64,000 bases of DNA from Glaucostegus cemiculus (GCA_976551045.1 CDPCPM010000007.1:13640001-13704000), one strand, 5' to 3'. Positions 1 to 64,000 are shown, counted from the stretch's first letter. Notes: generated by a model from the sequence alone, not told the origin. Numbers and translations are program-made.

Positions 1-1579
1 GGGCAGGGGTGAGCATGCTGCCTAGGAGACTGTAATGTCACCTAACTTGGTGTCCTCATGACAAGAGCATCAGCCAAATAACACCTCAAAGGTCTGGGCA
101 GCTAATAGTCAAAAGTCTGCTGGCATACCAATTCTTAATCATTGCTTAACCTCCGGACTTGGAACTGAGTCGGCTGACACATTCCAAGTTACAGGTGTCT
201 GCTGCCTTCACTATTCTCTCTGAAGTCTGCTCTGAGCAATCTGAGCAGGACTCTGCTCATGATGAAGAGGACTGTATGGGTGGGGAGAACAGTTGCTGCA
301 GAAGAGAGGTAGGTTCCAATGTGCCACTTTGCTCCTTTCTGTTTGTCTTTCTGTTTGTGCAGAACAGACAGCTGCCATGCATCATCCTTTGTTCCTCTAG
401 AAACACAAGCTGATCATGGATGGCATCCATGTGTCTGCTGAGAAAGCCATTTCTCGTCAGTGGCATCTCCCTGCTCAGGAGGAGATAAAGCTGCCCCCGG
501 TGGCATATTGCTATTCCTAAAGAGCTTCCAGTGGCTCCCATTGAGTGCGAAAGGCCTTTTGTGGCTTCCTTCAGTGCCTCCGCTGCAGCTGTCACCTGAA
601 CCAGTCAGTGCTGTGTGACAGGACAGTCAATGGTCCCCAGTAAAGGTGTGAGTATGATATCCTAAATGAAGGTCGCAGTCTCCTTCTGCGGGAGGTTGGG
701 ATTGATCCATGCTCCCGGTCATCTTTTGCATTTGGTGGGGCAAGCCTGAGTTACCCTTACAATGTGCTCACCAGATCACTGTACATCTGTATCAACCCTC
801 ATGGCAGTATCCCAAATGTGGTCCTTGGTCCTCATTCTGACCTTCTGGGGTGTCAGGAGTGCATGCACCCTTCCCCAGTTTATCCCCCTTTTCACCTCCC
901 AATGTGCCCCTTCATCAAATTCCTAAAGGCAGACTGCAGCCTACTTGTACCTTATCTATCTCCCTTGCAGTAACAGTCTCTGAGGTAATGCTGTGGGCTG
1001 TTAGCCATAATGACAAATTGTGGTCTTCATCATTATCAGCATCATCTCCCTCCACTCCTCCTGCTCCTCTTCTGGATAGGGTGAAACACATGGCCTATCC
1101 AATATCCAGGAGGAGATAATGAGACTACCTCCTGCCAGGATCTTCTTATTGTGGCCTCGGAAGGTTGCCTCCAATCACCCACCCCCGGGTGCACAAGACA
1201 TCCCTCCTGGCCTCTATTACATTCCACAGTTAATCACACAAAAAAAATGGAAAAAATCCAATTTTCTGCTGCCCCAGCTGTACCCCATTTCCCCATGCCC
1301 AACAAACTTAAACACTCCCCGTGTTGTCCACACTCCCTACCCAAATCCCAACCCTGGATCTTTCTCCTGCTATTTTCTCTCAAGCCTTTTCTTAGCTCAT
1401 TTTGTCCATTTAGCTTTCTAGACTCCATTATATCCCTATTCATTGTTGTTTCTCTTCCTGGCATCCATAAAGAAGGACAAAATTTGTTTGACCCATTTGA
1501 CTAATCTCACTTTTCCTCTTGCATCACCATTGACTACCCCTCAACCCCAACTCATTATCCACCAATTCTCCTGTCACAC

Positions 1580-1775
1580 ATTTACACTACAGGCAATGTA
1601 CAGCAGCCAATTAACCAGCATGTGTTTGGCATGTGAGAGGAAACTTGAGCACCCAGGAAAACCCTACATGGGAAATATGCAACCTCCACATAGATAGCAC
1701 CTTCAACCTTGGTATCTGGTGCCATGATACAGCAACACAATTCTTATGAACACCTCAAAGCACTGTGCTGCCCCA
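1580..1775 (-). mobile_element. V-SINE/HE1-like SINE, degenerate
   Basis: Core ggcatgtgagaggaaacttgagcacccaggaaaaccc, the reverse complement of the V-domain GGGTTTCC..GGGTGCTCCGGTTTCCTCCCACA. Confidence 0.65.
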
Positions 1776-2199
1776 CTTTAAGGCATTCAGACAATTTGTC
1801 ATATTGTTGGATGCCATTTCCTTGCCACATTTCCTTAGGTGTGTTACTCTTTTCCCTATTTACAGGATAAGCAGAATATTACAGAATACACAGATTTGCA
1901 TACATTTATGAACCGCTGTCACAGCTACCATTGTGAAAATGATTACTACTTTTGCTATTTATCATAAAAATCCATTCATATAAACTGTAGCTTTATTTCT
2001 CTGTTATATACTTATTCTTGCCTATGCAGCAAGTTCAGCAGGGCTTTTGCATTACAGTGTTAGGTTGGAGACAATAGAGATGACATTGTTTCTTTATTGC
2101 CCCTCCCCCAGCTCATAAAATAAGTGAACTGAAAGTTTATGTCTTAAGTGATACTTAATCTGGATCTTTGTCTCATTCACTTTCATCAACTTCCTGTGA

Positions 2200-2495
2200 A
2201 TATAAGATAGATAAGATCTTTAGTCACAGGTACATCAAAACACACAGTGAAATGCATCTTCTGCGTAGAGTGTTCTGGGGCAGCCCACAAGTGTCGACAC
2301 GCTTCCAGCGCCAACATAGCATGCCCACAACTTCCTAACCTGTACATCTTTGAAATGTGGGAGGAAACCAGAGCACCCGAAGGAAACCCATGCAGATGCG
2401 GGGAGAACGTACAAACTCCTTACAGACAGCGGCAGTAATTGAACTTGGGTCACTGGCGCTGTAATAGCATTACGCTAACCACTACACTACCATGT
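2200..2495 (-). mobile_element. tRNA-derived V-SINE
   Basis: tgtgggaggaaaccagagcacccgaaggaaacccatgcag core; tRNA-like head with A/B-box remnants at ~2430-2495; agata-type tail. Confidence 0.8.
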
Positions 2496-2649
2496 CATTA
2501 TATATTATATATTTTATATATATGTAAGACCATTCTATATTATTTCAATGAAATTATGATGCTACCTTTCATTTTAATTTTGGCACCCTTAGCCTCTGAC
2601 AGGGGAGGTATGCACAGATTTTTCCAAGATTATGATTGGGACATGTGAG

Positions 2650-2980
2650 CAGCAGCATCACAGCTCCAAGGAACTCAGTTCGAACCTGACTTAGGCTGAT
2701 GTTTGTGTGAGGTTTCTCTGTTCCGTCCATGATCATGTGACTTTCTGCCAGGTGCTAAGGTTTCCTCCCACATCCCAAAAGGTGTGCTGGTTGGTTACTT
2801 ACCCATTATTGCAGCTTAGTAGCAGAAAGAATTAAAGGGGAGTTTATGGGGACGCAGGAGAGATAATATGTAGCAAGAATACAGGGAAGTAAGGAGGGGG
2901 AATGGGTCTACTAGGATTGCTCCCCAGGAGCTGGCATGGACCAGATAAACCGAGTGGCCTCCTTCTGAATCAATATAATT
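2650..2980 (+). mobile_element. V-SINE-like SINE, degenerate
   Basis: gttcgaacct B-box, ggtgctaaggtttcctcccacatccc core, CR1-like 3' tail. Confidence 0.6.
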
Positions 2981-3954
2981 TATGAGCAAGACATCCTCCA
3001 AAATCTCAGCTCATGTTTAAAGAATGATACTTGCAGGACATTATCTTCGAGGTCAAATCTAACTTTCTCATGTTCCTTGCAGGTCTATTTTATAAATATG
3101 TTTCTTATTGTACAGCTTATTAGCTTATAGCAGTAATTCCACTATCATTTTGTTCTAATTGCATTATATACATGTTGTGGAATCAGTACAAGAGCTTGGA
3201 TTTTCAATTCACTATCAAAGGGACCATTTTCCGCCTTTTGAAATTGCCCACAGCAAGATATTCCCTGCAGCAAATAATGTTGAGAGTCTATGACTAAAAT
3301 TAAATTATTCTGATCAGCTGATCAGAAAAAGAATTCTGACAGGCAAGGAACAATTCTTTTAAAAAAATATCCCTTTTTAATTCATTTGCAAGTATTTTAA
3401 CAAAATAATTTGTCATACATATGGATTAAAAATTAAATCTGAAATATCATGAATAAACAAAAAAGAGTTTCCTCTACTAAAATCCATGAAATTTTGGAGT
3501 TATTCTCAAGTGTTAGAACCCACATAAATAGAATTACTTTTACAAAACAAAATTGATCAGAGGTAATTATTGCTTAATACATTGTTAAGAATACACTTTG
3601 CCTCATTCCACACAACATTTTCACTTTTTTCAGCAAACAGCACATACAATCTTGAATTTGCATCAATTTACTCACTACCTCAGTAAAAACTGCAACAATG
3701 TTTCCTGTAAAGGAGGCATATCACTGAAGCTATCTGTAGTTTTCTGAATTTCATTGACTTCAGAAGCTTCAGTCAAATTACCTCCTTCAAAACAGTGACT
3801 GATGACAGACTCACAGTTACTTGGTGCAAATCCCAGATCTGATTCTTGTCGGATTTAAGTTGAATAAAGTATCTGTAATATGTGCTGCTTCTCTGATACA
3901 AGTATAGAAGTTATTATGTGTGCTATTGGTATATCTGCTTGTAAAACAAAATGA

Positions 3955-4249
3955 CAGGCCATCCCCAGGTAACAAATGGGGTCCATTTGTTCAGACTTCC
4001 ATAAGTCAGTTTTATCCACAAGTCAGAAAACATACAAAAATCATTTGGTATTATAACCATACCTCCATGATATTGTAATGAATGGCAACAGAAGCACATA
4101 AGAGTGATAAGAACAATTATTAAAAATGGAGATGGAGGGGAAGCTAGTTCCGTATGTATGTTGAACTTTTGAATTTAATAATATTATGGGAGCACATTTG
4201 TATGTAGGGGTGTCTGTAAGTTGGGTGTTCATAACCTGGGGACAGCCTG
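3955..4249. mobile_element. Tigger/pogo-type MITE
   Basis: Terminal inverted repeats CAGGCCATCCCCAGGTAAC vs reverse complement of ATAACCTGGGGACAGCCTG; TA follows the right end. Confidence 0.7.
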
Positions 4250-4508
4250 TAATATCTGGAACCAAATTCTTTTAAATAGTCAAATATAACAACTTCCAAT
4301 TGCAAGTTTCTCATTTACACAAGTCAACCCAAGTCAAATAGTCATTGGAAGTTGCAGAGCAATATTGCCTCGATTTTAGCATCAGTAACTCAAATTCCAA
4401 TTCCATTTAAATACTTTGGTCATTCAACTGATATCAATTCCTACTCTACCTCCTTACAGTACTTGCCTAACACCCCAAAGAGAAAGTAATGATTGTTTCT
4501 AGTTAAGT

Positions 4509-5275
4509 CTAGAAGGTTAGGTTCTTCTGGAAGGTTAGGTCCCATGGAATTGGCCTGGAAGGTTAGATCCCATGGAATCCAGGGAGATTTAGTTAGGTAG
4601 GTTCAAAATTGGCTCAGAGGTAGGAAGCAGAGGATGGTGGTTGAAGGTTGTTTCTCAGAATGGAGGCCGGTGACTAGTGGTATGCCGCAGAGGTTGGGGT
4701 TGGGACCTTTGTTATTCATTATTTACATAAGGGATTTGGATGCAAATTCACAAAGCTTGATCAGGGAGTTTGCAGGTGACATGAAGTTAGATGTTGTTGT
4801 TGGCGAAGGTTTTCATAGATTACAGAGGGATTTTGATCAGTTAGGGAAGTGGGCCAAGGAGTGGCAAATGGATTTCAATGCAGATAATTGTGAGGTGGTG
4901 CATTTTGGAAAGTCAAACCAGCATAGGACTTGTACTATGAATGGTAAGGCACCAGGGAGTGTAATGGAACAGAGGAACCTAGGAGTGCAAGTGCATAGTT
5001 CATTGAAAGCGGTGTCACAGGTAGATGGTGGTGAAAATGGTGTTTAGCACGCTGGCCTTCATCAATCAGGGCATAGAGTATAGGAGTTGGGACATTATGT
5101 TGCAGTTGTACAAGTTGTTGGTGACGCCGCATTTGGAGTACTATGCACAGTTTTGTTCATAGGAAAGATGTGGTTAAACTGGAAAGAGTGCAGCATGTAA
5201 TATCTGGGTGGGTACCATGGTTGACATGGACTTGTTGGTCCAAAGGGCCTATATTCGTGTTGTATTGCTCTATGA
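4509..5275 (+). mobile_element. 5'-truncated CR1 LINE fragment
   Basis: Degenerate RT (WRPVTSGMPQ..LGPLLF, FAGD, WQMDFN); internally deleted 3' part with tail. Confidence 0.85.
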
Positions 5276-7739
5276 TTACATGTAATCTAACAATCTACTT
5301 TTTCTCCAAAGTACTAATTAAACAGGATGCAAAGCAAATTATAACTATATTCAGACTGACACGCAGTGAGGGTCAGTCAGATATTGAAGCTGAACAGGTT
5401 ATAAATAATGGATGGGTGACAAACTGCACTGTAATGCTTTCATTAAGGGGAACTGATGATATCATAAACTACATGGCAGTGTTGAAGTGCTTTATAACAG
5501 ACATCTGGATCCCACAATTAGTTTAATGGAAAATCATTCCAATATCTGTTTTTTTTTGTCATCTGTACAGTGAAGCATGCAAGTAGCTTTGTTTTCAATC
5601 TGCTGATATAAGATACAATTGAGTCTGACAGGAGGCCAGTTAATACATAATGGCAACAACACTATGGAAATAATTGCAATGTGATTAGAAGAATATTAAG
5701 AGTAGGAAAACCATATTTTGATAGCAGAAACAGTCATAGGAAGAACTAACCATGCAGTGATCATCTACCTCCATCTCCCTAATCTTCTCATTTATCAGGA
5801 GAAATAGATGCTTATATAGATGAGTCTTAAATGCAATGCAAATCTGGAAAGAAACATACCCAGGGAACAAATGGGTAGATTTTAATTCTAGCTTTGATTT
5901 ATATATCCATTCAATGGGGTGAAAGGTCAGACCTCCCTAGCACGTCCACATATTTTTTGGCGCAAATGATCAGCTTAACATCTATATAATGAAAAGTATC
6001 TCTCCTAAGGCAAATTTAAAACAAGAATGTCCTTGCATTTTGCTGTAGAATGAGAAAAGTAAAACATATCTCAACAGCACAAAGATGCCTAAAATTGCAG
6101 ACCTAACCGCATGGTTTTGTTGAAGCCACAAAGGGTGTGTAATGGTGTGGTCTTCTTATCTTGAATAATCAAATCACAGAGGCATTAACGGAGATACCAC
6201 ACAAATTTACATGATCACCCTTGCCTCCGGCTCATAGTTACAGTGCCAAAAGAAATTTAATAAGATTAAGTGTTCAGTCAAGGGAAAAATTGCTTCTTTC
6301 ATTTAATTGCCTACCGTTTACACTCACTATTCCCTATGGCTGACTCTAATCCATGAGTACTATTCCTACCCTCCTACTATCAGCCATACTGCTGAAAGCT
6401 GCTGCTTACAGCACGCTAAGCACCTGTAACACATTTATTGTGGACACATAAGTATGCTTCACAAAATAAAATGCTGCCCTTTTTTCCTGGGTAACATGGA
6501 TCAGAGTAATTGAGAGGAGGAGTGCCATCTGTCATCAAGTTCTCAGTTCCATAGAATAGGATACCTTGGAGATCCTAGTAAACAAGAATATTATTATTCT
6601 TTTAGAAAGAAAGTATCACTGTGGTCTGAACATACTATTAGCCAATGGCTACAAAACATCCACCCTATCACTTGGACCACATTATCTTAACATATGGCAA
6701 GATGCATTAGTCTGCAGCAAACATTTTCAGTGTCCTCATCTTCATGTGAATGCTATTGAGTAGGGTAGTCTTCAGTGCTTGCAATTGAAATTTGCCCTTT
6801 CCCATTTAGGAAATGCTGTTTTCTTATAGTCGATGACATTTCGCAACATGAATGGATCACCTCCATATGGGAAATTCAGTGTGGTTTGTTTTGGACAGCT
6901 CTCTCAAATGGCAATGTTAATGTTGTTTCAGAACATCTGCCCTAATCACAGCATGGATACTGCTTTGGCTCTAGTTCTGGTACTGTTTTGCCAGAGATTC
7001 AGAATGATGCAAAAGGGCTTTTAACCACATTTGTAGGCTATGCCTTACTGTCAGTCATCAACTATGCACCTATTCTTGCTGCTGAAAAAGCAATGACATT
7101 TAAGCTGCTGCTGCAATATGTCAACAGAACTTTGCAAGAAATGCACACAAACAGCTGCATGATTCTAATGGAATAATCACTGAAAACTTGAGAGACTGAA
7201 AGCTTTTCCTATTTAGGAAAATTGTCAGCCTAAAGAAGCTGCTCTAATAGCAACACAAATACAATGAATACATCCTTGGACAGCTGAAGCACCTTATTCT
7301 AGTAAAGCTCGCTGTTCATTCATATTTTCTACTGTTTCTATAGGGAAAGTGATATACAGTAAATGCTGGTGCACAAGAACTTGTTAGTTGCAAGAGTAAA
7401 CATTAATACTGTTCATTATTGCAGTCTGGAATGAGGCAGAGGCAGAGGCAGCGCAGCTCTGAGACTTCATATCCAAAGCAGTCACGTGCAATGCAAGCTG
7501 ATATATCTTTGTAAGCTTGATATCAGACCAGAACAGCTGATTCAAAGCAGTGACTGCCTCATGATTGAAATGCAGTCTAAAGTATTTTTCCTTATTAAGA
7601 GGTGTCCTTTACTGCCCTAATGTCAGTTAAGGTGCCACTAGGCACCATGCAAATGCAAAGATACATGCAAGTATTGCACCAACGCTTTAACTTCATTTGT
7701 GCGTACTGACAGAAGCTGAAACTGGCCCCAAGCCTTAAT

Positions 7740-7820
7740 CAAAATACAAACTGCTAGAAACACTCAGCATGTCAGGCAGCATCTGTGGAGAGAAAAATAG
7801 ATTCAATGTTTTCAGGCTGA
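7740..7820. repeat. Penelope-type terminal repeat fragment
   Basis: ctgctagaaacactcagcatgtcaggcagcatctgtggagag, a motif that recurs at ~45.2, 45.6, 55.2, 55.55 and 59.77 kb and inverted at ~29.3, 47.7 and 62.0 kb. Confidence 0.55.
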
Positions 7821-9809
7821 AAGTGAAATAGCACTTCAGATCATCTGCTTCCTCAGTTTTTGTTTGAAGAGCAAAATAGTCCTAACAAATACAGTCAAAA
7901 CTGAACTGCATGTTGGAATTAGAATTGATTACATATTTAATTAAGAAAAATCTCTCATTGCAGAGCAGTACTACCTTGCATGTGAAATAAGTGTTCTTTA
8001 TTTTGTATGTAAGTTTCTAAGTGTGTTACTACCTTTTGGAATTATTCAGTATTATATCTGTGCCATGTATTTTTTTTTGTCAATTGCACGTAGTGTAGGT
8101 ATGGCCTTTGTTGTATTTGGTACACTCAGCCATTCCTTGATAGAACATAATATTAATCAAACTGGATGAAGACTGACCTCCAAGAAATAATCAAATTGTT
8201 TATCTACTCAAGGCTTCTGGCTGAACATGTTTGTAAATACTTCAGCCTTATCCTTGGCACTCAAACGTTGGGCCCAACTGTGATGATGGGATTGTCACTG
8301 GACCTTCCTCATCTCCTTATTTCTTGTCCACCATCATTCATGATTTGATATAGCAGGACTGCAGAGCTTTGATCTAATCAAATGTTTGTGAGGTTGCCTA
8401 ACTCTATCAGTTGCGTGCTGTTTAGAATGTACATAGTACTATCTCACTAGCTTCGCATCTCTGTTTTAGTTTTGCCTAATGCTTACAGTCCTCAATGAAT
8501 CGTCATCTCCTGGGTGAGAATTTAAGAATGAATATTAGTTATAAAATACTTGACACAAAGTTTGAAAACTTAGTTTGAAAGTTTGATCTTTGTTTAAATA
8601 TTTATTTTCTAAGGGTAGAATAGAAATGGTATTCTATTAAAGCTCATCAATTTTTCTGAGAGATTGAGTATTTTAAGTTTTAATGCGGTTAATTGAAAAC
8701 AATGTGGAAAATTTTAATAAAGCTATTGGCATTACACAAAGCAACTCTTATCACCCTCATACAGACATCCATCAACACCGAAACCCAATAGGAAAAAGCT
8801 CCCAAACATTAACCCACTTTTTATCTCTGTACTTCAGTCAAGTATTTGATTTGCTTTCAAATCATATTCTTAACATTATGAACTTTCCTCTATCACTCTT
8901 ACCACTTCCCAATTAACAGTACATTCCTTCCACCACTTTTAGTGAAGGAAGGCAGTACCTCATGCATGATTATTCAAATCACATTGTTATTCTCAACTGT
9001 TTATGGCAGATAAGAAATCCTCTTCGACTATTAAGAATGCATTCTGAAATTTTAAAAATTAAAAAATGATGCCATTATAAACTGTAGTACAAATAAGGAG
9101 TGAGTTTTCAGGTATGGCTCTCTTGAAGCAAATAATCAAAAGAAACCAGAACACACAGTGCTACAGTCTATTTACATGATCTAATTAGATGACAGGAATT
9201 CTCATGATCATCTATAATTTACTACATGAGTAGGCACAATCTTTCTACATTAAATTCTCAACTTTTGAAAGCACAGCTCTGCAAGTTCAACCTCCACCCT
9301 TGCTACACACATCCCAACTACAGCATATAGAAATTTACGTGGAAGAAGACAATCATGCAAATGAAAGCCTGCTGGCACTTTCCATCATCCTCTTTATATA
9401 ATGTTAAGAACGATAATCAAAATTCCATGCCAACTTCAACTATCACTGGATAAACTCTATCATCAGATCATCCTTAAGAGAATAGAATATAATCCACTGG
9501 TTTGAACAGTTTGAAACATAGAAGATAGGAGCAATATGCCATTCAGTTCTTTGAACCTGCTTCCCACTCCATAAAAAAGTGGTGGAGCTGGCCCAATATT
9601 CTGAATCAATACCATATTCCTACTCTCTTCCAATAATCCTTAATGACCTTGTCTAGAAATTTCCCTTGGTCTTAAATATATGCAGCAACCCTTCAGTGTT
9701 TTTGAGAATTCCACAGGTTTATTATCCTTTGAGTGAAGAATTTTTTCCTCATCTAAATCCTAAACATCTTACCCTGAAATTGTGAATTAGGTTTCTGTTA
9801 GAGTCAGAA

Positions 9810-11355
9810 TCATGGAACAATGCAGCAGACCCTTCAGCCCATCTAGTCTATGCAGACCATGATGCCCACCCAGCTAGTCCCAGTTTCCTGTGTTCAGCCC
9901 CTAACACTCTTAGCCCCACATCTGCAAGTACCTATCCAAGTGCTTCTTAAATGTCACTATTGTACCTGCCTCAACCACTTCCTCTGGCAGCTCACTCCAT
10001 CTACTCACCACACTTTGCGTGAAGAAGTTGTCACTCAAGTCCCTTTTAAATCTTTCCCCTCTCACCCTAAATCTATGCCCCCTTGTTTTAGACTACCCTA
10101 CCCTGGGGAAAAGACTGCTACCATCCATCTTATCTATGCCCCTCATGATTTTATAAACCTCTGCAAGGTCACCCCTCATTCTCCTACACTCTAAGGAATA
10201 AAGCCCTAGCCTGGCCAACCTCTCCCAATAACTCAGGCCCTGAGATCCTGGCAAGACCCTCAAATCTTTCCTGCTCTCTTACCAGTTTAATCATGTCTTT
10301 CCTGTAACAGAGAGACCAAAACTGTACACAGTACTGCAAGTGTGGCTCACCAATGACTTATGCAACTGCAATATAATGTCCCAACCACTATACTCAATGA
10401 CCTGACTGAAGAAGGCCAGCATTCTAAACTCCTTTTTCACCATCCTGTCTACCTGCAACACTGCTTTCAACAAACTATACACTTGTCCTCCAAGGTCCCC
10501 CTGTTCCACTACACTCTCTAGTGCCTTACCATTCATCGTACAAGTCCTACACTGGTCTGATCTTCCAAAATGCACCTCCTCACACTTACCTGCATTGAAA
10601 TCCATTTGTCACTCCTCGGCCCACTTCCATAACTGATCAAGATCCCCCTGTAATCTATGATAACCCTCTTCACTATCAATGACACCTCCTAATTTTATGT
10701 CATCTGCAAACTTACTGATCAGCCTTGTGCATTCGCATCAAAGTCATCTATATAAATAACAAATAACAAGGATCCCAACACTGACCCCTGCGGCACACCC
10801 CTAGTCACCGGCCTCCATTCCAAGAAGCAACCTTCAACTACCATCCTCTGCTTCCTACCTCTGAGCCAGTTTTGAAGCCACTTGACTAGCTCTGTGGGAC
10901 CTAACCTTCCAGACTAGCCTACCATGCAGGACCTTGTCAAAAGCCTTGCTAAAGTCAAAATAGACAACATCCACTGCCCTACCCTCATCTACCTTTCAGG
11001 TTACCCCTTCAAAAAACTAACAGGTTTGTCAAGCACGACTTTACATGCACTAAGCCATGCTGACTCCTCCTAATCAGACTCTGTTTATCCAAACGCTGGT
11101 AGATCCTGTCCCTCAGAATTCCCTCCAGTAACTTCCCCACTACTGATGTCAGGCTGACCAGTCTGTAGTTCCCTGCCTTGTCCCTGCTACCTCTCTTAAA
11201 CAATGGAACAACATTAGCTGCCTTCCAGTCTTCGGGAACTTCACCAGTGGCTAATGATGAAGCAAGCATTTCCACAATGGCCTCTGCAATTTCTTCTCTT
11301 GGCTCCCACAAAGTCTGAGGATGCACTCAGTCGGGTCCTGGGGATTTATTCACCT
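9810..11355 (-). mobile_element. 5'-truncated CR1 LINE
   Basis: Broken RT ORFs (VPEDWKAANVVPLFK, NYRLVSLTSVVGK, MDFNAGKCE) and 3' tail near 9810. Confidence 0.9.
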
Positions 11356-11939
11356 GGAAATCAATGTTAAACTTCCTTTTCAGAAAAGCAGATTAAAACA
11401 GCTGTATTTTGTTCCCTGTACTATTAGTGGATGTTTTTGCTTTGGTAAAGTAAATTGTTTGCAAGATTTTTCTCCAGCTATAATTGCATTTACATAGTGA
11501 CTTTCACAATCTCAGGCCAACTCAAAGTGCTTTACAGCTCATTGAGTACTTTTAAGGTGAAAGCACAGTACAAAAATTTGAACAAATGTTAGAGTTAGCA
11601 TTCCTTTCAAATTTTCTAAGGATTTTCACAATTCAGATGTGGTGAGTGGATTCATAATACTAAATATTAAAAGACACCAATGATACCCAAAACATTTTGT
11701 GCACTGCTTACACCCCACAAGTCCCTTTTACAAACTCTGTCAATACTTTGTACATATCAGCTGCTTCAGCATTACTAGATATTCAATCGCTGAGCAACGC
11801 CAGGTGTTTCAGAATGACCTGAAGAATGATATGGTTCTTTCATTGACCTCAAGTGGTGTCAGTTCCTTCCAAATTACACAGGGATACTCTGCCCAATCAG
11901 CTAGACCTTTGGTAGACCTTTCTGTAGACCTTTGGTATA

Positions 11940-14575
11940 TCAATTGAGTTACAGACATTGGATTTAAAAAAAGACATAGCTCAGACATACAAGTCAGAAA
12001 CAGGAAGGGAGCGATCATTCTATTGGGAGTATTCTACAGAGCCCCCAATAGCAGCAGAGATGCTGAGGAGCAGGTCGGGAGGCAGATTTTGGAAAGGTGC
12101 AAAAATAACAGGGTTGTCATGGGTGAATTTAACTTCCCTAATATTAATTGGCACCTCCTTAGTGTAAAGGGGATAGATGGGACAAAGTTTGTTCGGTGTG
12201 TACAGGAAGGACTCCTAACAGTATGTGGATAGGCCGACTAGAGGAGAGGCCATACCAGACCTGGTACTAGGCAATAAGCTTGATCAGGTTTCAGATCTCT
12301 CGGTGGGAGAGCATTTTGGAGATAATAACCATAACTTCTTGACCTTTACCATAGCCTTGGAGAGGGATAGGAGCAGATGATATGGGAAAGTATTTAACTG
12401 GGGGAGGGGGAATTATGGTGCCTTTAGGCAGGAGCTTGGGAGCATAAATTGGGAACAGATGTTCCTGGGGAAGTGCACAGTGGAAATGTGGACATTGTTT
12501 AAGGAACACTTGTATGGGCTTTTGGATAGGTTTGTCCCATTGAGGCAGGGTAAGGATGGTAGAGTGAAGGAACCTCGGTTAACAAGAGATATAGAATATC
12601 TTCTCCAGAGGAAGAAAGAAGCTTATCTGAGATTTAGAAAGCATGGATCAGACAGTGCTCTGGAGAGTGAAAAGGTAGCTAGGTGAGAGCTTAAGTATGG
12701 ACTTAGGAAAGCATGAGAAGTCCTTGGCGAGTAGGATCATGGAAAACCCCAAGGCATTCTACACTTACGTGAAGAATAACAGGATGACTAGAGTGAGGGT
12801 AGGACCGATCAGGGATAAGAGGAAACATGTGCCTGGAGTCGGAAGAGGTAGGGGAGGTCCTTAATGAATACTTTACTTCAGTATTCACCAGAGAGAGAGA
12901 GACCTTGACATTTGTGAGGATGGTGTATGACAGACTGATATGCTAGGGCATGGAGATGTGAGGAAAGAGGATGTGATGGAACTATTGAAAACTATTAGGA
13001 TTGATAAGTCACCAGGGCCGGGCAGGATATATCCAAGGTTATTACAGGAAGCTAGGGAAGAGATTGCTGTGCCTTTGGTGATCATCTTTGCCTCCTCAAT
13101 GGCCACAGGAGTAGTGCCAGATGATTGGACAGTGACAAATGTTGTTCCTTTGTTTAAGAAAGGGAGTAGAGATAACCCTGGGAATTACAGACCAGTGAGT
13201 CTTACTTCAGTGGTGGGCAAATTACTGGAGAAGATTCTTAGAGACAGGATTTATAGGCATTTAGAGAAGCATAGGCTGACTAGGCACAGTCAGCATGGCT
13301 TTGTGAGGGACAGGTTGTGCCTCATGAGCCTGATTGAATTCTTTGAGGATGTGACAAAGCACATTGATGAAGGTAGAGCAGTGGATGTGGTGTGTATGGA
13401 TTTGAGTAAGGCATTTGATACAGTTCCTCATGGAAGGCTTATTCAAAAAGTCAGGAGGCATGGAATCCAGGGAAACTTGGCTGTGTGGATTCAGAATTGA
13501 TTCGCCCATAGAAGACAGAGGGTGGTGATAGATGGAGCATATTCTGTCTGGAGGTCAGTGACCAGTGTTATTATGCGGGGATTTGTTCTGGGACCCCTGC
13601 TCTTTGTGATTTTTATAAGTGACTTAGATGAGGACGTGGGTAGGTTAGTAAGTTTGCTGATAACATGAAGATTGGTGATGTTGTAGATAGTGTAGAAGGT
13701 TGCTGTAGATTACAACAGGATATTGATAGAATGCACACCTGGGCTGAGAAGTGGCAGGTGGAGTTCAACCCACATAAATGTGAAGTGATACACTTCGGGA
13801 GATCAAACTCAAAGGCAGAATACAAGGTTAATGGCAGGACTCTTAGCCGTGTGGAGGAACAGAGAGATCTCGGGGTCCGCATCCATAGATCCCTCAAGGC
13901 TGTTGCACAGGTCGATAGGGTTGTTAAGAGGTGTATGGTGTGTTGGCCTTCATTAGTTGGGGTAATGAGTTCAAGATCCGTGAGGTAATGTTGCAGCTCT
14001 ATAGAACTCTGGTTAGATCACAATTGGAGTATTGGGTTCAGTTCTGGCTGCCTCATTATAGGAAGGATATGGAGGCTTTGGAGAGGGTGCAGAGGAGATT
14101 TAACAGGATGTTGCTTGGATTGGAGAGCATGTCTCATGAGGATAGGTTGAGCAAGCTAGGGCTTTTCTCTTTGGAGAGGAGGAGGATGAGAGGTGACTTG
14201 TTAGAGGTGTACAAGATGATAGGAGGCATAGACTGAGGGGACAGTCAGAGACTTTTCCCAGGGAAAATGGCTAACACAGGGGGCAGGGGGCATAATTTTA
14301 AGGTGATTGGAGAAAGGTATAAGGGGGATGTCAGGGGTAAGTTTTTGTTTTACATAGGGAGTGGTGGGTGCGTGGAATGCACTGCCTGCAGAGGTTGTGG
14401 GGGCAGATACGTTAGGGCCATTTAAGAGACTCTTAGATAGACACATAAATGATAGAAAAATAGGGGGCTGTGTGGGAGGGAAGGGTTAGGTAGACCTTAG
14501 AGCAGGATAAAATGTCAGCACAATATTATGGGCCGAAGGGCCTGTACTGTGCTGTAGTGTTCTATGTTCTATTAT
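11940..14575 (+). mobile_element. 5'-truncated CR1 LINE (EN-RT pseudogene)
   Basis: Fragmented ORF2: GVFYRAPNS, MGEFNFP, KSPGP, NYRPVSLTS, DLSKAFD, ERRRMRGDL; tail gtgttctatgttctat. Confidence 0.92.
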
Positions 14576-14939
14576 CCTGTGAATGGGGCACAGGAACACA
14601 ATGGGTGATGTTTTTAATGAGATCAGAATGTAGAAGGTGGAACCCAGGTGAACATCAGAGCCTGCATAAACAGAAGGGCTTCCATTTTTATTTACTGGAC
14701 ATAAGTGTTGCTGACCTGGCCATATTTTCCGCTCATTCCAAATTAATGAGGACTCTCCAAATGTGGAGGTGTTTGCAATCAATTGCAGGGTTAACTAGGC
14801 TGTGTATGCCTTTGCCAGGTCCCAATTTTGTCCTCGATAAGTAATTTTTTTGACATATCCATTTATACAACCGAGTAGCTTGCTCGGCCATTTCAGGAGC
14901 CAATTATTCATCAGCTGCATTAATTTCCATGCAATTAAT

Positions 14940-15035
14940 TTTTCAACTTCTCGAATACCATTTCTGGAGATAGGCTTAGAGTGAATATTGATCAACAACC
15001 TGCTAAGTGCTAAAGCCATCTTACCTACACATCAT
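14940..15035 (+). mobile_element. Penelope-like element remnant, left arm (split by the CR1)
   Basis: Translates ISGDRLRVNIDQQP...HLTYTSS, resembling the PLE RT C-terminal ISGDxL..IYYKPTDSHSYLDYTSSHP. Confidence 0.6.
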
Positions 15036-15336
15036 TTGAGCAGGTACGGAGACCTTCGGAAATTAACGAATTGTTGGGGTTTTTTTTCCCTTCTCTAGTG
15101 TTCGGGGAGTTGGAGAGTGCAGTGCGCAGGCGCGTGACGTCATCGGAGGCGAGCGCGGGATTTAAAAGACAGGCCACCCTATCCGGCGGGCAGCGTCGGA
15201 GCGGGCAGCGGAGGGAGTGGTAGCAGAGTGGTTTGGGCTTTGGCTCAACGGGCTTAGGCGCAAACGGGTGAGAGGCGAGTTAATCTGTATAGGCTCAGTT
15301 AACCCATACTGTGTAATAAACGTTAGGTAGTAAAGT

Positions 15337-16259
15337 ATGCATCTGGGATTGGTACTGTGTGTAGAGTGCCAGATGTGGGGATCCTGGGAGACTACCAGAC
15401 TCCCCGATAACTACATCTGCACAAAGTGCAGATGTTGCGGCTCCTTAAAGAACGTGTAGAGAGTCTGGAGCTGCAGCTTGATGACCTTCGGCTTATTAGG
15501 GAGAGTGAGCAAGAGATAGATAGGAGCTATAAGGAGTTTGTTGAAAGCACTTCTGGAGCGGTTCCCCTCGAGAATCGATATCTTATCTTAGATTCCGTTG
15601 GAGAGGATGACCGCTCTTCTAGGGCGGTTCCCCTCGAGAATCGGTACCTTATCCTAGATTCCGTTGGAGAGGATGACCCGACAGAAGAAGATCATGGCAA
15701 CCGGGACATTGGCACCGCACCTGGTACTGTGGTCAGGGGGGTTAAGAGCAATATAGTGGTTATAGGAGACTCGATAGTGAGGGGGACAGATAGCAAATTC
15801 TGTGAGTCCGACAATGTATCCCGGATGGTGTGTTGCCTCCCTGGTGCCGGGGTAAGGGATATCACGAACCGGTTCCAGAATATCCTGAGGGGAGAGGGGG
15901 AACAGCCAGAGGTCTTGGTACATGTTGGCACCAATGACATAGGCAGGAAAGGAGAAGGGGTCCTGAAGGAAGAATACAGAGAGTTAGGTAGGAAGTTGAG
16001 GAGAAGGACCCCTAAGGTGGTAATCTCAGGATTGCTGCCTATGCCACGCGCAAGCAGTAGCAGGAACAGAAAGATATGGCAAATGAACGCGTGGCTTAGT
16101 GACTGGTGCAGGGGGCAGGACTTCAGATTCCTGGACCATTGGGACCTTTTTTGGGGGAGGGACGACCTATACTGCAAGGATGGGTTACACCTCAACTCAA
16201 AAGGGTCCAGAGTCCTGGCGGGATTGTTTAACATAGCTGTTGGGGAAGGTTTAAACTAA
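15337..16259 (+). CDS. CR1 ORF1 (CxxC-x16-CxxC zinc finger, coiled coil, SGNH esterase), frameshifted at ~15429
   Basis: ATG 15337 gives MHLGLVLCVECQMWGSWETTRLPDNYICTKC, then the frame changes to QMLRLLKERVESLELQLDDL. SGNH blocks VIGDSIVRG, HVGTNDI and DGLHL are present. Confidence 0.85.
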
Positions 16260-16342
16260 TCAAGCAGGGGGATGGGACCCAGAATATTAGAGTAAAAGTA
16301 GATAGAGAAAGGCAGGAGTTAAATAAAAATAGGTCGAAGTTA

Positions 16343-19300
16343 GTGCGTGATCAGGATGGCAAGACGGACAGGCAGGTGATTAATCAAGGTAACATGCTGA
16401 ATGACAATAGTACAGTAAATGAGGATGTTAGGTCACAGGATGTTAGACTAGAGGTGGAGGCAGATAAAAAGAAGTCCATGATAGTGAGCAGTCAGGATAG
16501 AAAGAAGGGTGAGGAAATGAAAATTAAGGATAAGTTGCTCAAAAAAGGAAGCGCAACAAAATCAACAGTGGTTAATGAGCTAAAGGTATTATACTTAAAT
16601 GCATGTAGCATCAGGAACAAGGCAGATGACCTAGTAGCACAGCTACAGATTAATAAATATGACATTGTGGCAATCACTGAGTCGTGGCTGCATGATAGAT
16701 GTGACTGGGAGCTCAATGTCCAGGGGTACACAGTGTATAGGAAGGATAGGCAGGAAGGTAGAGGGGGTGGTGTGGCCATGATGGTTAGTAATGAGATAAA
16801 ATCAATAGAAAGGAAGGACATTAGGTCAGATGAAGTGGAAACTTTATGGGTGGAGCTAAGGAATAGCAAGAGTAAGAGGACAGTTGTAGCTGTTGTATAT
16901 AGGCCCCCTAATAGCAATCAGGAGGTAGACCATAAGTTGCGGTTAGAGATAGAAAAGGCATGTCAGAGTGACAATATTAAAATAATTATGGGTGACTTTA
17001 ACATGAAGGTGGACTGGGAAACCCAGCAAGGCAGCAGTTCTCAGGAGAGTGAGTTTGTTGAATGTTTACGGGATGGCTTTTTGGAACAACTTGTTGATGA
17101 GCCCACCAGGGGATCGGCTGTTTTGGATTGGGTGTTGTGTAATGAACCGGAGGTGATTAGAGAACTAAGGGTAAAGGAACCATTAGGAACTAGTGACCAT
17201 AATATGATTGAGTTCAGAATGAAATTTGAAAAGGAGAAGCTGATGACTGGAGTGTCGACATTTCAGTGGAACAAGGGGAATTACAGAAGGATGAGAGAAG
17301 AGTTGGCCCAGATTGATTGGAAATATAAGCTCGCTGGAGGGACGGCAGAACATAAATGGGTGGAATTTAAGCAAGTAATAAAGAAAATGCAGGACAGACA
17401 CATTCCAAGAAAAAAGAAGGTTTTAAATGGAAAAAGGGCACAAATGTGGATAACGAGAGAGGTGAAAGCTAAAATAAGAGCAAAAGGGAGGGCATATAAG
17501 GTAGCAAGAAAAAGCGGAAAAACAGAAGACTGGGAAACTTTTAAGAACCTACAGAAAGAAACTAAGAAGGTCATTAGAAAAGAAAAGAGAAATTATGAAA
17601 TGAAATTGGCAGAAAACATTCAAAAGGATACTAAGAGTTTTTTTAAATATATAAGAAGCAAAAGAGAGACGCGGGTTTATATAGGACCGATAGAAAATGA
17701 GGCGGGAGAAATTATTATGGATGATAAAGAGATGGCGGAGGTGCTAAATCAGTATTTTGCGTCGGTCTTCACGGTAGAAGATATTAACAATATACCGGTT
17801 AGTCAAGGGTCTCGAGGGACGGAATTAAGGACAGTTAAGGTTACGAGAGAGAAAGTGTTGGGGAAGCTAAATGGGTTAAAGACTGATAAGTCCCCGGGAC
17901 CAGATGAGATACATCCCCGTGTACTGAAGGAAGTAGCTCTAGAAATAGTGGAGGCATTAGTGATAATTTTTCAGGAATCGATAGACGCTGGAGAGGTGCC
18001 GGAGGACTGGAGGGTCGCTAATGTAGTTCCATTGTATAAGAAAGGTGGGAGACAGCACAAAGGAAATTACAGGCCTATCAGTCTTACATCTGTGGTGGGA
18101 AAGATACTAGAATCGATCCTCAAGGATGAGGTGATGGGATACATGGAGGTGCAAGGCAAGATAGGTCCTAGTCAACATGGGTTCGTGAAGGGAAGATCCT
18201 GCCTGACCAATTTATTGGAGTTTTTTGAAGAAATCTCAGGCAGGGTGGACAAGGGAGAGGCCGTAGATGTAGTGTATTTAGACTTTCAGAAGGCATTCGA
18301 CAAGGTGCCGCACAAAAGACTAATTAGTAAGATGAGAGATCACGGAATAACAGGCAGGATAACAGAATGGGTGGAGAGTTGGCTGGATGGCAGGAAACAG
18401 AGGGTGGGAATAAAAGGATCGTGTTCTGGTTGGCTGCCGGTTACTAGTGGTGTTCCGCAGGGGTCGGTGTTGGGGCCCCTTCTTTTTACCTTGTATATTA
18501 ATGATTTAGATGAAGGAGTTAATGGGTTTGTGGCCAAGTTTGCAGATGACACTAAGATTGGGGGGGGAGTGGAGAGTATTGAGGAGACAGGAAAGTTACA
18601 GAGAGACTTGGATATTCTAGGAGAATGGGCGAAGAAATGGCAGATGAGGTTCAACGTGGAAAAATGTGCAGTTGTACACTTCGGAAGTAGAAATGGAAGG
18701 GCAGACTATTATCTAGAAGGAGATAAAATTGGAAGCACAGAAGTACAAAGGGACTTAGGGGTGCTCGTACAGGATAACCTAAAGGTTAACCGCCAGGTTG
18801 GATCGGCAGTAAGGAAAGCGAATGCTATGTTGGCATTTATTCCGAGGGGTATAGTATATAAAAGCAAGGAAGTGTTGATGAGGCTATACGGGGCACTGGT
18901 GAGGCCTCACTTAGAGTACTGTGTGCAGTTTTGGGCCCCATACCTTAGGAAGGATGTGCTGATGTTGGAGAGGGTTCAGAGGAAATTTACTAGGATGATT
19001 CCTGGGATGAAAAAGTTTACATATGATGAGCGACTGTCGTCACTTGGACTGTACTCGTTGGAGTACAGAAGAATGAGAGGGGACCTAATAGAAACATACA
19101 AGATGTTGAAAGGAATGGACCAAGTGAATGTGGTCAAGCTGTTTCCCTTGGTGGGGGAATCCAGGACTAGAGGACACAAACTTAGAATTAGAGGAAGCAG
19201 GTTCAAAACAGAGATAAGGAGGAATTTCTTTAGCCAGAGGGTGGTGAACCTGTGGAACTCCTTACCACAGAAAGCAGTGGAAGCCAGATCATTGGGGATA

Positions 19301-19378
19301 TTCAAGAAGGAAATAGATAGATATCTAATTGGTCAAGGTATCAAGGGATATGGAGATAAGGCAGGGATTTGGACTTAG
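16343..19378 (+). CDS. CR1 ORF2: APE endonuclease + reverse transcriptase, uninterrupted
   Basis: 1011-aa ORF with EN motifs (YLNACSIRNK, AITESW, GGGV, MGDFN, SDHN) and RT motifs ([33 protein letters not shown]). The frame is open from 16232. Confidence 0.96.
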   Translation: MRDQDGKTDRQVINQGNMLNDNSTVNEDVRSQDVRLEVEADKKKSMIVSSQDRKKGEEMKIKDKLLKKGSATKSTVVNELKVLYLNACSIRNKADDLVAQLQINKYDIVAITESWLHDRCDWELNVQGYTVYRKDRQEGRGGGVAMMVSNEIKSIERKDIRSDEVETLWVELRNSKSKRTVVAVVYRPPNSNQEVDHKLRLEIEKACQSDNIKIIMGDFNMKVDWETQQGSSSQESEFVECLRDGFLEQLVDEPTRGSAVLDWVLCNEPEVIRELRVKEPLGTSDHNMIEFRMKFEKEKLMTGVSTFQWNKGNYRRMREELAQIDWKYKLAGGTAEHKWVEFKQVIKKMQDRHIPRKKKVLNGKRAQMWITREVKAKIRAKGRAYKVARKSGKTEDWETFKNLQKETKKVIRKEKRNYEMKLAENIQKDTKSFFKYIRSKRETRVYIGPIENEAGEIIMDDKEMAEVLNQYFASVFTVEDINNIPVSQGSRGTELRTVKVTREKVLGKLNGLKTDKSPGPDEIHPRVLKEVALEIVEALVIIFQESIDAGEVPEDWRVANVVPLYKKGGRQHKGNYRPISLTSVVGKILESILKDEVMGYMEVQGKIGPSQHGFVKGRSCLTNLLEFFEEISGRVDKGEAVDVVYLDFQKAFDKVPHKRLISKMRDHGITGRITEWVESWLDGRKQRVGIKGSCSGWLPVTSGVPQGSVLGPLLFTLYINDLDEGVNGFVAKFADDTKIGGGVESIEETGKLQRDLDILGEWAKKWQMRFNVEKCAVVHFGSRNGRADYYLEGDKIGSTEVQRDLGVLVQDNLKVNRQVGSAVRKANAMLAFIPRGIVYKSKEVLMRLYGALVRPHLEYCVQFWAPYLRKDVLMLERVQRKFTRMIPGMKKFTYDERLSSLGLYSLEYRRMRGDLIETYKMLKGMDQVNVVKLFPLVGESRTRGHKLRIRGSRFKTEIRRNFFSQRVVNLWNSLPQKAVEARSLGIFKKEIDRYLIGQGIKGYGDKAGIWT

Positions 19379-19433
19379 AATAGTAGGTTTTTTTTTCCTT
19401 ATCCTCTTTTTTTCCCCACCCTCCCTTCCCTTT

Positions 19434-19502
19434 GGAGCAGACCCGACGGGCCGACTGGCCTGCTTCTGCTCCATTATCTTGTGATCTTGTGATCTTGTGA
19501 TC
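19434..19502 (+). repeat. CR1 3' terminal stem-loop and 8-mer tail
   Basis: GGAGCAGA (19434-41) pairs with TCTGCTCC (19465-72), with an inner GGCC-gact-GGCC hairpin, followed by ATCTTGTG x3. Confidence 0.85.
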
Positions 19503-19504
19503 AT

Positions 19505-20300
19505 CCCACTATTTTCTCATACGGCTCCATTCTATTTCCCCAATTATGTCCAATGGGACTGTTATCAATTGCACCTTCTACACAAGTACTTTCAACATCT
19601 TCCTCTTACCTGTTCTGCAGATTCCATTCACTATGGTTAACAGAGTCTTCAACTATGTCCACAGCATTACCCAAAATTTACCCTCACTTTCCCCTCCTTC
19701 CCAGAACCACTAATGAAACCCCCTTGTCCTTAATTCATCCCACCTGCCTCAACATACTGGAGACCATTCACCATCATTTCCATCACCTTTAGCATAGTTC
19801 CACCAAGAATTATACAATTTTCTTTCCCTTCCACATTATGAAAGGACTGTTACACATGATACGTTGATTCACACAGCAATCCTCTGAACACATACTCCCA
19901 CCCAACAAGGGCCTTCCCATGCAATCACAGTAGATCCACACCTTTCCTTTTAGCTCCTACTTCCACATAATCCTGCATCCTTCCAGGTAAAACTATGTAT
20001 TACTTACATTTATTTTGCAAATGCAATCTACTATTATCTCTCACAGTATCATCTATAATATGGCGACCTAAAACTACTTTTTCATCACTTTGTGGAACAC
20101 CTCCACGCAGTCCCTAAAGCATAGCCCTGACCTTCAGATCACTTATATTTTCATTTTCAACTCCTCTCCCACTCTCACAGCTTTTAGGGTCCTATGTGAA
20201 AAACTGTACGTTGAAGGAATGAACTTCATCTTTCAAGAATTACTTTACAGAATGCCAGACTCAACAATTCAACTATTTCAGATTATGATAACTGCTCACG
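19505..20300 (+). mobile_element. Penelope-like element remnant, right arm
   Basis: Continues ...TSS|H across the target duplication; pyrimidine-rich degenerate PLE-like sequence ending near a region resembling the EEQHLIF..L C-terminus (~20210-20285). Confidence 0.5.
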
Positions 20301-21589
20301 ATGATTATAGGTTTCACATTTTCTTCACTTAGAGACACAATTTTCTTGTCTTTTACTGTCCCATTATCACCCATTTGCTTCTTGGACCTTCACTCTTATT
20401 TTTCACCCTATCACAGCCTTTCCCTTTTATTGTTTCCACTCCTCTCACCCTTCCACAACTCCAAACTTAAAATTTATTACACCTCTAATTTTTTCCTGAA
20501 CATCACTGCATACCTAGAAAGTTTACTTTATTTCTCAAAGTCATATTTACACAGTGTGTTTAACACAGTAAAATGTAGGCAGTTCACAGTAGCCAAGTCA
20601 AAGTTGGGCAGTGGGCCAAACAAGGAACGAAACTGCAAGCTTTAGTGTATTTTAACAGACAAGAGGTTTAGGCAGGGAATACCAGGGTTGATGAGGCACA
20701 TACATCATTGTAATGAAGTGCAATGAAGGTCAGGATATTGAAGAGGCCAGAAATGAACAAACGTGGATACTCCCCCACTGATGCCATTTGATCTGGTCAG
20801 TAGTTCCAGCATTTTCAATGTTTATTTTGTTTATTGTTTCTGAAGGTATCCGAATTTTCAGAGTGTGAATGCTCTTATTTCTTCAGCCCACTCAAGGGTT
20901 TTCAGACAAGGTTTGGTGCCAACTGCATAAGGTTGGATCTGCCCAAACTGGATGAAAAGCCAGTGGCAGAGTTAGTTCCAGAACACAGCTGCACTCAGAA
21001 AAGTCTGCTTGGTTAGTAACACGAAAGACTACAGCTCAAAACTACTGGTGCAAAAAACATTCCTGTGGATGTCGTCTGTAAATAGTACACTGGAATTTCT
21101 GGAAAGCCAAATATGTTTCTGAGAGCTTCTCTGTACATTTTACAAGAAATACAATACAGAACGAAAGATAATTTTGTTGATCTCACAGATTGCAAATAAT
21201 GGAACTAAGTAATCAAAAAATACTTGATAGATAAAACACAAACTTTACCATGACATTTGAATGTTTGCTAAGTCCGATATCAAGATAACTAAATTTTCCA
21301 CTCCTGCACCCTGGGGACACTCTTACCTGCTGCACATTCTTACCAAAAAGTTGCACAGGCACAAGCTGTTATTTTGTTTTCAGAGTTAATGTCACATCAG
21401 AGTCCCAAAGTGGAAAGCTACCTCAATCTTGCCAAGTTCCTGTTTTGGAGGCACTCACACAGCATTACAGACATAAGCCAGCTAATATACACAGATTTTA
21501 TGAGAAATTCTTATTACACCAACAATTTTTCAATATGTCAATGTCTAGAATGAGAGATTAATTCTAATTAGTGACCAACTATAAGTTCG

Positions 21590-21820
21590 AAGTGTTCTAC
21601 GCGATGTGTAGGGCAAGAGATTTTTTTGCACACAGAATGGCAGGTGCCTGGAATGCGCTGCCAGGGATAGTGGTGGAAGCAGATATGATGGTGTCTTTCA
21701 GGAGACTTTTAGATAGGCACATGAATATACTGGGAATGGAAAGATATGGATCATGTGCAGGCAGAAGGGCATAGTTTAATTTGCCATTATGCTCAGCACA
21801 GACATCGTGGACTGAAGGGC
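21590..21820 (+). mobile_element. CR1 3' end fragment
   Basis: FFAHRMAGAWNALPGIVVEA..FRRLLDRHM, the CR1 ORF2 C-terminus, plus 3'UTR. Confidence 0.8.
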
Positions 21821-22750
21821 GTCAGAATCAGATTTATTATCACTGACATATGTTGTGAAATTTGTTGTTTTGCGGCAGCAGTACAGTGCAAGACATAAAA
21901 ATCACCACAAGTCACCAATAGATAAATGAATGAATGAATAGATGATGCAAAGAGGAATAATGAGATAGACTTCATGGATTACTCAGGAATCTGATGGTGG
22001 AAGGGAAGAAGCTGTTCCTGAAACATTGAGTGTGGGTCTTCAGGCTCCTGTACCTCCTCCCTGATGGTAGTAATGAGAAGAGGGCCTGTCCCAGATGGTG
22101 AGGAGGTCTTTAATGATGAATGCTGCCTTCTTGAGGCACCGCCTCTTGAAGATGTCCTCAATGGTGGGGAGGGTTGTGCCCATGATGGAGCTGGCTGAGT
22201 CTACAATCCTCTGCAGCCTCTTTCAATCCTGCACATTGGAACCAGGCGGTGATGCAACTAGCCAGAATGCACTCCACCGTACATCAATAGAAATTTACAA
22301 GAGTCTTTGGTGACGTACCCAATCTCCTCAAACCCCCAATGAAGTAGAGCCTCTGGCATGCCTTCTTCATGAATGCATCAGTGTGGTGGGCCCAGGATAC
22401 ATACCCTGAGATGTTGATGCCCAGGAATTTGAAGCTGCTCACACTTTCCACCACTGACCTGTCAATAAGGTCTGGTGTGTGTTCTCCAGATTTCCCCTTC
22501 TTGAAGTCCACAGTCAAGTCCTAGGTCTTGCTGACACTGAGTGTGAGGTTGTTGCAACACCTCACAACCAGCCGATCTATCTCACTCCTGTATGCCTCCT
22601 CCTCGCTATCTGAGATTCTCCCAAGAACAGTGGTGTCATCGGCGAATTTATAGATGGCATTTAAACTGTGCCTCGTCAAACAGTCATCAGTGTAAAGAGA
22701 GTAGAGCAGTGGGCTAAGCACACATCTGAGGTGTGCCTGTGTTGACTGTC
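21821..22750 (-). mobile_element. Rex1/Babar-like LINE fragment
   Basis: LSPLLYSLYTDDC..KFADDTTV..NNLTLSVSKT, FKFLGINIS; (ATTCTG)n-type tail at 21822. Confidence 0.85.
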
Positions 22751-22922
22751 ATTAAAAATCTCTCCCATTTCTTTTTGTTCCACACACAGACGGCCACGCT
22801 GATCATTAAGGGGACTTATTCTCTTTCTTCCCACCCTTTTACTCTGAATATACCTAGAGAATCTCTTGAGATTCCGCCTCACCTTGCCTGCCAGATCTTT
22901 CTCGTAGCCTCTTTTTGCCCCA
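22750..22922 (-). mobile_element. CR1 ORF2 internal fragment
   Basis: YEKDLAGKVRRNLKRFSRYIQSKR..PLNDQRGRLCVE..EMGEIFN. Confidence 0.75.
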
Positions 22923-23400
22923 CAACTTGCAACATCACACTTACTGCCGTTGGCAACGCTACTGCCCACGATGAGGCTGAACTGCCCGAACTTGGCCTTA
23001 GCTAGCAAGCGTTCTTAGTAGCTGGTGATCAAAAAATACAACTCTCTTTGAAGTAATTCAAAACCAAAACTAATACGGATGCTGCAAAATCCTTTCAGGT
23101 GAATGATTATCATTCGAAAAAGATAACTCACATTCTCTCTCCACAGACGGTGAGTTTTTAAGAATGAAGCCACGAAGTGGGCGGTTCCAAACCGTCTGTC
23201 AAGCAAGAGGTCCTGTCCCCTGGTCACCCCGGGCTGGTGCTGCGGCCGGAGACGGCGCCGCCCCGGGGTCACATGCACGGCCCTGCCCCGAGCGCCAACC
23301 GCGGGATTGCAAACGCGCCTCCGGTTTTCACACTTGGCTGACAGATTGAAGTCCATGAGATGCTTTGCTGAAGAAATTCTCTGCTGCTTTGCTTTTTGCC
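22920..23400 (+). promoter_or_regulatory. CpG-rich promoter region of CPA6
   Basis: GC/CpG-rich stretch (core ~23215-23325, e.g. gcggccggagacggcgccgccccgggg) in an otherwise AT-rich, CpG-poor sequence, 200-300 bp upstream of the CPA6 ATG. Confidence 0.7.
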
Positions 23401-23517
23401 GTTGTAGATTTGCTTTGCTGCTAAAAATTAAGAATTCAAGCGGGGAAATATCTCTGTTGCAAAGTAATTATTAGATATTTATCTTTTAAAAGTACTTTTC
23501 GCCCCGTTCCCATCCAC

Positions 23518-23618
23518 ATGGAGGGAAATGTACGCATTATAGCAGCTGCTTTAATATTCGCTTCTGTGAATTTGCGAGGTGTCGTACAAACCTTCCTTTA
23601 TAATAATCGGTATGAAGG
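23518..23618 (+). CDS. CPA6: Carboxypeptidase A6, coding exon 1 (signal peptide)
   Basis: ATG at 23518 gives MEGNVRIIAAALIFASVNLRGVVQTFLYNNRYEG: a hydrophobic signal peptide plus the LYNNRY motif typical of CPA6. Donor GG|gtaagt, phase 2. Confidence 0.88.
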
Positions 23619-24769
23619 GTAAGTTTCATTGTCAGATTATGTAGTTAAAGTTGTTCAGCTGTCTCCGATTTATTACATTATCCACAGGTGGCAACTTTTC
23701 TGACGTGCGATGGCTTCGTGAACGTGTATGTGGTCAGTAGGTGGAAATGAAAATTAGTCTCCGTAATTTAAACATCATGAATGGCTGTAACTAATTGTTA
23801 TGGCAGTTTGATCCAGCAGTTTAGATACTGTCTTGAGTTAGGGGAAAGTAAAGGTTTTGCTTTACTGTCTTCGGGACTTTTGATTATTTTGCTGGCTCAA
23901 AATCTGGAATGTAGTCATGTTGTTTTATGGAGCTTTTTTACTCGGTTTGGGGCTTTTTCTGTCAGCAATAAATACGTCAAAATCTGCACCAGCGGTGCTT
24001 GTAGGGAAACTGGACTTTTGATCACTCGGAATTCTTACTTTAATAACTGGAGAGGGGACACGTAAGTGCATCGGCCATATCCTTTACATTGTCACCAAAT
24101 GGAAATGTATGTCCAACCTTTTCAACTGAAAAACGTTTTACAGTTTACACAATGATGTGGAGCAATGACAGGACGCAATAATGCAAGAAAATATTGGTTT
24201 GCTCCATTCTAATCGTGGAAAGTATGAAAATAAAGAAAGCTTGTACCTAAGAATGTGGGTCCCATATATAAACCGCTGTAGAGTATTGGCTGTAACTGAG
24301 ATCAGAATAAGTAAACGGTAACAGCCAAACACAAACAAAAATATTAATAATAGTCTGACTATGCTCAGTGAGTCCTTAACCTTTAACAAAGTGTGTTATA
24401 GACATATCACACAAAATATGCAGCACTCAAACAAAGAGTACGTGTGATTTATTCAAAGGGCTTTTATTCACAGTTTTTTTAAAGCACCATTGCAATCCAA
24501 AAAGCAGCCAGTTACATGACTCAGTCCTCAAGGAATGAAGTCTTAGAGCAACAACTGTCTTAACATATGATATTCTTTCCAAAATGAAAATAAACTGATT
24601 TAACATATTTACATATTTTACACATTTAACTGAGCCACTGGTTTCTGCATGGTCTATGAGCTTCACAGTGGTGCAGATATTACCTGTACTGAAGTTTAGA
24701 ATCACCAGGTATGATATCACCCATCTCTGGACTTAAACCATGTTTTCTCATTTTGACACACTTCCAAAT

Positions 24770-26045
24770 CGTAAATTGGTTTATTATTATCACGTGTACC
24801 AAGGTAGAGTGGAAAACTTGTATACCATTCATACAGATCAATTCATTACAACAGTGCATTGAGGTAGATCAAGGTAAAACAATAACAGAGTGCAGAATTA
24901 AGTGTTACAGTTACAGAGAAAGTGCAGTACAGGTAGACAAGGTGCAAGGTCATAAAAAGGTAGATTGTGAGGTCAAGAATCCCCAGGGAATATTGTACTA
25001 GGGACCTAATAATGTGGGTCTTATAACAGCAGGATAAAAGCTGTCCTTGAGTCTGGCAGTATGTGCTTCAGGTTTTTGTATCTTCTGCCCAATGGGAGGG
25101 GGAGAAGAGAGAATGTCTGGAGTGGGTGGGATCTTTGATTATGTTGGCTGCTTTACCAAGGCAATGAGAAGTATGGGCAGAGTCTATGGAGGGGAGGCTG
25201 GCTTCCATGATATGCTGAGCTGTGTCCACCAGCTCTCTGTAGATTCTTGTGTCAAGGCAGAGCAGTTGCCATAGCAAACTGTGTTGCTTTCTATTAATTT
25301 AATTTTTCTTAATTTTTTAAACATTTTATTTACAGCATGGTAACAGGCCCTTTAGGCCCTCCGAGTCCACGCCACCCATTTTAAACCCCCAAATTAACCT
25401 ACCTGTACGTCTTTCAGAATGTGGGAGGAAACTGGAGCACCTGGAGGAAACCCACGCAGACACCGGAGAACGTACAAACTCCTTCCTGACAGCGACGGGA
25501 ATCGAACCCCGATCGCTGGCGCTGTAACAGCGTCGCACTAACCGCTACGCTATTGTGCATCAATAAAAATTGGTGAGGGTCAAAGGGGACATGCCAAATT
25601 TCTTTAGCCTTCTGAGGAAGTAGAGGAGCTGGTGAGCTTTCTTGGCTTTGGTGTTTATGTGGTTGGACCAGGACAGGCTATTGGTGATGTTCACTCCTAG
25701 GAACTTGAAACTCTTAACGCTCTCAACTTCAGCACTGTTGATGTAAACAGGAGCATGTGTACTGCCCACCTTCCTGAAGTCAATGACTAGCTGCTTTGTT
25801 TTGCTGACATTGAGGGAAAGGTTGTTATGACACCATGTCATTAGGCTCTCTATCTCTTTCCTGTACTCCGATTCGCATGGCCCAGTATGGTGGTATCATC
25901 TACAAACTTGAAGATGGAGTTAGAGCAGAGCAGAGTCATGAGTGTACAGGGAGCAGAGTAGGAGGCTGAGGATGCAGCTTTGTGGGGTACCAGTGTTGAG
26001 GATAGTCATGGTGGAGGTGTTGCTGCCTATCCTTGCTGATTGGTC
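24770..26045 (-). mobile_element. Rex1/Babar-like LINE fragment (interrupted by a SINE)
   Basis: WCHNNLSLNVSKTKQLVIDFRK..FKFLGVNITNSLSW..LYFLRRLKK; AANIIKDPTH. Confidence 0.85.
25296..25552 (-). mobile_element. Young V-SINE nested in the Rex1-like LINE
   Basis: CpG-rich tRNA-like head (TAGCGTAGCGG..GGTTCGATTCC), V-domain, CR1-like 3' end and A-rich tail; ctatt on both sides (25291-95, 25550-54). Confidence 0.85.
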
Positions 26046-27879
26046 AGGTATATTGACTCCTCTCAAACAATGGTTCGATTCACTTCAGAAACGCCTTCAA
26101 TCTTTTGGTTTTCTCCTAGTTATTGTTATGATGGAAGATTACAGGTTCCAATATTTTATTCAATCATCTCCTCTCTGACCTGTTATGGGGATATTTCTCA
26201 CAGTGTGAATTCTGCAATGCAGACTGAACATCTTTTCCTTGAGGCTTGTGTTGTGATACTTACCTGGTTTAATTGTCCCTCCATTTTAACTCCAAGACTC
26301 AACTGCGTGCTAAATCCTCTGTTAACAATTCAGCAGGAGTATATCTGGCTGTGTGGTGCAGCACCTCCTATAGCTAAGGAGAAATGCTGAAAGTTGGTGT
26401 TTCATAAGAAATTCAATCAAGCTTTCCCAATCGGTTTCTTCAAAGCCTTCTTTACTGTTTCCCCATTTGAAGCTTTCCTCCAGAGAAGTAAAATGGTATT
26501 TTATTTTATTGCTTTTCATGAATCCTTCAAACTGGACCAATCAAAAATGTGGACTGTTACCTGATATAACTTCTTTGTCAAGTCCTCAAATACTTTGAGA
26601 TGTAACAACTGTGAAGTGGCTGTCCAAGTATTCCATGGATTGCAATTGTCTTTGAGGTACTCTTTTTTTTAATACTACCAGCCACACTTGATCTTTGTGA
26701 GGCAAAGGTAGATTTTAATTATTTAATTCTATGGCAGTTTCTCACCATTTCAATTGGCTATACGTTGGTATTCGGAAATCGTTCACTCCTTTTTCAGAAT
26801 ATTCAATATAGATTTTGAAAGCCACTTTCAGGCCTATGTATCCCCTAAATATGTATTCATAAACTAGCTTCAAAGGAGGGTTTTTCTGTGCTCCAGTTAT
26901 TCCAACTGCTGTGATGGGGAAATCATTGCCTACCACCTGCAGAGTACAAATCTTGCTTTCTTTCTTTGTTGTGCGTTCTTCAAAAGGTAGTCTCAACAAG
27001 ACAGCTGTTTTATTTTGGATGCTCTGTGCTTAGTATCAGTGTTGTAGCTTGACACGCCTATGCATTTTTTATTTCACTGTGGTGAGACTAGCAGTCCCAA
27101 ATTTACCATCAGTGAATTTCAGTCAGTTACTTGTATGAATGGTTTTCCCAACAAGAGCTGCAGAAATTGTCTCTACACACCTCCTCTATTTGATGATAAT
27201 GATGTCTCTAACTTCCTGTTTAATTGGCTTCAGCCCATTGTCTACCTTTTTATTTGAGATTTATTTAATTAACCAATTTTAAAAATTTCCACCTGCTGTG
27301 ATAGGATTTAAACTCATGTTTCTAGTTCAGTAACCAAAGCAAGATCCCCTGCATGTCACAAAGCATTCTGACAAGGAAATATATCACTGGGTCAAAATTC
27401 TTGAACTCCCTACCTAACAGCAATATGAGAATTCAACATACTGCTCACATTCCCTGAAATAATTTTAAAAATGTGACTTGGAAAAAATAACATAAACAAA
27501 TCAGATGATTTGTGATAGTCTTCTCAAATATGGAGTTGCAGTGTACTACTATGCTTACTACTATGGATTGCAGTAGTTTTTGGCAGTTCAGAAAATTCTC
27601 ATTTTCTAGACCGCCAGTCACACTTGATATTTGTGAGGCAAATATAACTGCAGTAACTGGTATGCGTTGGAATGCTCACTGAATCATTTTTACTCTCAGC
27701 AATTTAAGTGGTCTGTTTTGAAACCTGAGTGGTATAATGGGATTTTTTACATTACTATTTACAGTAGATATAGTGATAATAAAAATTCTAACTCAAAATA
27801 TTGTTCAGACAATAAGCATTTATTATTAAGTTTGGTTATCTTGCATGCTTAATGAGATAAACTTGTTTAATTTACGTAG

Positions 27880-27955
27880 AGATCAAGTAATTCGATTAAT
27901 TCCAAAAACTGAACAGGAAGTGGAAGCGCTAAAAACCATCAGTGAACAGGTCAAA
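27880..27955 (+). CDS. CPA6: CPA6 exon 2 (prodomain)
   Basis: tag|A GAT CAA...: DQVIRLIPKTEQEVEALKTISEQVK, donor gtgggt; 76 nt, phase compatible with exon 1. Confidence 0.92.
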
Positions 27956-29774
27956 GTGGGTAATCTTTTATATTCCATTTGTCATTAAAGAAAAATATCA
28001 ACATTCAATATTGATATTGTATTTCTAATATTGAGTAATGAGTCAAAAGTCAAATCTGATAACAGAGTTCATCTTAAGTACATGAATATATGTTCTATAA
28101 AGTTTTATAATCAGGAATAAAGTAACAACAATAACTTTTGAGATTCTAGTCCATTACTTATTGGACCAGACATGCTAGCGGTAAAAATTCACTGATTGCT
28201 TGCAGGAAACGTACATATGTAATAAAGCTAGCAGTCATATTCTGCATGCTCTGTTTATGAAATTTGCTTTTATTGAATGTATTTGCTTTTATTAATGTAG
28301 CTGAATTTTTTAAGCAGTTCCATTGCTATTAATTATGTATGTTTTTTTGCAAACAATGAAGAACAAATTTCTTGCCCTCTGAGCTTAGAACATGGATAAC
28401 AAAACAGGTTTAGAGGATGAGATATAATTTAAGGGGAAATGATCAGAATTTTGTTCCAGTGTTAATGTTTTGCATTCTGCTTTTTTTCCAATTACATTCC
28501 TTATATTATTGATAGTTTGCCTCTGGTATCTGATGATAAGTGCTGTTTACAGATTTAGAAGAGAAAGAGTGAATGATTGAAACAAGCAGTGTAATGGGGG
28601 TGGGAAGTAAAGAAAAGCAAGGAGGGGAACAAAAAGGTAATTAGCAAGGTGACAGGATAGCTGGCAAGAAGTTGTAGATCTGAATTTCTATTGCATCAAC
28701 TTTGATAGGATAAGATTCAATATGACATGTGAACATTGGTGACTTCCATTATAAATATGAACATAAATTTATGTGAGGCATAAAATTTTAAGAGGTGGGA
28801 ATTTTTGTTCCAATTATGAAAAGACATGGTTGAATTCCATCTTCCTTGTGCATTAATTTACAGGCATCAAATCTCAAATCAAAACTTTTTTGGTAAAACT
28901 CACCAGAATGATGTGTAGAGGTAGCAAAATTTGATAAGGGAGAAACTCAATTTTTCAATAAACTTTTTAAACACTTCACAGACGATGATATAAAAGTTAG
29001 GAGAAATGTGATTAAGGTAGACGCAAAAGCTCTTTTATATATAAAAAAGTCCATGGGAATTTTAAAATTAGGGAATTAGACATCAAACATTTGAAAAATA
29101 CTTTTTTAGTGTTGTTGCCATAATTATGACTAAATACACCATTCTCCTTGAAAACATTGTCATCCATTTTGTCATTTAATCTCACTGCTTTCTATCCATT
29201 ACTGACCTTGCATTTTGTCTTGTCTTCTCCTCCTCTCTTTCATTGCATCTTAAAAGTTGTTATTTTGATGAAAGGTCATCAACCTGAAATAGTTTCTCTC
29301 TACACTGATGTTGACTGAATTTCCAGCATTTTCCATTAATATTCATGTCTGGACATATTAGAAGCACAGCTGGCAGTGACACCCAGAGATAAAAAGAACC
29401 TGATATGCATAAGATGTATTAAGTTGCACATCACCACATAAACTGCATAAGAGTGCTGACATGAGCTTTTGGATAGTGTATTGCATCAGTTCTCAACAGA
29501 ATGATTATGGTGCTCCTGGTTTATTCCAATTTTGCACAGCAGTTGGATGTTGTCTTCCCCTCAATGGGAAATTGCAGTTTTTTCTCAATTATTGATATGG
29601 GTTGATCATGGATGGCTTGTGTGGAAGAGCAACAAGTCAGCAGTTCAATTACACTGTACAACCAGGCAAGGTTTTCCATACTGAGAAACTTTCATTCCAC
29701 TTGAAATCTCCAGTTAATATAAATATGTAAATCTCTGGATTACCTTTCAAGAAGTTTCATTGCACATCCAAACA

Positions 29775-30430
29775 TATAAAACATAGAATGGTACAGCACA
29801 GTACAGGCCTTTGGCCCATCATGTTATGCTGACCTATATAAACACCTGTTCCCTGATCAATCTAACCCTTCCCTCCTACACAGCCATAACCTTCCATTTT
29901 ACTTACTTCTATGTGCCTATCTAAAAGTCTTTTAAATGTCCCTATTGTATCAGCCTCTACCACCACCCCTGGCAGTGCATTCCAGGCATCCCCTGCTCTG
30001 TAAAAACAAAACCTACATCTGACATTTCCCTTAAACTTTCCTCCTCTGACCTTAGACTGATGACCTCTGGTATTGGCTATTGCCACCCTGGGGAAAAAGG
30101 TGCTGGCTATCCACTCTGTCTATACCCCACATAATCTTATCAAGTCGCCTCTGATTCTGCTTCGCTCCAAAGTGAAAACCCCTAGCTCACTCAAATTTTC
30201 CTCTTAAGACATGTTCTCTAATTCAGGCAGCAGCCTGGTAAATCTCCTCTGTATCCTCTCTAAAGCTTACATGTCCCTGTCATGATGTGACCAGAATGGA
30301 ACTCAATATTCTAAGTGTGGTCTAACCAGAGTTTTATGGAGCTGCAACAGTACTTCATGGCTCTTGAGCACAGTCCCCCAACTAATGAAGGCCAGCACAT
30401 CATATGCCTTCTTAACCGCCCTATCAACTT
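29775..30430 (-). mobile_element. 5'-truncated CR1 LINE
   Basis: TRGHQSKVRGGKFKG..AWNALPGVVVEADT..FKRLLDRH; tail aacatagaa. Confidence 0.88.
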
Positions 30431-31269
30431 GTTCTGTATCAATATGACCAATTTCTCCTTTATCTTGCTATCCTTGCCAGCAGAATGGGCAAACAAAATA
30501 CAAGATAAAATAACTATTTTATTCATTGACGAAAATAAAGATGAATATATCTTTAGCTCAAAAATAGATTTAAAGGAATTTCTAAAGTAAGCTAATCTGT
30601 TCCATTACTCTAGCATATTTTCAATTGCCTCTAGGCATTTTAGAAATAATTTGTTTGTGAATTTTTGCTGTCTGCAGGTTCTGCATACACATCTTTTGAT
30701 TGCAGAAATATGAAATTGAACTTCCTATTTTCTGTGACACTGGCAGTAAAAATACCTCATATTTGAAGTGCTAATGGGTAAGAACATTAGTTAAGAGGCA
30801 TCATAGGCCCTATAGTCCCTTGAGCTTGTCACACCATTCAGTAAAATCACAGCTCATCTGGCTATTGGCTTTCACTCCACTTTCTTGCCTGATTTTCCCC
30901 AAAACCTTAATTCCCCTTTTGTCTAAATATATCTGCACAGCCTTCAATGTACTTTATGACTCTGCATCCTGGGCTTTCCTGGGTAGAAAATTCCAAAGAT
31001 TCATAACCCTGTGAAAGAAGAAATTTCTGCTTCTCTCACTATTAAAAAAGCAAATCTTTATCCTAAACTCCCCCGGTAGAGGAAATATTGTCAAACCATC
31101 AGACCTATCAAACATGAATGTATCAATAAGATGCGTTCTTCTAAACTCTGGGCATTTTCATTTGTAATTATGGTGAGTGGATAATTTGTATTGGTTGGGA
31201 GGAGAGTGGGTAAGGACACAAATGTGGGAAATAGAAAAGACGTGATTATATGTAAAATATGATAGAGGG

Positions 31270-31520
31270 GAGACCATAAGAAAGATATATCAGAGGCACT
31301 GATGTGGAAAATGTCATCATCAGAACAGATACAATGGTTTGGAGAAACTGGGAGAATGAAATGGAGTCCTTACAGGAAGTAGGGTGGGAGGAGGTGTGGA
31401 GTTAACCTATTCCCGGGGCTGGAGGTGGAGATGTCAGGGAAGGGAACAGTCAGATATGCACCATATGAAAGTGAGAGCAGGGTGGAAATGAGCAGCAAAT
31501 CTAATGAAACATTACCCACA
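31270..31520 (-). mobile_element. Penelope-like RT remnant
   Basis: The reverse strand reads HTSSHPTSCKDSISFSQFL, a PLE RT C-terminal motif. Confidence 0.6.
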
Positions 31521-31789
31521 GGTTCCTTGTGTAAGAAGTTCTTGGAAACCATTCAAGCTTACAGTTTAGTGTTCCTGGCAAGAGGTTGCCAGAGAGGTCT
31601 CTGTTACATGATATGACAGGAATGTAATCTGTGATTGCACTACTATTTGGAGAAGCATGTAATGTTGACACAGCCTTTGTGTCCGCTCTTCTTGATCCTG
31701 TGGAATGAAGGAAAATTAAGTGAAGTCTTCTTTCCTTGAGTATGGAGCTTGGGTGACCTCCCTAATCCAGCAGTGACTGCATTTTTACA

Positions 31790-32670
31790 TGTTTATTCAT
31801 TTTGGGGGGTGGGGGTGGGATTTGGGTGTCACTAGCAAGATGGCAAGTTCTCCTTGGGAAGGTAGCATTAAGTAACCTGCTTGAACTGCTGCCGTTCTCC
31901 TGGTAAAGGTTCTTGAACAATGCTGTTAGGTGGTGAGTTCCTGGATTTGGACCCAGCGATAATTATAGTGATATAGTTTCAAATCAGGATCATATGCTGC
32001 CTGAAAGGGCACCTTCAGGTGGTGGTGGTTCTATTCACCTGTTGCCCTTGTCATCTTTGGTGGTAGTAGATACAGATTAGGAAGATGCCATTGGAATGGT
32101 CTATGTAAGTAATTATACCTTTTCTAAATTGTACACACTTCAGCCACTGCAGTAATGTGGTGCAATGGAATGAATGTTTACAATGGTGACTGGAATGCCA
32201 GTCAAGTAGGCTACATTGTCTAGACTGATAGTGAACTTCTTAAATGTTGTTAAAGCTCACTGAAAGATACCCAGCCTCTGACCTGCTCTTTTAGCCACAG
32301 TATTGTGTTTATTCCAAGTGAGTTTCTGGTTAATGATGACCCTAGGATGTTGATGTTAGGAGATTCAGTAATGGTTGATGCTACTGAATGTCAAGGATAT
32401 GTGTTAGACCTTTCCTCGTTAGAGATGATCATTACCTGGTACTTTTGTGGTTGAAATGTTACTAGTGATTTATCATGATTTATCAGCCCTTGCCCAAGTG
32501 TTATGTAGCTTTACTGTATATAGGCATGGACTGCTTCATTTTCTGATGAGTTGCAGATAGAATGAAATATTATGCCATCATCAGCAAGGGTCTTCACGAC
32601 TAGCCTTATGATCAAGTGAAGGAGATTACTGAGGCTGCTGAAGATGGTTGGGCCTAGGACATTGCCCTTG
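31790..32670 (-). mobile_element. Old CR1-clade LINE fragment (second family)
   Basis: NVLGPTIFSSLSNLLHLIIRLVVKTLADDGIIFHSICNSSENEAVHA, a degenerate RT core. Confidence 0.7.
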
Positions 32671-32674
32671 ATAT

Positions 32675-32985
32675 AAAATCTATTTATTTTTGTGTCATCA
32701 GCAAATTTTGTCATCATACCAATGGTCCCTTCATCCAAGTCAATATATAAAGTGTAAAAAGTTGAGAGCCGAGCACTAATCTCTACCACACACTAGTCAT
32801 ACATTGCCAACCAGAAAAGACCCATTTATACCTACTGTTTTCTATTAGCCAGTCTATCTTCTATCCAAACCAATATATTACCATTACACTATATGCTTTT
32901 ATTTTTTTTGTCGTAATCTTTGATGCAGCACCTTATCTGGGAATTTTAGTACATCCACAGCTTACTCTTTATCCACAGCACATGT
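32675..32985 (-). mobile_element. CR1 RT fragment
   Basis: FYTLYIDLDEGTIGMMTKFADDTKI. Confidence 0.7.
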
Positions 32986-33700
32986 TTCTGTTGCATTGGG
33001 TGGAACAAGTCCTGAAAGCCAATTTTAAATAACTAATACTTTGAGCCATCTTTACTTGCTGATCTTGCTTGTGTTACTTCAAATTTTCTAAAAAGTAAAG
33101 ATCCTGAAAAATAGAATCTGCTATGCTCACTGAATAGCTCCATAAACTGACTAATTCCACATAGTAGCTTCTACTGTGGTGCTTTATGGGGACGTGAACT
33201 GAAAAAAGATGTGTGAGTGCAACAAATGTTTTAAAGCTATCCACTGCCTGTTAATTACTAGCAAATCAAAAGCAACATTGATAGGTCTTTTCAGCCTATC
33301 TCTGTCATGCTTGTTTGCTCGCAAAGGAAATCATCAGAATATTCGCATAAATTTTGACCACTGCATTATTTTAGCTAACAAAATTACCATGCTTCATTGG
33401 ACAAATCAGCATTTATGGTAACTAATCTTAAACTCCAACCTCTTTGCAATAAAGGCCAACATGCTGTTTGCCTTCTTCAGTATCTATTGAAATTAAAGGG
33501 ATGGACAATGAACTGCTGAACTGGCAATTATTATTTCAATGGAAGCGATTGAGTTAAATCAGTTGTTTTACAAGAGGCTCATTTAATTTCGTTAAAACAT
33601 CATTAACTGTTACTAAATTATAGTGCATAAGTGCAGAACTTTTATATAATAATTCAAATAAATGCAAATAAAGTCACAGGTTTGTTATTTCTCTTTCCAG

Positions 33701-33825
33701 GTGGATTTGTGGCAACCTAGCAGTATTGCTTCTATTAAACCTGGTGGTATAGTGGATATACATGTACCTAGTAACAGCTCACAACAGTTCTTCCAGTCAC
33801 TTCTTCAAACTGGCATTACATTTAA
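33701..33825 (+). CDS. CPA6: CPA6 exon 3 (prodomain)
   Basis: ttccag|VDLWQPSSIASIKPGGIVDIHVPSNSSQQFFQSLLQTGITF(K)|gtaagt; 125 nt. Confidence 0.93.
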
Positions 33826-35759
33826 GTAAGTTTATAATTTAGATGGTGGTTAATAATTAATTAAGTGGTGTTATGGTTAATGTTTATTATACAAATTAAT
33901 TATTACTGTCAAAGTATTTGGACTTAAAAGGTGTCTTAAAAGATGTTTGTGTCCAGTATAGGTGGAGCAAGTGATTGTGTTCTAATATTTCTCTATAATC
34001 AGTTGCTAGAAGGTGGACTGAATGATCCGATTTGATTGTACTGCAAATCTCCTTCATTTTCACATGGAACCGGTACTTCACCTAGCCTTGGTGCTTCCTT
34101 GGTTATCTATCTGGATTAGGACCTTGCTGAGTGGGAGCATTTGGCCAGAGTACAAAGTATCCATCACCTTTTCAGTTTACCACATCCCCACTAAGCTGTT
34201 GGCTGCCTAACTTCCCTTCCTGGCTACTATGCTTACTGTCTCTGTAATTGGTTTATTCTCAGTTCTTTGGCTTCTGTCTCTGCTTCTTTTGAAATTGCCA
34301 TAATCACTCCTCCCTTCCAAAATTTTATACTTACCCTGCCCTCTTCTGGATAACTACTGCATCATCTCAAACTTCACTCCAGCAGCACGATATCGATGCT
34401 TGTTTCGAACCTATGATAGAGATACAAGACCACTGCAAATCTCCCAAAACCAACACTGCTTGAAGCTGTCTTCCATCCTTCATGGGAGATCATGCACAGT
34501 TGCAGGATCCACTGATAAGGTAAGGCCAGAATAAACCTTCTCCAAAAATACTGAAAATACTTTGGAAGTGGGCTTATCCATGTGTTGAAGTTCTTAAAAT
34601 TCAGACTTTTTAAACTCTTTCAACAGGATATGAATATTGCTAGCAATACCAGCAATTTTTTTAGGCTATCCCAGGACTTGTATGGCAGTTTAAAAGTCAA
34701 CCATGTTGGTGTTTTGTAAAAAGTCCAAATTGAGTAGGTCCAAAACTGAAGCCTGAATTATATCTAGATCTGGCTGCATGCTTCATTTGCTGAAGAGTTG
34801 CAAATTGAATTGAACATGATGCAACCATTGGCAAACCTGCCCACTTCTGACCTTGTGATAGAAGGAAGGTCTTTGAAGCAGATGAAGATGTTAATGTCTA
34901 GGGCACTGTCCCAGGGAGTTCTTGAGATGACATCCTGGGGCTAGGATGTTCGACCTCCTAAAAGGCAACCATCTTCCTTTTGCCCAAGGTTTGACTCCAG
35001 CCATTAGAAGTCTTTCCCTATTGCCCATTGTTTTTAAGTTTTACCACACTTTGTTAAATTCTGTCTTGAGTTTTGGGTCAGTCATTCTTGCTTCAGTTCC
35101 GGAAATTCAACTCTTTGGTTCCTGTTTGTACTGAGACTGTGATGAGGTTTGGAGCCTTAGTCCTGAGAGAACCCAAATTGGGTAACAGTAAGAAGGTAGT
35201 TGGCAAGTAAATATGACTTGATAAACCTGTCAACAACACCTTTGATAGTTGAGAGCAGACTATAATTATCTGGACTGAATTTGTTCTGCATCTCTCAACA
35301 GTATATAACTTTACAAAATTTCACATTATCAGAAATGTGCTAGTAATATAACTGTACTGGAACAATCTGGGGAGTTCTGGATTACTTGTTTTCTTCGCCA
35401 CAGATATAGGGATGTGTTGTCCTGTAGTCTTAATCCAGTGCCCTCAGTTATCGTGGGAGGTGTAAGGAGGAACCTGAGATGAATCATTTACTCAGCAATT
35501 CTGATTGAATATGATTCAAATGCTTCAGAGGTCTTCAACAATCACTTGCAGGATCCTGCTTGCATTAAGTATAGGGATGTTCTTGGAGCTTCCTATTTCT
35601 CCTCCCGCTTCCTAGTAGCTGTTTAATTGTCCAACACCAGTTACCAGTACATGTCAAAGAACAGCAGACTTTTAATTTGATCCTGTGGTTGTGAGATTGC
35701 TTAGCTTTGTCTGTCGCATGCTGATTTTTTTTTTCTTAATCTCTTTAGCCCTGCATTGC

Positions 35760-36040
35760 AGTTCACTTGGCTGGATTCAATCCTAATTTCTAGTACCATC
35801 CGTGTGGAGTTCTCCTCACAGATATGTTGGTTTCCACCAGGTGCTTTGCTTTTCCTTCACAGTGCAAAGATGTACTCGTGGGTTAATTGATTACTGTAAA
35901 TTACCCCTTTGCATAGGTAAGAACCAGAGGGAAGTTGATGATATGTGAGAGAAAATATCTAACTCGGGAATGGGACTGGGGATTGCTCTGCTTGGTGTAT
36001 CACACGATGGGCTGCATGATTTTCCTTTGTGCTGTAATAA
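35760..36040 (+). mobile_element. V-SINE-like SINE, degenerate
   Basis: ggattcaatcc B-box; ggtttccaccaggtgctttgcttttccttcac core; ctgtaaattacccc. Confidence 0.55.
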
Positions 36041-36544
36041 ATACATAAGCACTTCATGTTTTCAGGCATGTCTAAAAATGCTTTCAGCATGCCCTTCTGC
36101 ACATATTGAACCAGTGTTGATCTGCTGGCTTGATTTTAATGTCAAAATGAAGGATACATGAGGTTACAATTGTGATTGTGTGCATTTCTACTTCTGCTAA
36201 TGGTCCATAGTGCCTCATGGATGCCTAGTTTTGTTTTGTTTCATTGAGCACAGATTTAATGCTGCAGAACCCAATGAAGAGTCCTCAGTGTGAAGATGGG
36301 TCTTTGTTTCAACATTTTTGGTGGTCCCTTCTACCAATGTTAGCATGGACCTTTGCACCTTCAGTAGATATATTGGTGGAGGTGAGGTCAATAAATTTAT
36401 CCCTCATGTTGCTTCGCTCACTACCTGCTGTTGACTGAAGTTCTGTCAGCCAGTCATGGTGTGACCAAGCACCCTTGATGAGGAATTTTGAAGTGCAACA
36501 CACAGATTATGCTCTGCTTTCAGTGCTTCTTCTGAGTATTGGGT

Positions 36545-36915
36545 GACACAGCAGCAGAAACATGTTCATTCAATCTTGAACTTGGGTACTTTCTGCGTGA
36601 GGTATACCTCTTCTCCCTGTGGCAATGTGGGTTTCCTCTGGGTGCTCCAATTTCCTCCCACATCTCAAAAACATGCAGGTTGGTAGATTAGTTGACCACT
36701 GTAAATTGCCGGTAGTGCATAAGTGGGTGATTAAAATCTGGGGAGAGTTAATGAGGATATAGGAAGAATATGGCACGATAGCCATAATTTAATTTAAAAT
36801 TTAAAAATGGGATTAATGTAGGATTAGTGTAACTGGGCTGTAGAATTAGTGTAGATGGTCAGGGTGGATTCTGTGGGCTGAAGCTCCCGTTCCTGGGTGT
36901 ATCTCTCTCTAACTA
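36545..36915 (+). mobile_element. V-SINE-like SINE
   Basis: gtgggtttcctctgggtgctccaatttcctcccacatc core; CR1-like 3' tail. Confidence 0.7.
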
Positions 36916-39900
36916 CTGTTAGACATCCACAAGCACTTGATTTTTCAGCTGATGAAGGATGGTAAATGGTAATCAGAAGCAGATTTCCTTGCTCTTGTTT
37001 ATCCTGATGCCATGAGACTTCATGAAGTCTAGAGTCAATGTTGAAGACTCCCAGGGTAGTTTGCTCTGTATTTTACTAGACCATCCGCTTTTCCCTACCA
37101 GACAGTAAAACAGAATGTACCAAAGGAATGTGACGGAGATGTGTCACATGGGTTGAAAGTTATGATTTTGAGAGGTCGGTGTTGTCAGACAACTATTTGA
37201 CTAGTCAGTAGGGCAGCTCTGCCAATTTAGATATCAATCCCCAGACGTTCATCAGATGGATTTTGTATGGTCATGTGGGCTTGGACAAACCTCCCTTTGT
37301 CCAAATTCAATGCCTGGGCCAGTATTAATTTAACAATTAGGTTAGAACTAAGTAATTTGCTAGGCCATTTCAGAGAATTTTCAAGGGCCAAATGTAGAGC
37401 AGATGGGTAAGGAAAGGAGATTTCCTCCCTAGGAAGGCATTGTGAACCAGGAGGGTTTTCTATAAAAATCCACTGTTTACTAGTATTATAATCATCAGAT
37501 CTTAATGAATTTAAAGTCCACAGCTGCCATTACAGGACTTGAACTCGGGTCTTTGTGTTATTAGCCTATGCATCTGAATTTCTGAAGAGTTAAAACAAAA
37601 ATATTTATGAATAGTCTTCAGAGGAGAAAACTGTATGGCAAGTGACAAATGAAGTAAAAGGAGAACAACAAATACAGAGAATATTCTTGTGTCATTAGTA
37701 TTTCTTGTACTTGCAAACATCACTCTATATAAAATAAATTTATGGATTTCTTTTCACCATTGAAACCCACATTCTCAATTAATCCTTTTGAAGGTAATTT
37801 CCATTTGTTTACATGGTGGACATTCCCAGTCTATTGTAGTCACTATCTGCATTTCTCACCAATCAGAAATTCATCATTAATAAACATTGGTTATCCAAAT
37901 CACATGCTCTGCAGTACCTTTCAGTCACGGATTCAGTGGCAGGTGACTTTGCTTTTCTGTTGTTCAGCATGTTATATTTTTAATGGATTATCATCCCTCA
38001 CTTATCTTGAAACTTGTTCAATGTATTTTGCTTGCCAACTGATTTTACTGTCACACAGGACTGCATACAATAGGTAATACAGCAGCTATTCATTGTGAAT
38101 CAATTCATTCTTTCACATAGAATACAAAAGATTTGTTAAAGCATTGAAAGCCAATTCAGTTCAGCTACACTTGTCAAACAATGTATCTGTTATTAATGGT
38201 TGGTAGCAGTCGAAGGAACAGTATTAAACAGACAACATATATTTCTAACAAAATGTAATGTTTATTGCATTCAGCATTAGATTCCAAAATAGCATAGAAT
38301 TTGTCTAAAAAGAATGAAATATGTTAATTGTCATTATTGAACTTCATGAACATGAGACCTGTGTTTCCAAAGAGGCTTAAATTTAATTTGTTATAACATT
38401 TTTTAACTTAACCTGTACAATGTTAAAGGATGGGGCTTGTGTTGGATTCTCTGCTGTTACGTTCCACCACCAAATTTGTCTCATCCCCTTTGAGTTTAAG
38501 TGAGAAATGCAGTGAATTAAAGGATGGTGCATTGGTTTTATTGTAATTCAGAAGATTGGACTTGAACCTCGCTGCAGTCTGTAAGGATGCAGAAATGAGA
38601 TGCAGAACCTATTTATCTTTGTCAGCTGTAGAGTTCATCCCACTCTCCTCCCCTTTTGCCAGATTACTTTAGAGTCTTCCAGATTTCACTTTGTCAAATG
38701 TATATCCAAATGTCTTTGGAATGTTACTATTGAATCTTCTTATAGCATATTCCAATCCAAACTTTAGGCTGGAGATTTCCAAATCACAACTTCTAACTGC
38801 ATTTAAAAAATTCTCCCCTCTTTGGTTCTTTGAATTCCATCTATTTTATTTATCGTTATTGATGGCCAGAAGAAACTGGGAAGGAAATATAGGAACTTGA
38901 TATATTCCATTGCATTGGCCAATAATGTTTCTCAAGGGAAATGAATTCTTTATTGATTAATTTAATTGAAGTGATCACTATCATCATTGTGTGGAGGCCT
39001 GTATCATATTGACTACTTAAAGAAAAGCAACATGGGGGCAAGAAGTGGGGAGGTAATTCCTCCAATGGTTAATAATTTTCTTTAAACAAGTTTTAAATTG
39101 TGCTTTGTACTTATCACAACAATTTTACTAAAGTTGAAAGAACTTTTTGAATCTTGAAAAACATGAGATTCTTTTCTGGGCTGATTGAGAAAAAGACAAC
39201 TAAAAGGTTAAGTGCAGTTGTTTATATGAATGTGTACACAGATCACAAATGTATTTGATGTTGAGAACTGCCATTTAGTTAATACTTTCATTGAGGCCAA
39301 CAGCCTTTCAACACAGCATTGAATTGTTTCTTAATGATTCCACTGCCCTGCCTGAGAAAACAGATGTTATGTAATTTTATATTTGTTTCCTGATAGCGGC
39401 CCTGAATTTGCCTTTTTCTAGTTTTACCTACATTCTCTATTTTATAACAGTATTGTAAAAAATATTTGGGATTCACCATTATTATTTCACTTAATATTTT
39501 ATGCCCTTGTGTGTTTTCTATCATTCACCTGCTCTGTGAATTAGAGTTTTGACATTTTTCTTCATCACATAATTCTCTGATGGCCCTGTACTGCACCAAG
39601 CTTTTTGAATATTCTTCTTGTGTCTCAGTGAGTCAAACTAAATGCAGTTTTCAAGTTACAGCCACAACAAAGCACTGTACATTTTCAACAAAGTCCATAA
39701 CATCTGGAAAAATACGCTTTACATTATTCTGCTCTTAAATTAGGAACCAATTTCAGAGTGCAGTTGGACACCTAATGCTATAGAAATTGCCCAGTTTACA
39801 CAGGAGATTTAAAAAAAACCAAATCTTTTTTAAAGCAAACTACTTCAATGAAAGAAACTATTTCACCTTCCTTAAAAATCATTAACCACACTGGTACCCA

Positions 39901-41057
39901 GTGGAATTGTTGGTTTCTCTTACCTCTAACACCCGCATTTACAAATATTCTACAGTAGTGTTTCCCAACTAATATTTTCAACACAAGTATAATCTCTAAA
40001 ATAGATGAAATTTGCAGGGCAGAGAAAAATAGTTAAAGTATTATAAAGATCGATTTATATTGTTCAAAACCAATTCTAGTTTTGCTGAGCTTTGTCAGAT
40101 CCTCCTGTTTTACTATATTGTACTTGGCATTATTTGCTTAAATGCCCTCAGTAAATGCAATGTAAACAGCACACCTTCTTTTAAATTTGACGTACGCCAT
40201 TTTAACTCAAAATATGTAGCAGAAAATTTCTGGACCAAGGAGGTTCAAAATTAAATATATTTGAAACATGTTTTGTTTTAAATTTAGAATTTGAATGGTT
40301 TTCATTATTTTCGCTTTGTTCATAATGTGTCATGAGATGGCTACCTCAGAGAAACAGGAATTTCCTGAAATTGGTAGAAGTCTGGGGATGAGTGTTTTTG
40401 TTTTACTCAGTCATGTCCAGCACCCAAATGGAATTGGTTATAAATAGGTAACTGGCCCTTTAGTGATCCTTAATCTCCCCTACTGCACACGGTGACTTGA
40501 GCTCTGATAATCCTTCCTCATTAAGGTGTCAAAACAGTAACAAATAGACCTATATTATAAAGAACAGTAATTTTATAGAAAAGTATGTGATAATTGCAAG
40601 TGGTTACAAGACAATGATAATAATAATGGAGTTTCACTGAATCATGTTTTTTCAAAAGATATCAAAATGACTGATGTGTATAGCCACTGAGTACCAAGTA
40701 AATAATGCCACCTTTGGAAACCTGCGCCACTGAGTTTATATTACTGCATATCTGGCATCTTCTCCATCAAGCAAGATAGTACTCAGTAGCATTGTTTATA
40801 ATGTAGCTTTAAAGAATACACTGGCAGGTTATTTAGAGACTTAAGCATGTCTGTCTAAATTCATAACAACACCACCCATTTCCCTTGTTTGTGGGTCACC
40901 AAAGATGAGAGACTGCTGAGAATGAACCTCTTAGTGAAGAGAAGAAAATAACAATGGTGCTGCAATGGTGATGTTAGTGCAACACCAGAACTACATTGGG
41001 ACATTAAAAACACACAAATACCCCAAGACCAGAATGCAGGTGTTATTCAAAGCCTTA

Positions 41058-42272
41058 TATAGAACATCGCAGCACAGTACAAACCCTTTGGCCCACGAGG
41101 TTGCGTCGACATTTTTAACCTACTCAGATCAACCTAACCGTTCTCTCCCACATATCCCTCCTTTCTATCACTCATGTGCCTATCTCAGAGTCTCTTAAGT
41201 GTCTCTAATGTATCTGCCTCTACCAGCACCCTTGGCAGTGTGTTCCATGCACCCACCACTCTCTGTGGTGGGGAGGGGAATATTTAACTCTGATATCCAT
41301 CCGTACCTTCCTCCAATCACCTTAAAATTATGCCCCCTTGTGTTATGCTGCCCTGGGAAAATGTCTCTGGCTGTCCACTCGATCTGTGCTTCGTCATCTT
41401 GTACAGCTTTATCAGGTCACCTCTCATTCTCCTTCATTCCTAAGAGAAAAGCCCTAGCTTGCTCAAGCTCAATCTATCCTCATAAGAAATGCTCTCCAAT
41501 CCAGATAGCATCCTGGTAAATCTACTCTGCACCCTTTCTAGAGCTTCCACATCCATCCTATAGTGAAGTGACCAGAGCTGAACACAATATTTTAAGTGTG
41601 ATCTTGAGGAAGTCGAGGGTTAAGAAATTGTGACTGTACATATAACTAATGAAAAAAATACCACGCAAGCAAATCCCTGGCTCAGGACTAGTTGGTAATC
41701 ACTGTGTCCAGAACTTGATTGCAAGCCAATTATACTAAAAGTAAGGGTGATGGTTCTATTAAACAGTAAGTGTGAGGTTTGTCCTAAACAATGAGTGTGA
41801 CGCCTGTGGTTTTGTAGAGCTGCAGCATTACCTCGTGGCTCTTGAACTCATTCCCTTGACTAATGAAGGACAACATGGCATTCGCGGCCTTAACAACCCA
41901 GTCAACTTGCACGGCAACTCTGAAGGATCTATGGACATGGACCCCAAGATTCCTCTGTTCCTCCACACTGCTAAGAATCCTGCCATTAACCCTGTGTTCT
42001 ACCTTCAAATTCGACCTTCCAAAGTGAATAACTTCACACTTTTCTGTGTTAAACTCCATCTGCCACTTCTCAGCCCAGCTTTGCATCCAATCAATGTCCC
42101 ATTGTAACCCTCAACAATCTACACTATCCGTAACACCAGCAACCTTCGTGGCATCTACAAACTTTCTAACCCACTCTACTACTTCCTCATCTAAGTCATT
42201 TATAAAAATCACAAAGAGCAGGGCGTCCCAGAATAGATCCCTGCAGAACAGCACTGGTCACCGACCTCCAGA
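41058..42272 (-). mobile_element. 5'-truncated CR1 LINE with ~200-bp unrelated insert
   Basis: WAEKWQMEFNTEKCEVIHFG..; 3' tail at ~41060; CR1 homology is broken at ~41603-41805. Confidence 0.88.
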
Positions 42273-42779
42273 AGCAAATATGAAAGTATAGCTTTTGGTA
42301 TGTTTTTAACAGGGTGATGGGTGGGGGGAGGGATGTGCCAAGTGCTAATCTGGAGGGAGAAGCCTGCTCCACTAGAGAGCAGAGCCATCACCAGCACTTC
42401 TAAATTCTTCGTGTTGGTGCGTGGATGAATATTTGCAGACATTAATTCTTGACCAATGCAAATGGGTGTTAGGGAATGCCATTGACTGGGTCCAAAAGAG
42501 TTCAGGAGTCTGATCAGTCCTCCCCAATAGTGTACAAATGCCAGATTTTTCTGGCTGCATGGTGCAGTTAAATGTGCGTACTTGTCCATGCCTCTCTGAT
42601 GTGTTCAAAGGGACTGCCCACTGACTTCATATCTCCATTTGGAACCCTACTGGAAGTAGAGCATCCTGCAAATTCTTAGAGGCACAAATGCACCAACTTA
42701 AACAAACTTTGACTGAGCCGTGAAGGGAGAATTATTTTAATGTCCCAACATGCAATAATTTGGAAAATTAGTATCACCT

Positions 42780-43230
42780 ATTGTAGGCCTTCTTTCCCAG
42801 TTATCATGACTAAAGTCATGCAAAAGTCACAAATATTGCTACACATTTTGCCACGGCAGAAACTCTGGCAGTCACCGTTTCAAGTAGGGGGGCCACCATG
42901 TACCAGGTATGTTGCAGGATTAGGCTGCACATGTCACCAAAAGCCCAAGGGACCATGCTGTTGGTGTAAGCATGTGGACAGGGACTGGCAATGTTAAGGA
43001 ACTCTACGAAAGAAAAAGGTGGACATCTTAGAGATGGATAACTTCAGGATTGTCCTTGAAATGCGGCTCAAGAATGCAGCCACAGGAATCTTTGAATGCA
43101 GCTCAAGAAGGGATAAGCCTGTTAACAAATGCTGGAGCAGGCCATCGCCCTCTTGTAAAACACACTTCCACATTACACCATATAACACTAATGTCAGAGG
43201 TAAATTTGCACACCAATTGACAATGTTGTT
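42780..43230 (-). mobile_element. Possible highly decayed Harbinger/PIF transposase remnant
   Basis: Only scattered motif-like pieces on the minus strand (WCANLP, AYP, LQHT, C..LHDF) in the expected order; weak. Confidence 0.25.
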
Positions 43231-43321
43231 GTGTTCGCAGTGATGTTTGCACAATGCACTACATGATAGCATTTCAAGTGCACTTTGAAATGCAACAACT
43301 TACCATTTTTTTTAATATTAG

Positions 43322-43433
43322 GATCCTTGTTTCTGACCTTCAAGAAATAATGGAGAAGCAGAGTGGCTCCAGTGCTCGATGTCGCCGGTCCAATCCGCTC
43401 TACAACTATGAAGTCTATCATACTTTAGAAGAG
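43322..43433 (+). CDS. CPA6: CPA6 exon 4 (end of propeptide, RxRR convertase site, start of catalytic domain)
   Basis: tag|G ILVSDLQEIMEKQSGSSARCRRSNPLYNYEVYHTLEE|gtatgt; 112 nt; YNYEVYH is CPA6-typical. Confidence 0.93.
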
Positions 43434-44984
43434 GTATGTAAATAAAGCCACAATATTTCTAATATTGATCCTGCCTTATTTATGTAAAAGAAATAAGGCA
43501 TTTACCCCTCAGTCATACTGGGAATGTTTGTCATGAGCTAGTCTGAGAAGATCAGGCTAAAATAGAAAAAAAATTTAAGAAATACCAAAGAAAAAAATTA
43601 TCAGTAATTGGGGTAAAAAACAGACCAGGCTCATTTGAAGAGCATTCAAGTTATGCAAATGAATGTTGTTACCTATCTTTTTTTTAAAATGTGTATCTTT
43701 GAAGGTGGCATCTGCCAAGAAACAAAATGGATTTCTTCAGTCTGCTATCTTTGCTCAGTTCATCAAATCCTCTGTGCTAAAAATCTGTAAAAGTCCTGGA
43801 ATAGATTTTCAGTGTGCTGAAATGGCTGTACTGTTGACCCAGGCTCAGTTGGCACTCCTGTACGTGGTTACAACAAATAAAAGTTTTCAATGAAGGCTGA
43901 ACTAAACTCTGACTGTAGGAATTCTCACAACGTGGGAGCTTTATGCTCTCCAAATCCTGCAGAGCATGTCACAATTAATTTAATGATATTTGTATGGAAA
44001 TGGTATCTGTGTACTTTTGCAGTGGTGATAACTATCTTAAATGTGTTTATGTTGGATATGTTGATGTAAGAACCAGGAACTGAGCTACTGTACCATTAAT
44101 ATGTGTGCTGCATTCTGAATGAGATTCTAATAAGCTTTTGACTTTTGGAATGTCTTCTTGCCCTGATGCATCTCAAAGATATGTTTGCTTCTGGCTATTG
44201 TACCAGTTTAATGTCCTGCTGGTGTCAAAAGGCACAATTCTTAAAGAGGTAGTGAGAACAAGCCTTCTCAGTTCTAATCTACCTCCTGTTGGATCAGATA
44301 CTTGCACCAAAGCATGAGGTTTTATGAATGCAATGAAATGAGGCAGATTTCTGAATACTTTGCTTCTTCTGTTGCCTGGGGCTCACCAGCACCAACACTC
44401 ACTGGATCCAGCACACTCTCCTCCAGAACTGTCAGCCTGCACTTTTGATGTGGTCGTCTCCAGTTTGCAATGCCAGATCCCTGTTCCAAGTGAATTTTGC
44501 CTGTGGTGGAAAATAATTGTTATTGAGAAATACAGTATGGAAACAAGCCTTTCAGTCCGCTGAGTCATGTGGCCCATTAACACTACTCCTACATTAATCT
44601 TTCTTTTTATTTCTCCCCAAATTCCCATCAACTCCCCCCTCCCCCACCAGATTCTATGATTCGCCTACACAATTGTGTAAAGCGATTAAATAGATATGAC
44701 ATTGTACCCCTATTGGATAACTGCATGGGATTTTCATAGAGTGAGCTTGTGAATGTAGTTGTGGGCAATGAATGGAGTGAAGGCCAAAGTGCATTACTGA
44801 GTTGGTGGGTGATTAAGTTGCTGCAGTGATAGAATTGCAGTCAGTGTGTGCATTTGAGAAAGAATGTGATTTGATACAGTGGTGGGAGGTGCAGTTGTAA
44901 CTGGCTTGTTTGGGTGAAGGAGGGAGAGAGTCAGAACAAGAGCAGATGGAAGGGAGAGAGAGGGTGCAGGAAACAGGAGGTGAG

Positions 44985-45735
44985 TGAAAAAGCAAAAGTT
45001 GCATATGCTGGAAATCTGAAATAAAAATAGAGAATGCTGGAATGTCCTGCAGCTCTGGGAAAAGTAAGAAGTCAAACAAGTCTTAAGTTTAAAAATAAAT
45101 AGGCAATGAAGAGACACAAAATTCTGCAGATGCTGGAATCTGGAGCAATACACAAAAAGTGTTGGAGGAACTCAGCAGGTCAGGCAGCATCCATGGAGGG
45201 AAAAAACAATCGATGTTTCGGGCTAAGACCCTTCATCAGGACTGGAAAGGGAGAGGGCAGAAGCCAGAATAAGAAGGTGGGATGAGGGGGAGGAGAACAT
45301 ACAGGCAGGTGATAGGTGAGTTCAGGTGATAGGTTGAAGGGAGCTGGGAGAACAAGGATAGGATGAAGATTATGAGCAACTAACACCCACAAATGGTGGC
45401 AGTTCTGGCTGAAAGAGGGTGGTGAAGACTTGTCAATCACAGAGGATCTATCTGAAGGAGTTGTGAAAAAGAAATGAGGATAAGAGGTGAGAGAGAAAAG
45501 TAAAATAATGAGGCTGGAATTGTAACATACAAATTGGAGAAGCAGAGCACGGCAGATAATGGAAATTTGAAATAAAAATAGAGAATGCAATAAGTACTTC
45601 CAAGTCAGACAGCATCTGTATAAAGAGATGTAGGGTCAATACTGCAGGTTGGTGTCCCTTCATTAGAACTGGCCAGTTCTGATACAAATTGGAAATTGGT
45701 TATCTGAAATTGTGAAATTCAATGTTGAGTCCTTA
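44985..45735 (-). mobile_element. Cluster of Penelope-type terminal repeats with hammerhead motifs
   Basis: Three copies of the gctggaaatctgaaataaaa..gaatgctgga..ctcagcaggtcaggcagcatc motif; CTGATGA..GAAAC on the minus strand at 45207-45244. Confidence 0.65.
45207..45244 (-). ncRNA. Candidate minimal type I hammerhead ribozyme
   Basis: Minus strand CAGUC-CUGAUGA-A-GGG-ucuuag-CCC-GAAAC-AUC-GAUUG. Confidence 0.6.
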
Positions 45736-45749
45736 GGGCTTAGGGCTGA

Positions 45750-46126
45750 CTCTTGCTGTCTGGAAAGAGGCTCAAATGCATCAGGGCGAGAACAACGAGG
45801 CTGTGCAATAGCTTCTTCCTGCAAGCCATCAGAACTGTGAAGTCTCTCATTCCTCTATTTACCCTGTTAACACTAAAGGGTGCTTGGCGCTCAGAAATGC
45901 ACCAGCACTTTAAATGCCCGCTACCAGTTCGTTCACTTTAAAACTATTTATTTAACCTGCTGAATTTAATTTAATTTTCGTGGTTTTAATTTTTTTTAGT
46001 GTGTGTCAGTGTGTCTCTTCTGCTTGTTATTTAATGTGACGTTCACCTGTGGAGGACGGTATCTCACTCCTATGCATACTGTGTGTGTGTATATGGTTGT
46101 GACAATAAAATGATTCTGATTCTGAA
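45750..46126 (+). mobile_element. Rex1/Babar-like LINE 3' end
   Basis: LSGKRLKCIRARTTRLCNSFFLQAIR; aataaaa followed by (tgattc)n tail; same family as 60455-61470. Confidence 0.8.
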
Positions 46127-46194
46127 ATATGCCTTATCAAAATACAAAAGGTTCTTTGAGCTCACGTTACTGGATCATGTCTCGCAAATCTGTG

Positions 46195-47382
46195 CGGGTT
46201 TTTGAAGAAGTAACCAAAAGGATTGATGAGGGCAGAGCAGTGGATATTGTCTGTATAGACTTTAGCAAGGCCTTTGACAAGGTCCCACATGGAGGGCTAG
46301 TCTGGAAGGTTAGAACACATGGGTACAGGGAGAGCCAGCTAAGTGTATACATAATTGGCTTGATGGTAGGAAGCAGAGGGTGATGGTGGAAAGTTGTTTT
46401 TTTTACACTGGAGGCCTGTGACTAACGGTGGGCACAGGGATCACTGTTGGGCCCATTGATGTTCATCATTTATATAAATGATTTGGATGAGAATGGCATG
46501 GTTAGTAAGTTTGCACATGACACTAAAATAGCTGGTATAGTAGACAGTGAAGGAGGTTACCAAAAATTACATGGAAGTGGCTGAGGAATGGAAAATGGCA
46601 TTCAGCTGAGAGGTGTTGCATTTTGGGAAGAGAAACCAGGGTATGACTTTCACAGAGAACAGTAGGGCGCTGGAGGGTGTTGTAGAACGGACTGATCAAG
46701 TAGTACATAGTTCCCTGAAAGTGCCGTCACAGACAGGGTGGTAATGAAGATATTTGGTATGCTGGTCTTTATCTTTCAGGGCATTGAGAAAAGGAGTTGG
46801 GATGCTATGCTGAGTTGTGCAAGACTTGCATGAGGCTGCACCTGGAGTATTGTGCACAGTTTTGGTTTCCATATTACAGTAAAGATGGCATTAATCTGGA
46901 AAGAGTGCAAAGAAGATTTCGGAGAATATTGCCAAGACTCAGGCCTGAGTTACAGGGAGAGGATGGGCAGGCAGGGACTTTATTTTTTTGGAGTGTAGGA
47001 GACTGTGGGTGACCTTACATCAGTACATAATTTCATGAAAGGCATAGATAGTATGAATGCACATGGTCTTTTTCCCAGGGAAAGGGAATCAAAAACTAAA
47101 AGAGGGTATAGATTTAAGGTGAGAGGAGAAAGATTTTAAAGGGATCTGAGGGGTCCTTTCTTCATGCAGAGGGTGGCGCATATATGGAACGAGCTGCCAG
47201 AGGAAGTGGTTGAGGCAGGTACAATAACAACACTCAAGAGAGACTTGGGCAGGTACATGGATAGGAAACGTTTAGAGGGATGTGGGCCAAAAGTGGGCAA
47301 ATGGGACGAGCTTAGATGGGCATCTTGGTCAGCATGGGTGAGTTGGCCTGAAGGGCCTGTTTCCGTGCTGTATTACTCTCTG
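46195..47382 (+). mobile_element. 5'-truncated CR1 LINE
   Basis: FEEVTKRIDEGRAVDIVCIDFSKAFDKVPHG; RLHLEYCAQFW; QRVAHIWNELPEEVVEA. Confidence 0.9.
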
Positions 47383-47409
47383 ACTTTATTGGGCTTTGTT
47401 GAACAGTTT

Positions 47410-47720
47410 AAGACAGAGAGAAGTCAGAATGAGAGCTAGATTCAGAATTAAAGTGACACTTGCAGACTGAATGGGGATGTCTGCAAAGCAGTTACCCAAT
47501 TTACATCTGGATTTGAAAACATAAAGGAGACTGCTTCATGAGCACTGAACACACTACAATATTAAAGACATTCCATTTGTTCTACCCATCCCTCCCTCTT
47601 CGCAAGAAAACTTGCTTGATTTCCAACTTCTTTTGTTCTGAAAAAGATTAGCAACCTGAAACATCACTTCTGTTTCTCTCTCCACAAATGCTTCCTTACC
47701 TGCTGCATATTTCCAGGATT
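47410..47720. mobile_element. Penelope-like remnant with terminal repeat
   Basis: Degenerate match to the 55740-55915 segment plus an inverted terminal-repeat motif at 47635-47718. Confidence 0.45.
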
Positions 47721-48599
47721 CTCTCTTCTTATTAAGGAGATTGAGAAAGCTTGTCAATGAACATTTCAGAAATGAATGAAGATTTTTGAATCTTAACTTT
47801 TGAAGGCCTCACTTCAGTGAGATAATCCCTAGTTCCCAAGGCCTACCCCTGTCTATTGGACTCTAGCTCTGCAATGCTAACCCCTTAAGCTCTGCACTTC
47901 ACAATCAACAAACACACACCCATCCCTTAATCCCAGAGCTGTGGGCCCCAAACTCCATGTGCATGTCCTATGTTAGTGTGTAGCATTATTAGAGGTGTGA
48001 TCATTGTGCATGGGTGTCCTTTCTTGAGACCTCACAGTTCACAGCAAGACCACGACAAAGAAGCAGCACATAAACTGGGTAGGTGAAAGACGGAGAGCAG
48101 GGGTGTGGTAGGGAGGAGCAAGACAGAGGCACACAAAAACTTCAACCAGAGCTTTTAGTAATGCCAACTGTTCCTGAGATGGCATGGCATTACAGAAGGG
48201 AACCTGACGATGGCAGTTTATAAACCAAGCTATGTAATGTTCCATGTTAGTGCTTTTTTAAAATATCTTTTTAAAACACAGTTCAAGGAAATAGTCAGAG
48301 GTGACAGTAACTTAAATTTCTTACTAGTACAATTGTATCACAATGTAACTTTGGCCACTGTTTTACAAGTATGCTGTACTTAGCTGTACCAGCTTACTTT
48401 AACCTCTGGAAACACACAATGTATTTTAACACTGATAAAATGATGCTGAACAATTTCTAGCTCTCTTTCTTAGTCTTATTCCTCCAAGGAAGTGTGTAGT
48501 CCTGCTTTCAATTGAGCACGTTGATTTCTGCAATCTCACTCAACTAATATTTGTTGTTTTGGCTTGTACACTTCTGGAAGGAAGGAGGAGAAAGTATGA

Positions 48600-48910
48600 C
48601 TGCAGGGCAAGGAGATTTACAATGATGTTGCCAGGGCTGGAAAATTACAAATATGAAGAAAGACTTACTGTGGTGAGGTTGTTTTCTTTGGAAGAAGAGG
48701 GTCTTAGGGGAGCTTTAGTACAGTTGTACAAATTGATGAGAGGCCTATTCAGCACAAACAAGAAGGACTGACTTGACTGATCAACAACTAGGGAATATGG
48801 ATTTAAGTTAATTAGTAGAAGGATTAGAAGGAATGTGAAGTTAATGTTTTTTTTCCCCATAAGAGTAGTCAGAATTCTGGAACTCACTGCTAGAAAGGGT
48901 GGTGGAGGCA
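48600..48910 (+). mobile_element. Old CR1 3' fragment
   Basis: RRFTMMLPGLENYKYEERL..LFSLEEEGLRGALVQLYK. Confidence 0.7.
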
Positions 48911-49252
48911 TTAAGGTTAGGTAAACTAGTAATGGGTTAAATTCACATCCCACAATTTTAAAATTCTAATCCATATTTGTGACTCACTGAAAATATTTTA
49001 ATGCAGCGATGTGTGTTTTCAGTTGGTGTAAGCCTGTATTACACAGTGTCTGGCATGCACCATGCATATTCAGTGAAAAGAACAATATCTTTGCTTTATA
49101 CAAATAAATGCTTTACATCAGAAGCCATATAAATGGATGTAAATTGTCAAATGTCTGAGAATACTTCCATGATATTTGATTGTCTTTTGAAGATCTAGCT
49201 AATTTATTTTTTTCTGCAATATACTTTTGCATCTGATTTGATGTATTTTCAG

Positions 49253-49354
49253 ATACAAAATTGGATGCTTCAGATGAATCAAACCCATTCTCAACTCCTT
49301 TATCTTTCATCAATTGGAAATTCATATGAAGGGAGACCTCTCTTTGTTCTTCAG
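49253..49354 (+). CDS. CPA6: CPA6 exon 5
   Basis: ttcag|IQNWMLQMNQTHSQLLYLSSIGNSYEGRPLFVLQ|gtagtt; M14 IGxSYEGR motif; 102 nt. Confidence 0.94.
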
Positions 49355-49436
49355 GTAGTTTACATGGGTTATTAAACCTATTCAATATTAGATTCGTGTT
49401 AAATATTGAGTATTTAATGTCTGCTTTTGATTTCAG

Positions 49437-49541
49437 TTAGGCAAGAGATCACATCCTTTCAAGAAAGCGGTGTGGATAGATTGTGGTATTCATGCCAGAG
49501 AATGGATTGGCCCAGCCTTTTGTCAATGGTTTGTCAAAGAA
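49437..49541 (+). CDS. CPA6: CPA6 exon 6 (zinc ligands HxxE)
   Basis: ttcag|[35 protein letters not shown]|gtgagt; contains GIHARE (His69/Glu72, CPA numbering); 105 nt. Confidence 0.96.
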
Positions 49542-50159
49542 GTGAGTACTCAACCTTAACTAACTAAAATGATCCACGTTTTGTTCATTGACAATTTGAT
49601 TTGGAATGTACAGTTTTTATTGGGTGATTAAATAGAACCTTAGTGCATCCTACAGTTATAATGCCATCAAATAAACAATGATTTCCTGACAGCATCATAA
49701 ATTGTAGTTCAAATTGAGGTAATTTAAACTTTTCAGTTCTCCCATCACTCTTTCTTATTTGCACTGCTCTTTCACCAGATCATATTTTTTTCCATTTTTA
49801 TTAGATCTCTTTAAACGCGATTACGCGATAAGATTCAGTTGATACTTGATAATATATTCCATATCCTTTAAGTTGAAAACTTTTCTCCTACTTCTTTCAA
49901 TCTACTTAATAAATAATTTAAATTTGGCACCAATTTATCAGATAAAATAAATAACAGTACTTTTTTAAAATATATAATTTTGATAATTTTATTGCTCTCT
50001 TCTTAAAACACTGCTTCATTGACTGATTTGTTGATCTTTTGCTTAAACATTTTCCGTGGCGAATTACATGCTCCATTATTGACTGGACCCCATAGCATTT
50101 TTTAATTCGTTCTGTCATATTAAGAGCCATTTCTTTGCATCTTTGAAATGGTCCATTGT

Positions 50160-50402
50160 GCGCTGTTCTGGCTGTCATGCTATAGGAAGGATGCAATTAA
50201 ACTAGAGAGCATGCAGAAAAGATTTTCCACAGGAATGTTGCCTGGTTTGAAGAGCTTGAGTTACAATTGGATAGACTGGGACTGTCTTTCCTGGAGCAAA
50301 CAAAGTTGAGTGATGACAAGTGGGATTAGCATAGATAGCCATCCTGGTCAGCATGGACAAGTTGGGCTGAAGGGCCTGTTTCGTGCTGTATGGCTCTATG
50401 AA
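50160..50402 (+). mobile_element. CR1 3' fragment, internally deleted
   Basis: tataggaaggatgcaattaaactagagag.. and tail gggctgaagggcctgtttc..ctctatg. Confidence 0.7.
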
Positions 50403-51423
50403 TTTATGCTCCCGAACTGGAAAACTATCCTGAAAACTCCTCATCCAGTTTTCCTGTGCCATCTAATTTTCCAGACAAAATGTGTATTTAAATACCCCAT
50501 GATTATCATTGTACCTTTCTACCAAACTCTCATTGCTTCTTTCTTAGTCCTATTGTGGTTACAGTTAGGTTTCCTACACTCCACTGCCACAATTGACTTC
50601 TTGTCTTTATTTTGTCTCATTTCCACCCAAACCACTTCTACATCCTGACTTCCAGAACTTCAGTCCTCCCTATCTTTGCACGCATGTGATCATTAATCAA
50701 CAGAATTACTCCTTCACCTTTTCCTAACATTCTTTTCTTCTAAATGTCATATATCTTGAATATTAATGTCCCAATCTATGTTGTTTTACAGCCATGTTTC
50801 CATAAAGAGATCAGAACATATTTATTTTTATTTGTGTTCTTAGTTCATTTGTATTGTTTTGAATGCTACAGAGCCTGTAGTTTTACCTTCTTTTATCATT
50901 TTTATAACCTCTGCCATATTTGCTGATTTACTCTTAGAATTGTACTCAGTATTCATTCCTGTCACACTCTGTTTATAATTTTCCATATTAATAACTTTTT
51001 CTCTAGCCTTGTCTCCACTCTTTGATTTACCACATCTTCCCAATTTTGATACCTGGATCCTTTGCCTCTGCAATTTAATTTCTATAAATGGTATGGAACT
51101 TAAAGATACCTAATGATTAAATGTGGAAATTGATAATGTCCTTCATGGTTCACATGAGTATGTGTTAATAGAAGGCTTAAAATATCTGTTGTGTTTACAG
51201 ACTATCAGCAGGCTTCCATATGACTCAATAGAACACTGATCCCAGCACAATTCAAGTCAGCTGGAATGTTCTTGTTTTCACAATGATAATTATATAGTTA
51301 AGTGTAGATTAAGATTTTGTATCATAAAAATACTGTTACCCCTCCATGTACAGTACTGCAAGTTTTCAATTGCAATATATGTTGGATTAAAACAAAAGCA
51401 CATTGTCTTTCCTTCTATGTAAG

Positions 51424-51534
51424 GCTGTACAAACATACCACAGTGATCCTGTAATGCGAAGACTTCTAAATCAACTGTATTTCTACATCATGCCTGTTTT
51501 TAATGTAGATGGGTACCATTATAGCTGGACAACG
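51424..51534 (+). CDS. CPA6: CPA6 exon 7
   Basis: taag|[37 protein letters not shown]|gtaagt; PVxNVDGY motif; 111 nt. Confidence 0.94.
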
Positions 51535-51874
51535 GTAAGTGAATCATTTGATTTTGTTGTTAATATAGTCATCTAAAGATCAATTCAAATTTCTCTTTTT
51601 TATGTCTTCTTTATTAGAGCAGTTTGAATTCTTGCTTTCCATATCTAGTGAATTAATTAGTGTAGTTGAAGGGCCAGTAAAATTGTTTCTCTTTGTTTGA
51701 CCATCTTTTAAAGAAAAATTGTCTATGGTTGTACCTAGAAAAAAATTCCATTGCTCTGCATTTTCAAATGCTCTTTTGATTTATCAAGCAAAGCAATTAG
51801 AGCAGAAAAGTTATTTAAAAGGTTGAATTAATCAATGTAATTTTAAACATGTACACTTTTTGCATTATATTTAG

Positions 51875-51965
51875 GATCGATTCTGGAGAAAAACACGTTC
51901 TAACACTACTTATTTCAATTGCCATGGTGTTGATGCCAATCGTAATTGGAAGATCAAATGGTGCA
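51875..51965 (+). CDS. CPA6: CPA6 exon 8
   Basis: ttag|[31 protein letters not shown]|gtaagt; RxWRKxR and GVDxNRN substrate-binding motifs; 91 nt. Confidence 0.96.
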
Positions 51966-52289
51966 GTAAGTTCAGACATGAAAACTTATTTATTTTTCTT
52001 GATAATAAAGGCAATAAGAATTCCAGTAATCCCCTTGGCATTCTAATATAATGGTAATTTAAAGCAAGATTAAATCATTGATCCATCTTCCCTGCTTGTT
52101 CCATTTCCCATTTGTTGCCTTGGTGCTTTGAATACTGATGATGGTGTTTTGTTGAGATGAAATTGTTTAATCCTTTGTTAAACCCCATCATTGTTGCTTG
52201 TTCCACCACACTTATGGGTAGTCTTTTACAACAAGAGATGTAAATGAAAGCATACCCCGAGCTTTCTATTTTTTTTCTAATTGTTAATA

Positions 52290-52550
52290 CAGGCAACTCC
52301 TGCATTATCGGGGGTTTACATTCCTAGATAAGAGGCCATTTTGTGATTTTCCATAACGTGAAGCCGCGTCATCTGCGCACATGTCAAGAAATGCCAGTTG
52401 AAATAAAATAAAATTTATGTTGAATTATTTACTTCACATAATTTCTGTGAGTAAATTTTATTCCATATCTCAAAATTGTGGGTAGTGATCTGTGAGTTCT
52501 GTTAGAGTGAATTTCCGTAATCTGGATGGCTGTAACGTGGGATTCGCCTA
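52290..52550. mobile_element. Tigger/pogo-type MITE
   Basis: TA-CAGGCAACTCCTGCATTAT ... GTAACGTGGGATTCGCCTA-TA; imperfect TIRs differing mostly by transitions; TA on both sides. Confidence 0.55.
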
Positions 52551-53602
52551 TACAGTCCAGTTGTCCTTGAATTGCTGTTGGAAAGAATCTAGCTGAGAGT
52601 TCAGTCTCCTCATAGTCTTAATTTTTTTTTTGAAACTTGTACTGCTGTACTTACTTCAGGAGAGGGAAGAGGACTAACATCACCTTCTAGCTCTGTGGGT
52701 TAGTCTCCAAAATTAACAAAGAGCCTTTGGAGGAGAGCTTAATTTTCAGAACACTTGAAAGAAGGGGTTTGTTAAAGATCTTGCCAAATTTAACAGCGGG
52801 ACATGTTTAACATTTTTGCCTTTATTTTCACGATCATAACTAAGCAAACTGAGGCCTTTGATGCCAACCTACTACCTTGGAGCATCATGCAGGGGAGAGA
52901 TATCAAGGCCAGGGTGATGGAGTTTGATGGTTATGGGGGAAAGCAGAGAATGGAGAGAGGGAAGATGGGGCAGTAAATTGGAGTGTCCATTCAGGAGCTT
53001 TGGAAACCAAGGGAACTGTTGTGGGGCTGGAAGCTTGGAGAAAGGAAGGGAGTTTTGTGGGGTTGAGGTGCTTGGCTCAGTGGGGAGAGATGTGTATATC
53101 ATAGCCTGGGGGAATTGGGGGAGATAAGAGCCTGAAGAATTAGGGGATATTAGTTAGGGGATAATTGGGTTATTTTTCAGGATGGAGATTGGGAAATTAG
53201 GTGCCAGGGATGTGATGGCTAGGAAAGAGATCAGAGGCCAAGAAGTGGGAATAGTTGATGGTGGTAGGAGGTTTCAGGGATGAGTCATGAGGGAGAACAG
53301 GGAGTGCGGGGAGAGAAAAATCAGGGGAGCTGGTCTAGTAATGATTGGACTCCCTGTATGGTTGTGAATGGAGAGAGTTCAGGAGTACGGGATGGTGATA
53401 GGGTCCAGGGAAAGAGGTCAATAACCATTATCGGGGAGCTCATAGTGGAGCAGTGAAAAGATGGGATGCTGCAACCAGATCAGTGTTGTAGGAGGATATA
53501 GGAGAGAGAAGTTGGAGAGACCAGGTTGACATGGTGGCTAGGAAGTCTGTGTAGATCTAGGAAAGAGAGCAGGTCATTTGTTGGGGCATTGAGAGGGATG
53601 GA

Positions 53603-54450
53603 AGTCATAGGGTCTTACAGCATGGAAATCGGCCCTTCGGTCCAACTGGTCCATGCCAACCAAGAGTCCTATCTAAGCTAGTTCCATTTGCCCGTGTTTG
53701 GCCCACATCCCTCTGAACCTTCCCTATCCGTGTACCTGTCCAAATACCTTTTAAATATTGTTAATGTACTGGCCTCAACCCCTTCCACTGGTGGTTCATT
53801 TCATATACTGACTGCCCTCTGGATGAAAATGTTGCTCCTCAGGTTCCTATTAAATTTCTCCTCTCTCACCATAAACCCGTGCTCTCTAGTTCTTGTTTCC
53901 ACAGCCCTGGGAAAACGACTGTGTGCATTGACCCAATCTATGCCCCTCAGTATTTTGTACACCTATATAAGATCACACCTCATTCGTCCGTGCTTCATTG
54001 AAAAAAGTCCCAAGCTGCTCAACCTCTCTCCGTGACTCAGTCCCTCAAGTCCCAACAATATCCTTATAAATCTCCTCTGCACTCTTTCCGTTTTAATGAC
54101 ATCTTTCCTATAGCAGGGCAACTGAAACTGAAAACACTACTCAAAATGCAGCCTTATCAGCGTCTTGTACAACTGCAACATAACGTTACAACTTCTATAC
54201 TCAGTGCCCCGACTGATAAAGACCAACATGCCAAAAGATGCCTTCACCACCCTGTCTATCTGTGATGCCACTTTCAGGGAACCATGTACTTGTATTCCTA
54301 GAGGTCCCTCTGTTATACAACACTCCCAGGGCCCTACCATTGACTGTGAATGTCCTACCCTGATTTGACTTTCCAAAACGCAACACCTCGCACTTATCAG
54401 AATTAATTTCCATTTGCCATTCCTCCACTTACTTACCCAGCTGATCAAAT
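53603..54450 (-). mobile_element. 5'-truncated CR1 LINE
   Basis: EEWQMEINSDKCEVLRFG; VMLQLYKTLIRLHFE; 3' tail at ~53605. Confidence 0.88.
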
Positions 54451-55189
54451 GCTGCTGTAAATCTAAAGGTGAAACAGGTTAACTTGGTTGGCTGGGAGAA
54501 AGCATACCTGCTCCTCCTGGCCCAGAGACAATGTTGGAAAAGTTCTTTAGGACTGGCTCTAGCAATCTAGCTGCAGAAACCAGTGGGTTGTTTGAGGTAA
54601 AACATTAAGCATTAATTGAATGAACCATATCATGGGGTCTTAGTCCTAGCACTCACCCCCCCTCACCCTATCCCACCTCAGCCTAATCTATAAATGGATG
54701 TTTTTGAGATTGGGTTTAATTTTGATATTTTTATTATTTTAACATCCCACCTGAACCAAACCCACCTGTTTTGGTTTGTTAAAATCAACCCCATAATTCT
54801 ACAATTAATCTAACTGTCTTTGTTTGCATCTCCCCAATTTGAAAGACAGAATTAAGAGTGCACACTGAAATCCATAAGCGATACTTAAGTTACATTTATT
54901 GATTTTAAAATTCTAGATTCCTAGCTGTGTATCCCGATATCCTGCTCAGCCTCCTCACTGTCTGTTAACACAACTGATATTCTTAAGCTTCTAATAACAA
55001 ATCCTCAGACCATTTTGCTGCATGAGAACTATAAACACATTATTAACTTCCACATGTATAGGTACCATGGAATTCCAGATTCTTTATAGAAAATGAAGAA
55101 AGTCCCACAGTCCTTCACTGTGAAACACCACTAAATAGTGACCACACAAATATAACCAGATTGCTCATTCAAAATGCAAAAATTGCACT

Positions 55190-56145
55190 TCGGAAATCTG
55201 AAAATAGAAATGCTGGAAAAGCTCAGGAAATCAGACAGCATTTAAGTGTTTCAGTTGATAACCTTTCATTAAAAGTTAGAAATCAAGCATGTTTTAAAAT
55301 TCAGACAAGGGGGAAGGTGGAGAGAAAACTGGGAATATTGAGAGACATAAGTGGTAATACTACTTGAGGGAGGGTAGTAAAGACTTGTTAACGACAGATA
55401 ATTTGTCTGAACATAGTACAAAGAAACAAATGAAAACAGAGAAGCTGTAGGAAAATAAAGTGGAAAAAATTCTGAAATTCTTAGGTACACCCTGAAGAAG
55501 CAAACCGCTGCAGAAGTGAGAAATCTTACTGAGAAGAGAGTGGTGGAAATACTCAGCAGATCAGGCATCATTTGCAGAGAGAGAAACAAAGTCAGCATTT
55601 CAGTTGATGATCTTTCATCAGCACTGTCCAGTTCTGATACAGATTTGAAAAGGGCATTTGTCCAAAATTGTTGGTGATATTTCCTGAAGGCTGTAATATG
55701 CCAAGAAGATGAAAAATGCTTGGTCTCAAGCTTTTGTTGGGCTTCATTGGAACAAGTTAAGAGGCTGAAGAGAGAGAGAGAGATGGGAGTGGGGTGAAGA
55801 ATAAAGGGACAGGCAACTGGAAGCTCAGGGTTACTCTTGTGGACTTATTGGAAGTATTTCTGCAAAGTGGTCCCCCAATCTGCATTTGATTTCTCCGATA
55901 AAGAAAAGACCACCTACACTAAAGTCCATACACTGCATTGGAATTACTACCTCACTTAGATGAAGTGTTTGCGTTTCACGAATAGCATGAAGGGAAGAAG
56001 TAAAAGAGCAAGTGTTGTGTTTCCAGCAGATGCATAAGAATGTGCCATGACAAGAGAATTGGGTGATGCACTTCTCCCAATTTAATATACTGCATTTGGT
56101 GCTTACAAAGTTGCCTCCTTTATAGTGGTGAAATCAAATAGAGTT
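55190..56145. mobile_element. Penelope-like element remnant (GIY-YIG, direct and inverted pieces)
   Basis: Minus strand GLFFIGEIKCRLGDHFAE (55860-55915); plus strand NLIYCIWCLQSCLLYSGEIK (56078-56140); terminal repeats at ~55.2 and 55.55 kb. Confidence 0.6.
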
Positions 56146-56399
56146 TTTTTTTAACTGAATTGGTAATTGAGGGAAATAAAGTGGCACAATCTGTTTCTCA
56201 CTGTTCTGCCATTAGCTCAAATTGGATTTTTTGTTATCTCCAAGCAGAAAAGCACAAGGGTTGTTGTGAGGAAAGGAACATGGAAAAAGAAAGAGCACAG
56301 AGTGAAGTTATTTGAAGTTGTAAATTAGAAGAGATTGTTGGATGATGAAAGCTATGAGGAGGAGGATGAAGTGCCGTTTACCATCATCCTCTTTGGTTC

Positions 56400-56720
56400 A
56401 TGGCCTGACACCAGGCATTGATTTTTTTTTAATGACCGTTGGAATTTTGCTGAGTCCAGTCTCCTTCAAGAATATAAAGTGATGCAACTCTTCCTGTGTC
56501 TAACTGCCATTATGCTCTGCAAGAGAGAAGGAAACATGTCAATTAAGTTCAGGTAATGTGTTTGGACAATATGACTGTCATGGTGAAATTGCTGGCGGTA
56601 TGTACATGCTATTAGTTGCTGGTGTAAGGTTTGCTTCGTACGCATGGCAGCAATGAAACATGATAATATTACAAGTAGATCCTGATGGAGGAACTGTTGT
56701 GGTTAAGTTTTTGTTGGGGT
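56400..56720 (-). mobile_element. Possible decayed Harbinger transposase remnant
   Basis: The minus strand shows a frameshifted P..xHDSHI-like segment (~56565-56600); otherwise unrecognisable. Confidence 0.22.
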
Positions 56721-57505
56721 AGGGGGTCAGTGTAAAGCACTGAGCAGTCTCTGAAATTAAGAATGTGATTGGTAGAATATGGCATTAAATGATACATTAA
56801 TAAACCTTGACCACATATATAAAATTACTGAACTTCATGCAGCACTGCCATCAAATCTCTTAGGGTTTGATGCCAGCACTGACTACAACTAACTCCTCCC
56901 ACTAACAACTCCTCATTGTTGCTGTGGATACAGGACTTCTCTCCTCATGCACCTTTGCAGCAGAAGCACAGACTAGCTTCAAGTTTTGTTGTTTGCATAT
57001 GAATTTGTGCCCCTGTTGTTGCAATAACCTGTGAACAAAGTGGTTAGTGTTGACTGTAAATTGTATTTGCTGTATTGAGCAAGCAGCAAAAATTTGGTGT
57101 GCCATCTCTATGGGGTAAAACAGGGTAAACACACAGCATGCTCTTCACACCTTTCTTTAGATTCTATCCAACTTAATCTATGGGGGTTTACAGAAGGAAA
57201 TCAATTTGGCTCATCGAATTTTTTTGTTAGACCAATCCAAAACTAATACAATTTCCCTTTTCTCCTTGCAATCTACATAAAGTTGTTTTTTTTTCTACTA
57301 CGTCTCTTGTGATAATTAAATTGATGATTCCTCCTCATTGACTCAAAATAATTGAGAGTCTTATTTACTGTTTTCAAACACAGCATATCTATCACACAGA
57401 AATGCATCTGCCACCTGCTTGCCCAACTGTTAACTTATTAGCTTTCTTGCAAACCTTTACACTCCTGTTAACTGTTTGAGAAAACTTTTTTATCATTGAC
57501 AAATT

Positions 57506-58250
57506 CACAAGATCACAAGACAAATGAGCAGGAGTAGGCCATTCAGCCCTTCGAGTCTACTCTGCCACCTCACCATGAGCTAAACTATTCTCCCATCTAG
57601 CCCCAATTCCTGGCTTTTTCCCCATATCCCTTGGTACCCTGACTAATTAGATACCTATCAATCTCCTCCTTAAACACCCCCATTGATTGGGCCTCCACGG
57701 CTGTATGTGGCAATGAATCCACGACTCTTTGGCTAAAGAAATTTCTCCTCATCTCTGTTTTAAATGGGTACCCTCTAATTCTAAGACTGTGCCCTCTTGT
57801 CCTGAACTCACCCACCAAGGGAAACAACATAGCCACATCTACTCTGTCCAGTCCTTTCGGCATTCTAAATGTTTCTATGAGGTCCCCTCTCATTCTTATA
57901 TACTCCAATGAATACAGTCCAAGAGCTGACAAACGCTCCTCATATGTAAGCCTTTGCATTCCGGGAATCATCCTCATAAATCTTCTCTGAACCCTCCCCA
58001 ACATCAGTACATCCTTAAGGGGCCCAAAACTGCACACAGTATTCCAAATGAGGTCTCACCAGTGCCCCACAGAGCCTCGTCAACACCTCCTTTTCTCTTG
58101 AAATGAATGCCAACACAGCATTCACTTTCCTTACTGCTGATCCGACCTGGTGCTTAATCTTTAGGGTATTCTGCACGAGGAACCCCAAGTCCCCTTGCAC
58201 TTACGAATTCTGAATTTTCTCCCCTTCTAGATAATAATCTGCCCTTTCTC
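57506..58250 (-). mobile_element. 5'-truncated CR1, relative of the full-length copy
   Basis: KEVLTRLCGALVRPHLEYCVQFWAP; KDVLMLGRVQRRF..; same ATCTTGTG tail (cacaagatcacaaga at 57506). Confidence 0.9.
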
Positions 58251-58752
58251 ATAAACTTTCCCATAATATAATTGCCATGATTAGATGACATTTGTATTCT
58301 TTTTGTACAGATACTGTCAGATAACAACAGTATGTAGCATTCTGCCATCTTTATCTCCCACGAAACCTGGAACCAGAAAAACAAGTGATATAAAATCCAA
58401 TAAAATGCCTCTCTCAAACCTAGCTTATACTTAAAATGATATTATGGGAATTCTGATGGTCAACAACAAAATGCTACCCTGACTTTTTCTTTCAGATGCT
58501 ATGCATTTCTGTTATCTTTAGCTTTTATTTAGATTCCTTGCTTACATACAATTTCATATTTCAGACATATGGGAGTAATTTCTAAAGTTTAATCTCATCT
58601 ACAAAAGTGAGTTATGGATCAACTACTTAAGCCTGACCTGGAGTTCCTGGCATCATTACATTACTTCTATAAGATTAATGCTTTTTAATCATTACCAGTT
58701 TTCCAATTTACTTTCCAACTTTCACTTATAAATTTTTTTTGTAACTTTTTAG

Positions 58753-58955
58753 GTGAAGGGGCTTCGCTGCATCCTTGTGCTGATACATACTGTGGACCCA
58801 TGCCAGAATCTGAGCCAGAAGTAAAGGCAGTTGCGACCTTCCTACGTAAAAACAAGAAGCAAATTAAAGCATACATTTCATTCCATTCATACTCACAAAT
58901 GCTCCTGTATCCATATTCCTATAGGGATGCAATCATTCCTAATTTTAATTGTGTG
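58753..58955 (+). CDS. CPA6: CPA6 exon 9 (third zinc ligand)
   Basis: tttag|[69 protein letters not shown]|gtaagt; His196 in SFHSY; 203 nt. Confidence 0.96.
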
Positions 58956-59717
58956 GTAAGTAGAATTAACCTAAATTGCTATTTTAATCATATTGCAAGT
59001 TAGTTCCTGTTCTTGTTCATCAAATAGTGTGCAAGAAATTAAATCTTGGTTCCCTGGTGTAATTGACCCAATGTTAAAACTTATTTGCTGATTGTATATT
59101 AAGCAATAATGATAGATATCATGTAAGTTCACTCAATGTTTATTTGATTTGCATAATGTGTTAATTTCCTCACTGAAGCTGCCTTAAAGACACCAGGAAG
59201 CAAATAGAGCTCAAAAGTTGAGCAGAACTAGGATAGCTCACCAAGCTGGTGACTGAGGAACCTTATCTGAAAGTAACAGTATAGGTTTGAATCTTTCATT
59301 TCACTGCTAAATATTTTAAAAGAATAAGGAGGGAAGGAAGGATGCCTCAACTAAGACAATTCAAGTTTGTAAAAAAATTTTAAGTCTTATTATCCAATAC
59401 AGCTTAGGTTTTGCTGTACTGTCATCTGTCTATTCCCCTGTAAAGAATAGTATTTAAGGTATTGCATCACCAATCGGACATGATTTCATACCTGGAGCCA
59501 AGCAGTAGTATATTTTCGATGCTCTTTATTGAAAAGAAGCAATTAACACACTAATATTTCACATTACTGAAGAGCCCCCAGATGCCATTAGTCTGAATAA
59601 TAGAACGGATTGTGGTCCATTGTGGAGGAGAGAAAGCTGAACTTTGTTTTGGATAATTAATAGTTAAGAAATTAGTGAAGGAGCAAAGAGAATGTTACAA
59701 TAGAACAGCCATAAATA

Positions 59718-59852
59718 GAGAAACAAAGGACTGCAGATGCTGGAATCCAGATGAAAAATATAATGATGCTGGAGGAACTCTACAGGTCAGGAAGCATCTG
59801 TGGAGAAAAGCAGGTGGTCAACGTTTCAGGTCAGGACCCTTCTTCAGAACTT
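59718..59852 (-). mobile_element. Penelope-type terminal repeat with hammerhead motif
   Basis: ctgcagatgctggaatc..gctggaggaactc..ggtcaggaagcatctgtggag; minus strand CUGAAGA..GAAACGUU at 59816-59851. Confidence 0.65.
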
Positions 59853-60454
59853 CAGCCATAAATATATGGATGAGTGCTGAGTGTCATCAGTCTATTTGAA
59901 AACCTAGCCTGTGCTTCAAGATAATGACACAAGTAATATGAAAGTAATGAAGAGGAGGTTTGAGGAATAAAACTCTGGAATACACAAATACAGTGATTAT
60001 GTACTAAACTAGTAATTCAGTCAATACAAAAGAATAATGTCAAATTGAGAAATATTCAGTAACTCTGTGGGATATTTTCAACCCTATAACCCTCATTTGG
60101 TTCATCATTGATTTTCAGGAATAAAAATACTCATCAGTTTTTACCAACTTGTGACTCCAGTCCATCCTCTGTAGTTGACTTTTAAAGGGAGAAATTTGAC
60201 TATGGTTGCTAATGCTAAACACATGCAAGAGTATCAGCAGATGATGGCATGCACTCATCTTTCCATATTCAATTCCATTATCCTCAATTATTCCATCTAT
60301 GGGTCAATGCAATAGTTGTGGAGTACTGTCTCAGTGAAGTACCAGACTTCTTGTTACCAACATCTTGAAACAAGTGGGAGAGTTGACTAGACCCTGTACA
60401 TCCATTAACAAGTGAACCTAAACATTCTATCCTCATGCTTGTATTTGTTTCATT

Positions 60455-61475
60455 GAATCAGAATCAGTTTTATTGTCACTACCATATATACATTCAGTAT
60501 GCATAGGAGCGAAATACCGTACTCCACAGATCAAGGTGCTTGTCACATTAAAAAAACAATGAGAGACACAAAGACAGAAAGACATTAACAATATTGGAAC
60601 CACAAAGTTAAATAGCGACTCGAATAAACAATCTTAAAGTGAGCGTACTGAGGCAGCAGACAATGGACATTTAAAGTGCTGGTGCATTTTTGTAAACCTA
60701 GCATCCTTTGGTGTTGGTGGGAGGGATGGAGGGATGAGGGAGTTCATGGTTCTGATAGCTTATGGGAAGAAGCTATTGCACAGTCTGGTGGTCCTTGCCT
60801 GGATGCACTGGAGCCTTCTTCCAGATGGCAAGAGTGTAAAGAGGTGGTAGGAGGGGTGAGAAGGGTCCAACATTATGTTTGTGGCCTTTCTGACACATCG
60901 GTCCTTATATATATCTGCAATAGAGGGTAGAGACCTATGATTTTCTCTGCTGCTCTCACTATTCTCTGCAGGGACTTCCATCCAGCAGCTGAGCAGCTCC
61001 CATACCAGATGGTGATGCAGTGTGTCAGGATACTCTCAATGGTCCCTCTATAAAAAGTTTTCATAATAGAAGGATGGGAGTTCACTTTCCTCAATCTCCA
61101 CAGGAAGCAGAGGCGTTTCTGGGCTTTCTTGGTGAGGGCTGTGGTGTTAATGGACCAGGTCAGGTCATCAGCGATATGCATCCCCAGGAACTTGGTGCTG
61201 CTGACTTGTTCCACCACAGACCCCTTGATGGTCAGCGGGGCATGCACACGGCGACCTTTCCTGAAATCCACTACTATCTCCTTGTTTTTTTCCACGTTCA
61301 GGGAGAGGTTGTTGTTGCTACACTGTATGGTCAGTTGCTTCACCTGTTCTCTATAGTTTGTTTCATCGTTGTTCATGACGAGACCCACCAGAGCTGGATC
61401 TGGCCATGCAGTCGTAGGTCAGCAGGGTGAACAGGAGCGGGCTGAGCACACAGTCCTGAGGGGAGCCAGTGCATG
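60455..61475 (-). mobile_element. Rex1/Babar-like LINE fragment
   Basis: GLVMNNDETNYRE..NNLSLNVEKNKEIVVDFRK..KFLGMHIADDLTW; LLPSGRRLQCIQARTTRLCNSFFP; gaatcagaatcag tail. Confidence 0.88.
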
Positions 61476-61944
61476 GTATGATAAATCCCCATTGGCACGA
61501 TAGATCCCCATTGAGGTCAATAGTTATGGAGTTGCAAATGACGAGAGGTCTTTAGCATAATCAATAAATTTCATGAAATATCATGACTTCAGTCTGAAGA
61601 AGGCCAAAGAAACTTCTTGATGATTATCAGCAAATCATTATCTCTCTCCCCCACCCTCCCATTCCTTCACCAACCTTAACCAAGTCATCACCATTTTTTT
61701 ACGTGCTCTAGGCTAAAATTACAAATAAAGTTTTAGAGTACAGATACAGATCATCTGGCTTACTATGAATGTGCTTAAGACTTCTACCACTTTACATCAT
61801 CTCGCCATATCATCATATCCTTCTATTCTTTTCTCCCTCATGTACTTAGCCGTCATCCTCAAATGTATGCATGGTATTTGCCCCAGTCACCTTGTGGAAG
61901 TAAATTTCAAATTTTCACTTGCTCATCTTTGGTGAAACAGTCCA

Positions 61945-62058
61945 CACTCAGTCCTTATGCAAGGTTTTGTCTGAAATATCGACAATTCATTTCTCACTGA
62001 GTGCCTCCAGCAGATTGTTGCTCGGATTTCCAGCATTTGCAGTCTCTTGTGTCTCTGG
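61945..62058 (+). repeat. Penelope-type terminal repeat, degenerate
   Basis: Inverted copy of the 45.1/59.7 kb motif (gatttccagcatttgcagtctcttgtgtctc) with a broken hammerhead core. Confidence 0.55.
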
Positions 62059-63279
62059 GGTTTTATAACCACTGGTGCTGCATTTCCCCCAAAATGGTAA
62101 CATCCTCTGTGTGCCTTATTGAAACCCTTCATAATTTGAATTGCCTTTTAAAACTGGTAAGGAAAAAAAAGTGAAATATACTTTGGGTGTCATACTTAAA
62201 TCTTCAGGACAGGCTCAGTACAGCTGGGATTGTGTCAAGTATGAGGAAACAAACATAAAATAATAACTACTTCAGTTTAGACTCACTATCTACCTGTTGT
62301 TATCTATATGCAGCTGCCCACATTGTTATAAATGGCCACTTTTCCTCCACTCCCATGCTAAGTGGGAATGGTCTGAAGAATCATACACCAGATGACTTAA
62401 TCAGCAGCATTATCACTGAGCTCAAAGTCATCTTGTCCTCCATTGTGACATTTTTTGACAGCATTAACCTCCATGTTACATACAGTATGGTATTCAGTTA
62501 TGTCTGTACTATATTTTTTGTGCCTTTGTTGTGACATTCTGATAATATCCTTCAGCCTCTTGTTTATGTAGATTTCACTGAACAATTTTGGTTCACTTAA
62601 AAACAACTATTAAGCAGTATTTTAAAGGTGAATTGGGCCAATCTTTTAGATATACCATGAAAGTTTGATCTTTGATTTACACAACTTGGAAGAAATGTTG
62701 CTGTGCAGTTGAAAACTGTTTGATTCAGTGTGGAACAATAATGTACACATTTCTGTGTGTCTTAGAACCTGCTGGGGAATCCATCTCCTCATTTTGTTCT
62801 CACTAGCACTTTATTTTTCCTGCCAGATGCAGCAACAACACACTCCTTGCAGCTGAAAGAGTGCTGTTTCATTGTGGTATGTTCCTTATAGGAACTGGCT
62901 GCAAAAACCACACCTGCTGCCCTATATGCTACCTGCAAGATCTCTAAAACTAATAATGCCAGTTTCATTGCGATGATACTAAGAGACGCCCAATAGTACC
63001 ATTATGTGAACCTCCCAAGTGACGATCTTAATCTTTTTCAAACTTTCAGATGACTATCAAAGCTGTTTCAAAACCAAATGTGGTGTGAAACAATTTCTAA
63101 GCCATTGTTTATGGATAACACCATAAATTGACATATCAATTGAATGAGTTAATTGCAATCCCTAAAATCATGCATTGCAATTATTTTGATGTTATAACTT
63201 CACTAACCAAAATTGTCCCTTTTTTAAATTCAGCTAATATCATGTAAATAACATGATTCTTCTCTGTTTCATTTTTCAG

Positions 63280-63364
63280 GAATCTGCAGCATTCAAAGCT
63301 GTCAATGCTCTTCAGTCTGTGTACGGTATCAAATACAAACATGGGCCGGCATCTAGCACTTTGT
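63280..63364 (+). CDS. CPA6: CPA6 exon 10 (final exon lies outside the window)
   Basis: ttcag|[29 protein letters not shown]|gtaagc; 85 nt, ending in the split codon expected for Tyr248. Confidence 0.94.
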
Positions 63365-64000
63365 GTAAGCTTTTAAAATTGATAGTATTTAAATTGGACT
63401 GCACTAGAGGTTAGGTAGGCATATTTGAAATAATGTTTAATTTTTAGTTGCAAAAAGAATGTGTCATAAATGCTTTTCAATAAGCATTCTGCTATAATGA
63501 TCTAATTCAATGCAGTGTAAAACAAGGGCAAGTCCAACTCGCCAGATGAATTGAAAGCCATCATTAATAATAATTAAACTACTTGGGCTTCACAACATCC
63601 ATGAAAAGAAAATTTAATGCCTGGTTTCTTGTCAAATCTCATGATTGGAAACTGTGAACCCTCCAATAGGGCTGAACAAAACAAAATTTGCTGGGGGCAA
63701 TGGAGTTAGGTGTTGGATGTTGTTGGTGGCCATGTAAAAGAAATCAAATGCAAATGATCAAGTATCCATTATACCAAATGGTATTGCAGAATGGAGTCAA
63801 CTAGTTAAAAAAAAAACAGAAAATTAGTCCTTCTGAAAAGTTAGAAAGGTTAAACTGGAGATTTATAATAAAAGGGGTAAATAAAGATTTAAATGCATGG
63901 ATAGAGATACAGGAAAGTACAAAAAAAGTAAATATACTTATTAGTGTGTAAGATATACAGTAGCTTTGTCAACATTCAATGGAATGAACTGGCCAACTTT

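Follow-up and report, generated by a model that had tools for sequence, protein, structure and literature searches.

In most vertebrates, CR1 is described as the dominant group of retrotransposons (PMC13343379), and the canonical vertebrate element is described with an esterase ORF1, an ORF2 carrying an APE-type endonuclease (EN) and a reverse transcriptase (RT), a 3' stem-loop and a repeat tail (PMC13343379; 4C1B, PMC3905857). The mode of CR1 ORF2 translation is not addressed in the literature that we found, including the relevant portions of PMC2734521, PMC3592465 and PMC8535693. The word frameshift does not occur in the main texts of PMC13343379 and PMC3905857, and CR1 does not occur in the portion of the frameshift review PMC5009743 that was covered. 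A literature search on frameshifting in CR1 and other LINEs found no proposal for CR1; an earlier suggestion may exist in the older CR1 literature. In the bicistronic elements LINE-1 and SART1, the junctions consist of a 63-base spacer or a UAAUG overlap, and termination-reinitiation has been proposed for LINE-1 and shown for SART1 (PMC5972666; PMC3708506). Among non-LTR elements there is a precedent for frameshifting: the APE-type Dictyostelium elements TRE5-A and TRE3-A both need a -1 frameshift for ORF2, according to the review PMC5911963. The heptamer U_UUA_AAC is the frameshift site of IBV and belongs to the heptamers listed as most prone to shifting on mammalian ribosomes (PMC5009743).

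The element in the window and its ORF junction

The window, a 64,000-nucleotide stretch of Glaucostegus cemiculus DNA, contains a young full-length LINE (Table 1). Alignment to the copy L318 showed 56 substitutions in 4408 bases over 15084-19492, and alignment to a second copy, L317, reached 19502; the best-scored 40 junction copies of this family were 98-100% identical. Esterase-type vertebrate CR1 elements end in a 3' stem-loop and a short tandem-repeat tail without poly(A), and the element in the window ends in the same way. Its ORF1 encodes an SGNH esterase, and its ORF2 carries both an APE endonuclease and an RT. ORF1 matched the esterase structure PDB 4C1B (E 2.8e-30). A profile search of PDB with the EN domain matched LINE-1 EN structures (E 2e-9), whereas a search using a single EN sequence gave no match. 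Homologues of the element were found in rays and sharks. On this architecture and on the homology of ORF1 to bird, turtle and lizard elements, the element was classed as an esterase-type vertebrate CR1.

Table 1 Features of the CR1 element, with positions counted from the first letter of the window
Feature	Position	Strand	Evidence or remark
Young full-length CR1 LINE (esterase ORF1, EN and RT ORF2)	15084..19502	+	Alignment to copies L318 and L317
ORF1 (Cys-rich N-terminus, SGNH esterase)	15337..16259	+	3' part open 15411-16259; Pfam PF13472, E 5e-16
TAA closing the -1 frame, 6 codons before the heptamer	16229..16231	+	
Slippery heptamer T_TTA_AAC, the final two codons of ORF1 (Leu-Asn)	16250..16256	+	
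ORF1 stop TAA, abutting the heptamer	16257..16259	+	
7-base spacer, length fixed, sequence variable	16260..16266	+	
Conserved G motif, candidate frameshift stimulator	16267..16276	+	G tract 16266-16276
Charged linker, -1 frame	16277..16573	+	First ATG 16394, not conserved among lineages
APE-type EN domain	16574..17250	+	Asn 16598, Glu 16679; Pfam PF03372
RT domain	18041..18691	+	Pfam PF00078, E 6e-35; ORF2 stop TAG 19376-78
3' UTR: pyrimidine tract, terminal stem-loop 19434-19472, short tandem-repeat tail	19379..19502	+	

An earlier note on this locus had proposed that ORF1 is fused to ORF2 at a -1 frameshift site, and all of its coordinates were borne out when the sequence was rechecked. The heptamer TTTAAAC lies in X_XXY_YYZ phase with ORF1, which ends GGT TTA AAC TAA. 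The -1 frame is the ORF2 frame and, once past the TAA that closes it upstream, stays open over 16232-19378 (1048 codons); it reads KVLYLNA near 16580 and has its first ATG at codon 48 past the heptamer, and a G tract follows close behind the heptamer. The 10-mer TTTAAACTAA had one match in the window, compared with a mean of 0.37 in shuffled sequences, 32 of 100 of which contained a match. It is not rare by chance, and the case rests on position and conservation.

The ORF1 of the window copy carries a net 1-base loss near 15430 relative to L318, and the frame from ATG 15337 consequently stops at 15457-59, a break absent from the earlier note. Among 29 sibling loci, eight have ORF1 uninterrupted from its start to the terminal Leu-Asn and stop (LN*).

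Conservation of the junction across CR1 lineages

Junctions were sampled through the upstream codons for DGLHLN, an anchor chosen to avoid selecting on the heptamer; the anchor pattern had 4,601 matches in the genome, versus 25 for the reversed pattern. The 70 sampled loci (the first 30, and 40 of 70 further DGLHLN places listed) comprised 36 with TTTAAAC, 11 with a CAC variant, 17 with other variants of one or two letters and 6 without the junction. Two of the 17, L052 and L057, are probable chance matches in rearranged copies. After further copies had been added through DNA and protein searches, 203 junctions were clustered into 7 groups of at least three members and 25 small groups, the latter kept outside the lineage tallies. 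Two groups were split in two, giving nine, and a T_TTA_CAC subfamily was set apart, leaving eight lineages from this genome. A metagenome scan yielded 48 loci, 26 of which were examined; the vertebrate-type ORF1 end was reached in 10 of these, and all 10 had TTTAAAC. Five contigs with ORF2 intact into EN were added, bringing the total to 13 lineages: L251, whose ORF1 end matches a protein cluster named in sturgeon; L253, whose relatives are named bird and turtle proteins; and L254, L255 and L258, labelled bird-type by their likeness to L253. The 13 lineages are related and hence are not independent trials, but their EN domains share only 37-78% identity with the first row of alignment A2.

ORF1 ends in NNT TTA AAC TAR in all 13 lineages, eight from this genome and five from the sturgeon- and bird-type contigs. 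The residue preceding LN is G, A, S, C or H, and its codon always ends in T. In the same ORF1 tails, TTA encodes 10 of 98 Leu and AAC 25 of 51 Asn, and T occupies 72 of 256 comparable third positions; among the same lineages, silent sites in the DGLHL motif close by change freely. Genome-wide, 9,298 of 10,226 matches to TTRAAYTAR-N7-GGGGG-NN-G, a pattern that accepts silent changes, were exactly TTTAAAC, while the reversed-pattern controls gave 60 and 6 matches. The ORF1 stop is TAG in 10 lineages and TAA in 3, and TGA is rare at this position (49 matches genome-wide versus 9,298 with TAR). Within the window's family the heptamer agreed in 29 of 30 copies, which is uninformative because these copies are 98-99% identical. 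The X_XXY_YYZ sequence is thus in zero-frame phase and kept at silent sites, as in frameshift signals.

Modal distances from the heptamer to EN in the families of this genome were 186, 120, 126, 324, 117-123, 288-300 and 138 bases, a range of 117-324 bases in which all are multiples of 3 in the -1 frame, save in the T_TTA_CAC subfamily. Old copies scatter around these distances through indels. From the heptamer to EN the -1 frame is free of stops in all 13 lineages, and the +1 frame contains 3-19. Summed over the lineages, the log10 chance that the frame would stay open as far as the first ATG or EN comes to about -10; the lineages are treated as independent here, which overstates the value. 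The linker itself varies almost three-fold in length among lineages and is little constrained at the amino-acid level: between families F and G, 12, 7 and 8 differences fall at the three codon positions in the linker, compared with 22, 19 and 42 in EN, and purifying selection on the linker was not seen in these differences.

The earlier note had named synonymous variation of the Leu and Asn codons, a variable ORF2 frame, and stops between the heptamer and a conserved ATG as observations that would speak against frameshifting. In 13 of 13 lineages no synonymous variant occurs at the heptamer and ORF2 lies in -1; there are no stops between the heptamer and EN, and no ATG is conserved. Its reading of the CR1 junction as a programmed -1 frameshift site thus appears well supported at the level of sequence.

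A natural control is provided by the T_TTA_CAC subfamily, in which 20 copies have a CAC-type heptamer (17 of them TTTACAC). Its linker is mostly 122 bases long, which puts EN out of frame; the ORF1 end is shifted in many copies, and ORF2 was in pieces in the copies checked. Here the heptamer and the ORF2 frame are lost together, which would fit a subfamily that spread without an enzyme of its own. This control has modest weight, because it represents one event in an old family.

Covariation at the ORF1 end extends to more distant proteins. The statement in the earlier note that other vertebrate CR1 ORF1s end in LN* was borne out by named proteins of shark, ray, lizard, bird, turtle and sturgeon. 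Counting proteins with a DGxH motif 18-60 residues from the C-terminus, we found the LN ending in 51 of 58 qualifying shark-side proteins (of 94 hits) and in 36 of 37 qualifying bird-side proteins (of 107 hits). Among 87 of 132 distant ORF1 representatives, the ending was LN in 46, GN in 6, KN in 2, KK in 1 and another dipeptide in 32, so that 55 of 87 have a slip-compatible C-terminal dipeptide, against a background of 4.9%. LN never follows Q, K, M or W and follows E in 3 of 133 cases; GN is preceded by Q in 5 of 6 cases, and KN by S. At the protein level, this covariation matches what U_UUA_AAC, G_GGA_AAC and A_AAA_AAC would need, and it is hard to explain by protein structure. DNA encoding the GN and KN elements was sought, including in viral contigs and prokaryote genomes, and none was found: the viral contigs contained no relative (two distant protein matches and two pattern matches were not CR1), and the prokaryote genomes contained none.

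The downstream G motif and the reading of the junction

Behind the ORF1 stop, with positions counted from the heptamer, G occupies +11 to +15 and +18 in every one of the 13 lineages, +19 in 12 and +20 in 11. The 7 bases between the stop and the motif differ in sequence among lineages and are fixed in length; genome-wide, 9,298 matches have the 7-base spacer and 140 have longer spacers to G5. The residue that the -1 frame encodes at the first G of the motif varies (Q, R, L, E, M or K), and its Gly is always GGG, a codon used for 101 of 364 Gly in ORF2. GGGGG starts at 0.2% of positions within ORF2 bodies. A conserved 3' motif at a fixed, longer spacing is the arrangement of protein-stimulated frameshift sites.

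The earlier note had suggested that the G tract helps the slip; its position proved to be fixed, and neither a local fold nor a consistent G-quadruplex was seen. Local-fold z-scores ranged from -2.2 to +1.8 for 12 elements at 3 lengths, indicating no stable fold, and a G-quadruplex was the best fold in just 1 of 12 elements. The 3' tail was the top-ranked partner of the G motif in the window's family only, and this pairing did not exceed controls: the junction probe was equalled or beaten by 4/25, 8/26, 19/31, 5/31 and 7/27 other G probes, and swapped pairs were as good as matched pairs. A C-rich ORF1 stretch about 630 bases upstream was a well-ranked partner in 7 of 7 elements, and pairing with it was rejected, as matched pairs had no advantage (permutation p 0.15). 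Structured stimulators mostly start 6-9 bases past the slip site; the minority located 12-15 bases away may be linear and linked to trans-acting factors (review PMC5009743). Since no fold or pairing was supported and linear stimulators are described there, a bound protein seems the favoured partner of the motif.

The conserved anatomy of the junction thus comprises the phase of the heptamer, an adjacent UAA or UAG, an open -1 ORF2, G5 at +11 and no conserved AUG. On these features, we consider it highly probable that esterase-type CR1 LINEs produce an ORF1-EN-RT fusion through programmed -1 frameshifting on U_UUA_AAC. Ribosomes would translate ORF1 to UUA AAC, and most would terminate there and release ORF1p. 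In a minority, tRNA-Leu and tRNA-Asn would slip back one base ahead of stop reading, and the ribosome would then read the flexible linker into EN and RT, giving a predicted fusion of ~1370 residues (329 + 1042 in L318). Slow termination at the adjacent stop perhaps aids the slip. With less assurance, we suggest that the unstructured G motif stimulates it at the edge of the mRNA entry channel, probably via a bound protein. A wider proposal, that esterase-type CR1 across jawed vertebrates and its relatives with G_GGA_AAC or A_AAA_AAC use a -1 frameshift fusion switched on by a protein at the unstructured G5, 10 bases downstream, is tentative, and we lean slightly to doubting it as a whole. Among the observations counted against frameshifting are an ATG soon after the stop in 4 lineages, weak linker constraint, the lack of a hairpin and the broken ORF1 of the window copy.

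The ribosome could instead terminate at the UAA or UAG and restart in -1 at a nearby AUG or non-AUG codon, releasing a free ORF2p, with the G motif holding the ribosome. An in-frame ATG does lie 2 bases past the stop in the bird-type contigs L253, L254 and L255 and 5 bases past it in family G; a conserved AUG overlapping or adjoining the ORF1 stop, as in SART1, is otherwise absent, being present in these 4 of 13 lineages only. The stop is also invariant and nearly always TAR, and AUG-independent ORF2 initiation is reported in LINE-1 (PMC5009743; PMC5972666), so a missing AUG alone does not force a frameshift. In nine lineages the first -1-frame Met falls at codon 48, 15, 18, 28, 5, 4, 4, 4 and 22 (the ATGs of the window's family are at codons 48, 76 and 89). 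However, no Met precedes the EN Asn in four lineages (D, F, H and L251), and the linker of F can be aligned with the linker of family G, which does carry the ATG. Where the frame is open as far as the EN Glu, such a Met was lacking in 6 of 6 copies of F and 6 of 7 of D. In L301, a family F copy with both ORFs unbroken (ORF1 325 aa, ORF2 1033 aa), the first Met is codon 168, beyond the EN Asn107 and Glu134 and 34 codons past the latter; in the other family F copies L299, L300 and L302 it is codon 168, 151 and 119. The conserved EN Glu aligns with the QETH motif of LINE-1 EN by profile match, and we take it to be catalytic. An AUG start in L301 therefore cannot yield a whole EN; this copy has FSDD at the RT motif and may not be active. 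A -1-frame ATG just upstream of the heptamer is absent in 24 of 25 elements, and the exception is already fused by an indel. Reinitiation would, moreover, leave unexplained both the letter-for-letter heptamer in slip phase and the LN/GN/KN covariation, and we regard it as unlikely.

Still less likely, and in our view very improbable, is that LN is kept for protein reasons and that TTTAAAC(TAR)-GGGGG serves as another signal in DNA or RNA, such as a TATA-like internal promoter driving an ORF2 transcript, a splice acceptor, or a site for packaging or protein binding. TTTAAA is similar to a TATA-like box, and in families A and C the G run is preceded by an acceptor-like CAG/G, but the AG is absent in families D and G, and the GN and KN variants retain slip-compatibility, not TTTAAA. 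The TATA-like and splice-acceptor readings were rejected because of this variation among lineages. Even a transcript of ORF2 alone would, in four lineages, provide no AUG ahead of EN, and a DNA or RNA signal does not require the exact ORF1 phase or a -1 frame open from the heptamer. That the junction is common merely by descent, without function, is scarcely credible: the lineages are related and the copies of the window's family are 98-99% identical, but silent sites 80 bases upstream and the spacer beside the stop vary in the same lineages, as does the length of the linker.

Comparison with known frameshifting and bicistronic systems

If programmed frameshifting on U_UUA_AAC is true of CR1, the active enzyme would be an ORF1-EN-RT fusion, CR1 ORF2 annotations beginning at the first ATG would be wrong, intact copies would have to be defined by heptamer and frame, and the ratio of ORF1p to ORF2p would be set as in retroviruses. 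If the shift is also switched by a protein, a chromosomal retroelement would use a trans-activated frameshift, and the host or ORF1p would directly control RT output. The fixed G motif is short, can be tested directly, and is a candidate for a vertebrate frameshift stimulator that lacks structure.

In its esterase ORF1, APE and RT ORF2, stem-loop and repeat tail, the element studied here is the same as canonical vertebrate CR1. The Dictyostelium elements TRE5-A and TRE3-A, likened to it on the statement of the review PMC5911963, differ from CR1 in host and ORF1. Like LINE-1 and SART1, CR1 has a bicistronic non-LTR RNA from which a low ORF2 output is needed; unlike in those elements, its frames overlap, its junction contains a heptamer and no AUG is conserved. 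In arteriviruses (nsp1beta with PCBP) and cardioviruses, linear stimulators with trans-acting factors act over spacers of 11-14 bases (PMC5009743). CR1 resembles this type in its linear motif, starting at +11, and departs from it in that the motif is G-rich, the stop is adjacent and the spacer of 10 bases is one under the quoted range. Compared with retroviral and coronaviral sites, CR1 has no stable local fold 5-9 bases downstream by z-score, and no protease domain was detected by Pfam in its predicted fusion. With retroviral gag-pol and coronaviral 1a/1b, CR1 shares the same in-phase X_XXY_YYZ heptamer and, as predicted, the same output of a structural protein together with a minority polymerase fusion.

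Sequence around the ORF1/ORF2 junction

In the CR1 families C, E and H, ORF1 ends in NNG GGT TTA AAC and carries a second in-phase heptamer, G_GGU_UUA, which overlaps the proposed frameshift heptamer U_UUA_AAC; the family of the window element has A_GGU_UUA at this position. The length of the G run directly 5' of the heptamer varies in many family C copies, among them L310, and these changes fuse ORF1 and ORF2 at the DNA level, one copy forming a single frame of 1296 codons. Either misassembly or genuine slippage could account for these length changes.

In L295, a distant element with an esterase-type ORF1, ORF1 stops at a TGA with CTA as the next triplet, beyond which frame 0 continues without a stop into EN-like sequence (L295:1318-1744). 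This junction looks like a case of stop-codon readthrough rather than frameshifting.

Copies, remnants and database entries

The 66-base unit AVPLENRYLILDSVGEDD in ORF1 is present in two copies in the window element (15557-15690) and in one copy more in its sibling L318. A private T at 16604, where most sibling copies have C, changes the family's NAR to NAC at the endonuclease start. LINE-type ORF1 esterases were also found on short contigs under bacterial names (P0023, P0146 and P0084; Pseudomonas, Klebsiella and Symploca), probably reflecting contamination by host DNA.

Coordinates of older CR1 remnants in the window and of a family C copy
Feature	Position	Remark
Older broken CR1-like ORF2 fragment(s)	about 12200-14430	one side of the CR1 element
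Older broken CR1-like ORF2 fragment(s)	about 21570-21770	other side of the CR1 element
Older broken CR1-like ORF2 fragment(s)	about 50470-50800	other side of the CR1 element
L310, family C copy	G000:C302:256200-261800	G-run length change, as in other family C copies
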